Source: an uncultured delta proteobacterium (GTDB taxonomy: Bacteria > Desulfobacterota > Binatia > Binatales > Binataceae). From it: DNA of 64,000 bases. Every line of letters starts with the position of its first letter. The first letter of the stretch is position 1. This document shows positions 1 to 64,000 of this stretch, piece after piece. The stretch covers positions 544,001-608,000 of the forward strand of contig CAWJET010000002.1 in NCBI GenBank assembly GCA_963842085.1. The letters are read 5' to 3'. The notes below the pieces were generated by a model. The model was not told the origin of the DNA and searched no databases. It worked only from the letters and a program-made list of their open reading frames with translations. A program made the translations under genes and the position numbers.

Positions 1-638
1 GCCACCAGCACTACATCCGCCATCGCGATGAACAACCCGGTGCCGACCACGCCCGGAATCGCGAGCAGCTCGCGCTCCAGCCGCGCCGGATTCGCAATCT
101 TCTTCACCGCGCAATCGAGAATCAAGTTGCCGTTGTCGGTCACGAACTGTTCACCATAGTCTTCGCGAACGCGAGGCTTCATCCCCATCGCTCTGATCTT
201 CGCACTTACAAGCGGCACCCCAAACGGCACCACCTCGACCGGGATGCTCCCGCGGTCTCCTAATTTCTTCACCAGCTTCTCGTAGCCGACCAGCACGACG
301 AACCGCCGCGACGACGCCGCGACGATTTTCTCGCGCACCAGCGCCCCGCCGTATCCCTTGATCAGATTAAGCCGCGGATCGACCTCGTCAGCGCCGTCGA
401 AGTCGGTGTCGATCTTCCCCGCTTCCGCCAGCGTGACGATCGGTATCCCCACCGAGCGCCCCAACTCCTCGCTGGCCTTCGAGGTAGGCACGCCGCGCAC
501 GTCGATCCTGCTGGCTCCCAGAGCCCGAATGAACGCACTGGCCGCCCGCCCCGTCCCAAGCCCAACCGTATGCCCCGGCTTGACGTAGCGAAGCGCATAT
601 TGCCCCAGAGCCTCCAGCGCCGCATCGTCAGCCGCCAT
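1..638 (-). CDS. rpiA: Ribose-5-phosphate isomerase A (3' end runs off the window)
   Basis: Manual translation from ATG at 638: MAADDAALEALG...VGLGTGRAA...DGADEVDPRLNLIKGYGGALVREKIVA, containing the RpiA signature motifs. Not in the ORF track because it is truncated. Confidence 0.95.
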   Translation of the reverse strand, partial: MAADDAALEALGQYALRYVKPGHTVGLGTGRAASAFIRALGASRIDVRGVPTSKASEELGRSVGIPIVTLAEAGKIDTDFDGADEVDPRLNLIKGYGGALVREKIVAASSRRFVVLVGYEKLVKKLGDRGSIPVEVVPFGVPLVSAKIRAMGMKPRVREDYGEQFVTDNGNLILDCAVKKIANPARLERELLAIPGVVGTGLFIAMADVVLV

Positions 639-757
639 CAGAATTGTTCCTTGGAGCGTGCATCACCAACGCACGGACGCAGCCCGCTTCGACTTCGCTT
701 AGGGCGCGCTGCGCCGAGTTGCTCGGATTCGCGTTTCGTTCTCCTGAACTAAAGTAC

Positions 758-773
758 CGTTTCACGTGAAACA
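758..773. promoter_or_regulatory. parS centromere-like site
   Basis: CGTTTCACGTGAAACA, a 15/16 match to the consensus TGTTTCACGTGAAACA, in the folE-rpiA intergenic region. Confidence 0.8.
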
Positions 774-838
774 TTTTCGCCAGGAAAGCCCAGCAAATGA
801 AACCTGTTTTCAAAGAAAAAAGCGAAACTCGCGGCGCA

Positions 839-1498
839 TTACGGCTTGCCATTGCGCAGCAATTGCATGAATTCCTGGCGCGTCTCCGTGTTGGTGCGGA
901 ACACGCCCAGCATCGCCGACGTCGTGACGTAGGAATTCTGCTTCTCGACTCCGCGCATCCGCATGCACAGATGCTCGGCCTCGAGCACCACCGCGACTCC
1001 GAGCGGATCGATCTCCGACATCAACGTCTGCGCTATCTGCGTCGTCAGCCGCTCCTGTACTTGCAGGCGCCGCGCGTAGATCTCGACCATCCGCGCCAGC
1101 TTCGAGATTCCGACAATCTTGCGATTAGGCAGGTACGCAACGTGCGCCTTGCCCATGAACGGCAGCAGATGGTGCTCGCACAGCGAGTAGAAATCCAAAT
1201 CCTTGCACAGGATCATTTCCTGGTAGTCTTCTTCGGCAAACAGCGCGCCGTTGATCGCTTCCTTGGGATCCTTGGCGTAGCCGCTGGTCAGGAACTCGTA
1301 CGCGCCGGCGACTCGCGCCGGCGTGCGCTTCAGGCCGTCGCGCTCCGGGTCCTCGCCGATATGGCGCAGGATAACGCGGACCGCTTCTTCGACTTTGCCG
1401 CGGCCATTGGCTTTGTCGCGGGCGCTCGTTTCGACCCCCGCTTTTTGAGCGACCCGCTCTGCGCCGTTCTTGGAACCATTTGCCTGCGTTCGGTTCAT
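839..1498 (-). CDS. folE: GTP cyclohydrolase I
   Basis: GEDPEREGL-like [40 protein letters not shown] and HLCMRMRGV motifs. Confidence 0.97.
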
Positions 1499-2397
1499 GT
1501 ACCGGTCTCCTTGCGCCAGCGGCTGAACTGAAGCGCCAGCTCGATTGCGAGCGACGGGCCGCCGCCGCTCATGATGATGAACCCCGCCGCGTCGCGAGCC
1601 AACGACTTCATCAGCGCCAGGTTCTCGCGGAGCGAGACCGCGCGCACCTCTTCTTCGCTCATCCCGCCGAATCTGTCCAGATGGCTCCGCGCGCCGCTGA
1701 GATCCTTCACCCGGTCGATCAGGTAGGTGGCCATCGCCGCGCGCTTGACCGGCAGGATTCCGAGCATCGTTCTGATTCCCAGGCTGTTGGCCTTCGCGAT
1801 AAAGCGCCGCCCGGTCTCGGCGTCGAACACCGGCTGCGTGATCACGAAGCGCGCGCCGGCGGCAGCCTTGCGCGCGAGCAGCTCGAACTCGCGCTCGATA
1901 TTCTTTCGATTTGGATTCGCGACCGCACCGGCGACGATTGACGGGAGTGTCTTGAGCAGCGCCTTGCCCTCGCCCGTGTCACCGCGATTCAAGGCGCCGA
2001 CTATCGCGAGCAATCCGTAGGCGTCGATATCGTGCGAGACAACGACGTTGCCGTCGGCGCCGGGGGGAAGCTTGTCGCCGTTGAGCGCGACTATCGCGTC
2101 GATTTCAATCGCCGCCGCGCCGAGCAGATCGGATTTCAGCGCGAAGCGGTTGCGGTCGCGGCACGACATATTCAGCACGACCGGGATTTTCAAGCGCTCC
2201 TTGATCGCCGCGCCGAAAACCAGCCCCGACATTTTCACCTTGCCCAGCGCGTTGTCGGTCAGGTTGATCGCGTCGACCTGCCCCTTAAGCGCGCCAAGGC
2301 GGCGAATCAGCGGCGCCGGATTGATTCCGCGCGGGGGCGAGACTTCGAGCCACAGCGCGGGCGCGGCGGCGTTGAGGCTGTCGAGGATTGAAGGCAA
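1495..2397 (-). CDS. metF: Methylenetetrahydrofolate reductase family protein
   Basis: [40 protein letters not shown] and GILP motifs; 4-nt overlap with folE. Confidence 0.8.
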
Positions 2398-2434
2398 CGG
2401 ATTGCTCCGCGGATGCGCGGGTCAGGCGGCGAAC

Positions 2435-3469
2435 TCACGCCTGGCGGCGCTCGGTCGCTTTGACCTTCTGGTATTTGCGGTAGTCGTATCCCGTCGCCAT
2501 CGCCATCAGCAGCGGCTCCATTCCGCCCTCGCGCTCGCGGCGCAGCACCCGCAGCCGGTCGAAGAACTCGCGGAAGTCCTTGTCCACGCGATTCTTCCCG
2601 TCCACCGGCGACAGAAAGAAATCGTGCAGGCGCGTCACCGTGAAGCGCAGCGACGAAAACCGCAGCTCGTTGGGAAACGCGTCCCACTCCGCCAGCGACA
2701 GCGTCCGCACCGACTCGTAGCCCGACAGCAGGTAGCGGAACCGGTCGAGCGAGTACGCGCCATCGACGAAGCAGAGCGCGTTGACCGCGGTCGCGATATC
2801 GAAAATGAACTTGCCGCGGCAGGCGGCGTCGAAATCCAGCATCGCCGTCAGCTTCTCGCCGCGGAACAGCAGGTTGTCCGCGAAGATGTCGCCGTGGATC
2901 ACGCCCTTGGGCAGCTTGCCCTCGAGGTAGCGCGTCAGGTACTCGACCTCGTCGTCGAGCGTGCGGCAAATCTTGCGGAAGTAGTTCGGCAGCCGGTTGC
3001 GCACGGTCAGGTACAGGTCGGCGATTCGCTCGAAGCTGAACCGGTTGTCAATTCCCTTCTTGTAGGCCTTGCCGATCACGTGCAGGTCGCCGAGGGCGCG
3101 GCCGATCGTTTCGAGCTGGCTCGGCTTCAGGCGCGCCGGCGCCAGCACCTTGCCCTCCTGGTACTTGAACAGCGACACGCACCGGTTGTTGAAGTTGCGG
3201 TAGAAGCGGCCCATCCGATCCTGCATCGGATGCGGGCACGGGAAGGCGTGCTTGCGCAGAAACGACAGCAAATCGATCTCGCGCTTCAGCTCGTTCTCGC
3301 TCTTGACCTCGTCCACCCTGAGCAGGAATTTGCCCTTGGCCGCCTCCAGCACGTAGTTGGTGTTGACCGATCCTTCCGGAATTCCGGTCGCGCTGCTGAC
3401 GCGGCCGAGACCGTAGTCGTCGGCGAGTTCCTTGAGAAACGGTTTGCTTAACTCGGTGTAAACGGCCAT
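2435..3469 (-). CDS. thrB: Homoserine kinase type II (APH/phosphotransferase fold)
   Basis: MAVYT N-terminus, GIPEGSVNTNY, GVIHGDIFADN, LDFD and LRFTVTRLHD motifs; start moved to MAVYT. Confidence 0.85.
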   Translation of the reverse strand: MAVYTELSKPFLKELADDYGLGRVSSATGIPEGSVNTNYVLEAAKGKFLLRVDEVKSENELKREIDLLSFLRKHAFPCPHPMQDRMGRFYRNFNNRCVSLFKYQEGKVLAPARLKPSQLETIGRALGDLHVIGKAYKKGIDNRFSFERIADLYLTVRNRLPNYFRKICRTLDDEVEYLTRYLEGKLPKGVIHGDIFADNLLFRGEKLTAMLDFDAACRGKFIFDIATAVNALCFVDGAYSLDRFRYLLSGYESVRTLSLAEWDAFPNELRFSSLRFTVTRLHDFFLSPVDGKNRVDKDFREFFDRLRVLRREREGGMEPLLMAMATGYDYRKYQKVKATERRQA

Positions 3470-3633
3470 GGGGACGTGCAATCGATCGAGAGGACTGTCA
3501 GCCCGCCAAGTCTAGGGCGTGACTGGCACCTCGTCAACTAGGGGTGACGAAACCCTTGTAAAATAGGGGTTTCGTGAATTCGCAAAATTCTCGCGCGGCG
3601 GCCGAATTTGCTTCAAGCATCGGCCACGACTAA

Positions 3634-4182
3634 ATGAATCCCATGCCGACATCTAAAAAAAATGCCGCCAAAACTCCGAAGAAGCCCGCAACCTCGCCCT
3701 CCAGCAGCGCCAGCGCCGCGCTCGAAGGAAAGAAGGCGCCCGCCTTCGAGCTGTTCGACCCCGGCGGAAAAACCGTCGCGCTCAAGGATCTGATCGGCGC
3801 GAACAATCTCGTGCTGTACTTCTATCCCAAGGACATGACCCCCGGATGCACGATCGAGGCGTGCAGCTTCCGCGACAACATCGCGCCAATCAAAAAGCTC
3901 GGCGCCAAAGTCGTCGGCATCAGCGCCGACTCGACCGATTCGCACGGCAAGTTCATCGCCAGGCACGAGCTCAACTTCCCGCTGCTCGCCGATCCCGGCA
4001 ACAAGGTCTGCAAGCTCTACGGCGTGTACAAGATGAAGTCGCTGTACGGGCGCCAGTTCATGGGCACCGAGCGCACCACGTTCATCATCGACAAGGCGGG
4101 CGTCGTGCGCCGCGTCTTCCCCAAGGTGAAGGTAAGCGGCCACACCCAAGAAGTGCTCGAGGCGCTGAAGGAGATCGCGTAG
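3634..4182 (+). CDS. bcp: Peroxiredoxin Q / Bcp
   Basis: LYFYPKDMTPGCTIEACSFRD (CxxxxC) and ERTTFIID motifs. Confidence 0.93.
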   Translation: MNPMPTSKKNAAKTPKKPATSPSSSASAALEGKKAPAFELFDPGGKTVALKDLIGANNLVLYFYPKDMTPGCTIEACSFRDNIAPIKKLGAKVVGISADSTDSHGKFIARHELNFPLLADPGNKVCKLYGVYKMKSLYGRQFMGTERTTFIIDKAGVVRRVFPKVKVSGHTQEVLEALKEIA

Positions 4183-4186
4183 CCGC

Positions 4187-5095
4187 TTACGATGCGGCGG
4201 CGCTGTTCGTACCGAGCAGGTTGTCGCGTAGAAATGCGCGCAGTTCGGGCTCGACGCGTTTGCCGAGATCGTGCGACGCCAGCGGGAAATAGCGGGTCTC
4301 GACTTTCGCGCCGCGCTCGCGCAATGCGTCCGCGAGTTTCACCGCCTGCTCGACCGGAATCCGATTGTCCTGCTGGCCGTGCATGATCAGCACGCTGCAT
4401 TCGAGCTTCGGCGGCAGATGCGCGATCACGCTGCGCTCCTTCAGGATGCGCTTGCTCGGCCATACTTCGCGCAGGATCGACAGCTTGGTGCGCAGCGGCG
4501 CTTCCGGCCACAGCGACAGCGGGTCGTAGCATCCCGATTCCAGGATCAGCGCGCGCGGGCGCGAGTCGTAGTCCATCAGCAGGCCCGCCGCGACTGCGCC
4601 GCGCCCAAGTCCCCACACCGCCAGCCGGGTCGCATCGACGTCCGCGCGCCCCGCCAGGATGTCCAGCGCACGGCGCGACGCCACCACCGACGGCTGCCCC
4701 ACGAAGCGGCTCGGCCCCGACGAATTGCCGTAGCCGGGAATACTCACGCACGCGACCTGGATGCCCATCGCGGCGATTCCCTGGCTCATCTGCACGCACC
4801 GGTCCACGTTGCCCTCGCCGCCGTTGAGCACCAGCAGCCCGGGCCGCCGTCCATTCTCAGCGCTGCGCGTCAGGTAGCCCTCGATATGGTAATTCTTCGG
4901 GCCGACCGCCACATCGAAGTTGAATTGATCGACGTTCTTGTAGTTCGACGCGATCGATTTACCGGGAATCCGGCAGGCGATAAGCGACGTCGCGAGCACA
5001 AGCGCGACAATCCAAACTCTGTCAAATGGTTTTGTCGGGAGCGGATGCATCTTTGAAATTGAGCGAGCGGATGGGCCGGCCAGGGCCTCTGACAT
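4187..5095 (-). CDS. Exported S9-like alpha/beta-hydrolase-fold protein, nucleophile Ser replaced by Gly
   Basis: N-terminal hydrophobic segment ending in ..LIAC; PGYGNSSG; elbow WGLGRGA; LIMHGQQD; ASHD. Start uncertain (5050, 5095 or 5143). Confidence 0.8.
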   Translation of the reverse strand: MSEALAGPSARSISKMHPLPTKPFDRVWIVALVLATSLIACRIPGKSIASNYKNVDQFNFDVAVGPKNYHIEGYLTRSAENGRRPGLLVLNGGEGNVDRCVQMSQGIAAMGIQVACVSIPGYGNSSGPSRFVGQPSVVASRRALDILAGRADVDATRLAVWGLGRGAVAAGLLMDYDSRPRALILESGCYDPLSLWPEAPLRTKLSILREVWPSKRILKERSVIAHLPPKLECSVLIMHGQQDNRIPVEQAVKLADALRERGAKVETRYFPLASHDLGKRVEPELRAFLRDNLLGTNSAAAS

Positions 5096-5252
5096 CGCCC
5101 CGTAATCTACACGCGTTGTCGCCAATTGAAAACAGTTTGCCAATCCGAGGCGACCCCGTGGCGAACCTGCACGTTGAATCGCGCCCGGGTTTCGCCGATA
5201 CTTCTTGATTCACAAGCGCAATTTGTTTTCACGGGCGCAAATTGAATTTTCG

Positions 5253-5705
5253 ATGGCGGCGACGGCAATGCAGGCAGACAAGGCGGCTCAAGCTTCGGCG
5301 GCAATTGATTTCGACAAAAGCGGCGGCGTCGTCGCCGCGATCGCCGTCGACCACCTGAGTCATCGCGTGCTGATGGTCGCCTATATGAACCGCGAAGCCT
5401 TCGACGAGACGGTCGCCACCGGCCGCGCCTGCTACTTCTCGCGCTCGCGCAACCAGCTCTGGCGCAAGGGCGAGGAGTCGGGAAATTTTCAAATCGTGCA
5501 CGAGATTCGTCTCGATTGCGACGGCGACGCAATCGTGGTCGCCGTCGAGCAGCGCGGCGACGGGGCCGCATGCCACGAGGGCTACGAGTCGTGCTTCTTC
5601 CGCAAGCTCGATGCCGGCGCATGGAAAATCGTCGAGCAGCGCAAGGTCGATCCCGCCAAGTACGGCCCCAACTACGGGCATCAGCCGAAGAAGCCGGCCG
5701 GTTAA
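5253..5705 (+). CDS. hisI: Phosphoribosyl-AMP cyclohydrolase
   Basis: [31 protein letters not shown] and [12 protein letters not shown] motifs. Confidence 0.96.
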
Positions 5706-5711
5706 TCGCAC

Positions 5712-6611
5712 ATGGCTGATCGAGTTCTGAAATTCGGCATCCCCAAGGGCAGCCTCGAGGAGCAGACCCTCGAGCTGATGCGCAAGTCCGGCTGGCGCAT
5801 CACGGTCGGCTCGCGCTCTTACATCCCGACCACCGACGACGCGACGCTGAGCTGCCGCATCCTGCGCCCGCAGGAAATGCCGCGCTATATCGCCGACGGC
5901 TCGCTCGACGCGGGCATCACGGGCAGCGACTGGATCGTCGAGAACCACGTGACGCTGCAGCCGGTCGAGAGCTTCATCTACGCCAAGGCGACGCTGACGC
6001 CCTCGCGATGGGTGCTATGCGTGCGCAACGACTCGCCGGTCAAGCGGCTCGAGGATCTCGAGGGCAAGCGCATCGCGACCGAGCTGGTGCAGTTCGTCAC
6101 GCGAATTCTGGCCGAGCGCAAAGTCAAAGCGGAAGTCGAATTCTCATGGGGCGCGACCGAGGCCAAGGTCGCCGAAGGCATCATCGACGCCGCCATCGAC
6201 GTGACCGAGACCGGCTCGTCGCTGCGCGCCAACGGACTGCGCATCGTCGAGGAGTTGCTGGTCTCGAATCCGGTGCTGGTGGCCAATCCGGCAGCATGGG
6301 CCGACCCGTGGAAGCAGGCCAAGATTCGCCAGCTCGGGATCCTGATTCGGGGCGCGCTCGACGCCGAAAATCGCGTCGGTATCAAGATGAACGTGGCCAA
6401 GGACAACCTCGAAAAAGTAATCGCGCTGCTGCCGTCGATCACCGCGCCGACCATTTCGCACCTCTACCAGAGCCCCGCGCTGAAAGGCGTCGAATGGCTG
6501 GCGGTCGAGACCGTAATCGCCGAGCACACCGTGCGCGAACTGTTCCCCAAGCTGCTGGAAGCAGGCGCCGTAGGCATCGTCGAGTTCCCGCTGAACAAGA
6601 TCATCGGCTAG
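5712..6611 (+). CDS. hisG: ATP phosphoribosyltransferase, long form
   Basis: GIPKGSL, DAGITGSDW, SWGATE and DVTETGSSLRANGL motifs; C-terminal regulatory domain. Confidence 0.96.
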   Translation: MADRVLKFGIPKGSLEEQTLELMRKSGWRITVGSRSYIPTTDDATLSCRILRPQEMPRYIADGSLDAGITGSDWIVENHVTLQPVESFIYAKATLTPSRWVLCVRNDSPVKRLEDLEGKRIATELVQFVTRILAERKVKAEVEFSWGATEAKVAEGIIDAAIDVTETGSSLRANGLRIVEELLVSNPVLVANPAAWADPWKQAKIRQLGILIRGALDAENRVGIKMNVAKDNLEKVIALLPSITAPTISHLYQSPALKGVEWLAVETVIAEHTVRELFPKLLEAGAVGIVEFPLNKIIG

Positions 6612-6640
6612 GCGAGTCGCCGAAAGCGCCCGCTTTATTT

Positions 6641-6850
6641 TGTCATCCTGAGGAGGGCGAGCAAGGCGAGCCGAGGAAGGACCTCGGACAGCTTCGCGCT
6701 GGCGAAGCCGGTACCGGTTTTGCGTTGCTGCATCCGATCAGAATACCGAAGGACAGCTTCGCGATTTCGAAACCGGAACCGGCGGCGCTTACGCCCCGCT
6801 GTCCGAGATCCTTCGCTCCGCTCGCGCTGCTCGCTTCGTTCAGGATGACA
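6641..6850. repeat. REP/REPIN-like repeat family 1, inverted pair forming a ~210-bp hairpin
   Basis: TGTCATCCTGA (6641-6651) and TCAGGATGACA (6840-6850); internal GAAGGA.CTCGGACAGC / GCTGTCCGAGATCCTTC; homologous copies at 13656 and 25492. Confidence 0.85.
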
Positions 6851-6952
6851 GATATGCGTTGCCCGCTTGGCTCAGGAGTACACAATTTCGGTCTCTGGTT
6901 CTCGCCTCAACATTGTGGCACAACACAGTTACCCCACACGGAGGTTGCGATC

Positions 6953-7648
6953 ATGGGTCTGCCCAACGGAGTGCATCACCTCGCTATCTGCACCAAGGAC
7001 ATCAAAAAGCAAATCGACTACTTCTCTCAAGTCGTGGGAATGGAACTGGTCGCGCTCTACTGGATGCATGGCGTGGACAACACCTTCCACGGCTTCATGA
7101 AGCTGAGCGACAGCTCCTCGATCGCATTCGTGCAGCATCCCGAGGTCGCGAAGATTCAGCCGATCAAAGGCGTTTCGCATGCGGGGCACACCACGCAGAA
7201 CGTCGCACCCGGCGCGATGCAACATCTGGCGCTCAACGTCGACACCTACGCGGACCTGATGGCGATTCGCGACCGCGTCCGCTCGCACGGGCACTGGGTG
7301 ATGGGCCCGCTCGATCACGGTTTTTGCAAGTCGATCTACCTGGCTGCGCCGGAGGGAATCATGCTCGAGTTCTCGACCTCCGAGGGCGGCTCGATCGACG
7401 CCGAGTCATGGATCGATCCCGAAGTGCAGGCGCTGGCCGGAATCAGCGCGCACGAAGTCGAGAAGTACAAGCATCCCGCACCATTCGAATCGAAGGGCGG
7501 CAAGGTCGCGCAGCCCAAGCCGGATCCGTCGAAGCCGCTGATGGATTTTCCGCCCGACGATCGCATCTGGGCGATGAGCGACGAGGAAGTGACGCGGCGG
7601 ATGAGCAATACGACGCCGCCGGTGCAGAAGAAACCGAAGGCCGCGTAG
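6953..7648 (+). CDS. VOC (glyoxalase/dioxygenase) family protein
   Basis: GGAGG RBS; VHHLAI, MQHLALN and SIYLAAPEGIMLEF give H/H/E metal ligands; C-terminal part of track ORF 6008..7648. Confidence 0.88.
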   Translation: MGLPNGVHHLAICTKDIKKQIDYFSQVVGMELVALYWMHGVDNTFHGFMKLSDSSSIAFVQHPEVAKIQPIKGVSHAGHTTQNVAPGAMQHLALNVDTYADLMAIRDRVRSHGHWVMGPLDHGFCKSIYLAAPEGIMLEFSTSEGGSIDAESWIDPEVQALAGISAHEVEKYKHPAPFESKGGKVAQPKPDPSKPLMDFPPDDRIWAMSDEEVTRRMSNTTPPVQKKPKAA

Positions 7649-7680
7649 TCGAGTTTTGCGGGCGCGCTTTGTCCTGCTCC

Positions 7681-7872
7681 TAACCTCTCCTTGGACAAGA
7701 GAGCTTTGCATAACCTCGGCGCAGGCGTTCGGAGCAGAGGCAGAACTTTGAGTCGCGCGCGAAAAATGCGCGCTGGATAAGGACCCTCACCTTCATCCTC
7801 TCCCTTGCAGGGAGAGGGGAAGAACCGCGAGCTGGGCTATGTAAAGCTCTCTTGGACTTGGACAAGGAGAGG
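7681..7872. repeat. REP-like repeat family 2 (CCCTCACC...CTCTCCC..GGGAGAGG type)
   Basis: 7748-7820 matches the reverse complement of 58951-59007; flanked by imperfect inverted CCTCTCCTTGGACAAGAGAG-type arms. Confidence 0.7.
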
Positions 7873-7945
7873 GCACTGGATTCGGATCAATCATGCTCTA
7901 GGCGCCCTGTTCGCTTCGCAGACTCTGCTGCTATATGCGATTCCC

Positions 7946-8824
7946 ATGAAGACGCTCCGCACTGAGACGCGCAACGGCGTCGGCATCATCACTCTCACCC
8001 GCGCCGCCGAGTACAACACTATCACGCCCGAACTGCGCGACGAGCTTGGTGCCGCCATCGATCGCGCCGACGCCGACCGCGACGTCCACGTGATCCTGCT
8101 GCGCGCGGAAGGCCCGGCGTTCTGCGCCGGCTACGCACTGGAAAGCTCCACGCGTGCGCAAGCCGGTGAAGGTTCGCGCCGCCGCGTGTGGGACTCGGTC
8201 GCCGACTACGGCATGATCTCGCAATACGTCAACGTGTATATGAAGCTCTGGTACGCGCGAAAACCCACCATCGCCGCGGTCCACGGCTGGTGCATCGGCG
8301 GCGGCACCGACATGGTGCTATGCGCCGATCTGATAATCGCCGCCGAGTCGGCGTCGTTCGGCTATCCGCCGTCGCGCGTGTGGGGCACGCCGACCACTGC
8401 GATGTGGGTCTATCGGATGGGGCTCGAGCGCGCCAAGCGTTTCTTACTGACCGGTGATGAAATTCCCGCTGTGGAGGCGGCCAGGATCGGACTGATTCTC
8501 GAAACGGCACCCGACAACGAACTCGACGCGCGCGCGACTGCGCTGGCCGAGCGGATGGCGCAAGTGCCGACGAATCAGCTTCAGATGCTCAAGCTGCTGT
8601 GCAATCACACCGCCGAGAACATGGGCCTGGCGACGTCGCGGCTGATCGGCTCGCTGTTCGACGGAATCGCGCGGCATACGCAGGAAGGCCTCGATTTCGT
8701 CGCGCGCGCGCAGGCCGCAGGCTTTCGACAAGCAGTCCGCGAGCGCGACGATCCATTCGGCGACTACGGCTCCGGCCCGCGCTCGAAGAATCGAAAGAAG
8801 AAAAATGGCAAAAAGAAGACTTAA
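7946..8824 (+). CDS. Crotonase/enoyl-CoA hydratase family protein
   Basis: GPAFCAGY and KPTIAAVHGWCIGGG motifs; start reassigned to MKTLRTE. Confidence 0.9.
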   Translation: MKTLRTETRNGVGIITLTRAAEYNTITPELRDELGAAIDRADADRDVHVILLRAEGPAFCAGYALESSTRAQAGEGSRRRVWDSVADYGMISQYVNVYMKLWYARKPTIAAVHGWCIGGGTDMVLCADLIIAAESASFGYPPSRVWGTPTTAMWVYRMGLERAKRFLLTGDEIPAVEAARIGLILETAPDNELDARATALAERMAQVPTNQLQMLKLLCNHTAENMGLATSRLIGSLFDGIARHTQEGLDFVARAQAAGFRQAVRERDDPFGDYGSGPRSKNRKKKNGKKKT

Positions 8825-8863
8825 CTTGAATCGAAACCCACGGAGGGTTTCAAACTTCCTTCG

Positions 8864-8908
8864 GCAGGGGTGTCGCCACCGGCGCGGACCCCTGCACCCG
8901 GTGTTAAG
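8864..8908. repeat. Short palindromic repeat family 3
   Basis: GCAGGGGT...ACCCCTGC stem; 8887-8908 is a 21/22 match to the reverse complement of 35847-35868. Confidence 0.6.
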
Positions 8909-8931
8909 AAAAATTTCTATGAGGCCCGTCG

Positions 8932-9651
8932 ATGACCACCGCTGATATTACCTTTCCTGCCAACGGGGGACGGCCCATGCGCGCTGCGTATGCGGCGCCG
9001 TCCGATTCGCAGAAGCATCCCGGTGTGATCGTGATCCACGAAATTTTCGGACTCAACGACGACATCCGCCGCATTACCGGGATGGTTGCCGACCTCGGTT
9101 ACGCCGCGCTCGCGCCCGACCTCTACGATCGCGACGGGATGCGCCTCATCTGTATCGCGCGCACCCTGATGACGCTCAGTCGCGGCGAGGGCGACGCCTT
9201 CAAGGACCTCGACGCGGCGCGCAAGTTCCTGCAGCAGCAGCCGGGCGTCGACGCGGCGCGCATCGGAGTCATCGGCTTCTGCATGGGCGGCGGATTCGCG
9301 CTGATGTACGCGGCGCGCGCTCCGCTGGGTGTGGCCGCGACGTTTTACGGCGACGTGCCGAAGAATAGCGACCCGTTGCGCGGAGTGTGTCCCGTGCTGG
9401 GCGGTTACGGCGGCAAGGATCGGATGTTCGCGGCGCAGGGCCGGAGGCTCGAACAGTTGCTCACGGAGTTGGGCGTCGATCACGACGTCAAGCTCTACGA
9501 CGACGCGGGCCACAGCTTCATGAGCCGCAACAGCGGATTTCTTCCGTGGATTGGAAAAATCGGCCCGATGAAAGCCGCTTACAATCCCGAGGCCGCCGAA
9601 GACAGTTGGAAGCGTATCGAAGCGTTCTTCGGCCGCCACCTCGGGCATTAG
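8932..9651 (+). CDS. Dienelactone hydrolase family protein
   Basis: HEIFGLN, GFCMGG (Cys nucleophile), GGKD and AGHSF motifs. Confidence 0.93.
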   Translation: MTTADITFPANGGRPMRAAYAAPSDSQKHPGVIVIHEIFGLNDDIRRITGMVADLGYAALAPDLYDRDGMRLICIARTLMTLSRGEGDAFKDLDAARKFLQQQPGVDAARIGVIGFCMGGGFALMYAARAPLGVAATFYGDVPKNSDPLRGVCPVLGGYGGKDRMFAAQGRRLEQLLTELGVDHDVKLYDDAGHSFMSRNSGFLPWIGKIGPMKAAYNPEAAEDSWKRIEAFFGRHLGH

Positions 9652-9767
9652 GCAGGCTAGGCGCTTCTCGGCTTGCTTAGTCCCGAAATCTCGCGTTAGT
9701 TAAAGTGTTCGTTCCAACAGCGGCGTGGCGGCGCGATGCGCGACGGGTTGGACCGCTGGGAAAATTG

Positions 9768-12700
9768 ATGCAGTGCTCGATCTGCGCGTCGGACAATCCC
9801 GAGGGGAGCAAGTTCTGCGTGCAATGCGGTGCGCCATTCAAGCGCCGCTGTGCGAAGTGTGGATTTGAAAATTCGCGCGCCGCGCGATTCTGCGCCGAGT
9901 GCGGATCGCCAGTAAGCGCCCCGGACACCTCACCCGTTTCGGAGGCGGCTGCGCCCGACGGCGAGCGGCGCCATCTCACGGTTCTCTTCTGCGACCTCGT
10001 GAGCTCGACCGAGATCGCCGCGCGTCTCGATCCCGAGGACTGGCGCGACATCGCCGCCGCCTATCAGCGCTGCGCGGCGGAAGCGGTGACGCGCTTCGGC
10101 GGACATGTCGCAAAATATCTCGGCGACGGAGTGGTCGTGTACTTCGGCTTCCCCGAGGCGCACGAGGACGACGGTGAACGCGCGGTTCGCGCCGGACTGG
10201 CGATCGTCGACGCGGTCGCCGCGCTGAACACAGACCTCGCCGCCAGGCAGAACGTGAAGCTCGCGGTCCGGGTCGGAATCCACACCGGCTCGGTGGTGGT
10301 AGGTCGTGGCGGCGGCACGGAAGCCGACGTGTTCGGCGATGCACCCAATATCGCCTCGCGCGTGCAGACGGCCGCCGAGCCAGATTCGGTCCTGATCACC
10401 GCCGCCGTGCACGAGCTGGTCTCGGGTCTGTTTATCGTCGAGGACCGCGGCGCGCAGCCGCTCAAGGGTATCGAGCATCCAGTCCAGCTCTATCGCGTCA
10501 TCCAGCCCATCGCCGTCCGCCGGCGCAGGCATGACTCCGCCGTCCGCGCGCTGACTCCCTTCGTCGGGCGCGACGACGAAATCCGCCTGGTGCTGGGCAG
10601 ATGGGAGAGCGCGCGCGAGGGCGCGGGCCAGCTCGTGCTCGTGATGGGCGAACCGGGAATCGGCAAATCGCGCCTGGTCGAAGAGTTCCGCGCGCGCATC
10701 AAGGACGATCCCCACCTCTGGATCGAAAGCGCCGGCGAGCAGTTCTTCGAAAGCACTCCGTTCCACGCGGTGACTCAGATACTCGATCAGGGTCTCGGCT
10801 GGAGCGGCGATGAAAGCACGGAGGAGCGCACGAGTCAGCTCGAGCGCTCGCTGGAGCTGGCCGGAATGAAGCTCGTCGAGGCGGTGCCGCTGATTGCGGA
10901 GATGCTGAATCTTCCGATCCCGCAGAAGTATCCTCCGCTGCTCTTTGCGCCCGATCAGAAGCGCAAACGGCTGCTGGCAAACCTGGCGACATGGGTGCTC
11001 AATGCCGCACGGCTCCAGCCGATCGTTATCGCGATCGAGGACCTGCACTGGGTCGATCCCTCGACGCTGGAACTTATGCAGACGCTGGCCGAGCAGGCGG
11101 CCACGGCGCCTCTGCTGCTGCTCTGTACCGTGCGGCCGGGGTTCCAAGCGCCATGGCCGCCGCGGGCCCATCATGCGCAGATCACGCTGCGCCGCCTGAA
11201 CGACCGCCAGACGCGCGAGATGGTCGCGGGCGTCGCCGCGCGCATAGGGCTGGCCAAAGAGCTGATCGAAAACGTGGTCAGGCGCACCGACGGCGTGCCG
11301 CTGTTTGCCGAGGAACTGACCCGCCTGCTCATGGAGGGCGAGGGGCACTCCGCGGCGCGCGAGATTCCAGCCACGTTGCACGACTCGCTGACGGCGCGGC
11401 TCGACCGCCTTGGCACGGCCAAAGAGGTCGCGCAGGTCGCCGCTGTGATCGGACGCGAATTCTCTTACGAGTTGCTGGCGGCGGTGTCGCCAACACCTGA
11501 ATACGAATTGCAATCCGCCCTCACCAAGCTGGCCGACGCGGAACTGATCTTCACGCGCGGCATTCCGCCCGAGGCGACCTACCAGTTCAAGCACGCGCTC
11601 ATCCAGGACGCCGCCTACGAAGCCCTGCTCAAGAGTCGGCGCAAGGAGATGCATCGCCGCGTCGCCGAGACAATCAGCCAGAAATTCCCCGGGATAGCCG
11701 AGGCGCAGCCCGAAGTCGTCGCCCGCCACTGGACCGAGGCAGGCGAGGCGGAGCCGGCCATCGCGGCATGGAAGAAAGCCGCGGGCGCAGCTTACGGACG
11801 GCGGGCATTTAAGGAAGCCGAAGAGGACTACCAGCAAGCTCTCGCGATGCTTGCGACACTGCCCGAATCAGCGGAGCGCGATACGCGCGAGCTCGAGTAT
11901 GCGAGCATACTCAGCGCGCTCTTCATCACCACACACGGCTTCACCGCGCCGGCCACCGTCGAGATGGCCGGGCGTGCACGTGCGCTCGCCGAGAGGAGTG
12001 GCAACCTGCCTCTGCTCGTTATGCAGGAAATCTTCAATTGGAGCACCGTTCTGGTCTCCGGTGACCATCCCGCCGCCACCGCGCTTGCCGATAGGGTACT
12101 GACCCTCTCCGAGCGTGAAGGCAGCGAGGTGAATCTCGGATTCGCTCAGGTCGCTCAGGTGCATGTGCGCTACTATCGCGGGGACCTGGTCGGAGTCAGA
12201 GAGCATTTCGCGCAGCTAACCCCCTACTTCGAGGCGATCCGCCGAAGTGGGCGCCCGGGAACCCCGAATGCAGAAGGTTTCGCGAGCGTCACCGAGTGGG
12301 CCCTGGGCTATGCCGATCGCGCCCGCGCGCATGCCGCCCATGCCATGGAATTTGTGCACGACGGCCAGAATCTGCACGACATCGCGTTCGCGCACTACAT
12401 GGCCGCGTGGCTGTACCGGTTTACCAGAGATCCGCGGCACGTCGAGGAGGCCGCCACGCAAGCGTTAGCAATTTCCGAACAGCTAGGCTTTTCTTACGTC
12501 AGCAATCTGGCGCGCCAGTATCTCGGATGGGCGCGCGCGCACCTCGGCAGTACGGCAGACGGCGTCTCGCTCGTCCGCCAGGGTTTGTCCGAGATGGTGG
12601 CCTCCGGTTCGCGAGCTGGTATCAGCGAATTCCTATCTCTGCTGGGAGAAGCTCAGGTCCTCGACGGCAAGCTCGACGAGGCCCTTGGTACATTCGAGAA

Positions 12701-13016
12701 CGCTCTCCAGGCGAACCCCGAGGAAATCATCTTCCGACCGCATATTCTGACCTGTCGCGGGGAACTGCGACTCAAGCTCGGCCAGACCGAACCGGCAGAA
12801 GCCGATTTCCGCGAAGCTATCGCGCTTGCGCAAAAGATGAGCGCGAAGGCGTTCGAACTCCGCGCCGCAACCAGTCGCGCCCGCCTGCTAACCAAGCAAG
12901 GCAAGCGCGACGAGGCTCGCGCCTTGCTCACCGAAATCTACAACTGGTTCACCGAAGGCTTTGACACCGCCGACCTGAAGGACGCCAAAGCATTGCTCGA
13001 CGAATCGCCCGCCTGA
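9768..13016 (+). CDS. Double zinc ribbon + class III adenylate/guanylate cyclase + AAA ATPase + TPR-like protein
   Basis: Four CxxC pairs; ERRHLTVLFCDLVSST, KYLGDG and NIASR; Walker A GEPGIGKS and EDLHW; C-terminal WFTEGFDTADL. Confidence 0.93.
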   Translation: MQCSICASDNPEGSKFCVQCGAPFKRRCAKCGFENSRAARFCAECGSPVSAPDTSPVSEAAAPDGERRHLTVLFCDLVSSTEIAARLDPEDWRDIAAAYQRCAAEAVTRFGGHVAKYLGDGVVVYFGFPEAHEDDGERAVRAGLAIVDAVAALNTDLAARQNVKLAVRVGIHTGSVVVGRGGGTEADVFGDAPNIASRVQTAAEPDSVLITAAVHELVSGLFIVEDRGAQPLKGIEHPVQLYRVIQPIAVRRRRHDSAVRALTPFVGRDDEIRLVLGRWESAREGAGQLVLVMGEPGIGKSRLVEEFRARIKDDPHLWIESAGEQFFESTPFHAVTQILDQGLGWSGDESTEERTSQLERSLELAGMKLVEAVPLIAEMLNLPIPQKYPPLLFAPDQKRKRLLANLATWVLNAARLQPIVIAIEDLHWVDPSTLELMQTLAEQAATAPLLLLCTVRPGFQAPWPPRAHHAQITLRRLNDRQTREMVAGVAARIGLAKELIENVVRRTDGVPLFAEELTRLLMEGEGHSAAREIPATLHDSLTARLDRLGTAKEVAQVAAVIGREFSYELLAAVSPTPEYELQSALTKLADAELIFTRGIPPEATYQFKHALIQDAAYEALLKSRRKEMHRRVAETISQKFPGIAEAQPEVVARHWTEAGEAEPAIAAWKKAAGAAYGRRAFKEAEEDYQQALAMLATLPESAERDTRELEYASILSALFITTHGFTAPATVEMAGRARALAERSGNLPLLVMQEIFNWSTVLVSGDHPAATALADRVLTLSEREGSEVNLGFAQVAQVHVRYYRGDLVGVREHFAQLTPYFEAIRRSGRPGTPNAEGFASVTEWALGYADRARAHAAHAMEFVHDGQNLHDIAFAHYMAAWLYRFTRDPRHVEEAATQALAISEQLGFSYVSNLARQYLGWARAHLGSTADGVSLVRQGLSEMVASGSRAGISEFLSLLGEAQVLDGKLDEALGTFENALQANPEEIIFRPHILTCRGELRLKLGQTEPAEADFREAIALAQKMSAKAFELRAATSRARLLTKQGKRDEARALLTEIYNWFTEGFDTADLKDAKALLDESPA

Positions 13017-13042
13017 CGCCGGCGTTCGTCAACTGGAACGCG

Positions 13043-13291
13043 CTATTTGCTCAAGCCGACGGCTTGCCGCGATTTCGCGATTCGCTCGCGCGAGGCTACC
13101 AGCGCTTCGACGTTCTTCGCGCCGCGGTAGCCCATCTGATCGGCCAGGTACTCGGCGAGCTTGCGCTCCGAGATATTCGGCCTTTGCTTGCGTTTGTCCT
13201 CGGCCAGCTCGGCGAGCGTGGTCCGCAGGGTTTCCTCGGAGTCCCTGAGCGTCTCGAAAATCGGGGAGGGAATCACAGAATTACTCGCCAT
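13043..13291 (-). CDS. Small hypothetical helical protein (82 aa)
   Basis: GC3-rich codons, upstream AGGTG RBS, extended -10 TGcTATGAT at 13311-13319. Confidence 0.7.
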   Translation of the reverse strand: MASNSVIPSPIFETLRDSEETLRTTLAELAEDKRKQRPNISERKLAEYLADQMGYRGAKNVEALVASRERIAKSRQAVGLSK

Positions 13292-13423
13292 GCATGTCAC
13301 CTATGGATTTATCATAGCACAACCGGGCCAAACCTCGTGCATGCCATATGTCAAACGAAAACAACCGAATTCGCTCAAACTTTTTTGTTCCCCACGCGAC
13401 AATTTTATTCGGAAAGACGATAG

Positions 13424-13639
13424 CTAACTCTGCGGATCCTTCAGATGGGGGCGGGTGGCGTAGAAGTATTCCATTCCGGGGACGCCACGCGGCGTTTCGT
13501 CGTCAAATAACACCGACACTACGCCGTAGAATGCTACTATCGTCCAGAACGCGCCGGTGCTTACCGGCGGCAACGCCGCCGTCGTCGCGCCCATAACCAG
13601 CGTCGCGATTGCGTCGCGCAGTAGCCAGAGTTCATTCAT
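13424..13639 (-). CDS. Small hypothetical membrane protein (71 aa)
   Basis: Fills an intergenic gap co-oriented with its neighbours; hydrophobic segment AFWTIVAFYGVVSVLF; no family recognised. Confidence 0.4.
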   Translation of the reverse strand: MNELWLLRDAIATLVMGATTAALPPVSTGAFWTIVAFYGVVSVLFDDETPRGVPGMEYFYATRPHLKDPQS

Positions 13640-13655
13640 CGGTATCGCAACTTCG

Positions 13656-13816
13656 GACTCAAAACCGGTACCGGCTTCGCTCGCGCGAAGCTGTCCGAGA
13701 TCCTTCCTGCCGCTCGCGTTGCTCGCTTCGTCAGGATGACAGAACGGGCTCGCATCGCTCGCTTCGTCAGGATGACAGAACGGGCGCGCATCGCTCGTTT
13801 AGCTCACGATGACAGA
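13656..13816. repeat. REP-like family 1 copy with tandem 36-bp terminal duplications
   Basis: Full unit ending TCAGGATGACA at 13741; 36-bp units at 13721-13756 and 13757-13792; degenerate third unit. Confidence 0.85.
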
Positions 13817-13840
13817 GCGGCGTACGTGTCGCGAACCGCC

Positions 13841-14626
13841 CTACTCTCCCGTCCAGTTGGGCTTGCGCTTCTGCGAAAACGCCAGCGGACCTTCGACCGC
13901 GTCCTTCGAGCGAAACAGCTTCGACTGCAAATCGTAATGCTTGGCGAGCGCCGCTTCGACCGTCATTCCAAGGCCGGTCATCGCCGCTTCCTTGGTCGCC
14001 TGCACCGACAACGGTGAGCATTCCATGATCTCGCCCGCCCACTTCTCGGCCGTCGGGATGAGATCCTTGAGCGGCACCACCTCGTTGGCGATTCCGTAGC
14101 GCAGCGCGTCGGCGGCCGTGATGTGCTTGCCCGTCAGCATCATGCCCATCGCAATCTTGAGTGGGATGTGGCGCGGCAGTCGATGCACTCCTCCCGCCGC
14201 CGCCATCAGGCCGACGCGCGGTTCCGGCAATCCGAAACGCGCGTGCTCGGCCGCAATGATGATATCGCAAGAGAGCGCTATCTCGAATCCGCCGCCGAGC
14301 GCGAATCCGTTCACCGCCGCGATGATCGGCTTGTAGATGTCGTAGCGCGCAGTGATTCCGGCGAAGCCGCCCTTGCTGCGAAGACCCTCCATCACTTGCC
14401 CGCGATTCTCCGCCGTCCAGCGCAAATCGTTGCCGGCCGAGAACCCCTTGTCGCCGGCGCCCGTCACGATTGCGACCCACGCCGACTTGTCCGCGACGAA
14501 GTCGTCCCACACGCTGTCCATCTCGACGTGACACGGCGGATGCAGCGCGTTCATCCGCTCGGGCCGGTTGAACGTGATGTACGCGATATGGTTGCGCTTC
14601 TCGTACTTGATGAATTTCAGATCCAT
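13841..14626 (-). CDS. Enoyl-CoA hydratase family protein
   Basis: FSAGNDL, AVNGFALGGGFE and FGLPEPRVG (both catalytic Glu present). Confidence 0.95.
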   Translation of the reverse strand: MDLKFIKYEKRNHIAYITFNRPERMNALHPPCHVEMDSVWDDFVADKSAWVAIVTGAGDKGFSAGNDLRWTAENRGQVMEGLRSKGGFAGITARYDIYKPIIAAVNGFALGGGFEIALSCDIIIAAEHARFGLPEPRVGLMAAAGGVHRLPRHIPLKIAMGMMLTGKHITAADALRYGIANEVVPLKDLIPTAEKWAGEIMECSPLSVQATKEAAMTGLGMTVEAALAKHYDLQSKLFRSKDAVEGPLAFSQKRKPNWTGE

Positions 14627-14654
14627 TTCGCCTTAACTCCCTCGCTGGTTGTAT

Positions 14655-14888
14655 TTACTGCTCGTCGAGCAGTTCGAAAAACGCGTCGATACTTTGCATC
14701 AACTGCCGCCTGATTTGCACGCGGTTGCCTTCGATCAGATGCATCGTGACTCGCCCGCTGGTGCCGTCGGCCAGGCTGACCCGCGCGTCCTCGACGCCGG
14801 CGACGACTCCCTGATCGAAAATCCGCATCCCGTACACTAGCGAGCCGCGCTGCGACGCACCTTTCACCAGAGTCAGCTTACGCGCCAT
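14655..14888 (-). CDS. Hypothetical protein (77 aa)
   Basis: GGGAGA RBS, good codon bias, 28 bp upstream of the crotonase gene. Confidence 0.75.
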   Translation of the reverse strand: MARKLTLVKGASQRGSLVYGMRIFDQGVVAGVEDARVSLADGTSGRVTMHLIEGNRVQIRRQLMQSIDAFFELLDEQ

Positions 14889-14967
14889 CGGGGGTCTCCC
14901 TCGTTCATATCTGTCGCTCTATAGCATATCGTTGACAATCAAGGATGGCGCCCACAAAATCGCGCCG

Positions 14968-15420
14968 ATGAATCGAATGCGTATTCCCCGATCTCGGGTG
15001 CTCGCGATAATTTGCGCCGTGTTCATTTGCTCTGGATGCGGCCTCGCCTACCAGGCCGGCACGCGAATCAAGGCCACGCGGATGTCGGATTCGCTGCAAG
15101 TAGGCCAGACCTCGCCCGAGGTGCATCATTCGTGGGGCGAGCCCGACATTCGGACCTACCTGCCGGGCGATACCGAGGTCTGGAGCTATCCCTACAAGCC
15201 CAACAGCAACGACCTCACGGCGGCGCTGCTGTACACCTCGTCCAAGGACGGCGACAAGGGCACGTTTTTGGATTTGAAGTTTGTTGGGGGCAAACTCGTC
15301 TCATGGCAGGAAGCTGAGCATACGCTGCCGCTTAAGGGACATACGGGCATCGGCCTGGGGATCAACCAAGGGCCGATTGGGAACGGAACCCAGACGCAGC
15401 CCGGAGCTGTGCATTACTAG
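14968..15420 (+). CDS. Lipoprotein with SmpA/OmlA (BamE-like) domain
   Basis: Signal peptide with lipobox-like ICSGC; LQVGQTSPEV..WGEPD...EVWSY pattern. Confidence 0.7.
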   Translation: MNRMRIPRSRVLAIICAVFICSGCGLAYQAGTRIKATRMSDSLQVGQTSPEVHHSWGEPDIRTYLPGDTEVWSYPYKPNSNDLTAALLYTSSKDGDKGTFLDLKFVGGKLVSWQEAEHTLPLKGHTGIGLGINQGPIGNGTQTQPGAVHY

Positions 15421-15610
15421 TCGTAGCCAAGGGCTGCGCAACCGGTCAGTGCCGTGGGGAAGGCATACTTGCAACCAGCCAGAACCATCGTGTCTAATTG
15501 AGCCCGAACGGGGGGAATGGTGGTAAGTTCGGTGTGGCGGCATTGCTGTTGAAGATGACTCGATATGACCTGAATCGACGCGGCTTGGCGCCGGCCGGCG
15601 GGCCTGCCTG

Positions 15611-17326
15611 ATGGCGACCGCGCGCAAAAGCTTCGAGGCAATCCTGCTCGACCGCTCGTGGGTCTCGGCGCAGGACCTTGACAAGGCGCGCCAGCGCAAA
15701 AAGCCCGGCCAGGAGCTGGCCGACGTGCTGGTCGAGATGGGCGCGTTGGAACCTCAGCGGCTGGCCCGCGCGCTCGCGCAGGAGTACCGGCTGCCGTTCC
15801 AGGCCCATATCGACGAGCATTCGCTTGACCCGGCTCTAGTTTCGAAAATTCCGATCAACTACGCCAAGAAGAACCGCCTGCTGCCGCTCTCGAGCGCCGA
15901 CGGCACGGTGACCGTGGCGATCGCCGACCCGGCCAACTACGAGCCGCTCGACGACTTGCGAATCCTGTACGGCGCGCAGATACAACCGCTGGTCGCGCCG
16001 GCCGAAGTAATCGCGGAGGCAATCAACCGCGCGTACGACCAGGCGTCGGCTACCACGGCCGAAGACTTGATGATCGATCTCGAGGAAGAGCGGCTGGACG
16101 TGGTTGCCAGCGAGCTCGCGTCGGAGCCGCTGGACCTGCTGGAATCCGACGATTCAGCGCCGATTATCAAGCTCGTCAATGGCATCCTGTCGCAGGCGGT
16201 CAAGGACCGCGCGAGCGACATTCATATTGAAGTATTCGAAAAGGAAATGGTGGTGCGCTTTCGCGTGGACGGGATGATGTACGACGTGTTGTCGCCGCCC
16301 AAGCGTTTTCAGCCAGCGATAACCTCGCGCGTCAAGGTCATGGCGGGCCTCAACATCGCCGAGAAGCGCCTGCCGCAGGACGGCAGAATCCGGCTGCGCA
16401 TCGCGGGCCGCGATATCGACTTGCGCGTGTCGTCGATACCGACCGCATTCGGCGAGCGAATCGTGCTCCGCCTATTGGACCGCGCGCAGGCCGTCGAAGC
16501 CATCAATCTCGACCATCTTGGATTTTCCGGCGACAACCTCAATCGCCTGGACCGCCTGATCCGGCAGAGCCACGGGATCATCCTGGCCACCGGACCCACG
16601 GGCTCGGGCAAATCGACGACGCTGTATGCGTGTCTCAGCCGCATCAACTCGCCCGAAAAGAACATCATCACGATCGAGGATCCGATCGAGTACCAGCTCC
16701 GCGGCGTCGGCCAGATGCAGGTGAATCCGAAGATCGAGTTGACCTTCGCCAGCGGGCTGCGCTCGATCCTGCGCCAGGACCCCGACGTGATCATGGTCGG
16801 CGAAATCCGCGACAGCGAAACTGCTGAAATAGCGATCCAGGCCGCCTTGACCGGCCACCTGGTGTTTTCGACGCTCCACACCAACGATTCCTTCGGCGCA
16901 GTGACGCGGCTGGTGGACATGGGGATCGAGCCGTTCCTGGTTTCATCGTCAATTCTCGCCGTGCTGGCGCAGCGCCTGGTGCGCAAGCTCTGCGTTGATT
17001 GCCGCGAGCCCTACCGCCCCAGCGACACCGAACTCGCGCGGATCGGACTCAAGGGCGTGGATACTACCGGCAAGATTTGCCGACCCAAGGGCTGCCGCAA
17101 TTGCCGCAACACCGGCTACCGCGGCCGCATGGCAATCCAGGAACTGATGATCATGGACGACCAAATCCGATCGCTCGTGATGCAGAACGCCGACGCCGCC
17201 ACGCTGCGCCGCCACTGCACCGCCAATGGGATGACGCTGCTGCGCCAGGACGGCGCGGGCCGCGTGCTGCGCGGCGAGACCTCGATCGAGGAGCTGCTGC
17301 GGGTCACCCAGGAAGATATCGACTAG
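15611..17326 (+). CDS. gspE: Type II secretion ATPase
   Basis: ASDIHIE, RLPQDG, GPTGSGKSTT, TIEDPIE, LRQDPDVIMVGEIRD, AALTGH; tetracysteine motif; extended N-domain. Confidence 0.96.
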   Translation: MATARKSFEAILLDRSWVSAQDLDKARQRKKPGQELADVLVEMGALEPQRLARALAQEYRLPFQAHIDEHSLDPALVSKIPINYAKKNRLLPLSSADGTVTVAIADPANYEPLDDLRILYGAQIQPLVAPAEVIAEAINRAYDQASATTAEDLMIDLEEERLDVVASELASEPLDLLESDDSAPIIKLVNGILSQAVKDRASDIHIEVFEKEMVVRFRVDGMMYDVLSPPKRFQPAITSRVKVMAGLNIAEKRLPQDGRIRLRIAGRDIDLRVSSIPTAFGERIVLRLLDRAQAVEAINLDHLGFSGDNLNRLDRLIRQSHGIILATGPTGSGKSTTLYACLSRINSPEKNIITIEDPIEYQLRGVGQMQVNPKIELTFASGLRSILRQDPDVIMVGEIRDSETAEIAIQAALTGHLVFSTLHTNDSFGAVTRLVDMGIEPFLVSSSILAVLAQRLVRKLCVDCREPYRPSDTELARIGLKGVDTTGKICRPKGCRNCRNTGYRGRMAIQELMIMDDQIRSLVMQNADAATLRRHCTANGMTLLRQDGAGRVLRGETSIEELLRVTQEDID

Positions 17327-17354
17327 CGCACCCGCACGTAAGTTTTTTTCACCG

Positions 17355-18584
17355 ATGCCGGTATTTGCTTATCGAGGACTTGGCGCCGACGGCCGCACCG
17401 TCAACGGCGTGGTTGACGCCGACAGCGCGCGGACCGCGCGCGGCAAGCTGCGCGCGTCGGGCATTTTCCCGACCGACCTCAACGAGGAGTCCACCGCCGC
17501 CGAGCGCCTGGAGGCTAAGCGCGAGTGGCTGCCCTCGCTGTGGCGGCGCAAAATGCCCGCGGCGGACCTGGCTCTGCTGACACGCCAGCTAAGCGCGCTG
17601 CTCGGCGCCGGAGTGCAGTTGGTCGATGCGCTGAGCGCGCTCGCCGATCAATCGACGCGCGCCGCGACCAAGCGGATGCTCTCGCAGGTGCGCGAACGCG
17701 TGCGCGAGGGCTCGTCGCTGGCCGACGCGCTGACCAATCATCGCGACACCTTCTCCGAACTCTACATCGGGATGGTGCGCGCCGGTGAGCAGGCCGCGGC
17801 GCTCGAGGCGGTGCTGGACCGGCTGGCCGAGTACAGCGAGCGCCAGAATGAATTCGTCACCAAGGTCCGCGGCGCGCTGACCTATCCGATCATCATGATG
17901 TGCGTGGGCACGGCGATCATGGCGTTCCTGGTGACGTACGTGGTGCCGCAGGTCGCGACGATCTTCGAGCAGCAGCATGCGGCATTGCCGCTGGCGACGC
18001 GCATCCTGATTTCATTCTCGGCGCTCGTCACCGGCTACTGGATCCCGCTGGCGCTGCTGATCGTCGGGACGGTGGCGGGAATCACCGCCGCGCTGGCGAC
18101 GCCGCGCGGCCGGCGCATGTACGACACCGCAATCCTGAAAGTCTATTACATCGGGCCCACGCTGATTCGAATCATCTGCGCGCGCTTTGCGCGGACGCTG
18201 GCTACCCTGCTCGCCAGCGGCGTCCAACTGCTGCCGGCGCTCGACGCGGTCAAAGGCGTGGTGACCAACGGTCTGCTGAAGGACGCCGTCGAGCAGAGCC
18301 GCGAAAGTATCCGCGAGGGTCATGGCATGGGCCAGACGCTGGCGCGCAGCGGGCTCTTTCCGCCACTGCTGATCGAGATGATTCGCGTCGGCGAACGTTC
18401 CGGCGAACTGGAGCGGATGCTCGAGCGGGTCGCCGACAACTACGAACGTGAAGTGGCGCATTCGCTGAGCCAGATGACCACCGTGCTCGAGCCCGTGATG
18501 ACGCTGGCGATGGCGGCTGTTATCGTGTTCATGATGCTGGCGGTGCTGATGCCAATCTTCCAGCTCAACCAGCTGATGCAATGA
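17355..18584 (+). CDS. gspF: Type II secretion inner-membrane platform protein
   Basis: MPVFAYRG, TRQLSALLGAGV, GALTYP, GERSGELE and LEP motifs. Confidence 0.95.
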   Translation: MPVFAYRGLGADGRTVNGVVDADSARTARGKLRASGIFPTDLNEESTAAERLEAKREWLPSLWRRKMPAADLALLTRQLSALLGAGVQLVDALSALADQSTRAATKRMLSQVRERVREGSSLADALTNHRDTFSELYIGMVRAGEQAAALEAVLDRLAEYSERQNEFVTKVRGALTYPIIMMCVGTAIMAFLVTYVVPQVATIFEQQHAALPLATRILISFSALVTGYWIPLALLIVGTVAGITAALATPRGRRMYDTAILKVYYIGPTLIRIICARFARTLATLLASGVQLLPALDAVKGVVTNGLLKDAVEQSRESIREGHGMGQTLARSGLFPPLLIEMIRVGERSGELERMLERVADNYEREVAHSLSQMTTVLEPVMTLAMAAVIVFMMLAVLMPIFQLNQLMQ

Positions 18585-19027
18585 CTAATGCTGCGGAGGC
18601 AACTGCGATGAAGTCACGCCGATACAACCAGGATGGATTCACCCTGATTGAAATCATGGTGGTGATCCTGATTTTGGGCCTGCTCGCGACGATCGTCGTA
18701 CAGAGTCTGCGCGGCGCCGCCGACAAGGCCAAAAAGACCAAGGCTCAGGCCGACCTCGCCGAGATCAAGACCGCGCTCGATCGCTACTACCTCGACAACG
18801 GCTACTACCCGACCACCGACCAGGGTTTGAACGCGCTGGTCTCGCCGCCGACCAACGGCCGCGTGCCCGCCAATTACGAAAGCGGCGGCTATATCGAGCG
18901 CCTGCCGAATGATCCGTGGGGCACGCCCTACTTTTACCAGAGCGACGGAAACTCGTACGTTCTGAAATCGTTCGGCCCCGACGGCGTCGAAAGCTCGGAT
19001 GATATAGACGCCAGCCAATCGTCGTGA
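18581..19027 (+). CDS. gspG: T2SS major pseudopilin
   Basis: GFTLIEIMVVI, YYLDNGYYPTTDQGLNALV, DPWG and SFGPDG motifs. Confidence 0.96.
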   Translation: MTNAAEATAMKSRRYNQDGFTLIEIMVVILILGLLATIVVQSLRGAADKAKKTKAQADLAEIKTALDRYYLDNGYYPTTDQGLNALVSPPTNGRVPANYESGGYIERLPNDPWGTPYFYQSDGNSYVLKSFGPDGVESSDDIDASQSS

Positions 19028-19034
19028 TGGCGCA

Positions 19035-19634
19035 ATGAAATCGGGAACCGTTTCAGCTTCCCGACCCGCCGCAGCGACGGCGCGCATGCGGCCGGCCGCG
19101 CCGCTGAAATCCTCGGCGCCGGGCTTCACGCTGCTCGAACTCGCGGTTGTAATCTTTATCATGGGCCTGATGCTGACGCTGGCGCTGCCGTATCTCGGCG
19201 GATTTCGCCAGGCCGCGCTGCGCAGCCAGGCGCGCCGGCTTGCGGGCCGCGCGACTTTTATGTTCGACGAGGCCACCGGCCACAAGCTGGTGCTGCGGCT
19301 TATCTTCGATTTGGACAATAACGGCTACGCGGCGGCGCAGCTCGATCCCTATGCCGTCAAGCCGGTGTTCGCGCCGGACACCAGCATGTCAGGACGGCCG
19401 GTAATGATGCCGGCGGCGATTCGGATTCGCGACGTAACCGTCGAGGGAATCGGCACCGTCAATCGCGGCGTCATCGCGACCAACTTCTATCCCGAAGGCT
19501 ACGTCGATGCGACCGTGGTGCATCTCGAAGACGCCTCGGGCGACGTGATGACGCTGGAATTTTCTCCGTTGACGGGCCAGGTCGCGATCGTCAGCGGCGA
19601 CGTGATGCCGGCCGGGATGAGGTTGCCGCAGTGA
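19035..19634 (+). CDS. gspH: T2SS minor pseudopilin H
   Basis: GFTLLELAVVI prepilin motif, FYPEG, position in cluster. Confidence 0.85.
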   Translation: MKSGTVSASRPAAATARMRPAAPLKSSAPGFTLLELAVVIFIMGLMLTLALPYLGGFRQAALRSQARRLAGRATFMFDEATGHKLVLRLIFDLDNNGYAAAQLDPYAVKPVFAPDTSMSGRPVMMPAAIRIRDVTVEGIGTVNRGVIATNFYPEGYVDATVVHLEDASGDVMTLEFSPLTGQVAIVSGDVMPAGMRLPQ

Positions 19635-20056
19635 GCCGGCTCACGAGGCGCGCGCCCGCGTTTACCCTGCTCGAGGTGATGGTCGCGATTGCGATCCTCG
19701 GCATCGCACTGCTCGGCCTGCTCGGCCTGCATCATCAGAGTATCCAGTCCGTCATCCGCGCGCAGCAGACGACGCGCGCCTCGATGCTGGCGCAGGCAGT
19801 GATGACGGAGGCCGAGATCGAGCGATTTCCGGACCTCGGCCTCACCCGCGGCAATTTCGAAGCGTCATTTCCCGGCGAGTTCCAGGACTTCCGATGGCAG
19901 CGCGACGTCGAGGCGTCGGGCATGTTTCCCGACGTTCGCAAAGTCCGGGTTCTGATCCAGTACGGTCCCGGGTTCACGCAAAACTTCTCGCTGGTCGAGT
20001 ACCTGCATTCGCCGATTCCGCCCGACCCGAGCCAGCTGCAGGCGCCGACGCCATGA
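19631..20056 (+). CDS. gspI: T2SS minor pseudopilin I
   Basis: AFTLLEVMVAIAI prepilin motif, FRWQRDV, position in cluster. Confidence 0.85.
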   Translation: MSRLTRRAPAFTLLEVMVAIAILGIALLGLLGLHHQSIQSVIRAQQTTRASMLAQAVMTEAEIERFPDLGLTRGNFEASFPGEFQDFRWQRDVEASGMFPDVRKVRVLIQYGPGFTQNFSLVEYLHSPIPPDPSQLQAPTP

Positions 20057-20721
20057 GCCGGCGGCATATCGGGGCCGGTCGCGCGCCGCGCGGCTTCACG
20101 CTCATCGAGATGATGCTGGCGATTGGCGTGCTGGCGCTGATCCTCGCGATGCTGGCCAGCTCGTTCAACGCCATCGCGCACAGCAAGGTGCACGCCGAGG
20201 GACGGCTGATGGTCGATCGCGAGGGGCGCGCGCTGCTGTGGCAATTGAGCAAGGAAGTGCGCAATGTCGTGCAGACTCCGTACGCGCCCAGCAATGTTGC
20301 CCTGTTTGGCAACGGCCGCATGGGCAACGGTCTGCCGATCGATACCATCACGATGTCCACCTTCAGCGGAGGCCATCGCCGCGCGCTCATCGGGATGATG
20401 CCCGAGACGATCGTCACCTACAATTTGACTCCGAATCCGGACCAGCCTGGCTGGTACCTGCTGCAACGGTCGCAGCAAAGCGGATTGCTGACGAGTACCG
20501 CCGCCCTGCAGTCGATGGTGCTCGCGGACAATGTGCTGTCGCTTCATTTCCGTTATTTCGACGGCCAGAAATGGGCCGAAAGCTGGGATTCGTCGAGTAT
20601 GCCGCGCGGAGTCCAGTTGCCGGTCGCGGTGGCCATCCAGATTCAGATGGCGGCGCCGGGCGGCCACGTGATGGACTTCGCGACCCAAGTCACCGTGCCG
20701 ATGGCGATACAGCAATGGTAA
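20053..20721 (+). CDS. gspJ: T2SS minor pseudopilin J
   Basis: GFTLIEMML, FRYFDGQKWAESWDS and LPVAV; start at the ATGA overlap with gspI. Confidence 0.87.
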   Translation: MSRRHIGAGRAPRGFTLIEMMLAIGVLALILAMLASSFNAIAHSKVHAEGRLMVDREGRALLWQLSKEVRNVVQTPYAPSNVALFGNGRMGNGLPIDTITMSTFSGGHRRALIGMMPETIVTYNLTPNPDQPGWYLLQRSQQSGLLTSTAALQSMVLADNVLSLHFRYFDGQKWAESWDSSSMPRGVQLPVAVAIQIQMAAPGGHVMDFATQVTVPMAIQQW

Positions 20722-21662
20722 CGCACCGGCGCAAGAGCGAGCGCGGCGTGGCGCTGCTGGCGGTGCTGCTGGGAGTCGCGCTGATGACGTTAATCGTCGT
20801 GGATTTCGCGATGACCTCCGGACTCGGATTCGTGTCGGCGGCGAACCAGGCCAACGAGCTGCGCGCCGGTTTCCTGGCGCGGTCGGGAGTCAATATCGGT
20901 CTCGCGCTGCTGGCGGCGGACGCGCGCTCTGACGCGCAATCCAAGGTTCCGATCGACACCTTGAGCGATGTCTGGGCGGTGCCGTTTCCGCCGATGGCAC
21001 TGGAGGGGGGTAATGTCTCGTTGTCGATCGTGGACGAAGCCCGCAAGCTGCCAATCAATGCGATGATCCAGAATGGCGGTCCCAACCAGGCTGCGATTCT
21101 AAAGATCGAGCGGTTATTCACCATCCTCGACGTGAACCCGGACCTGGTTCAGGGTATCATCCAGTGGATTACGCCGGGTGGCGCCAATGCGCCGGGCGGT
21201 GGCATCGGGGACTATTACATGGGGCTGAAGCCGCCGTATCAACCGCGCTACGGCCCGATGCCGACGCTGGGGGACTTGCAGATGGTACAGGGGTTCAACG
21301 AGGCGATTTTCAACCGGGTGAGCCCGTTTCTGACCGTGATGCCCGAGCCGGCGGTGAACGCCAACACCGCGTCGCCGCAAGTGCTGGCCGCGCTGGAGCC
21401 CGAATTGACGGAGGATCAGAAATTGGTTCAGGAGATTATCGAGGCCCGCACGATACGGCCGTTCTCCCAACCCACCGACCTCATGAACCTCCCCGACCTC
21501 AGCGCGGTCGCGCAACTCCTGTCGAAAGACGTCGTCATGCGCAGCCAATTTTTCACGATTAACGGGATGGGAACTTACGCCGGCGCCCGCAAAATCATTA
21601 CCGCAACCTTCCATCGCGAAGCCAGCGGCATCGGCACGCTGGCAGCGTGGCACGAGGACTAG
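20715..21662 (+). CDS. gspK: T2SS minor pseudopilin K
   Basis: RGVALLAVLL, DEARKLPIN and VNANTASPQVLAAL; start reassigned within track ORF 20238..21662. Confidence 0.9.
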   Translation: MVTHRRKSERGVALLAVLLGVALMTLIVVDFAMTSGLGFVSAANQANELRAGFLARSGVNIGLALLAADARSDAQSKVPIDTLSDVWAVPFPPMALEGGNVSLSIVDEARKLPINAMIQNGGPNQAAILKIERLFTILDVNPDLVQGIIQWITPGGANAPGGGIGDYYMGLKPPYQPRYGPMPTLGDLQMVQGFNEAIFNRVSPFLTVMPEPAVNANTASPQVLAALEPELTEDQKLVQEIIEARTIRPFSQPTDLMNLPDLSAVAQLLSKDVVMRSQFFTINGMGTYAGARKIITATFHREASGIGTLAAWHED

Positions 21663-21677
21663 GCTCCAGGGCGCTTA

Positions 21678-23162
21678 ATGGCTCAACGAATACTGGCGCT
21701 GGAGCTGATGGGCGACCGCGTGCGCGCGGCGGTCGCGGAGCGCTCGTGGAATTCGTTCACTCTCGCCGGCGTGTACGACAAGGTTCGCGCCGACGACGAG
21801 GCCGACCTCAGTGGCGCGCTCTCGCGCCTGGTGGTCGAGACCGGCCAGCCTGACATCGTGATCTCCGCGCTGCCGGCCGACCGCGTGGTCAAACGGCTGC
21901 TCGAGCTGCCGTTCAAGGACGCGCGCCGGCTGCACCAGGTGGTTCCCTTCGCGCTGGAAGAGCATCTACCCTTCCCGGTTGACGACGGCGCGGTAGCGTT
22001 TACCCGCGTGGGACGCGCGGGTGACCATACGCTGGTCATGGCCGCGATGGTGCGCAAGACCGACCTGCAGCATCATCTCGATTTGCTGCAGAAGGCGGGA
22101 CTCGATCCCAAGACCGTCACGCTGGCGCCGCTGGCGCTGGCCGCGATGTTCACGCGCGCGCAGAACGGCGCCAAGCCGATGGCGCACCTGGTGGTCGAAG
22201 GCGACGAGGAGTCCACCTCGGTCGTGCTGACCGACCTGGGCGGAACGCCGCGCGCACTGCGTTCGATGCGGGGCGGCCTGATGATGTCCGACGGGTCGGC
22301 GGTCTCGCCCGACGCAGCCGCCCCGATTCTCAACTCGGTGCGTCAGACCCTGCTCGGACACGGCGAGGAAACCGAGGTAATCGTCGCGGGTGCGGCGGCG
22401 GCGCATCCGAAAGTGCGCGGGCTGCTGGCTGATTCGCTGGCCATGTCGGTGCGCGACGGCGGCGCGTTCGACTACAGCGGGATTTTCGAAGGCTCGGTGC
22501 CGCACACCGGCAAGTATTCATCGTGCGTTGCGATGTTGCTGGGCGAGTCGCCGAGCAAGCCGCTCGACCTGATCAATTTCCGCCAGGGCGAATTCCTTTT
22601 CCGCGGACGCGTCCGCGGCGACTTGAGCCCCTTCTACACCTCGGGCATCCTCGCCGCCGCGCTGCTGGCCGTGACCATATTTCATTTCGCGCTGGGCGTG
22701 TCCGCCAATCTCCATCGGCTCCATCAGCTCAACGCCGAAATCTCCGCCGTCGCCGGACCGGTCCTTGGCGAAACCGACCCCGCCAACGCCAGGGCGCAGC
22801 TGAAGATCGGAATCGCGAAGATGAATAAACGGCTGAGTCTGATCGGCGGCAACCTTACGCACTCGCCGCTCGACACGCTGGTGGCGGTGTCAAGCGCGCT
22901 GCCGTCGCGATTTCCGGTCCAGATGGCCGACGTTCAGATCGACTCCAACGGCTTGCGCGTTACTGGCCAGGCGGATTCGTTCGCGACGGTCGATCAGGCC
23001 AAAAGAGCGCTCGACGCAAGCGGTTACTTCGGCTCGATCGAAGTTGCGCATGCCAAGGCCGGCTCGGATCCGAGCAAAGTGGATTTTCGGATGGACGCAA
23101 ACTTCAAGGACGCGACCCCGGCGACCGAGCGCGACGAAGCGCCGGATGAGCGCGACGAATAG
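21678..23162 (+). CDS. gspL: T2SS protein L (PilM-like cytoplasmic domain, TM, PilN-like domain)
   Basis: LELPF..VVPFALEEHLPF, INFRQGEF before the TM segment, position in cluster. Confidence 0.85.
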   Translation: MAQRILALELMGDRVRAAVAERSWNSFTLAGVYDKVRADDEADLSGALSRLVVETGQPDIVISALPADRVVKRLLELPFKDARRLHQVVPFALEEHLPFPVDDGAVAFTRVGRAGDHTLVMAAMVRKTDLQHHLDLLQKAGLDPKTVTLAPLALAAMFTRAQNGAKPMAHLVVEGDEESTSVVLTDLGGTPRALRSMRGGLMMSDGSAVSPDAAAPILNSVRQTLLGHGEETEVIVAGAAAAHPKVRGLLADSLAMSVRDGGAFDYSGIFEGSVPHTGKYSSCVAMLLGESPSKPLDLINFRQGEFLFRGRVRGDLSPFYTSGILAAALLAVTIFHFALGVSANLHRLHQLNAEISAVAGPVLGETDPANARAQLKIGIAKMNKRLSLIGGNLTHSPLDTLVAVSSALPSRFPVQMADVQIDSNGLRVTGQADSFATVDQAKRALDASGYFGSIEVAHAKAGSDPSKVDFRMDANFKDATPATERDEAPDERDE

Positions 23163-23167
23163 CTGCC

Positions 23168-23812
23168 ATGCTTAGAGAATGGATTGAAAGTTTGCGCGCG
23201 CGAGCGATGGATTTGCTCCGCCCCTACCTCAAGCAGGCCGCGGCGCGCGTCGACCCGCTGATCGCGCAGGCGCGCGGCCGCTACCAGAAACTCGAACCGC
23301 GCGAACGCATCCTGGTGCAAATCGCCGCCGGCCTGTTCGGCGTCTTTCTCCTTTACAACCTGATCTACACCCCCATCGTGGATCTGAGCTCGGGGCTGCA
23401 GGACAGGATTGTGCAGCGGCAACAGGATCTGGTAGAAATCCGCCGGCTCGCCACGACCTATGCGCAGCTCAAGGAGGACCTCGCCAAAGCCGAGCGGCAT
23501 ACGGTTCCACTGGGCAAGGATTTCTCGCTGTTCTCCGTGATCGAAGCGTCGATGACCAAGAGCGTCGGGCGCGCGAAGATCGGCTCGATCACACCCGGCT
23601 CCGATCGCAAGCTTGCCGACGGGTTCACCGAGTACAGCGTGCAGTTGAAGCTCGACAACGTAAATCTCACGCAGTTGGTTGACGCGCTCTACGGCATCAA
23701 CTCTCTGCCGATGCCGGTCGGCGTCTCGAATATTCGCATCCAGCGCCGCACCCAGGATACTCATTCGTACGACGTTGACCTCACCTGTGTTGCGCTCGCC
23801 AAGAACACCTGA
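23168..23812 (+). CDS. gspM: T2SS protein M
   Basis: LEPRERIL followed by TM, coiled coil and ferredoxin-like C-terminus. Confidence 0.8.
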   Translation: MLREWIESLRARAMDLLRPYLKQAAARVDPLIAQARGRYQKLEPRERILVQIAAGLFGVFLLYNLIYTPIVDLSSGLQDRIVQRQQDLVEIRRLATTYAQLKEDLAKAERHTVPLGKDFSLFSVIEASMTKSVGRAKIGSITPGSDRKLADGFTEYSVQLKLDNVNLTQLVDALYGINSLPMPVGVSNIRIQRRTQDTHSYDVDLTCVALAKNT

Positions 23813-24653
23813 CGCGTCCGCGCCATACCGGGGAACACGCCTCGTTCGAGTCGGCTATGCGGTCGTCGGGCTGGCGCTGTTCGCGGCGTACCTGATTTGG
23901 ACCTTTCCCTACTCCACCACCCTCACGGAGGTCCTCGCGCCGATGGGCCTCGAAGTTTCCAGCACGAGTCAGAGCGCCAGCTTTCCGTTCGGGGCGCGGC
24001 TGGCGGGCGTGCGCCTGAGCTCGACCCGGCCCGCGTCCGCCGGTCTGCTGCTCGAGAGCCCGGCGGTCACGATCGCTCCCGCGTTTCTCTCGATGCTCAC
24101 GTTGCATCCCGGCGTTCGCGTCAAAGCCACGCTTTACGACGGCATGGTGAACCTCATGCTGAGGCCAAGCGGCGGCGGCACCGCCATAACCTACGACCTC
24201 GACTCGGTCGAGCTCGCCCGTCAGCGCCTGTTCACGATTCCCGGCGCGAGTGCCACCGGCGCGCTTTCCGGAAGCGGCAATCTGTTGCTCTCTTCCAGCG
24301 ACGTCGCGGAGAGCGGCGACGGTGCCTTGAGCGCGGCGGGATTGACGTTTACGTCACCGTTCGCGAACTCACCGATCCGTCTCGGCCGCGGACATTCAAA
24401 GTTCAAACTGGATCAAGGAACGCTGACGATCGAGGAATTCACGACCAGCGGCGGCGATTTGATACTCACCGCCACCGGGACGGTCCAGCTCGCGCCCAAC
24501 CCGGGCGAAAGCGTGCTCGCGCTCCAATTCACTCTCTCCACGGCTCCCGCCGCCGCCTCGCGATTGGCAGTCCTGCTCGCGATGCTGCCGCATCCACCCG
24601 GCCCGCAGCCCTATCGCTTGACCGGCACGCTCAACGCTCCGCGAATTAGTTGA
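23787..24653 (+). CDS. gspN: T2SS protein N
   Basis: TM ending LIWTFPY, beta-rich body, terminal LTGTLNAPRI; start uncertain (GTG 23787). Confidence 0.75.
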   Translation: MLRSPRTPDASAPYRGTRLVRVGYAVVGLALFAAYLIWTFPYSTTLTEVLAPMGLEVSSTSQSASFPFGARLAGVRLSSTRPASAGLLLESPAVTIAPAFLSMLTLHPGVRVKATLYDGMVNLMLRPSGGGTAITYDLDSVELARQRLFTIPGASATGALSGSGNLLLSSSDVAESGDGALSAAGLTFTSPFANSPIRLGRGHSKFKLDQGTLTIEEFTTSGGDLILTATGTVQLAPNPGESVLALQFTLSTAPAAASRLAVLLAMLPHPPGPQPYRLTGTLNAPRIS

Positions 24654-24657
24654 TCGA

Positions 24658-25419
24658 TCACGCCGGCGCGGACTTGAAAAATTCCAGCACCGCATCCTTG
24701 TAAAGTTTGTCGCCAGGAGCGCTCAAATGATCGCGTCCTTCGAGCATCACGAGCTTGCTGCCCGGAATCGCGTCGTGCAGCAGCTTGGGATTTCCGACCA
24801 GCAGGTCCTTGGTCCCGATAACAATCATGACCGGCACTCGAATCTTCGCCGCCGCGATGCGCTCGGCGGTGAAATCTTCGCGATTCGACCCCATGCACGC
24901 CGCCAATGCCTTCAGGTCGTTGCCGGTGATCTCCGCGAATTGACGAAACTCTCGCGCCCGCTGATCGGTAACTCCCGAGATACTCTCGGCTAGCAGCGCA
25001 TCGACGATCGGTTTGCGATCGAAAGACGGCGCCGTCGCTGACGCCGCCCCGATTCCGCCAAGCACTGCCGCGCGCAGACGCTCCGGATGCAACATCAGCA
25101 GGCCTGTCACTATTCGCCCGCCCATCGAATAGCCCATGATCAACGTGCGCTTGATTCCCAAGTGATCCATCAGCCGGATCACGTCGTCGCCCATCGTCTC
25201 GCCGCCGTACGCCGCCGGATCGTGCGGCTTGCCGCTCTTGCCGTGACCGCGGCAATCGAGCGCAACGACGCGGTAGTGCGGCGCGAGCGTGGTGAACCAG
25301 TTCATCGCGCCCCAGTTATGCTCCGCGCGCGACGCAAAGCCGTGCACCAGCACCACAGGCTCGCCACTGCCATGCTCCTCGAAATAAATCTGCACGCCGT
25401 TGGAATCGAAGTAAGCCAT
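24658..25419 (-). CDS. Alpha/beta hydrolase
   Basis: LVHGF, DCRGHGKS, GYSMGG, GTKD and RDH motifs. Confidence 0.93.
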   Translation of the reverse strand: MAYFDSNGVQIYFEEHGSGEPVVLVHGFASRAEHNWGAMNWFTTLAPHYRVVALDCRGHGKSGKPHDPAAYGGETMGDDVIRLMDHLGIKRTLIMGYSMGGRIVTGLLMLHPERLRAAVLGGIGAASATAPSFDRKPIVDALLAESISGVTDQRAREFRQFAEITGNDLKALAACMGSNREDFTAERIAAAKIRVPVMIVIGTKDLLVGNPKLLHDAIPGSKLVMLEGRDHLSAPGDKLYKDAVLEFFKSAPA

Positions 25420-25491
25420 AGTTCAACACTCCTGCTTCTTGTCGCCATAATCGAACAGCCGCACGATCTGCGCAAACCAAACTCGCACGTC

Positions 25492-25749
25492 TGTCATCCT
25501 GATCGAAGTGATCGTTCGCGATCTTTTCTCTGTCATTCTGACCGAAGCGAGCAACCGCCATCTGTCATCCTGACGACGCGAGCAACGCGAGCGGCAGGAA
25601 GGATCTCGGACAGCTTCGCGCCAGCGAAGCCGGTACCGGTTTTGAGTCGCTGCCTCCCATCCTTGTCATCCTGACGACGCGAGCGACGCGAGCGGCAGGA
25701 AGGATCTCGGACAGCTTCACGCCAGCGAAGCCGGTACCGGTTTTGACTC
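25492..25749. repeat. REP-like family 1 cluster (2 full direct copies and 2 partial)
   Basis: TGTCAT(C/T)CTGA at 25492, 25531, 25563 and 25664; ~86-bp units 25563-25648 and 25664-25749 are nearly identical. Confidence 0.9.
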
Positions 25750-25944
25750 AATTCTGCGGATGAACTGTTCAGCCTGACCCCGACGGATTTTCTGTGCTAA
25801 ACGTACGGCATGGACGATCCGACAGGATGCCCCACGCTCGTTGTCTTCGGGGCGAAGATCCGGCGACATCCGCTTGGGGGCGAAAACAATTTTTGACGGA
25901 ACGAACCCACCGATGGTGATGGAGCCGTCGCAAAACCACAACAT
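25717..25944 (-). CDS. Possible small protein (75 aa)
   Basis: Very strong RBS AAGGGGAGGTG 8 nt before ATG; the 3' end runs into the repeat. Confidence 0.35.
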   Translation of the reverse strand: MLWFCDGSITIGGFVPSKIVFAPKRMSPDLRPEDNERGASCRIVHAVRLAQKIRRGQAEQFIRRIESKPVPASLA

Positions 25945-26014
25945 ATGGTATACACCTCCCCTTTCGGCTCCTACTACTAGTTCAGCTTTAAGGTGAATCA
26001 GGACGGACTTCCAG

Positions 26015-27025
26015 ATGCCATCAAATCAAAAGCTCGGACTTCAGACCTCGGTTGGCGTCGGCGCCGACGCGCTGGCCGGCCGCCTCGCTCTCATCCGCGA
26101 GGCCGAGGACCTCGGCTACACCTCCCTGTGGATCGCGGAGGTCAGCGGACCCGACGCGTTCGTCAGTCTCGCCGCGCTCGCGCTCAACACGCGCAAAGCC
26201 GAACTGGCCACCGGAGTCATACCGATTCAGATTCGCACGCCGGGCGCGATGGCGATGGGATTCCTCACCATCAACGAGCTCTCCGGCGGCCGCGCGATTG
26301 CGGGTCTGGGCGTGTCGAGTCCGATCATCGTCGAGCGATGGCACGGCGCGGCGTATCGCAAACCGGTCACCGCGATGCGCGAATGCGTCGCGATTATGCG
26401 CCAGTTGTTCACCGAGGGACGCTCGAAGTTCCAGGGCGAGGTGTACAAGTCCGATTTCAGGCTGGGCATGCGCATCACGGCGCCGCATCCGCCGAAGATT
26501 TATCTGGCAGGGCTGAATGCCCCGATGCTTCGACTCGCCGGCGAAGTTGCCGACGGTGTGTTGATGAACTACTCACCGCCCGAGGCAATCGCGCCGATGG
26601 TGCAGCACATCAGTGAAGGCGCCAAGGCCGCGGGGCGCGATCCGTCCGCCGTCGATGTCGGCATCTACATCCGCATGTGCATCACCGAGGACGAGGACAA
26701 GGCCGTCGATTCATTCCGGCGCGAGCTCGCGGGCTACGCATTCGTGGACAGCTACAACAAGATGTTCGCGCGCTATGGACTCGCAGCGGAGTTCGACGAG
26801 GTGCGCGCGCTGTGGAAGGACGGCAAGCGCGATGAGGCTCCCAGAGCCATCTCGGAAGCGTCATGCCGCAAGATCTCGGTGTTCGGTCCTGCCAAGGCTG
26901 GCCGCGATTTCGTCGCGCGATTCCGCGCCGCCGGCGTGACCCATCCCGTGGTCTTTCCGATCGGCCCGGCCGCCACCGCGTCGCGCGATTATCCCAACAC
27001 GATGCGCGCGCTGGTGGGAGCCTGA
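26015..27025 (+). CDS. Luciferase-like (LLM) flavin/F420-dependent oxidoreductase
   Basis: AEDLGYTSLWIAE, SGGRAIAGLG and MLRLAGEVADGV motifs. Confidence 0.92.
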   Translation: MPSNQKLGLQTSVGVGADALAGRLALIREAEDLGYTSLWIAEVSGPDAFVSLAALALNTRKAELATGVIPIQIRTPGAMAMGFLTINELSGGRAIAGLGVSSPIIVERWHGAAYRKPVTAMRECVAIMRQLFTEGRSKFQGEVYKSDFRLGMRITAPHPPKIYLAGLNAPMLRLAGEVADGVLMNYSPPEAIAPMVQHISEGAKAAGRDPSAVDVGIYIRMCITEDEDKAVDSFRRELAGYAFVDSYNKMFARYGLAAEFDEVRALWKDGKRDEAPRAISEASCRKISVFGPAKAGRDFVARFRAAGVTHPVVFPIGPAATASRDYPNTMRALVGA

Positions 27026-27038
27026 CATCTGCCGCCAA

Positions 27039-27845
27039 CTACCTGCCCTTGTAGTTCGGCTTGCGCTTCTCCATGAACGAGCGCGGGCCTTCCTTCGCGT
27101 CCTCGGACTTCATCACTTCGCGCGCAATTTCGTTTTCGATCTTGAAGGCCTCTTCGTACGGACGCCCCGACGTTCGCCGCACCGCCTCTTTGATCTTCCG
27201 CACCGCCAACGGACCATTTTGGGCGATCGTCGCCGCCAGTTCCTCCGCCTTCGCGATCAATTGGTCCTGCGGCACGACGTAGTTGACCAGCCCCAACCGC
27301 CATGCCTCCTGCGCATCGATCCGGTTGCCGGTCAGCAGAATCTCCATCGCCTTACAGTACGGAATCTGGCGTTGCAGCCGCGCCAGCGAGCCGGCGGCCG
27401 GGATGATCGCCCACTTCACTTCCTGCAAGCCGAAGCTCGCGTTCTCCGACGCAACCCGAAGATCGGTGCCCTGGATGAATTCCATTCCGCCCGCGATGCA
27501 AAATCCGTTGACCGCGGAAATAACCGGCTTGTCCATATCGTAGCCGCGCAGCAGCGCGATGTCGCCCAGCTTGCGGTCGGCGAGCAGCTTGCTGTCCCAC
27601 TCGTCCTCGGGCTTTCGCGCGCCAGTGAACAGCGGAATCAGCCGCCCCAGGTCGGCGCCGGCCGAGAATGCGACATTGCCCGCGCCGGTCACGATTGTTG
27701 CGCGAATCGCGTCGTCGGCATCGATCTCCTTCCACGCGGCCGCCAGGCTGACGAGCATCTCGGGATTCAGCGAATTGTGGACCTCAGGCCGGTTGAGTGT
27801 GAGGTAAGCGACGTGATTCCGTTTTTCGAATATCAACGCGGGCAT
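27039..27845 (-). CDS. Enoyl-CoA hydratase family protein
   Basis: FSAGADL, AVNGFCIAGGME and FGLQEVKW motifs. Confidence 0.94.
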   Translation of the reverse strand: MPALIFEKRNHVAYLTLNRPEVHNSLNPEMLVSLAAAWKEIDADDAIRATIVTGAGNVAFSAGADLGRLIPLFTGARKPEDEWDSKLLADRKLGDIALLRGYDMDKPVISAVNGFCIAGGMEFIQGTDLRVASENASFGLQEVKWAIIPAAGSLARLQRQIPYCKAMEILLTGNRIDAQEAWRLGLVNYVVPQDQLIAKAEELAATIAQNGPLAVRKIKEAVRRTSGRPYEEAFKIENEIAREVMKSEDAKEGPRSFMEKRKPNYKGR

Positions 27846-28014
27846 GATTCGCTCCTTTTGCTTGCTGTGCGAATGGTTCCAGTCAGCGCGCAGCGGCCTC
27901 GCGAAGTTACCATCAAAGCGTGTTCGCGAGCCATGCCCGTGCCTTTACCCGCCGCTTCGCCGGTCGTTATGATCTTATGAGACTCGCGGCCTCGCACCCG
28001 TCAAAGGAGGAGTC

Positions 28015-28500
28015 ATGAAGCTACTCGTCGCATCGATCATAACGCCGCTTTGTCTTTCCATCCTTACGCCCGCATTCGCAATCGAAACCCCGCGTATCGT
28101 CCCGAGGATGCAGGAGATACCGAGACCCGTAGACGAAGTCTTCGCCGCCCTGAAAAGATACTTCAATGACTCGCAACTGAGCAGTTTCCAGCTCGTCCGC
28201 GAGGATAAGCGAACCCACACCCTCGTCGCCAAGCAGTCGGGCATCGCCGACGAATCGTGGAACAAGTGGGCTTTCTGCGAGACTGGCCCCGTTCAGATGA
28301 TCTACAAGCTGGAAGACGGCACGGTAACCGTAACCGTCAAGCTCGAGAAAGCGACCCCGCATTCCACGCTCGTCTCCGTGTCGGCGGACTTCCAGGGCAC
28401 CTACGGGCTCGGCGCCAATCAAAACAAAGTAGCTTGCACGTCGAAATTCGTTCTCGAGGACAACATACTGGCCGCGGCGGGCGCCGCGCCCGCAAAGTGA
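28015..28500 (+). CDS. Secreted hypothetical protein
   Basis: AAGGAGGAG RBS; Sec signal ending AFA; two Cys in the mature part. Confidence 0.85.
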   Translation: MKLLVASIITPLCLSILTPAFAIETPRIVPRMQEIPRPVDEVFAALKRYFNDSQLSSFQLVREDKRTHTLVAKQSGIADESWNKWAFCETGPVQMIYKLEDGTVTVTVKLEKATPHSTLVSVSADFQGTYGLGANQNKVACTSKFVLEDNILAAAGAAPAK

Positions 28501-28515
28501 GCCGGCGCGATTTGA

Positions 28516-30387
28516 TTGAACGCTGAATCGACAATCGCCGCGCCCCCTGCTGCAACCGAGTTGGCGTTTCCCGACGCGCGCAGCTTGCGCTCCCGCGACG
28601 TGTTCCGGCTGGTCGCGCGCGTGTGGCCGTTCATTCGCCCCTACCGGCGCCATCTCGTGTATCTGTTCGTGGCCACGCTGCCGGCTCTCCTCGGCGGACT
28701 CATTGGGCTCAACCTCATCCGTGTTTTCTTCGACGTCGTCGGTCACGGCGCCGCCTTGACGCCCGCGCAGGCGTGGATGCTCCGCGTGCCGCTGCATGCC
28801 GATCGGCGGATCGTCCTCGCTCACGCATGCGTCGTCGGCGGGATCGCGTCGGTTGGCGCCCTGATCGTTGTCGCATTTCTTTTCGGCTATGCGATCTGGA
28901 TTCTGCAGCGCATCAGCAACCTCTTCCGCGTCAATCTTTACACCCGGATGCAGGAACTGAGCGTCCGCTTTCACTCTGAAGAGAAGATCGGCGACGCGAT
29001 CTTCCGGATGTTCCAGGACTCCGCCGCGATTCCGAGTGTCATCGACGGCCTGATCGTTCGGCCGCTGATTTTCATTCCCGCCGCCATCGCCACGCTGCTC
29101 TATCTGGTTTGGTACGACTACCGGATGGCGCTGATCGCGGCCCTGCTGATGCCCGCGAACTTCATACTGGCATGGAGGTTCGCCGATTCGATGCGTACCG
29201 CGTTCATCGCCGAGCGCGAAACCACGGCGCGTGCGACAACCCGCATCGAGGAAACGCTCGCATCGATCAAAACCGTCAAGGCGTTTGGTACTGAAGCGAT
29301 CGAAACCGAGAACTACGCGCGCGAGAACTGGGACGCATTCCTGGCCGGCCGCCGCGCGCGCCTGATGCTCGCGCGATACCGCGTCACGACCAACACCGTC
29401 CGCGGTCTCGCCTATGTTGCCGCGTTGTACGTCGGCGCGACCGAAGTGATGGCGGGCGGAACCGCGGGCCTTGCGCACGTCGCCGTTTCGCTGGGACTGT
29501 TCCAGGGCTCGCTGGTGCTGGTCGGGCACGTCAGTGCGCGCACGCGAAATCTCACCAACCTTTGGGGCAGCATGCAGGATGTGATCGTCGCGATCTCGCG
29601 GGTGCTCGAGATGCTTGGTCAAACGCCCGAGCAAGGCGTCGCCGCTGGCCATCGAATCCCGCCGCGTACGGCGACGGTCCTGGCCTTCGACGACGTGGCG
29701 TTCGGTTACGACCCGCGCACGCCCGTCCTCACCGGCGTGAATCTCGAGGGCCGCGTCGGTGAAATTACCGCGATCGCCGGCCCCAGCGGCTCCGGCAAGA
29801 GCACCATCGTCTCTCTGATCGTGAGATTTTTCGATCCCACAGCCGGCCGTGTCCTGCTCGACGCCCAACCGATTGCCGGCTTCGATCTTCCCGCCTGGCG
29901 CGGGATGCTCTCCGTCGCGCTGCAGGAAAATCCGCTCTTCACCGCGACTCTGCGCGACAACGTAGCGTACGGCCGCCCGAACGCCTCGACGGCCGAAGTC
30001 GTCGAAGCGCTCCACCGCGCCGGTCTCGGCGACTTCGTTGGCTCGCTTCCGGCCGGCCTCGACACCGTGCTCGGCGAAAAGGGCGCGAAGCTTTCTGCCG
30101 GGCAGGCGCAGCGCCTGGGCCTCGCGCGAGCGATTTTGCGCGACGCACCGATTCTTCTGCTCGACGAACCGACCTCGGCGCTCGATGTGGCCACCGAAGA
30201 CACGGTGATGGCCGGCTTGCGCGAATGGGTGAACGAGGAGCCCAAGCGCCGGATGGTCATTCTCGCGACCCATCGGCTCACCACCGCGTCACGCGCCGAT
30301 CGAATCTACCAGATTGCCGGCGGCCGGCTCGTTGCCGACGACGAATCAGCCGCCGACGTCCCGATTCGCGAGGTGAGCAATGCCTGA
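28516..30387 (+). CDS. ABC exporter half-transporter (TMD+NBD)
   Basis: GPSGSGKST, LSAGQ, LLLDEPT and THR motifs; N-terminal TM helices. Confidence 0.93.
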   Translation: MNAESTIAAPPAATELAFPDARSLRSRDVFRLVARVWPFIRPYRRHLVYLFVATLPALLGGLIGLNLIRVFFDVVGHGAALTPAQAWMLRVPLHADRRIVLAHACVVGGIASVGALIVVAFLFGYAIWILQRISNLFRVNLYTRMQELSVRFHSEEKIGDAIFRMFQDSAAIPSVIDGLIVRPLIFIPAAIATLLYLVWYDYRMALIAALLMPANFILAWRFADSMRTAFIAERETTARATTRIEETLASIKTVKAFGTEAIETENYARENWDAFLAGRRARLMLARYRVTTNTVRGLAYVAALYVGATEVMAGGTAGLAHVAVSLGLFQGSLVLVGHVSARTRNLTNLWGSMQDVIVAISRVLEMLGQTPEQGVAAGHRIPPRTATVLAFDDVAFGYDPRTPVLTGVNLEGRVGEITAIAGPSGSGKSTIVSLIVRFFDPTAGRVLLDAQPIAGFDLPAWRGMLSVALQENPLFTATLRDNVAYGRPNASTAEVVEALHRAGLGDFVGSLPAGLDTVLGEKGAKLSAGQAQRLGLARAILRDAPILLLDEPTSALDVATEDTVMAGLREWVNEEPKRRMVILATHRLTTASRADRIYQIAGGRLVADDESAADVPIREVSNA

Positions 30388-32362
30388 CGTCGCTGCGCAA
30401 CGCGACTCGCGCGCGAATCTTCTTTATGCCGGCGAACAGGCGCCGCTCACGTGGCGCGAGGCCTGGCGCCTGCTGGTCAAGAGCTGGCCCTTCGTCAGCC
30501 GCTATCGCCGGCTCGTCGCGATCAAGTGCGCGCTGGTTTTCATCTCGCTGACCTTTTTTCTGATGACGCCGTGGCCCCTGAAAATCGTCATCGACAACGT
30601 GATCGACGGCCACCCGCTGACCGGCATTCCTGCCGCGATTCTGACGCCGCTGGCCGGCGCCAGCCGCACTGGGCTGCTCGTTGCGGTCACGATGTTCCTG
30701 GCGATTGCCGTAGTTCTCATCGGGATGGTTGCCGGCGACGCGCAGTCGCTCGGCACCAACGTGAACAGCGGCGGGCTCGACCAGGCCGGCCTCACCGCCA
30801 ACGACGCCAACGACGGCGGCAGCCTGTGGAACGGCCTGTTCGGCTACCTTGAGGCGCGCGTTACGATCGATCTCACGCAGCGGATGAACCAATCGCTCCG
30901 CACCGCAATCTACGAGCGCTTCCTGCGCTCGCCGCTGGCGCTTTACGCCGACCAGAAAATCGGCGACGCCGTTTTCCGCGTGATGTACGACAGCGCGTCG
31001 ATCGGCCCGGTATTCTATCGCGGCGTGCTGGCGCCAATCATGTCGATGTTCATGTTCGTGATGGCGCTGATCGTGCTCTCCGCACAATTCAGCAACCAGC
31101 CGGTGATCATCGGCGTCGCGATTCTGTTTCTGCCCGTGGTCGCCATCGGCAGCAGCCTTTTCGGTCGCGCGATTCGCGATCAGAGCCAGTCGATGCGCGA
31201 AAGCGGCAGCCACGTGATGGCCGCGTTCGAGGAGCGCATTGCCCAGGTCCAGCTAATCAAGGCATTCGGACAGGAGTCGCGCGAGACCGCCGCGGTCGAC
31301 GCCGCCAGCTGGCAGTCCTACCGCGCGACGCTCCGCATGCTCGCGATCATCTTAGTGCTCGCGATCGTGCTCGCGCCCGCGTGCAGCGCGCTGATCGGAT
31401 ACTGCATCTACTATCTGATGATGCAGGTGATTGCGGGCCGGATGACGCTCGGCGATATCGTCCTGCTTGCGGCCTACGGCTCGATGCTCGCGAATCCGAT
31501 GGCTATCATCGGCGGCACGTGGGCCTCGGTGCAGGCGTCGGTCGCGGGACTCCGGCGCGTGCATAGCGTGCTCGACAACCTCCCTGAGCCGGTCGCCGAC
31601 GGCCGCCGCGACGGACTCGACGGGCGCGTCAGCAGGCTGGAATTCAGCGGCGTCGCAATCGGCTATGGCGCCGCAGCGGTGCTCAGCGGCGTCACGATGT
31701 CGATGCGCGCCGGTGAGATGGTTGCGCTGGCGGGACCGAGCGGGTGCGGCAAGACCACGCTCATCCATTCGATCCCGCGCTTCGTCGAGCCGTCAGCGGG
31801 GACGATCGCCTTCGATGGCGTCGATTCGCGCGTCGTCGCGCCTGACACAATTCGCGCGCGCGTTGGATTCGTATTTCAGAATGAGGCGCTGTTCTCGACC
31901 TCTATCGAGGACAACATCCGTTATGGCAGCGCCGGCGCGTCGAAGGCCGACGTTCGCCAAGCAGCGGCGATGGCTGGGGCGGCGGAATTTATCGAGCGGC
32001 TACCGGACGGTTACTCTACTGTGCTCGGGCGGCGTGGCGCGCGCCTCTCGGTCGGACAGAAACAGCGAATTGCCATCGCACGCGCCCTGCTTCGACGCCC
32101 GGAAATCATCGTCCTCGACGAGCCGGCTGCGCCGCTCGATCCCGCCACGGAATCTGATCTCATAAAAACGCTGGCCGCGCTCGCTCGCGATCGAATCGTC
32201 ATCATCGTCGCCCATCGCGCCAGCACGCTGGCCGCATGCAACCGCGTCATTTTCATCGACGGCGGTACGATTACCGCCTCCGGCACGCATGCTCACCTGC
32301 TCGCGACGAACCTCCGCTACCAGGCCTACCTGGCGCAGACTGCCGCCGAAATTCCCGCCTGA
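30380..32362 (+). CDS. ABC exporter half-transporter (TMD+NBD), partner subunit
   Basis: GPSGCGKTT, LSVGQ, VLDEPAAPLD and AHR motifs; overlaps the previous gene. Confidence 0.93.
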   Translation: MPDVAAQRDSRANLLYAGEQAPLTWREAWRLLVKSWPFVSRYRRLVAIKCALVFISLTFFLMTPWPLKIVIDNVIDGHPLTGIPAAILTPLAGASRTGLLVAVTMFLAIAVVLIGMVAGDAQSLGTNVNSGGLDQAGLTANDANDGGSLWNGLFGYLEARVTIDLTQRMNQSLRTAIYERFLRSPLALYADQKIGDAVFRVMYDSASIGPVFYRGVLAPIMSMFMFVMALIVLSAQFSNQPVIIGVAILFLPVVAIGSSLFGRAIRDQSQSMRESGSHVMAAFEERIAQVQLIKAFGQESRETAAVDAASWQSYRATLRMLAIILVLAIVLAPACSALIGYCIYYLMMQVIAGRMTLGDIVLLAAYGSMLANPMAIIGGTWASVQASVAGLRRVHSVLDNLPEPVADGRRDGLDGRVSRLEFSGVAIGYGAAAVLSGVTMSMRAGEMVALAGPSGCGKTTLIHSIPRFVEPSAGTIAFDGVDSRVVAPDTIRARVGFVFQNEALFSTSIEDNIRYGSAGASKADVRQAAAMAGAAEFIERLPDGYSTVLGRRGARLSVGQKQRIAIARALLRRPEIIVLDEPAAPLDPATESDLIKTLAALARDRIVIIVAHRASTLAACNRVIFIDGGTITASGTHAHLLATNLRYQAYLAQTAAEIPA

Positions 32363-32450
32363 TTGTGGCCCGTTGATTGCTCTTCAAATAACGCCGACCG
32401 TGCTGCCGATGCTGAATTCCGCGTCAGTTACGGCGGTGAGGTGATCTGTC

Positions 32451-33941
32451 ATGACTTCGACTGTTTCCGAAACAGGCAGGGCGGTGCCCGTTTGGGCGGC
32501 GTACAAGCCGGACACGAGCGCTTTCGACGAGATGCTTGATCTCTCGAGCCATCCGCGCGCTGGATGCGAGGCCGTCATCGACACGTTGTTCGCTATGCCG
32601 CCCGCGCAGTTCACCGAAATCTGTGCGCGCGCCGACCGAATGTTCCGCCGCATGGGCGTGACCTTCAACGTTTACGGCGCCGCCGACGGCTCCGAGCGCA
32701 TCTTTCCGTTCGATCCCATTCCGCGCGTGATCGACGCCGCCACGTGGGCCACGCTCGAGGCCGGCCTGATTCAACGTGTGCGCGCGCTCAACGCGTTCGT
32801 CGCCGACGTCTACGGTGACGGATGCATCCTCGCCGACGAAGTGGTGCCGCGCGAGCTCGTCCTCGGATGCCCGCAGTTTCGCCGTGCCGCCGTCGGCATC
32901 AAGCCTCCGCTGGGCAACTTCGTCACCGTCGCGGGAATCGATTTGGTGCGCGGCGTAGACGGCCGCTTTTACGTGCTCGAGGACAACCTCCGCACTCCAA
33001 GCGGCGTTTCTTACGTGATCGAAAATCGCGTCGTCATGACGCGCCTGGTCCCCACGCTGATGCGCGCATCGCGCGTTCGCTCGGTGGAGCGCTACCCCGC
33101 CGACCTGCTGCAATGCCTGATGGAGATGTCGCCGGCCGGCAAATCCAATCCCACCATCGCACTGCTCACGCCCGGCCCCTACAACTCCGCGTTCTTCGAG
33201 CACGTCTTTCTGTCGCAGCAGATGGGCATCGAGCTGGTCGAGGGCCAGGACCTGGTCTGCGTCGATCGCAAGCTCTACATGAAGGACGTTCACGGGCTGC
33301 GCCAAATCGACGTCCTCTACCGGCGCATCGACGACGACTTCCTCGACCCGCTCGTATTCCGCCCCGATTCTCTCCTCGGCGTCGCGGGCCTGACCGCGGT
33401 TCTGCGCTCCGGCAATGCCGCCATCGCCAACGGCGTCGGCACGGGAGTCGCCGACGACAAGGCCGTCTATGCCTACACGCCCGCGATGATTCGCTACTAT
33501 CTTGCCGAGGAGCCGATTCTCCCCATCGTCGAGACCTATCTGCTGCGCGACCCCGAGATTCGGGAGCAGGTGCTCAAAAATCTCGAACGCTACGTGGTCA
33601 AGCCGACCGGCGCGTCCGGCGGATACGGCGTCGTCATCGGTCCCAAGGCCGACGAAGCTGAGCTCGCCGCCACCCGCGAACGAATTCTCAACGATCCATC
33701 CGCCTTCATCGCGCAGCCCGTCATCGCGCTCTCAGTCCATCCCACGATCATTCACAACGGCTCTGAGAGCGGCATGAAGCTGATGCCGCGGCACATCGAC
33801 TTTCGCCCCTTCGTGCTGCTCGGCGCCAAGCCGCGCGTGCTGGCGGGCGGTCTGACGCGGGTCGCGCTGCGCGAGGGCTCGTTGATCGTGAATTCATCCC
33901 AGGGCGGAGGCAGCAAGGACACCTGGGTGCTCGAGGCCTGA
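32451..33941 (+). CDS. Circularly permuted type 2 ATP-grasp protein
   Basis: PFDPIPR, VLEDNLRTPSGVSY, YRRIDDDFLDP, GGLTRVAL and VNSSQGGGSKDTWV motifs. Confidence 0.95.
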   Translation: MTSTVSETGRAVPVWAAYKPDTSAFDEMLDLSSHPRAGCEAVIDTLFAMPPAQFTEICARADRMFRRMGVTFNVYGAADGSERIFPFDPIPRVIDAATWATLEAGLIQRVRALNAFVADVYGDGCILADEVVPRELVLGCPQFRRAAVGIKPPLGNFVTVAGIDLVRGVDGRFYVLEDNLRTPSGVSYVIENRVVMTRLVPTLMRASRVRSVERYPADLLQCLMEMSPAGKSNPTIALLTPGPYNSAFFEHVFLSQQMGIELVEGQDLVCVDRKLYMKDVHGLRQIDVLYRRIDDDFLDPLVFRPDSLLGVAGLTAVLRSGNAAIANGVGTGVADDKAVYAYTPAMIRYYLAEEPILPIVETYLLRDPEIREQVLKNLERYVVKPTGASGGYGVVIGPKADEAELAATRERILNDPSAFIAQPVIALSVHPTIIHNGSESGMKLMPRHIDFRPFVLLGAKPRVLAGGLTRVALREGSLIVNSSQGGGSKDTWVLEA

Positions 33942-34882
33942 TGCTCCGGCGAATCGCGAGTCATCTTTTCTGGACTGCGCGCAATTTGGAACGAGCCGAG
34001 TGGCGCGCGCGGCTGCTCGACGTCAACTACCATCTCCTGATCGAGAGTCCGCCGCGCGACGCGCAACCGTGGGCACCCCTGCTAGCGATTTTCGGCGAGC
34101 GCGAACTGTTTACCGAGTCCTACGCCACCGCCGACGACGCCTCCATCCTCAACTTTTTCGCGCTCGATACCGCCAATCCCAATTCGATTCGCAGTTGCAT
34201 CAACACCGCCCGCAACAACGCCATCTCGCTGCGCCATTACATCTCGTCCGAACTGTGGCTCGACCTCAACACGCTCTACCTGACCGCCCAGGAATGGACG
34301 CCCGAACTTTTCGTCTGGCCCGGCGTGTTCGCGTTCTTCGCCGATCTCAAGGACAGCTTCTATCGCCTGTCCGGCATTCGCCAGAGCACCATCCCGCGCG
34401 ACATCGCTTACGACTTCATGCAACTCGGCATCATGCTCGAGCGGACCGAGGACGTCTCCCGGCTGCTCGACGTCAAGTACCATTTCCTGCTGCCGCGGTT
34501 GGAAGACGTCGGCGGGTCGCTCGACATCCTGCAATGGGCGGCGGTACTGCGCAGCGCGTCGGGACTCGAGGCCTACCGCAAGCGCTTCGGAAACTCGATC
34601 AGAATCGACAACGTTGTCGAGATCCTGCTGTTCGATCCGACCTTCCCGCGCTCGGCGCGATTCGCGCTCGCGATGCTCGAAACCTCACTCAACCGCATCA
34701 AGAGCCAGGCGCCTGAGCCCTCGCCGCCCTACTCGCAGCTCGAGGACCTGCTGGCGCTGATGCGCTCGGAGCGCTCGCTGGAGGTGATCAAGTCCGGCCT
34801 GCATCAGTTCCTCATTCAGATTCAGGACGGATGCGCCGCGCTGGGCGACGAGGTCTTTCAACGCTACCTCAAGACCGATTGA
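33941..34882 (+). CDS. Alpha-E domain protein
   Basis: MLRRIASHLFWTARNLERAE..ARLLDV, second ER motif, FPRS. Confidence 0.93.
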   Translation: MLRRIASHLFWTARNLERAEWRARLLDVNYHLLIESPPRDAQPWAPLLAIFGERELFTESYATADDASILNFFALDTANPNSIRSCINTARNNAISLRHYISSELWLDLNTLYLTAQEWTPELFVWPGVFAFFADLKDSFYRLSGIRQSTIPRDIAYDFMQLGIMLERTEDVSRLLDVKYHFLLPRLEDVGGSLDILQWAAVLRSASGLEAYRKRFGNSIRIDNVVEILLFDPTFPRSARFALAMLETSLNRIKSQAPEPSPPYSQLEDLLALMRSERSLEVIKSGLHQFLIQIQDGCAALGDEVFQRYLKTD

Positions 34883-34891
34883 ATTGACGCG

Positions 34892-35803
34892 ATGCTGCTG
34901 CGGATCTGCCACACCACCCGCTTCGAGTACCAGATGCTGGCCTACGATTCGCACAACGAGGCGCGAATGAAGCCGCTTGAAGGTGCCCATCAGCGCTGCC
35001 TGGAGTTCGAATTGATGATCAGGCCCGAGGCGTCCGCGTTTGAATACGACGACTACTACGGCAATCGCGTGCACGCCTTTTCGATCCATGTCCCGCATCC
35101 CGCGCTCATCGTGGCGGCGAAATCTCTGGTCGAGTGCATGCCCGGCCCGCGGCCCACCGCCACGTCGATGCCGTTCGGGGAGTACCTGCTCGACGACCAT
35201 ATACGCAATCGGACCGAATACGATTTCCTCAACGCCAGCCGCCACGTTCCGTTCAGTGAGCCGATGCGGAAATTTTTCTGGCTGACCAAACCCGATCCCG
35301 CCGAGGACGTGATTGCCTACGCGAACCGCGTCGTCGCCTTTGTCCGCGACCAGTTCATTTACGAGCCCGGAATGACCAAGGTGCATTCGACCGCCGACGA
35401 AATTCTCACCGTCGGCGGCGGCGTATGCCAGGACTTTGCGCATCTAACCATCGGCGTGCTCCGCCTGGCCGGCGTTCCCGCGCGCTACGTCTCCGGCTAC
35501 CTGGCGCCTGCCGCCAAATCCACGGTCGAGAGCGTAGGCGCACAAGCCAGCCACGCATGGCTCGAAGCGCAGCTACCCGGTATGGGATGGACGGGATTCG
35601 ATCCAACCAACGGATGCATGGTGGACGAGCGTCACATCCGCGTAGCCGTAGGACGCGACTACTCCGACGTTCCCCCCTTGCGCGGCGTCTATAGAAGCCA
35701 GGGCGGCAAGCAAGTGATGTCGGTGGAACTGGAGATAGAGCCGCAGCCCGATCCGCACGGGTCCGACTCGGGCAATAACGCCAACCAACAAAACCAGCAG
35801 TAA
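34892..35803 (+). CDS. Transglutaminase-like protein
   Basis: GVCQDFAH, ARYVSGY, SHAW, GFDPTN and GRDYSDVPP (C-H-D triad). Confidence 0.95.
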   Translation: MLLRICHTTRFEYQMLAYDSHNEARMKPLEGAHQRCLEFELMIRPEASAFEYDDYYGNRVHAFSIHVPHPALIVAAKSLVECMPGPRPTATSMPFGEYLLDDHIRNRTEYDFLNASRHVPFSEPMRKFFWLTKPDPAEDVIAYANRVVAFVRDQFIYEPGMTKVHSTADEILTVGGGVCQDFAHLTIGVLRLAGVPARYVSGYLAPAAKSTVESVGAQASHAWLEAQLPGMGWTGFDPTNGCMVDERHIRVAVGRDYSDVPPLRGVYRSQGGKQVMSVELEIEPQPDPHGSDSGNNANQQNQQ

Positions 35804-35846
35804 CTCTTGCCCGCAGCAGTGGCCGCGCGCGACAACGGAGCGCGGC

Positions 35847-35876
35847 CTTAACACTGGGTGCAGGGGTCACCCCTGC
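35847..35876. repeat. Short palindromic repeat family 3 copy, possibly terminator-like
   Basis: CTTAACACTGGGTGCAGGGGTCACCCCTGC between convergent genes. Confidence 0.55.
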
Positions 35877-36649
35877 TACTTGCCCTGGAACTTCGGCGCG
35901 CGCTTTTGCTGAAAGGCGGTGATGCCTTCCTTGTAATCCGCCGTTCGACCCGCCGCGCCTTGTGCCTGCGCCTCGCACTTCAGAACCGCGAACAGGCCCA
36001 TCGCCTCTTCGTCGATCCTGCGCACCAGGTGCTTCGAATGCATGAACGCCGCGGTCGGACCCTGCGCAACCTGCGCTGCAACCTTCCGCGTCTCCGCGGT
36101 GAGCGAGTCCTTCGGCATGCTCCGATTCACGAGTCCAAGCTGCGCCGCTTCCGCACCAGAGAGCAATCGGCCCGTGTAGATCAGCTCGAGCGCGCGATGC
36201 GTCCCGAGGCGCGAGACGAAAAACGAATGCCCGCCCGAGTCGAGCACCGCGCCGATTCGCGCGAACGGCGATCCGATCCTGGCGTCGTCGGCGACATAGA
36301 CCACGTCGCATCCCAGCGCGAGCCCCAGCCCGACTCCCAGGCACGCGCCATGCACCGCGGCAAAAGTCGGCGCCGGGAACGCGACGATTCGCTTGATCAG
36401 CGGATTGAAGGTGCTCTCGATTATCGCTTCGGCGTCCTCGGTTCCAGGATGCGCATCCGCGAGGTCGCGGCCGGCCGAGAACGCAGGACCTTCGCCGCGA
36501 ATCATCATCGCACGGACGCCCTGCGACGCCGCGCGCTCGAGGCATCCGTTGAGCTCGGCCACCATCGCGTCGTTCAACGCGTTCATCTTGTCGGCCCGGT
36601 TGAGAACGATTTCAGCAAGACCGCCTTCGACCGACAAATCGACGCTCAT
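35876..36649 (-). CDS. PaaG-like enoyl-CoA isomerase/hydratase
   Basis: FSAGRDL; no Glu pair; FARIGAVLDSGG Asp motif as in PaaG-type crotonases. Confidence 0.85.
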   Translation of the reverse strand: MSVDLSVEGGLAEIVLNRADKMNALNDAMVAELNGCLERAASQGVRAMMIRGEGPAFSAGRDLADAHPGTEDAEAIIESTFNPLIKRIVAFPAPTFAAVHGACLGVGLGLALGCDVVYVADDARIGSPFARIGAVLDSGGHSFFVSRLGTHRALELIYTGRLLSGAEAAQLGLVNRSMPKDSLTAETRKVAAQVAQGPTAAFMHSKHLVRRIDEEAMGLFAVLKCEAQAQGAAGRTADYKEGITAFQQKRAPKFQGK

Positions 36650-36669
36650 ATTGGTGGCCTCAGAGTTTT

Positions 36670-37692
36670 TCAGAACACCGGGATAATGTCCTCGGCGGTG
36701 ATATCGCCGACGTCAACTCCCTCAATATCAAGTTCGGGAATCGCGGGGAACTGGATGTCCCATTTTTCGACCAGCTTGCGCACGCGCGCGATCGCCAGCC
36801 GCCAGTTGTCCGCTTGCTGCTCGTACGTCAGAATTCCGAGCCCCGCCTCGCGCGCCACACCAAGCAGGACTCTCTGGTTATGGAGAAAATAGCCGGGCAA
36901 ATCCCAGAACTGCGCCGGCGGCTCCCACAGCACCATCGACAGGAACACGAATCCGGCCCGAAGCTGCTTGGTGATGAACGTTTTGTGCTCATCGGTGAGT
37001 CCGGGCCACTCCTTCTCGAGCAGGTTGATGCAGATCTGGAGATGACGCGCCTCGTCGCGTCCGATTTTCGTGAAGATGTCGCGGAACACCGGATGCGTCG
37101 TGGCGTGCGCCATGCCGTGGAACAGCGTCGACGATGCCACCTCACCCATCATGAACGAGGTGAAGATGACAGCGAGGGGATAACGATCGATCGCGCGGTT
37201 GTACCCGGTCCAATAGCGGCCGCCGTTATGGTAGAGCCAGCCGATATTGTTGAGTGCGACGCGCTGCAGCTCGCTGGTGGGCGTGAAGCCTTGCGGCCCG
37301 TTGGGCACCAAACGCTGGATAACGCGCTGGCAGGTCTCCTCGTGATTGGTCTCGTCGCGGGTAATGGAAAAGAAGCATTTGCGGACCGGGTCTTCCTCGT
37401 GCATCTCCCACGCATGAATCGTCGCGCGCGCGAACACCGCCGGCCCCGACGAATCGAAGTTGGACAGGAGCGCCCACCAGTACATGATCGCAACCTTCTC
37501 GTCGTCGCTCCACGCCTCGGGCGAAAGCTCGCTCCAGTTGATATCGGCGGGATTGAAGCCCTCGCGCTTGGCGCGTTCGTAAATTTCCGCGAGCTTCGGC
37601 GTCTCGCACCGCCATTCGATCGGAAAGATATTAGGCTGCGCGACGGCCGGCGTCTCGACCAGGCCGCCCGCCGGAATTTCGAATTCGGTCAT
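36670..37692 (-). CDS. Ferritin-like diiron-carboxylate protein
   Basis: Two DExxH motifs (RDETNH, RDEARH) with an intervening GEVA. Confidence 0.8.
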   Translation of the reverse strand: MTEFEIPAGGLVETPAVAQPNIFPIEWRCETPKLAEIYERAKREGFNPADINWSELSPEAWSDDEKVAIMYWWALLSNFDSSGPAVFARATIHAWEMHEEDPVRKCFFSITRDETNHEETCQRVIQRLVPNGPQGFTPTSELQRVALNNIGWLYHNGGRYWTGYNRAIDRYPLAVIFTSFMMGEVASSTLFHGMAHATTHPVFRDIFTKIGRDEARHLQICINLLEKEWPGLTDEHKTFITKQLRAGFVFLSMVLWEPPAQFWDLPGYFLHNQRVLLGVAREAGLGILTYEQQADNWRLAIARVRKLVEKWDIQFPAIPELDIEGVDVGDITAEDIIPVF

Positions 37693-37716
37693 CGGCGTTT
37701 GTCTCCCGATCTAAAT

Positions 37717-38349
37717 TTACCTACCATTCGGTTGATTTGTCAAAACGCGGCGGCCCGCGCCCCGCCCCATCCCCTCGAACGCAACCCGAAAGATCGCCTC
37801 GGCCACCTCCGGCGCGTCGAGCCCGCCCCCCGGCCGGTACCATTCAGTAACGGAGTTGAGCATTCCGAACAGCAGCCGCGTCGCCAGCCGCGGCTCGACG
37901 TCCGCGCGCAAATCGCCCTGGCGCTGCGCATTGCGCATCACCCGGGCAATCAGATGGTCGAACGCGCGGCGCCGCTCCATGATCCGCCGCTCGACCGGAG
38001 TGTTACCGCGCACGCGCAGCAACAGCGCCACCTCGGGCAATTGATCTACGGTGATTTCGATGGTGCGATGCACGATATACTTGAGCCGCGCCGCCGCGCG
38101 GCCCCGCTTTGCGGGCCGCTCGTCGAGCACCGCGAACAGCGCGTCGAGCGCGCGTCCAACGCCACGTGCCAGCAGCTCCTCCTTGCCGCGAACGTGATAG
38201 TAGATGCTGGCCTTGGTGATTCCCGCTGCCCGCGCGATGTCGTCGAGCGAGCTGCCGTCGTACCCGCGTCTGAGAAACACGCGCACCGCCACGTCCAGGA
38301 TGGCCTCTAGGTTGTAGGGCTTGCGCTGCTTCGCCGATGGACGGCCCAC
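37717..38349 (-). CDS. TetR/AcrR family regulator (PaaR/KstR2-like)
   Basis: GYDGSSLDDIARAAGITKASIYYH..GKEELL HTH; C-terminal LFGMLNSVTEWYRPGG. Confidence 0.93.
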   Translation of the reverse strand: MGRPSAKQRKPYNLEAILDVAVRVFLRRGYDGSSLDDIARAAGITKASIYYHVRGKEELLARGVGRALDALFAVLDERPAKRGRAAARLKYIVHRTIEITVDQLPEVALLLRVRGNTPVERRIMERRRAFDHLIARVMRNAQRQGDLRADVEPRLATRLLFGMLNSVTEWYRPGGGLDAPEVAEAIFRVAFEGMGRGAGRRVLTNQPNGR

Positions 38350-38444
38350 GCGTCTGTCACCTCCAGAGGCCGAGTAGTTTGACTGGATGCGCGCGCGCTT
38401 GCCAGTCTTCTTTCACCGTCAGTGATGTCGCCGGGGAAACCACG

Positions 38445-39272
38445 ATGAAATTTGCAGTCGCAATCCGCAACATGGGGCCGCAATCCGATCGCTCGACGAT
38501 TCGCGCCTGTGCACGAATCGCAGAGCAAGCCGGCTTCGACGCGCTCTTCGTCTCCGACCATTTGTGCATTCCGCCCGACCAGACCGAAGGTTCCGGCGGG
38601 CGCTATCTCGACGTGCTCGCCACGCTGGCCTTCATCGCCGGCGCGACCGAGAAAATCCGGCTCGGTGTTTCGGTGCTGGTCGTCCCCTACCGGCCCGCCG
38701 TATTGACAGCGAAGCAGGTCGCGACGATCCAGGAATTGTCCGGCGAGCGAATGATCCTCGGCGTGGGTGTCGGATGGATGAAGCCGGAGTTCGCCGCTCT
38801 CGGCGCCGACATCCGGCAGCGCGGCGCCGTTACCGACGAAACGTTGAGCGTGATTCATCATCTGTTCAGCGCCGATGTACCCGGCGCGTACGACGGCCCG
38901 CTCGTGAAGTTTCCGTCCTTCGTGTTCCTGCCAAGACCCAAGTGCCCGCCGATTTGGATCGGCGGCAACGGTGCGGCGGCGATAAATCGTGCGCTGAAAT
39001 TCGGCGACGGCTGGCATCCGATGCTGCCCGCATCGGAACTTAAAGCAAAAGTTGAAGAATTGCTTGCGCGCTCACGGGCGACGGGTCGCGCGCTGCCTGA
39101 AATTATCGTCCGGCGAGGGCTACGGCTCGACGATATCGCCGGGGCGCGCGCGAAAGTCGCGGCTGAGCGGGAAGCCGGCGCGACCTATTTCATCCTGGAC
39201 CTGGGGCGCTATCCGAACGAGCAATCGTTCGGCGCATCGGTCGAGACTTTCATGGCGAAAGTCGCGAACTAG
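38445..39272 (+). CDS. LLM-class probable F420-dependent oxidoreductase
   Basis: AEQAGFDALFVSDH, LGVGVGWMKPEF, PPIWIGG and GDGWHP motifs; start reassigned. Confidence 0.92.
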   Translation: MKFAVAIRNMGPQSDRSTIRACARIAEQAGFDALFVSDHLCIPPDQTEGSGGRYLDVLATLAFIAGATEKIRLGVSVLVVPYRPAVLTAKQVATIQELSGERMILGVGVGWMKPEFAALGADIRQRGAVTDETLSVIHHLFSADVPGAYDGPLVKFPSFVFLPRPKCPPIWIGGNGAAAINRALKFGDGWHPMLPASELKAKVEELLARSRATGRALPEIIVRRGLRLDDIAGARAKVAAEREAGATYFILDLGRYPNEQSFGASVETFMAKVAN

Positions 39273-40510
39273 ATAATTTTGTCGCGGCGGAGCGACTCGA
39301 AATCGTCTGGGCGGACGCCGAGCATCTCGCGATAGACGCGATCGTTGTCGTATCCGACCGGCACCGACCCGCGAACGATTTTCCCGGGCGTCAGTGAAAA
39401 CTTTGGCACGACGCCGATGCCCTTCACCTTGCCCACCTGCTCGTCTTGCCATTCGACGTGCATCCCGCGCGCGCGGTATTGCGGGTCCTCGGCGATGTCC
39501 TTGCTGGTCATGATTGGCGAGCACGGCACGTTGGCATTCGCCATCGCCGCAACGACTTCCTTCACGGTGCGCTCGGAAATCCATCCGCGCAGGAGCGCGT
39601 CGAACTCGATTCCTTCGATCGATTCGAGTTGGGTGCGCGCCGTCTCCCATTTCGGGTCGGCGGAATCGAGCCCGATCACGCGCAGCAGCCGTCCGTACAC
39701 GTCGCCGATCGCGCCCATCACGACCCATCCGTCGCTGGCCTGGAACGAATCGAGCGGCTGGAATCCCTGCGCGCGATTTCCGGAGCGCTCGCGCACGATG
39801 CCGTTCTGGAAGTATTCGACCATCGTGCCGCCCAATGTCTTGTGAATCGCCTCGTACTGCGCGACATCGATCGACTGACCCTTGCCGGTCGCGCGCGCAT
39901 AAGTCAGGCCGGCAAGCGAGGACCACATCGCGAACAGCGCGGTCAGGTAGTCGCCCGTCCACGGCGCGGCGCGTGTCGGTGGAGTGGGGTCGGGGAAGCC
40001 GGTCTGGTACATCATGCCACCGGCGGCCTGCCCTACCACGTCATACGACGCGCGATGCACGTAATCGGGATCCCCGCTTTGCCCGAAGCCCGACACGTGA
40101 GTGATTACCAACTTCGGATTGACCGTCCAAATCGCCGCGTCGTCGAGGCCCCATTTTGGGTAGGTGCCCGGCCTTGAGCTTTCCATCAAGATGTCGGCGC
40201 GCGCGATGAGTTTCAAAAAGATTTCGCGGCCGCGCGGCTTCGACAAATCGAGCGAGACGCAGAACACGTTGCGCCGTTCCTGGATCCAGGTAGTCGCGAC
40301 GGCGGAGTTGCCGTCCTTGGTCTTGAGCCTGATGCCGATATTGCGCCATCCGACGTCGCCTATTCCCGGCCGCTCGATCTGGATCACTTCCGCGCCCATT
40401 TCAGCCGCCAGCTCGGCAGCGAACGGTTGCGCAATCAACGTCCCGGTTGAGACGATCTTTACACCCTGCAGCGGCCCGAATTTTTCAGTAACCAGGTTCT
40501 CGATGCTCAT
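39269..40510 (-). CDS. Family III CoA-transferase (CaiB/BaiF)
   Basis: GPLQGVKIV, GAEVIQIERPG, VSGFGQSG and catalytic GDY; start MSIENL. Confidence 0.93.
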   Translation of the reverse strand: MSIENLVTEKFGPLQGVKIVSTGTLIAQPFAAELAAEMGAEVIQIERPGIGDVGWRNIGIRLKTKDGNSAVATTWIQERRNVFCVSLDLSKPRGREIFLKLIARADILMESSRPGTYPKWGLDDAAIWTVNPKLVITHVSGFGQSGDPDYVHRASYDVVGQAAGGMMYQTGFPDPTPPTRAAPWTGDYLTALFAMWSSLAGLTYARATGKGQSIDVAQYEAIHKTLGGTMVEYFQNGIVRERSGNRAQGFQPLDSFQASDGWVVMGAIGDVYGRLLRVIGLDSADPKWETARTQLESIEGIEFDALLRGWISERTVKEVVAAMANANVPCSPIMTSKDIAEDPQYRARGMHVEWQDEQVGKVKGIGVVPKFSLTPGKIVRGSVPVGYDNDRVYREMLGVRPDDFESLRRDKII

Positions 40511-40682
40511 GCATTCTCCGGTCGGAGGACGAAAAATCTTGCGCGATGATGCCTGTTTTTGTCCGGAGGGGGCAATATGAGCGCTGCAGCCGGTCGATTG
40601 CATGCCGTTTGCGGAGAGCGTTTTCCATCGACTCGTTGCGGGCTATTATATTTACAAGCGGGATGATTGTGCCGAGGGCGGC

Positions 40683-42014
40683 GTGAATTCACCTCTGACT
40701 CTACTGAAAAGCGACTCTCTAAACCGGCGCGAACTGACGTTCAAGGCTCTTGCGGGCTTGGTCGGCGGCGCGATCGGATGGCTGCCCGTCGAGCTGGCCT
40801 CGCACAACTCTCATCTCGGCGAAGTGCAGACGACGGGCGCGCTGGTCGCGTATTACATCTCGGCGGCGATGGCTGCGGGCGCGATCGGGGCGTTCATAAC
40901 GGCGGTGGATACATCCGACGTTCGCGTGACGCCGGAGACCAAGCGCCGCTTCATTCGCGGTTTCGTGATCTGCGCGCTGCTCTCGCTGCTCTCCACTTAC
41001 TTCGGAAATTATGTGTTCAACGCGGTTCTCCAGGCCGGCGGAGTCGGCTTCAGTCCAAATGGCGAGCTGGTTTCGGGGTCGATTATAACGCTCGTGATCG
41101 CAAGGCTCCTGGGATGGGCCATCGACGGAGCGCTGGTGGGCGCCGGCGTGGGACTGGCGACGCTGACGATGGAGAACGTGCCCAAGGGAGCGGTGGGCGG
41201 ACTGGTGGGCGGTGCGGTCGGCGGTATCGGCTTCGATTTGATCGGCTGGATCGTCGGCGGCGGCCTGGCGTCGCGGTTCTTCGGCGAAGCCGTCACCGGC
41301 CTTGCGATCGGGTTGTTCATCGGGCTGGTCCAGGAGCTGACCAAGGCCGCGTGGGTCACCGTCGAGCAGGGCCGGCTGCGCGGACGCCAGTACCGGATCG
41401 AAGGCGCGCGCGCAACGATTGGGCGCGCCGAGGAAAATCCGGTCGGCCTGTTCGGCGATCCGCTGGTGCAACAGCGGCACGCGGTGATCGAACGGCGCGG
41501 CGCCGACTACGTGATTAGAAATCTCGCGATCCAGGACGGCACCTTCGTCAACGGCCAGCGAATCGAGAGCGTTGACCTGCACGACGGCGATCGAATCAAC
41601 ATCGGCGGCTACGAAATGATGTTCCACCTGCGCGGGACGTCGGCGCCGGCGCGGCAACAGGCGTCGCTGGCGGCAGATGCGGTGAATCCCGCGCATGTCG
41701 CCACGCGGCTGGCCGGCCCAAAGGCGAAGGTCGACGGCCCGAGCCTGGTCGATGTGTCGGGGCAGCCCTACCCGGTCGTGGCCGGCGCGGTTACTCGCGT
41801 CGGGCGCGCCCTCGACAATGAAATCGTGGTCAGCCATTCCTCGGTCTCGCGCCATCACGCGAGCATCGAAAATTCCAACGGCGCCTTCGTGGTGCGCGAC
41901 CTCAACAGCCAGAACGGAACGTTCGTCGGCAACCGGCGCGTGACCGAGCCAACGCGCGTGAGCGACGGCGACAGCGTAAGGTTCGGCGACGCGCAGTTTA
42001 CCTTCCGTGGCTGA
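40683..42014 (+). CDS. Polytopic membrane protein with two C-terminal FHA domains
   Basis: About 6 Gly-rich TM helices; FHA1 IGR..QQRH..DGTFVNG; FHA2 VGR..SRHH..SQNGTFVG; start uncertain. Confidence 0.9.
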   Translation: MNSPLTLLKSDSLNRRELTFKALAGLVGGAIGWLPVELASHNSHLGEVQTTGALVAYYISAAMAAGAIGAFITAVDTSDVRVTPETKRRFIRGFVICALLSLLSTYFGNYVFNAVLQAGGVGFSPNGELVSGSIITLVIARLLGWAIDGALVGAGVGLATLTMENVPKGAVGGLVGGAVGGIGFDLIGWIVGGGLASRFFGEAVTGLAIGLFIGLVQELTKAAWVTVEQGRLRGRQYRIEGARATIGRAEENPVGLFGDPLVQQRHAVIERRGADYVIRNLAIQDGTFVNGQRIESVDLHDGDRINIGGYEMMFHLRGTSAPARQQASLAADAVNPAHVATRLAGPKAKVDGPSLVDVSGQPYPVVAGAVTRVGRALDNEIVVSHSSVSRHHASIENSNGAFVVRDLNSQNGTFVGNRRVTEPTRVSDGDSVRFGDAQFTFRG

Positions 42015-42348
42015 CGCGGAGTTCGAGAAGCCGAGGTTCTGCTCGCGATGCGGGCAGCCGATCATCGTCGCCGAGGCAAGCTTCTGCAAATCGTGCGGCG
42101 CGCCGGTGACTCGTTTCCCGCTGCTGCGTCAAAATCCGGGGTTCAGCCCGGTGCTCGCGCTCGTGTTGAGCATCGTTCCCGGCGTCGGCCACATTTACCG
42201 GGGCAAACCCTTCAAGGGAATTATGTGGTTTTTTTTCGTATCGATAGCGTACGGCATGGGGCCGCCGCTCGGCGTCCTCATTCACATCATATGCGCGGCC
42301 AATGCGGCCTTCTCGGGCGCGCTACGCGAGGACATGCTGGCGAGATAA
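42007..42348 (+). CDS. Zinc-ribbon + TM2-like small membrane protein
   Basis: FCSRCG..FCKSCG; LSIVPGVGHIYRG; overlaps the FHA gene. Confidence 0.85.
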   Translation: MADAEFEKPRFCSRCGQPIIVAEASFCKSCGAPVTRFPLLRQNPGFSPVLALVLSIVPGVGHIYRGKPFKGIMWFFFVSIAYGMGPPLGVLIHIICAANAAFSGALREDMLAR

Positions 42349-42408
42349 GCATAAGACTCCCGCCGGCTGCCAAAAAATCGAAGTGATGGTTAGAATCCTA
42401 TTAAAGCC

Positions 42409-43920
42409 ATGATTGCGGCCAACACCATCGTTGGCGGCCGTTACCGGGTGACGAAGCCGCTGGGCGGGGGCGGGATGAAACTCGTCTACCTGGCCGAAGA
42501 TCTGCGGCTTGCGGCGCGGCCGTGTGCGCTGGCCGAGATGGTCGACAGTTTCACCAGCCCGGATACACAGAGGCAGGCGGTCGCTGCGTTTCAGCGTGAG
42601 GCCGACATGCTCGCGCAACTCAGCAACGAGCATATTCCGCGCGTATTCGATCGCTTCAGCGACCAAAACCGTCACTACCTGGTGATGGAGTTCATCGACG
42701 GGATCACGCTTGAGCAGAAACTCAAAGACAGCGGCGGCAAGCTTGCTGAAGGCGAAGTGATCGAGGTGGCGCTGCAAGTGCTCGACACGCTCGAGTACCT
42801 GCATAACCTGGAACCGCCGGTGATCTATCGCGACCTGAAGCCGTCGAACGTAATGCTGACGCCGTCGGGGCAAGTCAAGCTGATCGATTTCGGAATCGCG
42901 CGCCTGTTCCAGCCGCTCAGCAACGCGACGATGATCGGCACGCAGGGCTACGCGCCGCCCGAGCAATATCGCGGCAAGGTCGAGTTCCGCTCGGACCTGT
43001 ACGCGCTGGGCGCCACGATGCATCATGCGCTGTCGGGACGCGACCCGGCGCTCGAGCCGCCCTTCAGCTTTCCGGCGTTGCACTCGCTATGCCCTGACGT
43101 CACCCCCGCCCTCTGCGAGTTGGTCGATCAGGCGCTCAAATACGACGTGGTCCTGCGCATGGCCGATGCCGCGGAATTCAGGCAGCGGCTGATGGCAATC
43201 AAGTCGGGCGCTCCGGTCACGATGCCACAGCGCAATTCGTCAACGGCGGCGGGGGCACGTCCGCAACTAAAGCTGCCGCTCAGCGGCGTCAAGTCCAAAG
43301 AGCAGAATGCGTCGGCGCCGACGATGCTGAGCAGCCAGATCGACTCGGAATGTCCGCGATGCGGCCGCAGCATTCCGATGGACTCGAATTACTGCTCGTT
43401 CTGCGCGGCGGACGTGACCGGGCGATTGTCGGCGCTCGATCGCGGCGCGACGCCCGAGGGGCAACCGATCGTGCTCGACGACGTTGCTCCGCCGGGCGGA
43501 TATCCGGGTCCGATTTTTCATCCCCGCCATCGTAGGCGGCATCGCGCGCGGATGCTGGCGCTGGTGGTCGGCGGATTTTTTCTCATTGGGTACCTTATGT
43601 TCCATTCGTCGCAACCGCAGCCTTCCGACGGCTACCCGGGACCCGACTACGGCGGCGTCCCATCGGTGCCGAATGGCGGCGCGCCCGAGCCGGGGGAACC
43701 GGTGCATACCGATCCGCGGGAGGTCGCGCTGCGCCACGCGCTCGACGCGCAGGGCTACACCTCGGTGCATTTCAAGATGGAGGGCGACACGATCATTTTG
43801 TGGGGCACGGTGCCGACCGAGGCCGATCGTCTGATGATCCAGACGCAGGTTTTCCTGGTCGCGCGAATTTTCTCGATCGAGGACCATCTCCAGGTGCGCG
43901 ATACGTTCGCCGAGCCATAG
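42409..43920 (+). CDS. Hanks-type Ser/Thr kinase with WNK-like lysine placement, zinc ribbon, TM and BON-like domain
   Basis: GGGGMKLVY, CALAEM, FQREA, YRDLKPSN, DFG, GTQGYAPPE and SDLYALG; CPRC..CSFC; TM; WGTV..IEDHLQV. Confidence 0.93.
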   Translation: MIAANTIVGGRYRVTKPLGGGGMKLVYLAEDLRLAARPCALAEMVDSFTSPDTQRQAVAAFQREADMLAQLSNEHIPRVFDRFSDQNRHYLVMEFIDGITLEQKLKDSGGKLAEGEVIEVALQVLDTLEYLHNLEPPVIYRDLKPSNVMLTPSGQVKLIDFGIARLFQPLSNATMIGTQGYAPPEQYRGKVEFRSDLYALGATMHHALSGRDPALEPPFSFPALHSLCPDVTPALCELVDQALKYDVVLRMADAAEFRQRLMAIKSGAPVTMPQRNSSTAAGARPQLKLPLSGVKSKEQNASAPTMLSSQIDSECPRCGRSIPMDSNYCSFCAADVTGRLSALDRGATPEGQPIVLDDVAPPGGYPGPIFHPRHRRRHRARMLALVVGGFFLIGYLMFHSSQPQPSDGYPGPDYGGVPSVPNGGAPEPGEPVHTDPREVALRHALDAQGYTSVHFKMEGDTIILWGTVPTEADRLMIQTQVFLVARIFSIEDHLQVRDTFAEP

Positions 43921-43930
43921 CATCCACTTC

Positions 43931-44587
43931 ATGATCGTCGACCTGCACGTCCACACGCGGCTTTCGTCCGACTCCAACGTCGCGCCGGAACAGTATCTCG
44001 AATTCGCGAAAAGCTCGGGCCGCGGACTCGGCGCGATCTGCTTCACCGAGCATCGCCTGTTCCCCGCTGACGCCGAAGTCGACCGGCTCTACGCGGAACT
44101 CGCGGAGCGATTTCAGATTGCGATTTTCAAGGGAATCGAGGCCGACACCGACCTCGGTCACCTGCTGCTTCTCGGCGTCACCAGCGAAGTGACGCGGCGA
44201 TTCGATCTGACGGCGCGGATGCTCAAGAGTGACAGCCTGATCGAGGTGATTCATCATGAAGGCGGCGTCGCGATACCCGCGCATCCGTTTCGCGACTCCG
44301 GCTATGGCTCGCGGCTGGACGCACTGCTCAGCCGTCATGGTGCGGCGATTGGCGCGGTCGAAGTGCTTAACGGCCAGAACTCGAGCGAGGAGAACCGGCG
44401 CGCGGAGGATGCGGCGCTCAAGCTCGGGCTGACGGCGGTCGGCGGCAGCGATGCTCATTTCGCGACTGCGAAATGGTTCATGACGGTCGCGACGGAGTTC
44501 GAACGCGAGGTAAACACGGTCGAGCAGATGTGCGCGGAAATCCGCGCCGGACGCGCGCGTCCCTATGTCTTTACGGGTTCGGACTGA
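43931..44587 (+). CDS. PHP-domain metallophosphoesterase
   Basis: DLHVHT, TEH, GIE, GHLL, AHPFR, EVLNG and GGSDAH motifs. Confidence 0.92.
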   Translation: MIVDLHVHTRLSSDSNVAPEQYLEFAKSSGRGLGAICFTEHRLFPADAEVDRLYAELAERFQIAIFKGIEADTDLGHLLLLGVTSEVTRRFDLTARMLKSDSLIEVIHHEGGVAIPAHPFRDSGYGSRLDALLSRHGAAIGAVEVLNGQNSSEENRRAEDAALKLGLTAVGGSDAHFATAKWFMTVATEFEREVNTVEQMCAEIRAGRARPYVFTGSD

Positions 44588-46623
44588 GCTGCGGCGCGCG
44601 CGGCGCCGGCTGGTTCCCCGTTTTCCAGCTCGTGCGCGAATTGCCGGATGTCTTGCGGACGCCCCGCGGTGATCAACTCGTCGCCTTCTTTCAGCGGGCG
44701 ATCGGGCGTCATGGGCGCGAAGCCGCCATCCGGCTTGTTCGCCTCCTGAACGGCAAGCACGGTGACGCTGAATCGCGCGCGCGGATCGAGTTGACGCACC
44801 GTTCTTCCCGCCGCGTTGGCGGGGACGGTCACCCGCGTCACGCGATAACCGGTCGCCCAGTAGATATTCGGATCGCGCGTCGCGAGGGTCGAGAGCGAGA
44901 CCGATACACGGTTCAGCGCTTGCGCAATCTGCCGGCTGGTGACGAGCCCGAGGAACCCTTGCGTGGCGCGGTCGACGACCGGAATCTCGTCGAGGCCGTC
45001 GTGCTCCATCAACTGGCTGGCCTCATCGAGATTCGCATCGAGCGGCACGGTCGGACCATGCGCATTGCAGATGTCGAATGCGTTGACCAGCGGACCGAGT
45101 TCCTGGCCGGCGCTGATTACGGACAACAAATCCCGCACTACGATTGTCCCGGCGAGTTCGCCCTCGCTGCTGACCACCGGCAGGGTGGATTGCTCAGTCT
45201 CGCCCGCGGTGCGCAGCACCTCGGACAGCGAGGTGTTCTCGCTCACCATGGTGACGTTTTTGGTGACCACCGCGCTGACCGGTATGAGCGCGAGCGCCAG
45301 GCGCTCGCGGCCGATTTGCAGCGTCTTGCCCTCGCGCGCCAGGCGGAACTCGTCGATCGATTCGGTTTCGATCGCGCGTGCCACGACCACCGCCGTGATC
45401 GTCGCGATCATCGACGGCAGCGCAATCGTGTCGCTATGCGTCATTTCCCAGAGCAGGAACAACGCGGTCAGCGGTGCGTGCGTGGTGCCGGCCAGAAACG
45501 CACCGAGCCCGATGAGCGCGTACGATCCGCGCGGGCCAGTCAGGTGTGGAATCAGCATCGAGGACACGCGCTGGAACAATCCGCCCGCCATCGTGCCGAT
45601 GAAAAAAGTCGGGCCAAAGGAACCTCCCGGCGCACCGCATCCGAGCGACACGCTGCTGGCGAAAAGCTTCGCGCAGGTCAGCGCCGCCAGCATTCCGATG
45701 CCGAACTCGCCCGCCATCGCGCGGTTGATCACCGGATAGCCGTCGGAGAGATTTTGCGGCAGCCAGATTGCGATCACGCCGACCGCCGCCAATCCCATCC
45801 CGAGCTTGGCCCAAACCGGGAGATTGAGCCGGCGAAACCACACCTCGGTCGCGTTGAAGAACCGGATGTAACCCGCGGCAAGGGCGCCGAGCGCCGCGCC
45901 CATGAGCGCATACGTCGCCATCTCCCAGTAGCTGCGCAGCAGGAATTCAGGCGCGGCGAAGACCACCGCGTTGCCCAGGATCGCGCGCGAGGTAATCACC
46001 GCCGTAAAGGTGGCGATGATCAGCAACGTGAGGTTGGCGATTTCGGTGTGGCCGAGCAGGACGATTTCCTGCGCGAACATCAGACCGCCGATCGGCGCGT
46101 TGAAAGTCGTCGCGATACCCGCGCCCGCTCCTGCTGCGACCAGCACCTTGGCGCGATCGGGCGACAATTTTCTGAGCTGCGCGATAGTCGAGCCGATGGC
46201 GCCTCCAATTTGCGCGATCGGACCTTCGCGGCCGACCGACGCGCCTGCCCCCAGCGAAAGTGCGGCGCCCGCACCCTTGACGAAGATCCAGCGCCGCTTC
46301 ACTCTCGCGGTGCCGAGGTTGACCATCTCCAGAAAATTCGGAAAGCCATACCCGAGCACGTCTCCGGGAAAGATCCGGTCGAGCAGCAGAATCGCGACGC
46401 CGCCGCTCAGCAGGATCACTGGAATGAGGGCGCGATGGAGGCCGCCGAGCTCGATTCGGAGCGCGTTCCATTCGAGCCCGCGAAACAGCCACGAGAAAAA
46501 ATCGATCAGTTGGCGAAAGCCGAGGTTCCCGAGCGCGGCGAGCACGCCCACGGTCACGGCCAGCAGAATCAGCTGTACGTATTCGAACTGGTCAACGCGC
46601 AGCGCAAAAGAAGGTCGTCGCAT
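44563..46623 (-). CDS. CLC family channel/transporter with CBS pair and TrkA-C (RCK_C) domain
   Basis: GREGP, FNAPIGG and GGSFGP motifs; two CBS repeats; C-terminal GRTVRQLD..VLAV..LKEGDELI. Confidence 0.93.
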   Translation of the reverse strand: MRRPSFALRVDQFEYVQLILLAVTVGVLAALGNLGFRQLIDFFSWLFRGLEWNALRIELGGLHRALIPVILLSGGVAILLLDRIFPGDVLGYGFPNFLEMVNLGTARVKRRWIFVKGAGAALSLGAGASVGREGPIAQIGGAIGSTIAQLRKLSPDRAKVLVAAGAGAGIATTFNAPIGGLMFAQEIVLLGHTEIANLTLLIIATFTAVITSRAILGNAVVFAAPEFLLRSYWEMATYALMGAALGALAAGYIRFFNATEVWFRRLNLPVWAKLGMGLAAVGVIAIWLPQNLSDGYPVINRAMAGEFGIGMLAALTCAKLFASSVSLGCGAPGGSFGPTFFIGTMAGGLFQRVSSMLIPHLTGPRGSYALIGLGAFLAGTTHAPLTALFLLWEMTHSDTIALPSMIATITAVVVARAIETESIDEFRLAREGKTLQIGRERLALALIPVSAVVTKNVTMVSENTSLSEVLRTAGETEQSTLPVVSSEGELAGTIVVRDLLSVISAGQELGPLVNAFDICNAHGPTVPLDANLDEASQLMEHDGLDEIPVVDRATQGFLGLVTSRQIAQALNRVSVSLSTLATRDPNIYWATGYRVTRVTVPANAAGRTVRQLDPRARFSVTVLAVQEANKPDGGFAPMTPDRPLKEGDELITAGRPQDIRQFAHELENGEPAGAARAAAQSEPVKT

Positions 46624-46661
46624 CAGCAAACCCGTCCAGTGAGCGCGCTATCTGCCACCAC

Positions 46662-47534
46662 TTATACGCCAAGGAAGCGGTGCGCGACCGCCAGGAATTG
46701 GTCGAGCCGGTCGTGATGCACCCAATGGCCGGCTTTGTCGATCGTCACTGATTCTGCGTGCTTGAACGCCTGGATGCGCCCGTCTTTGACCCAGTCGCCC
46801 GCCCACGATTCGGTGCCGCGAATCAGCAAGGTCGGACACGTGATGCGGCCCCAGATTTCGCGCGCGTCGCGGTTGTTGAACATGTACGGGGAGGTGGCGT
46901 GAACGTAGTTGTCGAACTTCCAGGAGTAAGTGCCATTCTCGTTGCGGCGAATCCCCCAAATCGTGAGATGGCGCGCCTGCTCGCGGCTCAGGTGCGAATT
47001 GGCCTCGATCATGCGCGCGAGCGCCTCCTCGATCGACGGATACTCGCGCACCTTGCGCCGCGCCAGCGTTTGCATCTGGCCGATCCAGTTGTTCATGCGC
47101 TCGTGGGCGGGCGTGTCCTTGATCATCCCGGGCGGCGGACCCATTCCCTCGATCGAAACAACGCGCTTGACCGCGTCCGGATGCGTGCCGGTGTATTGCA
47201 AAACGATGCCGCCGCCGAGCGAGTGGCCGATGAGTGTCACCGGTTCGTTGCATACCGCGCTCATGAGCTGCGCGAGGTCGAGCACGTAATCGATCATCGA
47301 ATAACCGCTGCCGACGGCCCAGTCGGAGTCGCCGTGGCCACGGAGGTCGGGCGCGATGACGTGATAGTGCTCGCGCAGATCCAGCGCGACCCAATCCCAG
47401 TTGCGGCAATGGTCGCGGCCGCCATGCACCAGCACGAGCAGCGGCTTGTCGGGATTGCCCCAGTCGACGTAGTGCAGTTTCAGGCGTTGCGAATAAAAGT
47501 AGTGCGAAGTCGGCCCGATGATGCTATCGGCCAT
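46662..47534 (-). CDS. Alpha/beta hydrolase
   Basis: LVHGG, DLRGHGDS, GHSLGG and AGHWVHHD motifs. Confidence 0.93.
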   Translation of the reverse strand: MADSIIGPTSHYFYSQRLKLHYVDWGNPDKPLLVLVHGGRDHCRNWDWVALDLREHYHVIAPDLRGHGDSDWAVGSGYSMIDYVLDLAQLMSAVCNEPVTLIGHSLGGGIVLQYTGTHPDAVKRVVSIEGMGPPPGMIKDTPAHERMNNWIGQMQTLARRKVREYPSIEEALARMIEANSHLSREQARHLTIWGIRRNENGTYSWKFDNYVHATSPYMFNNRDAREIWGRITCPTLLIRGTESWAGDWVKDGRIQAFKHAESVTIDKAGHWVHHDRLDQFLAVAHRFLGV

Positions 47535-47571
47535 GTGCCGGTCTCTCCACGATCTTAGACTGCGTCAAACG

Positions 47572-48894
47572 CTACAGGTTAGGCTGGATCTCGTCGAGAG
47601 CCTCGCGCGCCGTGCGAGTGATGAACTCGATTTCGGCGTCACCGATGATGAACGGCGGCGTAATCATCATCGCGTCGCCGCCCGCCTTGCCCGCCATCCC
47701 GGTCGCCGGATAAAAGAACATCCCTTTTCGCACCGCCGCGCCAAGCACTCGATTGGTCACCTTCTTATCAGGAGAGTACGGCATGCGGGTCGCCTTGTCC
47801 TGCACCAGTTCGATCCCCCAGAACATCCCGGTACCGCGAATGTCGCCAACCATCGGATGCCCCGACAGCTCTTCCTTCAAGCTCGAGCCGAGCCGCGCAC
47901 CGACTTCGGCCGAGCGTTCCACCAGCCGCTCGCGATCCATGATCGCCAGCACCTCGTCGGCAACCGCGCAGGCGACGGGATGCGAGCTGTAGGTGTAGAA
48001 CATGAAGTCGGCCTTGGCGCGCTCGAGTTCCTCGACGAGCGATTCCTTGACCGCGATCATGCCCATCGGCATGTACCCGCCGGTGAGTCCTTTGCCGCCG
48101 ACCAGGATGTCGGGCACGACGCCCCAATGATCGACACCGAAGCGCCGTCCGGTGCGGCCGAAGCCGGTCATCACTTCGTCGGCTATCAGCAGCACGCCGT
48201 AGCGCGTGCAGATCTCGCGAATTTTCGGCCAGTATTCCCTGACCGGAGGGACCACCCCACCGCTCGAGCCCATCATCGGCTCCGCGATAAACGCGGCGAT
48301 CGAGTCGGCGCCATGCTTGAGGATCTCTTTCTCGAGCGCGGCCGCGCAGTCGAGCTCGCATGATGGATAGGTTTTGCCCCACGGGCATCGGTAACAGTAG
48401 GTGGGGTCGATCTTCGGCCAGTCCAGCAGAATGTGTTCGTAGTCGGCACGCCGCCCACTCCCACCCGCCGACAACGCCGCGATAGTGTTGCCGTGATAAG
48501 AGAAGCGGCGCCCGATGATCTTGCTCTTCGATTGTTTGCCGCGCGTTTTGTTGTACAGAATCGCGAACTTCAGCGCCGCCTCAACCGACTCCGATCCTCC
48601 GCTGGTGAAAAAGAACCGCGTCAGTCCCGGCGGAGTCCACTGTGACAGACGCTCGACCAGCCGCTCGCGCTCAGGCGTAGTCCAGACCGGCACGATATAA
48701 TCGAGGTTCGCGATCGTGCGCGCGGCCACCTCCGCGATTTCCCGGCGCCCCTGGCCGATGTTCACCACGACGGCGCCGGCGCCCGCGTCGAGGATCTTGC
48801 GGCCGTCGGAGGCGTAAAGCCAGGGGCCTTCGGCGCGCTCGATACGCAGCGGATCGTGCGGGCCGCGCATAAACATCGGAGGTGGCTGTGGCAT
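47572..48894 (-). CDS. Class III PLP-dependent aminotransferase
   Basis: SGGSESVEAALK, SYHGNT, LIADEVMTGFGRTG and GKGLTGGY motifs. Confidence 0.95.
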   Translation of the reverse strand: MPQPPPMFMRGPHDPLRIERAEGPWLYASDGRKILDAGAGAVVVNIGQGRREIAEVAARTIANLDYIVPVWTTPERERLVERLSQWTPPGLTRFFFTSGGSESVEAALKFAILYNKTRGKQSKSKIIGRRFSYHGNTIAALSAGGSGRRADYEHILLDWPKIDPTYCYRCPWGKTYPSCELDCAAALEKEILKHGADSIAAFIAEPMMGSSGGVVPPVREYWPKIREICTRYGVLLIADEVMTGFGRTGRRFGVDHWGVVPDILVGGKGLTGGYMPMGMIAVKESLVEELERAKADFMFYTYSSHPVACAVADEVLAIMDRERLVERSAEVGARLGSSLKEELSGHPMVGDIRGTGMFWGIELVQDKATRMPYSPDKKVTNRVLGAAVRKGMFFYPATGMAGKAGGDAMMITPPFIIGDAEIEFITRTAREALDEIQPNL

Positions 48895-48965
48895 AGCCGA
48901 ATCTTAACCGTGATTCGATGCCGCGGGCAACGCGACGAAAAATCATGCTGCTGCCGGATGATGCG

Positions 48966-50168
48966 TTACTTGATCGCGCCTGCTTCGCGCCAGCGGTCAA
49001 GCTCGTCCTTGCCGTAGCCAAGCTCGCCGAGGATTTGGTCGGTATGCTGGCCGAGTTGCGGCGCGAGTGACCTTATCGATCCGGGCGTATCCGAGAACTT
49101 CGCCGACATGCCCACCTGCTTGACCTGCTTGCCGCCGGGAGCTTCGACCTCGACGATCATGTTGCGCGCGAGCACTTGCGGATCGTTCGGCACTTCGTCG
49201 AGCGTGAGCATCCGGCCGGCGCAGATGTCGCTCTTGCTCAAAATCTCGAACCATTCATCGCGCGTTTTGGTTTTGAACGTCTCGGTGAACGCGCGTGCGA
49301 TCTCCGCGCGTTTGCTAGAGTCATACTCGTGCGGAATAAAATCCGCGCGGCCCAGCGCACGGCAAAGGTTGGCGAAGAACCAGGGCTCGATCGCCGCGAT
49401 CGTAATGTATTTGTCGTCCTTCGTAAGATAGACGTTGTAGTTTGGGATGCCGCCGTCGTTTATCGTCTCGCCGCGCCGCGGCACTTTGTGGTTCGCGAAA
49501 AATGTCGAGAACGCCTGCGCCAGCAGCGCCAGGCTGCCGTCCATCATCGAGATGTCTACATACTGTCCCCGCCCGGTCTGGTTGCGCGCGACCAATGCGG
49601 CGAGCACTCCGATCGCGCCATGCATCCCGCCGCCGGCGTAGTCCGCGACCACATTGTGCGGAATTGTCGGCGGCTGGCCGGGACGCCCGAACAGCGACAG
49701 CACGCCGGCCGTCGCGATGTAGTTGATGTCGTGGCCGACGAGATCGCGGTACGGCCCGGTCTGTCCGTAGCCGGTGATGGCGCAATAGATTAGCCGCGGA
49801 TTGCGCGAAGCGAGTTTCTCGTAATCGATCCCGAGCCGCTTGGCGACGCCCGGCCGGTATTCCTCGACGATCACGTCGGCGCGCTGCGCGAGGCGACAGT
49901 AGATCTCCTTGCCGGCGCCGCTCTTGAGATTGATCCCAATCGACTTCTTGTTGCGCGCGAGCGCGTTGTACGGCGAGCTGCTGAAGCTATTTCCCGCAGC
50001 GCGCGTGCCGGCGGCGCCCGCCTGCTGTGCGCGTCTTCCGGTGGGAGGTCCCGGCTCTTCGATCCTGATCACGTCCGCGCCAAGGTCCGCCAGGATCATC
50101 GTGCAAAACGGTCCCGGTGCGAGCTTGGTCAGGTCAAGTACTTTGATTCCGTCGAGTGGTCCAGGCAT
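48966..50168 (-). CDS. Family III CoA-transferase / acyl-CoA racemase-like
   Basis: GPLDGIKVLDL, PGPFCTMILADLGA, GHDINY and ADYAGG motifs. Confidence 0.94.
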   Translation of the reverse strand: MPGPLDGIKVLDLTKLAPGPFCTMILADLGADVIRIEEPGPPTGRRAQQAGAAGTRAAGNSFSSSPYNALARNKKSIGINLKSGAGKEIYCRLAQRADVIVEEYRPGVAKRLGIDYEKLASRNPRLIYCAITGYGQTGPYRDLVGHDINYIATAGVLSLFGRPGQPPTIPHNVVADYAGGGMHGAIGVLAALVARNQTGRGQYVDISMMDGSLALLAQAFSTFFANHKVPRRGETINDGGIPNYNVYLTKDDKYITIAAIEPWFFANLCRALGRADFIPHEYDSSKRAEIARAFTETFKTKTRDEWFEILSKSDICAGRMLTLDEVPNDPQVLARNMIVEVEAPGGKQVKQVGMSAKFSDTPGSIRSLAPQLGQHTDQILGELGYGKDELDRWREAGAIK

Positions 50169-50221
50169 CGTCGGTCCCCCGGAAGAACTGTTGAATGAGT
50201 AAGCGAGCGATTCGGGCGAGG

Positions 50222-50620
50222 CTATTGATATGGATTCACCGGCTGCGGCTGCGGATACCCATTCATCTGCGGTGCCTGTTGCGCATCGCCTGGATCGGTG
50301 TCGGGCGCGTCCGCCTGCGGCACAGTGGCCTGATCGTTGCCGGCCGCATTTTGATCGGTCTGGTTGCCGTCGGCGTTCTGATTCTGGTCGGCACTATTGT
50401 TGGAATCGCTGTCGCTGTCGCTGCTGTTATCGTTGTCGTTATCGCTGTCGGTAGTGCCGACGCTCGGCTGATCCTCCTGGGCGACGACCGTGCCGCGCGG
50501 CGACGCTTGCGCCTGGCGGGTCGTCGGCGCCCGATTCGCAGTGTCGCGAGTCGAAGCGCACGCCATCGGCGGCGCAACTATCAGAAGAAACGCGGCTGTC
50601 AGGCTGACTTTTGAGAACAT
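50222..50620 (-). CDS. Secreted low-complexity D/N/Q-rich protein
   Basis: GGAG RBS; signal peptide; DSDNDNDNSSDSDSDSNN tract. Confidence 0.75.
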   Translation of the reverse strand: MFSKVSLTAAFLLIVAPPMACASTRDTANRAPTTRQAQASPRGTVVAQEDQPSVGTTDSDNDNDNSSDSDSDSNNSADQNQNADGNQTDQNAAGNDQATVPQADAPDTDPGDAQQAPQMNGYPQPQPVNPYQ

Positions 50621-50673
50621 ACTAATCTCCGTTCACTGCGCTCGACCGCACGGCGTCGTTGCGCACGGCTGGA

Positions 50674-51510
50674 TTATAGAACTGCCGCGCGTACCCGCGC
50701 CATTCTTTCCGCCAGCGATTTGAGTCCCCCCACCATGTGAACGCCGTACCAATGCAGGTCGCGGCCGCTGACCAGCAGCACGCGGCGGCTGAGCGCGGGC
50801 GGCAGCATGGTCTTCAACTCGGCGACGTCGGACTCGTCGAATTCATAGGGCTCGTCGGGAAGTATAACGATATCAGGGCGGCGTTCGAGCGCCTCTTCGA
50901 GCGTCGTCATGGGATAGCGCTCACCCACTGACGCAAAAATATTGTTGTAGCCGAGCATCCGCAGCACGTCATGCGCATAGGTGTCGGCGTTGAACGACAT
51001 CCACGGGTTCTTCCATATCGGGCAGAAAACGCGGAGCCGCAGTTTGCTCCATACCCCGAGCGCCGCCTCGATTCCGCTCACGCTGAGCGTTATCTCCTTG
51101 GCCAGCGCGGCGGCAGCCGGCTCGCGCCCGAGCACGCGGCCCATCCGTAAGATCGATTCGACCGCGCCCGGCACCGTGCGCGGATAGGTCGTAAACACCG
51201 GGATCCCCGCCGCGCGCAGCCGTTCCACGTCCTCGCGCCGGTTCTCCTCGGCGTTCGCGATCACCAGCTCGGGTTCGAGCTTGACGATTGCGCGAATGTC
51301 GGGGTTCTTGGTCCCGCCAACTTTTGGAATCGACGCTACCGCCGCAACCGGTTCGACGCAGAATTTCGTCACGCCCACGACCTCGGAATTGAAGCCCAGC
51401 GCGAACAGGGTCTCCGTCCAGCTCGGCACCAACGACACAATCCGCGCCGGCGGCCGCTCGAGCTCGACGCGAAAGCCCATGTCGTCGGGTATTTGCATCG
51501 AGGCCGCCAT
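50674..51510 (-). CDS. Helical-backbone metal receptor (BtuF-like), no signal peptide
   Basis: RIVSLVPSWTE, GGTKNPD, EENRREDVE and LPDEPYEF motifs. Confidence 0.88.
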   Translation of the reverse strand: MAASMQIPDDMGFRVELERPPARIVSLVPSWTETLFALGFNSEVVGVTKFCVEPVAAVASIPKVGGTKNPDIRAIVKLEPELVIANAEENRREDVERLRAAGIPVFTTYPRTVPGAVESILRMGRVLGREPAAAALAKEITLSVSGIEAALGVWSKLRLRVFCPIWKNPWMSFNADTYAHDVLRMLGYNNIFASVGERYPMTTLEEALERRPDIVILPDEPYEFDESDVAELKTMLPPALSRRVLLVSGRDLHWYGVHMVGGLKSLAERMARVRAAVL

Positions 51511-51521
51511 CTAAGCGTTGG

Positions 51522-51911
51522 TCACTTGGCCTTGCCCTTGATGATCGCGTCCAGCTCGCCGCGATCGCTGGGCGTCAGTTGCTCTGAGCCGGATTGCGCG
51601 CCGGCATTTGATTTCGCATTCGCCGCAGACGAGTCATTCGCCCCGCCCTGCCCTTCGGTTGCAGCAGGAGGATTTGCTTCTTTCATCGGTTGCGACTGAT
51701 CGGGTGGCCGATATGCGAGGTAGTGGACCGCCGACGGGATCATGATTCGTTTCGCCAAAAATCCCAAAATCAGCGCCGCCAGCCCGGCCAGCGCGAGCAC
51801 TCCCAGCCGCCGCGTCCGCTTCTTTTTCGCCGGTCGTTTCGCCCTTGCGCGCTTTCGCGCCGGCGCCACTCGTGCTCGATCCGCCACCTGCTTCCTCTCC
51901 ACCGCGAGCAA
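51522..51911 (-). CDS. Hypothetical single-pass membrane protein
   Basis: Basic N-terminus, one TM, C-terminal SEQLTPSDRGELDAII; fits tightly between neighbours; start uncertain. Confidence 0.65.
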   Translation of the reverse strand: MLAVERKQVADRARVAPARKRARAKRPAKKKRTRRLGVLALAGLAALILGFLAKRIMIPSAVHYLAYRPPDQSQPMKEANPPAATEGQGGANDSSAANAKSNAGAQSGSEQLTPSDRGELDAIIKGKAK

Positions 51912-51920
51912 CCTCAGATG

Positions 51921-53156
51921 CTATCGCACAGACTCACCTAATAGAACCGCGCGAGCCCATCGAGCGATGAGGCGTCGAGTCGGTACTTCGTCGAGGTGCC
52001 GCGCGCCGTTGTACCAATCCACGCCGATTTCCTGTGCGCGGCGGCTGATGCGCGCGAGCCGGAAGAAGAGCCTGTTGTGCGGACCGTAAAAGTGGCGTGC
52101 CGCAAACGCGAGCTTGCTCAGCTTCGCGCCCACCGCACCTTCATGCAGCGCGCGATCGTAAGCCTGCAGCGCGCCACGGTCGCCGTCCAGAAAATTGCGG
52201 ATTGCATTCGCCGCCAGCTTGCCGTGCTCGAACGCGCACGAGATTCCTTCGCCCATCAGCGGATCGACGCCAGCCGCATCGCCGGCGAGAATCACGCGTC
52301 CGCGAGTGTAGCGGTCCCTGGCGTCGAACCATCGAATCGGGAACGAATGCCATCGCTTCGCATGCCGCTTCAGCCCGTCGAGCGGAAGTTCGGGGAAGGC
52401 CGCGACGAGTTCCGCTATCATCCGCGATTGTTCGCCGCCGTTTTCAGCCAATTCGCGCGGGCGCTGATCGTAAATGCCTACATTAAGATGCGGTGCGTCG
52501 CCGATCAGGCATGGAAACGACCAGCTATAGCCGTTGATGCCCCCGCTCACGCAGCGGAAGTCGAACCTATAGCGTTTCTCGATAAATTCCGGTGCGCGCT
52601 CGGGATCGACCGCGATGTCCGTCATCAATGCGCGCCCGATCGTCTCCTTGCCAGCGCCAAATATGGCTCGACGGACCCGGCTGCCCGAGCCGTCGGCTCC
52701 GACGAGCACCTGGCTCTCGAACATGCCGCGCTCCGTGCTGACGCGCACACCGCCAGCGTCCTGAGCAACGTCGAGCACACGAGTGCGCTCGACTAGTTCG
52801 ACTCCGGCGTCGCGCGCGGCCCGTGCCAGCATCGCGTCGAACCGGTCGCGGCGAATCACGGTGCAGAGCACGTCGCCGACGCGCGACAAATCGACGCGGC
52901 CAGCGGGAGTCACGGCTTCACCGCGAATCACTTCGACAGCGGGAGCGTTCAGCACAATTCCAAGTTCGTCGAGCGCCAGGAGCGTTTTGGGAATCAGCCC
53001 GCCGGCGCATACTTTGAATCGCGGATGCGCTGATTTCTCGAGCGCGACGATTCGACTGGCCAGGCTGGGCCGATTCTTAACGAGAAAAAGCGCGGTCGCC
53101 AGTCCAGCGGGACCGGCGCCGGCAATTAACACGTCACATTTTCGCGGAGATTCCAT
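51921..53156 (-). CDS. Geranylgeranyl reductase family FAD-dependent oxidoreductase
   Basis: IAGAGPAG, KVCAGG, RRDRFD, VGADG and GDAAGVDPLMGEGI motifs. Confidence 0.9.
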   Translation of the reverse strand: MESPRKCDVLIAGAGPAGLATALFLVKNRPSLASRIVALEKSAHPRFKVCAGGLIPKTLLALDELGIVLNAPAVEVIRGEAVTPAGRVDLSRVGDVLCTVIRRDRFDAMLARAARDAGVELVERTRVLDVAQDAGGVRVSTERGMFESQVLVGADGSGSRVRRAIFGAGKETIGRALMTDIAVDPERAPEFIEKRYRFDFRCVSGGINGYSWSFPCLIGDAPHLNVGIYDQRPRELAENGGEQSRMIAELVAAFPELPLDGLKRHAKRWHSFPIRWFDARDRYTRGRVILAGDAAGVDPLMGEGISCAFEHGKLAANAIRNFLDGDRGALQAYDRALHEGAVGAKLSKLAFAARHFYGPHNRLFFRLARISRRAQEIGVDWYNGARHLDEVPTRRLIARWARAVLLGESVR

Positions 53157-53215
53157 CGCGCGCTTCCACGCCTAGCATCCGGGCTCACCGCGCGAAAGCA
53201 CCATGACGTCGAACT

Positions 53216-53258
53216 CCAAAAACAAGCGCGGCGCATCGACTTCCTCGATGCGCCGCGC
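53216..53258 (-). terminator. Rho-independent terminator downstream of degP/Q
   Basis: Perfect 14-bp stem GCGCGGCGCATCGA / TCGATGCGCCGCGC with 5-nt loop, followed by TTGTTTTT on the minus strand. Confidence 0.85.
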
Positions 53259-53286
53259 ATTGGCTATATGGTGGCTTATTTCCCGC

Positions 53287-54915
53287 TCAGTCCTGCGCCT
53301 CGCCCGCCGGCTTGATCACCGTGTACAGCGTCGCGCCGCCGCGTTGGACCAACAACAGCGCCGGCTTCTTGTTGGTCTGCGCTTCTTTTGCCTTGGCGAC
53401 GAAATCCGAAACCGCGGCGACCTTGTCGTGATTGATTTCGAGCACGACGTCGCCGGGCTCCAGGCCGGCCTCCGCCGAAGGGCTGTCCGGCGCGACCTTC
53501 TGAATCACCACGCCCTTGGTGCCCTCCAGATGGAACTGCTGCGCGATCTCCGGCGTGATGTCCCCGACCTGCATCCCCCAGTTGCCACCCGGCTCCTCGG
53601 ACTTGGCCGACGCCACCTGCGGCTCCTTGCGCTCGCCGATTGTCACATCGAGCGTCAGGTGCTTGCCGTTACGCACCACTTCGACCGGCACCGTCTTGTT
53701 GATCGGCGTCAGCGCGACCAGCGCCGGCAGCTCATGCTCGTCGTTGAGCGGATGACCGTTGAAGCTGAGCACGATATCGCCGCGCTCGATTCCCGCCTTG
53801 CCTGCCGGCCCGTCCTTGTCCGCACTGGCGACCAGCGCGCCTTCGGGCTTCGGCAATCCGAACGATTGCGCGAGGTCCGGCGTGACTTCCTGGATCTCCA
53901 CGCCGAGCCATCCGCGGATCACGCGCCCATGCGCCTTCAGCTGATCCATCACATTGCGCGCCATGTCGATTGGAATGGCGAAGCCGATGCCATTGTTGGC
54001 GCCGGTGCGGCTGTAGATCGCGGTGTTGATACCGATGACCTCGCCTTTCGTATTGATGAGCGGCCCGCCTGAGTTGCCTGGGTTAATCGACGCATCGGTC
54101 TGGATGAAGTCGTCGTAGTCGCCGCCGAGGATTCGGCCCTTGGCGCTGACGATTCCCGCGGTCACAGTCATGCCGACGTTGAACGGGTTGCCAATCGCGA
54201 TCACCCAGTCGCCGACGTCGGTGGAATTGGAATCGCCCAGTGGCGCAACCGGCAAGGCGTCCTTGGTGTCGATTTTGATCAACCCGAGATCGGTCTTGGC
54301 GTCCTTGCCGATTACCTTGGCGGTAAACTCCCGCTTGTCCTGCAGCGTAACGTGAATTTCCTCTGCGTTGCCGACCACGTGATTGTTGGTCAGGATGTAG
54401 CCGTCGGCTGACACGATCACGCCCGAGCCCAGCCCGTGCTGTTTGAATTCGTGCTGACCGCCCTGGCCGAAGTAGCGGCGGAGCTGGTCGAACGGATCTT
54501 GCGGCATCTGTCCGCCACCACTGTCGCCGCCGCCGCCGTTGTCATTATCGCCGCCGTTATCATCGCCGCCTTCGCCCGGCGCCATGAAAAACGGCATACC
54601 CGAAACTTTCACATCTTGAACGACGTTGACGCTGACCACCGCCGGGATGATTTTCTTTACCAGCGGCGCGAAGGTGGTAATTACTCCAACCTTTTCGTTC
54701 GGCTCAGGCGTATTTGGCGCCGCCGGCGCCACATGCACCCCCGGCACAGGAGGGGCAGGTAACAAGGGCGCCGGGGCAACCTGCGCTTGCTCTGCGGGTG
54801 GCGTCTTGGCAGCGCCGGAGTCGGAACTCCAGAACGGGAACGCGCCGACGCGCGCAAACGCAATAACCAGACCGATGAAAACGCCGCCGGCTACGGCGGC
54901 GATCTTCTTAAGCAT
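53287..54915 (-). CDS. degP: HtrA/DegP-DegQ family serine endoprotease with two PDZ domains
   Basis: GSGVI, TNNHVV, TDLGL and QTDASINPGNSGGPL; two PDZ domains; GGAGG RBS. Confidence 0.93.
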   Translation of the reverse strand: MLKKIAAVAGGVFIGLVIAFARVGAFPFWSSDSGAAKTPPAEQAQVAPAPLLPAPPVPGVHVAPAAPNTPEPNEKVGVITTFAPLVKKIIPAVVSVNVVQDVKVSGMPFFMAPGEGGDDNGGDNDNGGGGDSGGGQMPQDPFDQLRRYFGQGGQHEFKQHGLGSGVIVSADGYILTNNHVVGNAEEIHVTLQDKREFTAKVIGKDAKTDLGLIKIDTKDALPVAPLGDSNSTDVGDWVIAIGNPFNVGMTVTAGIVSAKGRILGGDYDDFIQTDASINPGNSGGPLINTKGEVIGINTAIYSRTGANNGIGFAIPIDMARNVMDQLKAHGRVIRGWLGVEIQEVTPDLAQSFGLPKPEGALVASADKDGPAGKAGIERGDIVLSFNGHPLNDEHELPALVALTPINKTVPVEVVRNGKHLTLDVTIGERKEPQVASAKSEEPGGNWGMQVGDITPEIAQQFHLEGTKGVVIQKVAPDSPSAEAGLEPGDVVLEINHDKVAAVSDFVAKAKEAQTNKKPALLLVQRGGATLYTVIKPAGEAQD

Positions 54916-55191
54916 GCATTCCTCCTGGAATGTGGCGAAACTCTTGCGTCATGAGGCCGGGCAAGTGGCGGATCATCTAGTTATCGGACGATAAATCTCG
55001 ACCGAAATTCAACTGCCCGCCTGACCACGTGCGGCCCGCGCCGCCGGGTCAAAGCCCTTTTCCACTAGTTCATCAAATCAAATTCCCAGTGAAAATAAAA
55101 CATTACCGTGACCGGTCCCGCTCCAGCACGTTCCGCTCGCAGCTTTCTGAGCTGGGCGCGATGCCCGCGCGCCGGTGGCGATAGCCCCGGC

Positions 55192-55653
55192 TCAGCCCTT
55201 CTGCATAGCCTTGATATCCTCGAGCAGCACCTTCTCGTGGCCCTGTGGATTCACTTTTTCATAAACCTTGCGCAGGACGCCCTTGGGATCGATCACGAAG
55301 CTGGTCCGGTTCCAGTACTTGGTCCCGTTATAGTCGGTCTGCCCGACGCCAGCCGCCTTGAGCAGCTCGGTGTTGGTATCCGCGAGCAGATCGATCGTGA
55401 ACGCAAACTTGTTGCAGAAGTTCTTGTGCGACGCGACGTCGTCCGCGCTGACGCCGACCACCTTGATTCCGGCCGCGTCGAAGTCAGCCTTGGTCGCCGT
55501 GAACGACTTCCCCTGGATTGTGCAGCCGGGAGTGTCGTCCTTGGGATAGACGTACACCACCAGCCATTTGCCGGCGAAATCGCCGAGCTTCATCTGCTTG
55601 CCGTCCTGGTTCGGCAAAGCGAAATTGACAAACGGTTTTCCTGTTTCGAGCAT
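55192..55653 (-). CDS. Peroxiredoxin (Bcp/PrxQ family), second paralogue
   Basis: YVYPKDDTPGCT, distal Cys in NFCNKF, RTSFVID; start MLETGK. Confidence 0.9.
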   Translation of the reverse strand: MLETGKPFVNFALPNQDGKQMKLGDFAGKWLVVYVYPKDDTPGCTIQGKSFTATKADFDAAGIKVVGVSADDVASHKNFCNKFAFTIDLLADTNTELLKAAGVGQTDYNGTKYWNRTSFVIDPKGVLRKVYEKVNPQGHEKVLLEDIKAMQKG

Positions 55654-55750
55654 GATTCTTTTCCTTTCGTCGAAATACGACGGGTTTAATCGCGATGAAG
55701 GGCAGACCGAGTTATCTGCTCGACCAAGCCTAGCACGCACGCGCTCGTTG

Positions 55751-57319
55751 CTAGAACATGAAAGTGATCGGGCATGCCGCCGCGATCACGAATGCGAACC
55801 ACAGCGTTTCAAGCGTCGCGATCAGCGTCAGATTGCGCGACGCACTGTAGGCCGCCGCCGAGAATATTTCGAACATCACGAAATTCAGCACGATGATCGG
55901 CAGGATCAGCATCAGCACGAACGGCAGCACGCGCACGCTCACTCCCACCGCCATCAGAATCACGATCAGGATCCGCCCGAGCACCGCCCACATCGTCGAA
56001 ATCGCCGGTCCTCCACGCCGCACCAGCCACTCGAAACTCATCCAGAACGGAAACAGCAGAACCGTCGCCATCGTCATCACCATTAGCCGCTCGGGTGACA
56101 ATGCCAGGTAGTGGAACGCCGGCGACATCGCGACCAGGCACACGTACGCCACCGCGAAAGCTCCCGCTCCGGCGAGCATCGCGGCGCTCGCGCCGTCGCG
56201 GATACGCTGCCAATCCAGCAGGTGCCAGAGCGCGAGCACGCCCGCGATCATCAGCCCCGCGACCCCGAACCATGAAAGCTGGATGTCGCCGACCACCACC
56301 GGCACGAACGCTGCCGGGTTCCCAGCCGCAAGCGGCATCGCCGCAATCAGCGCGCCGCCCAGGATCAGTACTCCGAGCCATCCGCTCGGTCCGGGCCGCT
56401 CAGCAGCCCAGTTCGGCGCCATCGAGCCGCAGACCCTGCCCAGCGGTGCCAGCAGAATCACGAAAATCAGCAGCGCAAAGCCCGCCGTTGCCCGCCGCGG
56501 ATCCCTGAGCTCAATCGCTCCAGTGCGCGCGGTTCCAAACGTACTGTCGAGCCACTTTACGATCGTGCTCGCCGCCTGTGCCGAATAAAGGATCGTCAGG
56601 TGATCGACCCGCGGGATCTGGATCGCCTCGACCGCGTTGCCCTGAGTGAAGTCGCCGTAGGTCTTGCCGAGCTCGATTTGCGGCACGTCCGCCAGATGCG
56701 CCGCCAGCGCGGTTGACGTTTCCTGGATCATCTCGACCGGATCGTTCTGCGCAAAAATGAACAGCGCGTTCTTCGGCCGCTGTGGACCGAGCGTCCAGCC
56801 GCCGGAAATCATCACCGCGCCCTTGAGACCGGGATCGTGCGTCGCGTAATCGAGCGCCGCGCCCGCACCCATCGAATGCCCCATCACTACGATTCGCGAT
56901 CCATCAACAAGGTCGCTGCGGCGAAGATAATCGACGGCCTGCTTCACATCCTCGTGCAGGCTGCTGCTATCGGCTTCTCCGGCGCTGAACGCATTGCGAT
57001 TCTCGCCGTGTCCGTTGACGTCGATCGCCAGCACCGCGTAACCGTTTTCCGCCATCCGCCGCGCCAGTGTGCTCATCAGCCTGCGATCCGCCATGAAGCC
57101 GTGAATCAGCACGACCACCGGCGGACGCGCGGCCGCAGGTTTCGGAAATTGCGTATAGAACGGATTTCCCGGGCCCGGCATGTACATCGTCGCCGGCTCC
57201 TGCCCGGGCAGCACTACGAAAACATGCGGTGGGCCGCCGTTTTCCAAACGCACCAGCCGCGCGATCACCAGGATGAACACGACCAGCAAGCCGATCACGA
57301 TGATGCGAGCAGTTTTCAT
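55751..57319 (-). CDS. Alpha/beta hydrolase fused to a polytopic membrane domain
   Basis: N-terminal TM, LIHGF, GHSMGAG, D and DH triad candidates; about 8 C-terminal TM segments. Confidence 0.88.
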   Translation of the reverse strand: MKTARIIVIGLLVVFILVIARLVRLENGGPPHVFVVLPGQEPATMYMPGPGNPFYTQFPKPAAARPPVVVLIHGFMADRRLMSTLARRMAENGYAVLAIDVNGHGENRNAFSAGEADSSSLHEDVKQAVDYLRRSDLVDGSRIVVMGHSMGAGAALDYATHDPGLKGAVMISGGWTLGPQRPKNALFIFAQNDPVEMIQETSTALAAHLADVPQIELGKTYGDFTQGNAVEAIQIPRVDHLTILYSAQAASTIVKWLDSTFGTARTGAIELRDPRRATAGFALLIFVILLAPLGRVCGSMAPNWAAERPGPSGWLGVLILGGALIAAMPLAAGNPAAFVPVVVGDIQLSWFGVAGLMIAGVLALWHLLDWQRIRDGASAAMLAGAGAFAVAYVCLVAMSPAFHYLALSPERLMVMTMATVLLFPFWMSFEWLVRRGGPAISTMWAVLGRILIVILMAVGVSVRVLPFVLMLILPIIVLNFVMFEIFSAAAYSASRNLTLIATLETLWFAFVIAAACPITFMF

Positions 57320-57523
57320 CTTGACTCCGATTTCAATTTTCCAGGCTAACCTACCGATTTGAGAAAGTGCTACAAAAACTCAGATGGATGCGGACTTTTA
57401 TGCTACTGGGCTGGTGCGGAGGAGTTGCTTCTGGTTGGTGGTACCGATGCTTGCTGCCGTTTTGCCGCTGCTCTTCCTCTTGCTGAAAATTGGCGTAGCG
57501 CAGGACGCTGAAGCGATGGCCGA

Positions 57524-58915
57524 ATGAGCTATCGCCGGCCGCTCGACGAAGGCGGCGCCGGACCAGCGCTGACGACCGAATCGTCGACGCCATCCGAGCT
57601 CACGCCGCCGCTCGGCATTTCGTGGCTCAATCGCGACCTGATCTGGCTGTTCGTGCTGCGTGTGCTGCGCAGCTTGTCGCAGGGCTACCTGGGGATCATC
57701 CTGCCGCTCTACCTGGTGGCCCTGGGCTACGGCGCCGAAGCGTTGGGCGTGTTGCTGGCAGTGTCAGCGGTGGAGGCGGCCGCCGTCTCAACCGTGATCG
57801 GAGTGCTGGCGGACCGCTTCGGGCGCAAACTGTTCCTGGTGGTAATATCGCTGCTGCTCGCGTTCGGCGCGTTCGGATTCAGCCTGGCGCACAGCTTCGT
57901 GTGGATCGTGGTATTCGCGGCGATTGGCTCGATCGGCCGCGGCGGAGCGCTGGCTGGCGGTGCATGGGGGCCGTTTTATCCCGCCGTGCAGGCGCTGGTG
58001 GCGGAGCACAGCTCGGACGAAAACCGGACCACCGTCTTCGGCGCCTTCTCATTCGTCGGCGTGATGGCCGGGGCGGCGGGTTCGGCGCTGGCGGCATTGC
58101 CGTCCCTGCTGCGGCATTTTACCGGGCTCGACGAGTTGATCGGTTACCGGATTTTGTTCGTGGCAACAGGCGTGCTCAACGTTGCGATGGCGCTGGCGGT
58201 CTTTCCGATCAACGAGAACCGCGCGCTCGAGCTTGAACTCGCCGATGAACTGGCGCGCCAACGGCAGCGCGAACGACGCGAACGCCCGCGCGAGGGCCTG
58301 ACGCTCGGGCTCTCGTCCAATTCATGGCGGCTGGTGACCCGCTTCATGATCACCAACGCGACCAACGGGCTCGCGATCGGGATGCTCGGGCCGATCGTGG
58401 TGTACTGGTTCTACCGCCGCTTCGGAGTGAATTCGGCGCAGTTGGCCGGGGTGTTCTTCGCGATGAACCTGGTTACCGCGATCCCCTACCTGATGGCGGG
58501 ACGGCTCGCGCTGTGGCTGGGTTCGGTGCGCTCGGTGGTTGCCACGCGCGCCGTCTCAAGCGTGCTGATGTTCGCGGTCGTGGTGATGCCGACCTTCGGT
58601 CTGGCAGCGCTGGTCTACGGCATCCGCGCCGTATTCAACGTGCTTTCGATCCCGGTGCGGCAATCCTACCTGATGGGTGTGATCGACCCGGCCGAGCGTT
58701 CGAGCGCATCAGGCTTTGCCAACTTCCCATCGCAAGTCACTTCGGCGTTGGGACCATACATGGCCGGCTACTTCATGGAGCATCTGATGCTATCGCTGCC
58801 GCTGGAGTTCGCGGCCGTGATGCAGGGTCTGAACACCGTGCTCTATTACCTGTTCTTTCGGAACGTCTTCCCGCCAGAGGAATTGGACGCCGCGGAAGCC
58901 CGCAAGAAAGAGTAG
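57524..58915 (+). CDS. MFS transporter
   Basis: GVLADRFGRK motif A; about 12 TM segments; RQSYLMGV..ER. Confidence 0.93.
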   Translation: MSYRRPLDEGGAGPALTTESSTPSELTPPLGISWLNRDLIWLFVLRVLRSLSQGYLGIILPLYLVALGYGAEALGVLLAVSAVEAAAVSTVIGVLADRFGRKLFLVVISLLLAFGAFGFSLAHSFVWIVVFAAIGSIGRGGALAGGAWGPFYPAVQALVAEHSSDENRTTVFGAFSFVGVMAGAAGSALAALPSLLRHFTGLDELIGYRILFVATGVLNVAMALAVFPINENRALELELADELARQRQRERRERPREGLTLGLSSNSWRLVTRFMITNATNGLAIGMLGPIVVYWFYRRFGVNSAQLAGVFFAMNLVTAIPYLMAGRLALWLGSVRSVVATRAVSSVLMFAVVVMPTFGLAALVYGIRAVFNVLSIPVRQSYLMGVIDPAERSSASGFANFPSQVTSALGPYMAGYFMEHLMLSLPLEFAAVMQGLNTVLYYLFFRNVFPPEELDAAEARKKE

Positions 58916-58950
58916 GCGCAGAGGTCCCGCCCGGATCTTTTCTGTCTCGT

Positions 58951-59007
58951 CTCCCGGCGAGGGAGAGAATAAGGTGAGGGTCGCGCGTTTTTCGCGCGCG
59001 ATTCAAG
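58951..59007. repeat. REP-like repeat family 2 copy
   Basis: Reverse complement aligns with 7748-7815; lies between convergent genes. Confidence 0.7.
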
Positions 59008-59091
59008 ATTCCCCCCCCGCTCCCAAATTGCCGCGCGGTCAGGGAGAGTATTGCTACACCTGTAGTGCTCCAGGGATGGCCCGGGAAATCG

Positions 59092-59589
59092 TCACGGTGA
59101 ATTCGCCGCGCGGCTTGCGCGAAGCTTCTCGACTTCCTCGACCGACACGTCGCGCTTGTGAGTCGCGATCATCCAGATATGCCCAAAGGGATCTGTCAAC
59201 GAACCAATCCTGTCGCCCCATTCCTTGTCCGCCACCGGCTCCATCGCTTTCGCGCCCGCCGCGATCGCGCGTTTGAACACGGCGTCCGAGTCCTCGACGT
59301 AAACATAAAAGTGCACCGGCGTGCCGCCCAGCGATTGCGGGCTGCGCGACCAGCCCTTCGCCACCCACTCTGCCGCGTGCTTCGAGCTGTCGTCCGATAA
59401 CCTTACGATCGAATCGCCGATCTTCAGCACAGCGTGAGTAACCTTACCGTCCGGCTCCGCTATCCGCTCCAGCTCGGTCGCGCCGAACACCTTGCGATAG
59501 AACTCGACCGCTCGCCCCGCGTTCTTGACACACAGGAACGGAGTTACGCTATGCCAACCGTCGGGAACCGCCTTCACCTTGCTCGCCAT
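59092..59589 (-). CDS. VOC family (PhnB-like) protein
   Basis: VPDGWHSVTPFL, HAVLKIGDS and WGDRIGSLTDPFGHIW motifs. Confidence 0.93.
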   Translation of the reverse strand: MASKVKAVPDGWHSVTPFLCVKNAGRAVEFYRKVFGATELERIAEPDGKVTHAVLKIGDSIVRLSDDSSKHAAEWVAKGWSRSPQSLGGTPVHFYVYVEDSDAVFKRAIAAGAKAMEPVADKEWGDRIGSLTDPFGHIWMIATHKRDVSVEEVEKLRASRAANSP

Positions 59590-59607
59590 AATTTTTCTCC
59601 GCGTTGC

Positions 59608-61170
59608 CTATTTTTGATTCTTCGTGGGCAGATCTTTTATCGGCGTCCCCACCCACCACACGTGACCGTACGGATCTTCGATACCTGCCGTCCGGTCGCC
59701 CCAGTCGCGGTTCTCCGCCAAGTCGATGACTTTCGCGCCAGCCTCGATCGCGCGCCTGAACACCTCGTCCACATCCGCAACGTAAATATACAGATGTACC
59801 GGCGAACCGCCGTACGAGCGCGGCGTGCGCGACAACCCATGGGTGTCATTCTGCCGCACATCCGCCGACGTGGGATCCGAAAGCATAACGGTAGTGTCGC
59901 CCATCCTGAGCATCGCATGGCTGACGACTCCGCCCGGCTCCTCCTCGCGCATCAACACGTTGGCGCCAAACACGTTCCTGTAGAATTCCACCGCGCTCGC
60001 CGCGCCCTCGATATACAGGAACGGCATGATGCTGCGTGAAACGCCGGCGCCTGCTGCATGTGGTGCCGTTGCGCCGGCGACAACGACGCGAGGATCGTCC
60101 GCGAACGAGACCTCGCTCGTCTCGATTGGCGTCCCATAGAGCATCGACACCGATTTCGCCGCGCGCTGGCGATGCCACAATCCTTGCGGACACACGAACA
60201 CCTCGCCCGCGCGCAATTTCCTGCTCACCGGCCCCTCGTCCGTCAGCACCGTCACCTCGACCTCGCCGTCAAGCGCCAGCAGCAACTCATCGCCGTCGGG
60301 ATGCCGCTCCCAGGGCGTCAGCCCCGTGTAGCTCATCACGCCCAGCGTCAGCTTCCCGATCTTCGCGACATTGTTCACGGCAGCGTCAGCGTCGTCGCCG
60401 GTCGTCTTGTCGGTGATCGTCAGGTGCGGCACCTCGCGCAGCGCCGCCCGCAGATCGCGCTCCACCAGCTGCGCGTCGCCTCGACCGCGCGAGTCTTTAC
60501 GTCCACGCCCCGCCTTCTTGGGAGTGCGCTCACTTTTGGGCCGAGGGTCTTTCGCGTCCGAGCCCTCGGTACGGCTAGGAGTCAGGTAGAACGCCGACAC
60601 GGACGGCCGCGGCGTCAGCCGATGCCACAATCCCTCCGGGCAGACAAACAACGACCCCGCGTGAATCTTCGACTTCACCGGCCCGTCATCGGTCAGGGTG
60701 ACGATCTCGGTCTCCCCGTCCATCACGTAGATCATCTCGTCGGACCCGAGATGGCGCTCCCAATGCGTCCGCCGGGTGCCGCGCGACACGACCAGAAGGT
60801 GGTCGTTCATCGAGTCGAGGAATCGCATCGACATGTCGGGCAAATCGCTCAGCGCCGCGCGCACGTCATGCACGATGAACTTCGGCTGCTCGGCCAGCTC
60901 CTCGAGCCGCTCTTCTATATCCGCAGGAGTGATCAGCGGCTTGCCGACCGCGGTGCCGCCAACTGCGGTTGATCCAAGTTCCTTCGATTGCGCAACCAGC
61001 TCCGCCTTGAGGCGGCTTTTGAAATCGGCGCGCGGCAAATCGCGCAACTCGCCCGCGATCCGCAAAATCGCCGACAGCCGCGCATCTGATGTAGGCAGCG
61101 GTGCATCCGGCTTGGCCGCAAGAGCCTCCACCGCATGGTCCAGTTGTTCGATTAGTTTCCCCTTAGCCAT
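59608..61170 (-). CDS. Putative anti-sigma N-domain + two cupins + VOC fusion protein
   Basis: Helical N-terminus (LRDLPRADFKSRLKAEL); two WERH..DE..G..WHR cupins; PhnB-like VOC; 8-nt overlap with the sigma gene. Confidence 0.85.
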   Translation of the reverse strand: MAKGKLIEQLDHAVEALAAKPDAPLPTSDARLSAILRIAGELRDLPRADFKSRLKAELVAQSKELGSTAVGGTAVGKPLITPADIEERLEELAEQPKFIVHDVRAALSDLPDMSMRFLDSMNDHLLVVSRGTRRTHWERHLGSDEMIYVMDGETEIVTLTDDGPVKSKIHAGSLFVCPEGLWHRLTPRPSVSAFYLTPSRTEGSDAKDPRPKSERTPKKAGRGRKDSRGRGDAQLVERDLRAALREVPHLTITDKTTGDDADAAVNNVAKIGKLTLGVMSYTGLTPWERHPDGDELLLALDGEVEVTVLTDEGPVSRKLRAGEVFVCPQGLWHRQRAAKSVSMLYGTPIETSEVSFADDPRVVVAGATAPHAAGAGVSRSIMPFLYIEGAASAVEFYRNVFGANVLMREEEPGGVVSHAMLRMGDTTVMLSDPTSADVRQNDTHGLSRTPRSYGGSPVHLYIYVADVDEVFRRAIEAGAKVIDLAENRDWGDRTAGIEDPYGHVWWVGTPIKDLPTKNQK

Positions 61171-61840
61171 TCGTATCACCCAACCGCACCCGCAAGTTCT
61201 GCATGGCGCGGAATTGAAGCTGCTTGATACTGCCCTCCGTGCGTCCGAGCGCGGCCGCGATTTCCCGAATCGATTTATCCTCCGCGAACCGCATCGCGAT
61301 CACCCGCGATTGATCCCGCGGCAACCCCTCGACCAGCTTGAACAACCGCGCCCGCCGCTCAGCTTCCTCGAAGCTGGCCGTGACCCCGGCATCGTCATCT
61401 CTCTCCTGAAAGACGCCCTCGCGCTCATGCGTGCGGCGCTTGGCGATGCTTTTCGATCGATCGGCTATTTCATTCGATGCGATCCTGAACAGCCAGGCCG
61501 CAAAAGGCACGCCCCGCCATTCAAATCGCGGCAAATTTTTCAGTGCGAGATGAAAAACATCGGCGGTCAGATCCTGCGCCTCGTCGCGATCCCGCACCCG
61601 CCGCGCAACAAAAGCATAAACCCGCTCGAAATTGGCCTCGTACAAATCAGCAAACCGGTTACGATCCCGCTGCGCCGCCTCGACAAGCGTCCGCTCGGCC
61701 ATCTCGCCGCTGTCGGCGTCGGCCCCAACCTTGGATACCGCCCGCGCCTTCAATCCGCCCTCCTCGCTGTCGCGAGCGCTGCTGTGAAGATGTTCGCGTG
61801 CAGCTTTGCGCGCAGGCAGTGATGCAGCCCGTCCAGACAC
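61163..61840 (-). CDS. ECF RNA polymerase sigma factor
   Basis: Region 2 (AQDLTADVF..FAAWLFRIASN) and region 4 (SIREIAAALGRTEGSIKQLQFRA); AGAGG RBS before GTG. Confidence 0.95.
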   Translation of the reverse strand: MSGRAASLPARKAAREHLHSSARDSEEGGLKARAVSKVGADADSGEMAERTLVEAAQRDRNRFADLYEANFERVYAFVARRVRDRDEAQDLTADVFHLALKNLPRFEWRGVPFAAWLFRIASNEIADRSKSIAKRRTHEREGVFQERDDDAGVTASFEEAERRARLFKLVEGLPRDQSRVIAMRFAEDKSIREIAAALGRTEGSIKQLQFRAMQNLRVRLGDTNG

Positions 61841-61859
61841 ATCGGCCTCTATTTATAAG

Positions 61860-61886
61860 AACCCGCAACGTTCCGAAAAGGTTACG
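61860..61886 (-). promoter_or_regulatory. Candidate ECF autoregulatory promoter
   Basis: CGTAAC-N16-GGGTT on the minus strand, ending 19 nt before the sigma start codon. Confidence 0.5.
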
Positions 61887-62061
61887 CTCTCGCACGTCGC
61901 GAGGACTGCTCACTATCCGCCGCATTTACCCCATCCCAGCTCGCCCGGGCTCGGCGTCGACACCGGTCTATTAGGCAGGCCAAATCCAACACCGGTTCAA
62001 GACCGATGCAATCCAATTGCTGCGTTGCCAACGCGGACCTGCCGACCTACGATCGTTCTCG

Positions 62062-62583
62062 ATGCTTGTCGATGCGCTCCTGTTCGCGGCCGGGCTGTTC
62101 GCGTGGACGCTGGTCGAGTACGTCATCCATGGCGTGCTCGGCCATGCGCATCGCACCTTCGTGACGCCGCTGCATGACGTGCATCATCGCGACCCGCGCG
62201 CGGTGTTTGCGCTCGGCGCGTGGATTCCGGTGGCGCTCGTACTGGTTGGCGCGCTCGTCTCGTTTGGTTTGGCGCCTGCGGTGATCCTCTATTGCGGAGT
62301 CGTGGCTGGCTTCGCCGCGTATGAGTTCGTGCATTACCGGATTCATTTCGCCAATCCGTCGTGCGCGGTCGAGGCGCGGTTGCGGGCGCGCCATCTCGCG
62401 CATCATACCAGGGAGCCGGACGCCATTTTCGGGGTGACGACACGACTCTGGGACGTGATGTTCGGCAGCGAGCCGGGGCCGGAGCGGATGCGCGAGCTGG
62501 CGGCGGCGGGCGCGCGACTCGCGCCGCTTGCGGGTTCGACCAATCTTGGCCGGGTGATCCGCAGTCGCATCGCTGCATCGTGA
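62062..62583 (+). CDS. Fatty acid hydroxylase / sterol desaturase family protein
   Basis: His boxes EYVIH..GH, HDVHH, EFVHYRIH and HLAHH; FGVTTRLWD. Confidence 0.9.
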   Translation: MLVDALLFAAGLFAWTLVEYVIHGVLGHAHRTFVTPLHDVHHRDPRAVFALGAWIPVALVLVGALVSFGLAPAVILYCGVVAGFAAYEFVHYRIHFANPSCAVEARLRARHLAHHTREPDAIFGVTTRLWDVMFGSEPGPERMRELAAAGARLAPLAGSTNLGRVIRSRIAAS

Positions 62584-62605
62584 TTCCCGCGAACCATGTT
62601 GACTC

Positions 62606-62624
62606 ATAGCTCAAGTCGAGCTAT
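62606..62624. promoter_or_regulatory. Candidate PadR operator
   Basis: ATAGCTC-N5-GAGCTAT directly after a TTGACT -35-like hexamer (62599-62604). Confidence 0.55.
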
Positions 62625-62751
62625 TGGCTCGATAGGTATGCTTGAGGTGCCGACAGTATCAGAACTTAACGGAACGCGAAGCTATCGCCCCGGCGCGCAG
62701 TTGTTTCCGGCCAGGTCGGCATTTTTGGAATTCAACAAGACGCCGCCGCGG

Positions 62752-63330
62752 ATGGACGTCAAGTTCCCGATCCTGGGGTTCCTGATGGAGGCGGAGGCTA
62801 CCGGCTACGACCTGAAGCAGCGGTTCCAGGACCCGGTCGGATTTTTCTACCGGGTCAGCGACGGCTCGATTTATCCGGCTCTCAAGAAGCTCGCGGGCGA
62901 CGGGCTGGTCAAGCTGCGGACGGAGCGCCGCGGCCGGCGCGCGCGGAAGATTTATGCGATCACGCCGCGCGGGCGCGCCTATTTTATGCGGATGCTGCGC
63001 GAGCCCGCGCAGCCGCTGTTCGTGTTCGACGAGTCGCAGGTGAAGATCTATTTCGCCGACCGCGAGCCGGAAATCGCGCTCGAGCATATGGAGCGCTCGC
63101 GCCGCGACGATGAAGCGCGCACCGCGATCCTGGCCGCGATGGTGGCCGAGATGCGCCGCGCCGGCGCGAGCCCGGTGCGAACCGCGGTGATCGAGCTCGG
63201 GCGCGCGATCACGGAGGCCAAGGCGCGCGCGCTGGCAAGGCTTTGCTCGCAACTGAGGCGTGAAATACAAATGAAACGACGCGCTACATCGCGGCTCAAA
63301 CAATCCCGCTTTGCCGCGGCGGGGAAGTGA
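62752..63330 (+). CDS. PadR family transcriptional regulator
   Basis: [32 protein letters not shown]; start MDVKFP. Confidence 0.93.
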
Positions 63331-63361
63331 CCCGAGATCGGGTCCAAAGGGCAGGACGGTC

Positions 63362-64000
63362 ATGGATGAAAAGTTCGCAATCGATCTCGAACATGTGACC
63401 CGAATCTATAAGCGCGACGAGTTCGAGGTCCGCGCGCTCGACGATGTCACGGTGCAGATCCCGGCCGGACGCTTCGTGGCGATCATGGGGCCGTCGGGCT
63501 CGGGCAAGACCACGATGCTCAACCTGATCGCGGGAATCGATCACGCAACCACCGGCCGCGTGGCGGTCGGCGGCGAGGAAATCACCGGGATGAAGGAGCG
63601 CGAACTGGCGGGCTGGCGCGCACGCCACATCGGGCTGGTGTTCCAGTTCTACAACCTGATCCCGGTGCTGACGGCGTTCGAGAACGTCGAGTTGCCGCTG
63701 CTGCTCACGAGTCTCAGCAAGGCCGAGCGCCGCGAGCATGTCGAGACGGCACTCAGGGTAGTGGGTCTGGCGGACAGGATGGACCACTATCCGCGCCAGT
63801 TGTCGGGCGGGCAGGAGCAGCGGGTTGCGATTGCGCGCGCCATCGTGGCCGATCCGACCATCATTGTTGCCGACGAGCCGACCGGAGATCTCGATGCGAA
63901 GTCGGCTGAGGAAATTTTGGGCTTGCTGGTCGATATGAATCGGCAGTTTCAGAAGACGATCGTTATGGTCACGCACGACCCGCGCGCCGAGCGATATGTC
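63362..64000 (+). CDS. LolD/MacB-type ABC ATP-binding protein (3' end runs off the window)
   Basis: Manual translation: [55 protein letters not shown]. Confidence 0.95.

Follow-up and report, generated by a model that had tools for sequence, protein, structure and literature searches.

No feature is used more often to recognise an active protein kinase than the beta-3 lysine, and its mutation is the standard "kinase-dead" control. Can a kinase that has an alanine at this position, and a lysine in its Gly-rich loop, be a working enzyme? This question is raised by one gene in the window analysed here, a stretch of 64,000 nucleotides from an uncultured delta proteobacterium (contig CAWJET010000002.1, positions 544,001 to 608,000). 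The gene encodes a Ser/Thr kinase of 503 aa in which a kinase domain is followed by a Zn-ribbon, one TM helix and a BON-like C-terminal domain, and its orthologues are 59-90% identical to it over their whole length. The source is an uncultured soil bacterium of the Binataceae, and the kinase is a predicted membrane signalling protein. Its features are as follows.

42409..43920, plus strand: whole kinase gene, 503 aa (ORF and translation; Pfam Pkinase 119.3 bits against a cut-off of 31.7).
42409..43218, plus strand: kinase domain, residues 1-270 (Pfam; AlphaFold2 pLDDT 93.6; best Foldseek matches PknA, Stk1 and PknB).
42460..42489, plus strand: Gly-rich loop LGGGGMK24LVY (translation and alignment to StkP; K24 invariant in 53/53 swap representatives and in alignment A1).
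42523..42540, plus strand: beta-3 strand CALA42EM, residues 39-44, with A42 (codon GCC, 42532-42534) in place of the VAIK lysine.
42598..42600, plus strand: alphaC glutamate E64 in FQREA, presumed to form the ion pair with the catalytic lysine (52/53 swap representatives have Glu).
42826..42849, plus strand: catalytic loop YRDLKPSN with Y140, R141, D142 (52/53), K144 (53/53) and N147 (53/53).
42886..42963, plus strand: DFG (160-162), activation segment with T174 and T178, and APPE (182-185); D160, G162 and E185 each 53/53.
43351..43404, plus strand: four-Cys zinc ribbon, residues 315-332 (Pfam Zn_Ribbon_1, E 3e-4 with the whole protein and 5.3e-5 with a fragment, both under the curated cut-off).
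43546..43608, plus strand: single predicted TM helix, approximately residues 380-400, following a stretch rich in Arg and His (hydropathy scan).
43738..43899, plus strand: BON-like C-terminal domain, residues 444-497, with a predicted extracytoplasmic location (weak Pfam BON match, E 0.062 and 14 bits where the cut-off is 27).

We confirmed that this ORF is a Hanks-type Ser/Thr kinase with K24 in the Gly loop and Ala42 in place of the VAIK lysine, the coordinates and codons being those that the sequence-only reading had given. The loop runs from L18 to Y27; G19 and G21 of the GxGxxG motif are present, and its third position is K24 (codon AAA, 42478-42480), which follows M23 (ATG, 42475-42477). 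When the protein was aligned with the StkP structure 9ruk (phmmer E 1.5e-36), A42 fell under the Lys of the StkP 'vavk', and K24 was matched to the final GxGxxX position ('grggmA'). The AlphaFold2 model (mean pLDDT 93.6) has a strand at residues 24-31, taken as beta-2, that begins with K24, while A42 lies within strand 37-45 (beta-3) and E64 within helix 51-69 (alphaC). The Pkinase profile (PF00069) and the bilobal fold (Foldseek E 7e-21 to PknA, TM 0.83) place the protein among the Hanks-type kinases; the beta-3 VAIK lysine is absent, and the alphaC Glu, (H/Y)RDxKxxN, DFG and APE are all present. The TM helix corresponds to the sole 19-residue window in the kinase with a mean Kyte-Doolittle value above 1.6, and PF04972 is annotated, in a precomputed list, in a 62%-identical orthologue (P0100).

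The relatives of the kinase show how these two positions behave together. The protein relatives were the best 150 of about 966,000 library matches at E <=0.001. Among 170 related kinase domains, 53 had K24 with Ala or Ser at position 42 (called here the swap), 113 had Lys at position 42 with a residue other than Lys at position 24, four had neither lysine, and none had both. In the canonical relatives, position 24 was G, A, S, T or C and never Lys (0/113), and in the K24 relatives Lys never occurred at position 42 (0/53), where Ala was found in 52 of the 53 and Ser in one. A search of genomes with a DNA pattern that leaves residue 42 free gave at least 118 matches, with Ala42 in 117, Lys42 in none and one match that ends early. 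Columns 24 and 42 separated the swap clade from its sister clade better than any others, both with a Jensen-Shannon divergence of 1.0 (the next column reached 0.87). The K24/A42 pattern is far beyond chance. The proposal that the loop lysine would co-vary with loss of the beta-3 lysine thus holds, but most simply as one selected-for event. Close and distant homologues alike keep K24 and lack the beta-3 lysine, the reverse of what had been named as evidence against a relocation.

Conservation extends to the rest of the active site. The alphaC Glu (FQREA), YRDLKPSN, DFG and APPE, which had been described as intact, are all seen in the translation and are kept in 52-53 of the 53 swap representatives: E64, R141, D142 and F161 in 52, and K144, N147, D160, G162, E185 and D196 in all 53. 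T174 and T178 of the activation segment are at least 90% conserved in alignment A1. The kinase domains of the swap clade have diverged to about 47-50% identity, and among the 46 members of alignment A1 the C-terminal domains are varied (Zn-ribbon, Sel1, TPR, FGE-sulfatase and SPOR), a variety typical of working receptor kinases. Among the 122 pattern matches listed, the K24 codon was AAG 88 times and AAA 34 times, and the A42 codon was GCC 97 times, GCG 14 times, GCT seven times and GCA four times; since both codons vary synonymously, both residues appear to be under selection. Sequencing error or decay, against which the reciprocal changes had already been held to speak, is ruled out by the conservation (53 versus 113 domains, none with both lysines) together with this synonymous variation.

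Where did the swap come from? In a tree of the kinase domains, the sister clade of the swap clade was canonical and included two paralogues from the same genome. The tree required a minimum of two changes for the swap, and when the 53 swap rows were constrained to one clade the log-likelihood was 44 units higher (p-AU 0.916). These results are compatible with a single origin of the swap, and several independent origins within the kinase family are unsupported. Since a single origin is compatible with the data, the perfect coupling of positions 24 and 42 is essentially one inherited event and not repeated independent evidence. In the genomes searched with the first swap DNA pattern, whose counts are lower bounds (at least 118 stretches), no swap was found beyond the Binataceae. 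Two further swap-specific patterns matched 10 stretches and one stretch, in records whose names give Binataceae, Binatia or (delta)proteobacterium; one exception by record name among the swap-pattern matches was a 5-kb contig of an 'Acidobacteriota' MAG. When related loci were searched, the swap was present in six of the 80 loci listed, the remainder being mostly canonical Chloroflexota kinases. Within the genomes searched, the swap is limited to the Binataceae, the window's own family.

The same exchange of positions is familiar from eukaryotes. WNK kinases, which carry the lysine in beta-2 and a Cys in beta-3, are active enzymes, as described in the available parts of three sources (PMC1821047, PMC12599244, PMC13686953). 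Like WNK1-4, the Binataceae kinase has a lysine at the third Gly-loop position, at the start of beta-2, and a small beta-3 residue (Cys in WNK, Ala here), and in both the alphaC Glu and the remaining catalytic machinery are retained. By the position of its lysine, present in the beta-2/Gly loop and absent from beta-3, the Binataceae kinase resembles a WNK; by descent it does not belong with them, its closest relatives being canonical bacterial kinases in a tree built without WNK sequences. The best sequence matches to solved structures were StkP, Stk1, PknB and PknA, with no WNK among the best 60 matches listed, and in the Foldseek search WNK3 ranked 39th with 25% identity. The kinase also carries a Zn-ribbon, a TM helix and a weak BON-like domain, whereas Pfam scans found no WNK autoinhibitory or CCT-like domains or coiled coils, and its partners are bacterial (an FHA protein). 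Because the sister clade is canonical and bacterial, and the nearest relatives and best structural matches are bacterial as well, the swap is convergent with WNK and not inherited from it; the idea of convergence on a bacterial PknB-like scaffold is thus upheld. Transfer of a eukaryotic WNK gene is ruled out by the canonical bacterial nearest relatives. The motif at 160-162 is DFG, as had been pointed out, in contrast to the DLG of WNK, and for this reason chloride sensing is not implied.

The fold of the Binataceae kinase is shared with PknB, PknA, StkP and Stk1 (TM 0.75-0.83), and canonical bacterial Hanks kinases have in common with the swap kinase the catalytic loop, DFG, APE and Gly-loop Met, as well as a single-pass membrane receptor architecture and an association with FHA proteins. 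Two canonical paralogues in the same genome (C1:2086477 and C1:2082640) share 53-54% identity in the kinase domain and read GGMG.VY with CA[IV]KEM, where the swap kinase reads GGMKLVY with CALAEM. A charge relocation in a microbial kinase-like family has been proposed before: in the available part of Kannan et al. (2007), CAK-chloro, a group of choline/aminoglycoside-type kinases, is described with M72 and R55, the charge having moved from PKA position 72 to 55. However, these are small-molecule kinases outside the Hanks/ePK group, their relocated residue is Arg, their DFG Gly is replaced by Gln and their alphaC Glu by Phe, whereas the Binataceae kinase uses Lys and keeps both E64 and DFG.

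The kinase gene does not stand alone, and the surrounding genes bear on its possible role.

40602..42014, plus strand: upstream gene for a membrane protein that carries two FHA domains (two stretches matching Pfam FHA, 3.3e-37).
42007..42348, plus strand: small Zn-ribbon and TM2-like membrane protein (Pfam matches all under cut-off).
43931..44587, plus strand: PHP-family metallophosphoesterase, 11 bases past the kinase stop (Pfam PHP_C 5.2e-12, PHP 3.2e-9).
44563..46629, minus strand: ClC chloride channel in convergent orientation, carrying a CBS pair and TrkA_C (Pfam Voltage_CLC 2.4e-79, CBS, TrkA_C).

The FHA gene was upstream in all 57 orthologue loci with enough flank, and the Zn-ribbon/TM2-like gene, whose first 8 bases are shared with the end of the FHA gene, was present in 55 of the 57. 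FHA, Zn-ribbon and kinase genes form a conserved module in the Binataceae. At E <=1e-30 in a sample of the class, the FHA partner occurred in 6/6 genomes of the same family and in 0/54 genomes of other families; a search in sister families for a canonical ancestor at the same locus, made by way of this FHA partner, thus led to no candidate. On gene order and the textbook pairing of FHA proteins with Ser/Thr kinases, the FHA protein is likely a phospho-threonine-binding partner or substrate of the kinase. The PHP gene, which matched the NCBIfam CehA/McbA metallohydrolase family at 75.2 bits (under the cut-off of 80), was downstream in 57/70 orthologue loci. The ClC gene was found in 30 of the 36 orthologue loci that had 3 kb or more of sequence downstream, and is a neighbour only. 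Two PP2C phosphatase matches occur in the same genome.

We consider it likely that the protein is a catalytically competent, membrane-anchored Hanks-type kinase whose lysine is supplied from beta-2 (K24) instead of beta-3. Because a whole bacterial clade keeps the relocated lysine, the kinase is, as far as sequence can tell, probably a working enzyme. K24, the first beta-2 residue and the third position of GxGxxG, would supply the phosphate-positioning lysine and its pairing with the alphaC Glu. Its side chain would face the same side of the beta-2/beta-3 hairpin as residue 42, where the small Ala42 would leave space for it, and we infer that it could reach the usual site of the beta-3 lysine, contact the alpha and beta phosphates of ATP and pair with E64. 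Phosphotransfer would then proceed by D142, K144, N147 and D160, as in any RD kinase. Threonine T174 of the activation loop would be autophosphorylated, and the two FHA domains of the putatively co-transcribed membrane protein would recognise phospho-threonines, while the signal would probably enter through the extracytoplasmic BON-like domain and membrane partners. The relocation would have arisen once within a canonical bacterial kinase family in the Binataceae lineage, in convergence with the eukaryotic WNK.

Conserved HRD and DFG residues also occur in some nucleotide-binding pseudokinases, which counts against an active enzyme. The protein could itself be such a pseudokinase, having lost phosphotransfer and serving as a scaffold or allosteric switch that, for example, brings in the FHA protein or controls the canonical paralogues, with K24 at most helping to hold ATP. 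Its missing VAIK lysine fits this, and the same genome does encode a clear pseudokinase domain, with LNDICPES and GLD instead of HRD and DFG. According to the available parts of the bSTK atlas preprint, a kinase lacking any one or more of VAIK-Lys, HRD-Asp and DFG-Asp is a pseudokinase, a definition under which the Binataceae kinase formally falls by its VAIK-Lys alone, and loss of this lysine marks bacterial pseudokinase families, all seven of which (ActPs1-3, GLW, CP1, DYD and DLHK) are without it. However, those families carry Arg, Thr or other residues at beta-3, most also lose HRD-Asp and/or DFG-Asp, and none is described in these parts of the atlas with a compensating Gly-loop lysine, whereas here HRD, DFG and the alphaC Glu are intact. 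The near-complete retention of the catalytic residues despite the divergence of the kinase domains, and the gain of K24 alongside the loss of K42, for which a dead kinase would have no need, make a pseudokinase unlikely in our view.

A different possibility is that the kinase is active without K24 standing in for the beta-3 lysine: ATP would be held by Mg2+, K144 and the Gly-loop backbone, and K24 would bind a regulator or a ligand that is anionic, or help to select substrates. The available part of a review (PMC13686953) links the unusual lysine position of WNK to chloride regulation, which lends this some appeal. Yet Lys24 never occurs with K42 and always occurs when K42 is absent, with no exceptions in the swap clade and at least 118 genome matches, and the restriction of position 42 to Ala or Ser fits a residue-24 side chain filling the space of the missing lysine, as described for WNK1 in the part of the literature available; we regard such a separate role for K24 as improbable. 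Kinase-fold proteins with altered active sites can also carry out other reactions, as passages on SidJ and SelO in a review set out, and AMPylation or glutamylation with an altered nucleotide orientation could be imagined for this protein. But it shares 50-55% identity with ordinary canonical kinases of the same genome, keeps the catalytic loop, DFG, activation-loop Thr and APE, and showed no SelO- or SidJ-specific feature in Pfam or NCBIfam scans, so that a different chemistry is hardly credible.

Beyond a relocated lysine as such, a more speculative extension, drawn by analogy with WNK and to be given little weight, is that the relocation may make room beside DFG and the activation segment, where a small inhibitory ligand such as an anion or ordered water could sit. 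The protein might then be an ion- or osmotic-stress-sensing kinase, with the BON-like (OsmY-type) domain and the neighbouring ClC channel belonging to the same physiology. If this were true, the likeness to WNK would be a convergence of function as well as structure.

In its computationally testable parts, the early reading of this kinase is supported. Its warning that motif pipelines would call the protein a pseudokinase applies to motif calls that rely on VAIK-Lys, such as those in the available parts of the bacterial kinase atlas, but not to general annotation, which names the orthologues 'serine/threonine protein kinase'. We found no description of a bacterial kinase with a Gly-loop lysine in the literature searched. 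A 2007 survey (PMC1821047, consulted in its available part) gave WNK as the only functional ePK family without the beta-3 lysine. If the lysine has moved to this Gly-loop position a second time, independently and with strict conservation, on a bacterial PknB-like scaffold, kinase evolution would be shown to arrive at this solution reproducibly. Such a case would also offer a soluble bacterial domain of small size, with canonical paralogues of 53% identity encoded alongside it in the genome, in which to dissect what relocation costs or gains, and it would caution that motif-based counts of bacterial pseudokinases include working enzymes.

The ORF at 42409-43920 (+), 503 aa long, carries a kinase domain at its N-terminus (Pfam Pkinase, 119.3 bits against a cut-off of 31.7) and is a Hanks-type kinase failing one defining motif. 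The sequence-only reading had proposed a WNK-like relocation of the catalytic lysine in this gene, and the translation bore out both codons on which that proposal rested, together with the intact state of the other catalytic elements:

42478-42480 (+), codon AAA, Lys24, in the Gly-rich loop LGGGGMK24LVY
42532-42534 (+), codon GCC, Ala42, in the beta-3 strand CALA42EM, at the place of the VAIK lysine
within 42409-43920 (+), remaining catalytic elements FQRE64A, Y140RDLKPSN147, D160FG and A182PPE

We refer to Lys24 with Ala or Ser at 42 as the swap and to Lys42 as the canonical state. Among the best 120 word-index matches, which are full-length orthologues at 59-100% identity (where named, annotated as serine/threonine protein kinases from Candidatus Binatus or Binataceae), the N-lobes are nearly invariant, and GGMK.VY together with (C/S/T)ALAE occurs in every match covering the region. 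Going by these names, the source organism probably belongs to Binataceae. An exhaustive profile-free search returned 12,671 representatives at E <= 1e-30. From the best 150 of these, keeping BLAST segments that covered the whole of query residues 19-200, we aligned 170 kinase domains, query included, to one HMM. Positions 24 and 42 read K/A in 52 domains, K/S in one, non-K/K in 113 and neither in four, and no domain has both lysines, so that the loop lysine does co-vary with loss of the beta-3 lysine, and close homologues neither keep the latter nor lack K24. The 113 canonical domains have G (77), S (14), A (14), T (6) or C (2) at position 24. In the 53 swap representatives, E64, R141 and D142 are each kept in 52, and K144, N147, D160, G162, E185 and D196 in all. 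Columns 24 and 42 are the most discriminating between the swap domains and their canonical sister clade (Jensen-Shannon divergence 1.0), followed by residues 127 and 120 of helix alphaE.

When species-representative genomes were searched at the DNA level with the pattern GG-M-K-x-V-Y...D...R.CA, in which residue 42 is unconstrained, at least 118 stretches were found; among the 118 listed kinase-domain matches covering position 24, Ala42 was present in 117, one was cut short and none had Lys. Over 122 pattern matches, the K24 codon is AAG in 88 and AAA in 34, and the A42 codon GCC in 97, GCG in 14, GCT in 7 and GCA in 4. Since both codons vary synonymously, the amino acids at 24 and 42 are, as judged from these codon counts, under purifying selection.

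A phmmer alignment to the solved StkP structure 9ruk (E 1.5e-36) places Ala42 on the lysine of the StkP VAVK motif and Lys24 on the last position of its GxGxxX loop; K24, A42 and E64 match PKA positions G55, K72 and E91. In a confident AlphaFold2 model built from 46 clade members (mean pLDDT 93.6, pTM 0.91), K24 opens strand 24-31 (beta-2), A42 lies inside strand 37-45 (beta-3) and E64 inside helix 51-69 (alphaC). Strand geometry suggests that residues 24, 26 and 42 share one face of the beta-2/beta-3 hairpin.

For the phylogeny, columns 24 and 42 were deleted and 103 domains entered a maximum-likelihood analysis, comprising the 53 swap rows, 46 canonical representatives (each with 42% identity or more and under 30 gaps; 67 further canonical domains stayed out), two canonical paralogues and, as outgroup, two distant kinases of the same genome. 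The swap clade contains 47 rows (SH-aLRT 95), with six more swap rows unresolved at its base, and the canonical sister clade 48 rows (SH-aLRT 98). The minimum number of changes on this tree is two. A single origin of the swap is the simplest reading, because a tree with all 53 swap rows constrained together scored 44 log-likelihood units above the quick free search (p-AU 0.916). The perfect coupling of positions 24 and 42 is thus one event kept by selection and not repeated evidence.

The genome has six Hanks-type ORFs, and only the one in the window carries the swap. Two paralogues on contig C1 of the same genome are canonical (GGGGMGMVY/CAIKEM and GVGGMGRVY/VAVKEM) at 53-54% identity. These lie outside the window, at C1:2082598-2088810, on either side of a 687-aa ORF. 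The kinase-like domain of this ORF has lost HRD and DFG (LNDICPES and GLD instead), and PP2C_2 is matched at 60.7 bits towards its C-terminus, suggesting a fusion of a pseudokinase with a phosphatase; the trio recurs in other Binataceae genomes. Outside the window, the genome holds two PP2C matches.

In a 401-genome sample of the phylum, the swap pattern was present in the genome of the window and in 4/4 other genomes of its family, in 0/9 genomes belonging to the class but not to the family, and in 0/387 from the rest of the phylum. In a 61-genome sample of the class, all seven family genomes, this one included, hold one swap orthologue and two canonical paralogues, 3/6 genomes of another family have a canonical relative only, and the remaining genomes gave no match at E <= 1e-50. 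Some Binataceae MAGs have two or more swap kinases, and the C-terminal domains of clade members vary (Zn-ribbon, Sel1, TPR, FGE-sulfatase, SPOR). In the genomes searched, the swap was not found outside the family, except in three records, of which two bear the name Acidiferrales and the third Acidobacteriota. These loci (L200, L148 and L178) lie on MAG contigs whose Acidobacteriota or Candidatus Acidiferrales names come from the submitters; L148 and L178 show the complete Binataceae gene order, and mis-binning seems likelier than transfer.

Beyond the kinase domain, the protein and its neighbourhood are organized as follows:

residues 315-332 of the kinase protein, four-Cys zinc ribbon, under the Pfam cut-off
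between zinc ribbon and helix, Arg/His-rich stretch
residues ~380-400, single hydrophobic helix
C-terminus, weak BON-like domain (E 0.062; PF04972 on an orthologue)
40602-42014 (+), membrane protein with two FHA domains, upstream of the kinase gene
42007-42348 (+), small Zn-ribbon/TM2-like protein, its start overlapping the FHA stop
43931-44587 (+), PHP-family metallophosphoesterase, beginning 11 bases past the kinase stop
44563-46629 (-), ClC chloride channel with two CBS and TrkA_C, convergent, overlapping the end of the PHP gene by 25 bases

We counted gene order over 84 full-length orthologue loci. The FHA gene is upstream in 57/57 with enough flank and the Zn-ribbon gene in 55/57, the PHP gene is downstream in 57/70 and the ClC gene in 30/36; metabolic genes occupy the outer flanks. 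The FHA gene is as family-restricted as the kinase. Right next to its first ATG (40602) begins a divergently oriented CoA-transferase gene (39269-40603, -), and the true start of the FHA gene may lie further downstream, because alignments with more distant orthologues set in only at residue 36-37. At one family member, locus L232 (G174:C8), the FHA orthologue was read through one in-frame TAG, which may point to a disrupted gene, to a pair of genes or to a fault in the assembly. The PHP-family product (NCBIfam CehA/McbA, 75.2 bits, slightly below the cut-off of 80) could be a phosphatase of the kinase system or an unrelated nuclease/phosphoesterase. An Arg-rich 747-aa ORF antisense to the ClC gene (44473-46716, +) appears to be a chance reading frame in GC-rich DNA.

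Kannan et al. (PMC1821047) describe the charge in WNK kinases as moved between the positions equivalent to PKA K72 and G55, and call WNK the only functional ePK family without K72. They also point out that in CAK-chloro, a family outside the Hanks type, a shift to Met72/Arg55 has taken place. Although our kinase would work like WNK at the lysine, it is not a WNK: it finds its best matches, in sequence as in fold, among bacterial proteins, as the sequence-only reading had supposed of the scaffold, it has D160FG where WNK has DLG, a difference also anticipated, and it is without the accessory regions of WNK. Since WNK senses chloride, the ClC neighbour is suggestive, but synteny within one family is weak evidence. 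A 2026 WNK review does not contain 'bacteria' or 'prokaryot'. In the literature that we searched, the WNK arrangement was not described for any bacterial Hanks kinase, which is not to say that no such report is in print.

Loss of the VAIK lysine is what defines the seven pseudokinase families of a bacterial kinase atlas preprint; its companion review (PMC12599244) likewise treats VAIK-Lys-loss pseudokinases, and both, in their accessible parts, mention WNK solely as a eukaryotic analogy. A nucleotide-binding pseudokinase is the main rival reading, and we regard it as unlikely, since it leaves the upkeep of all the other catalytic residues and the compensating lysine unexplained. Residues, coupling, conservation, fold and gene order are observed here. 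The gene probably encodes a working RD-type Ser/Thr kinase, whose K24 would contact ATP and take over the task of the beta-3 lysine. Such a kinase would autophosphorylate the conserved T174 of its activation loop, and the FHA protein, as its putative partner, would read the phospho-threonines.
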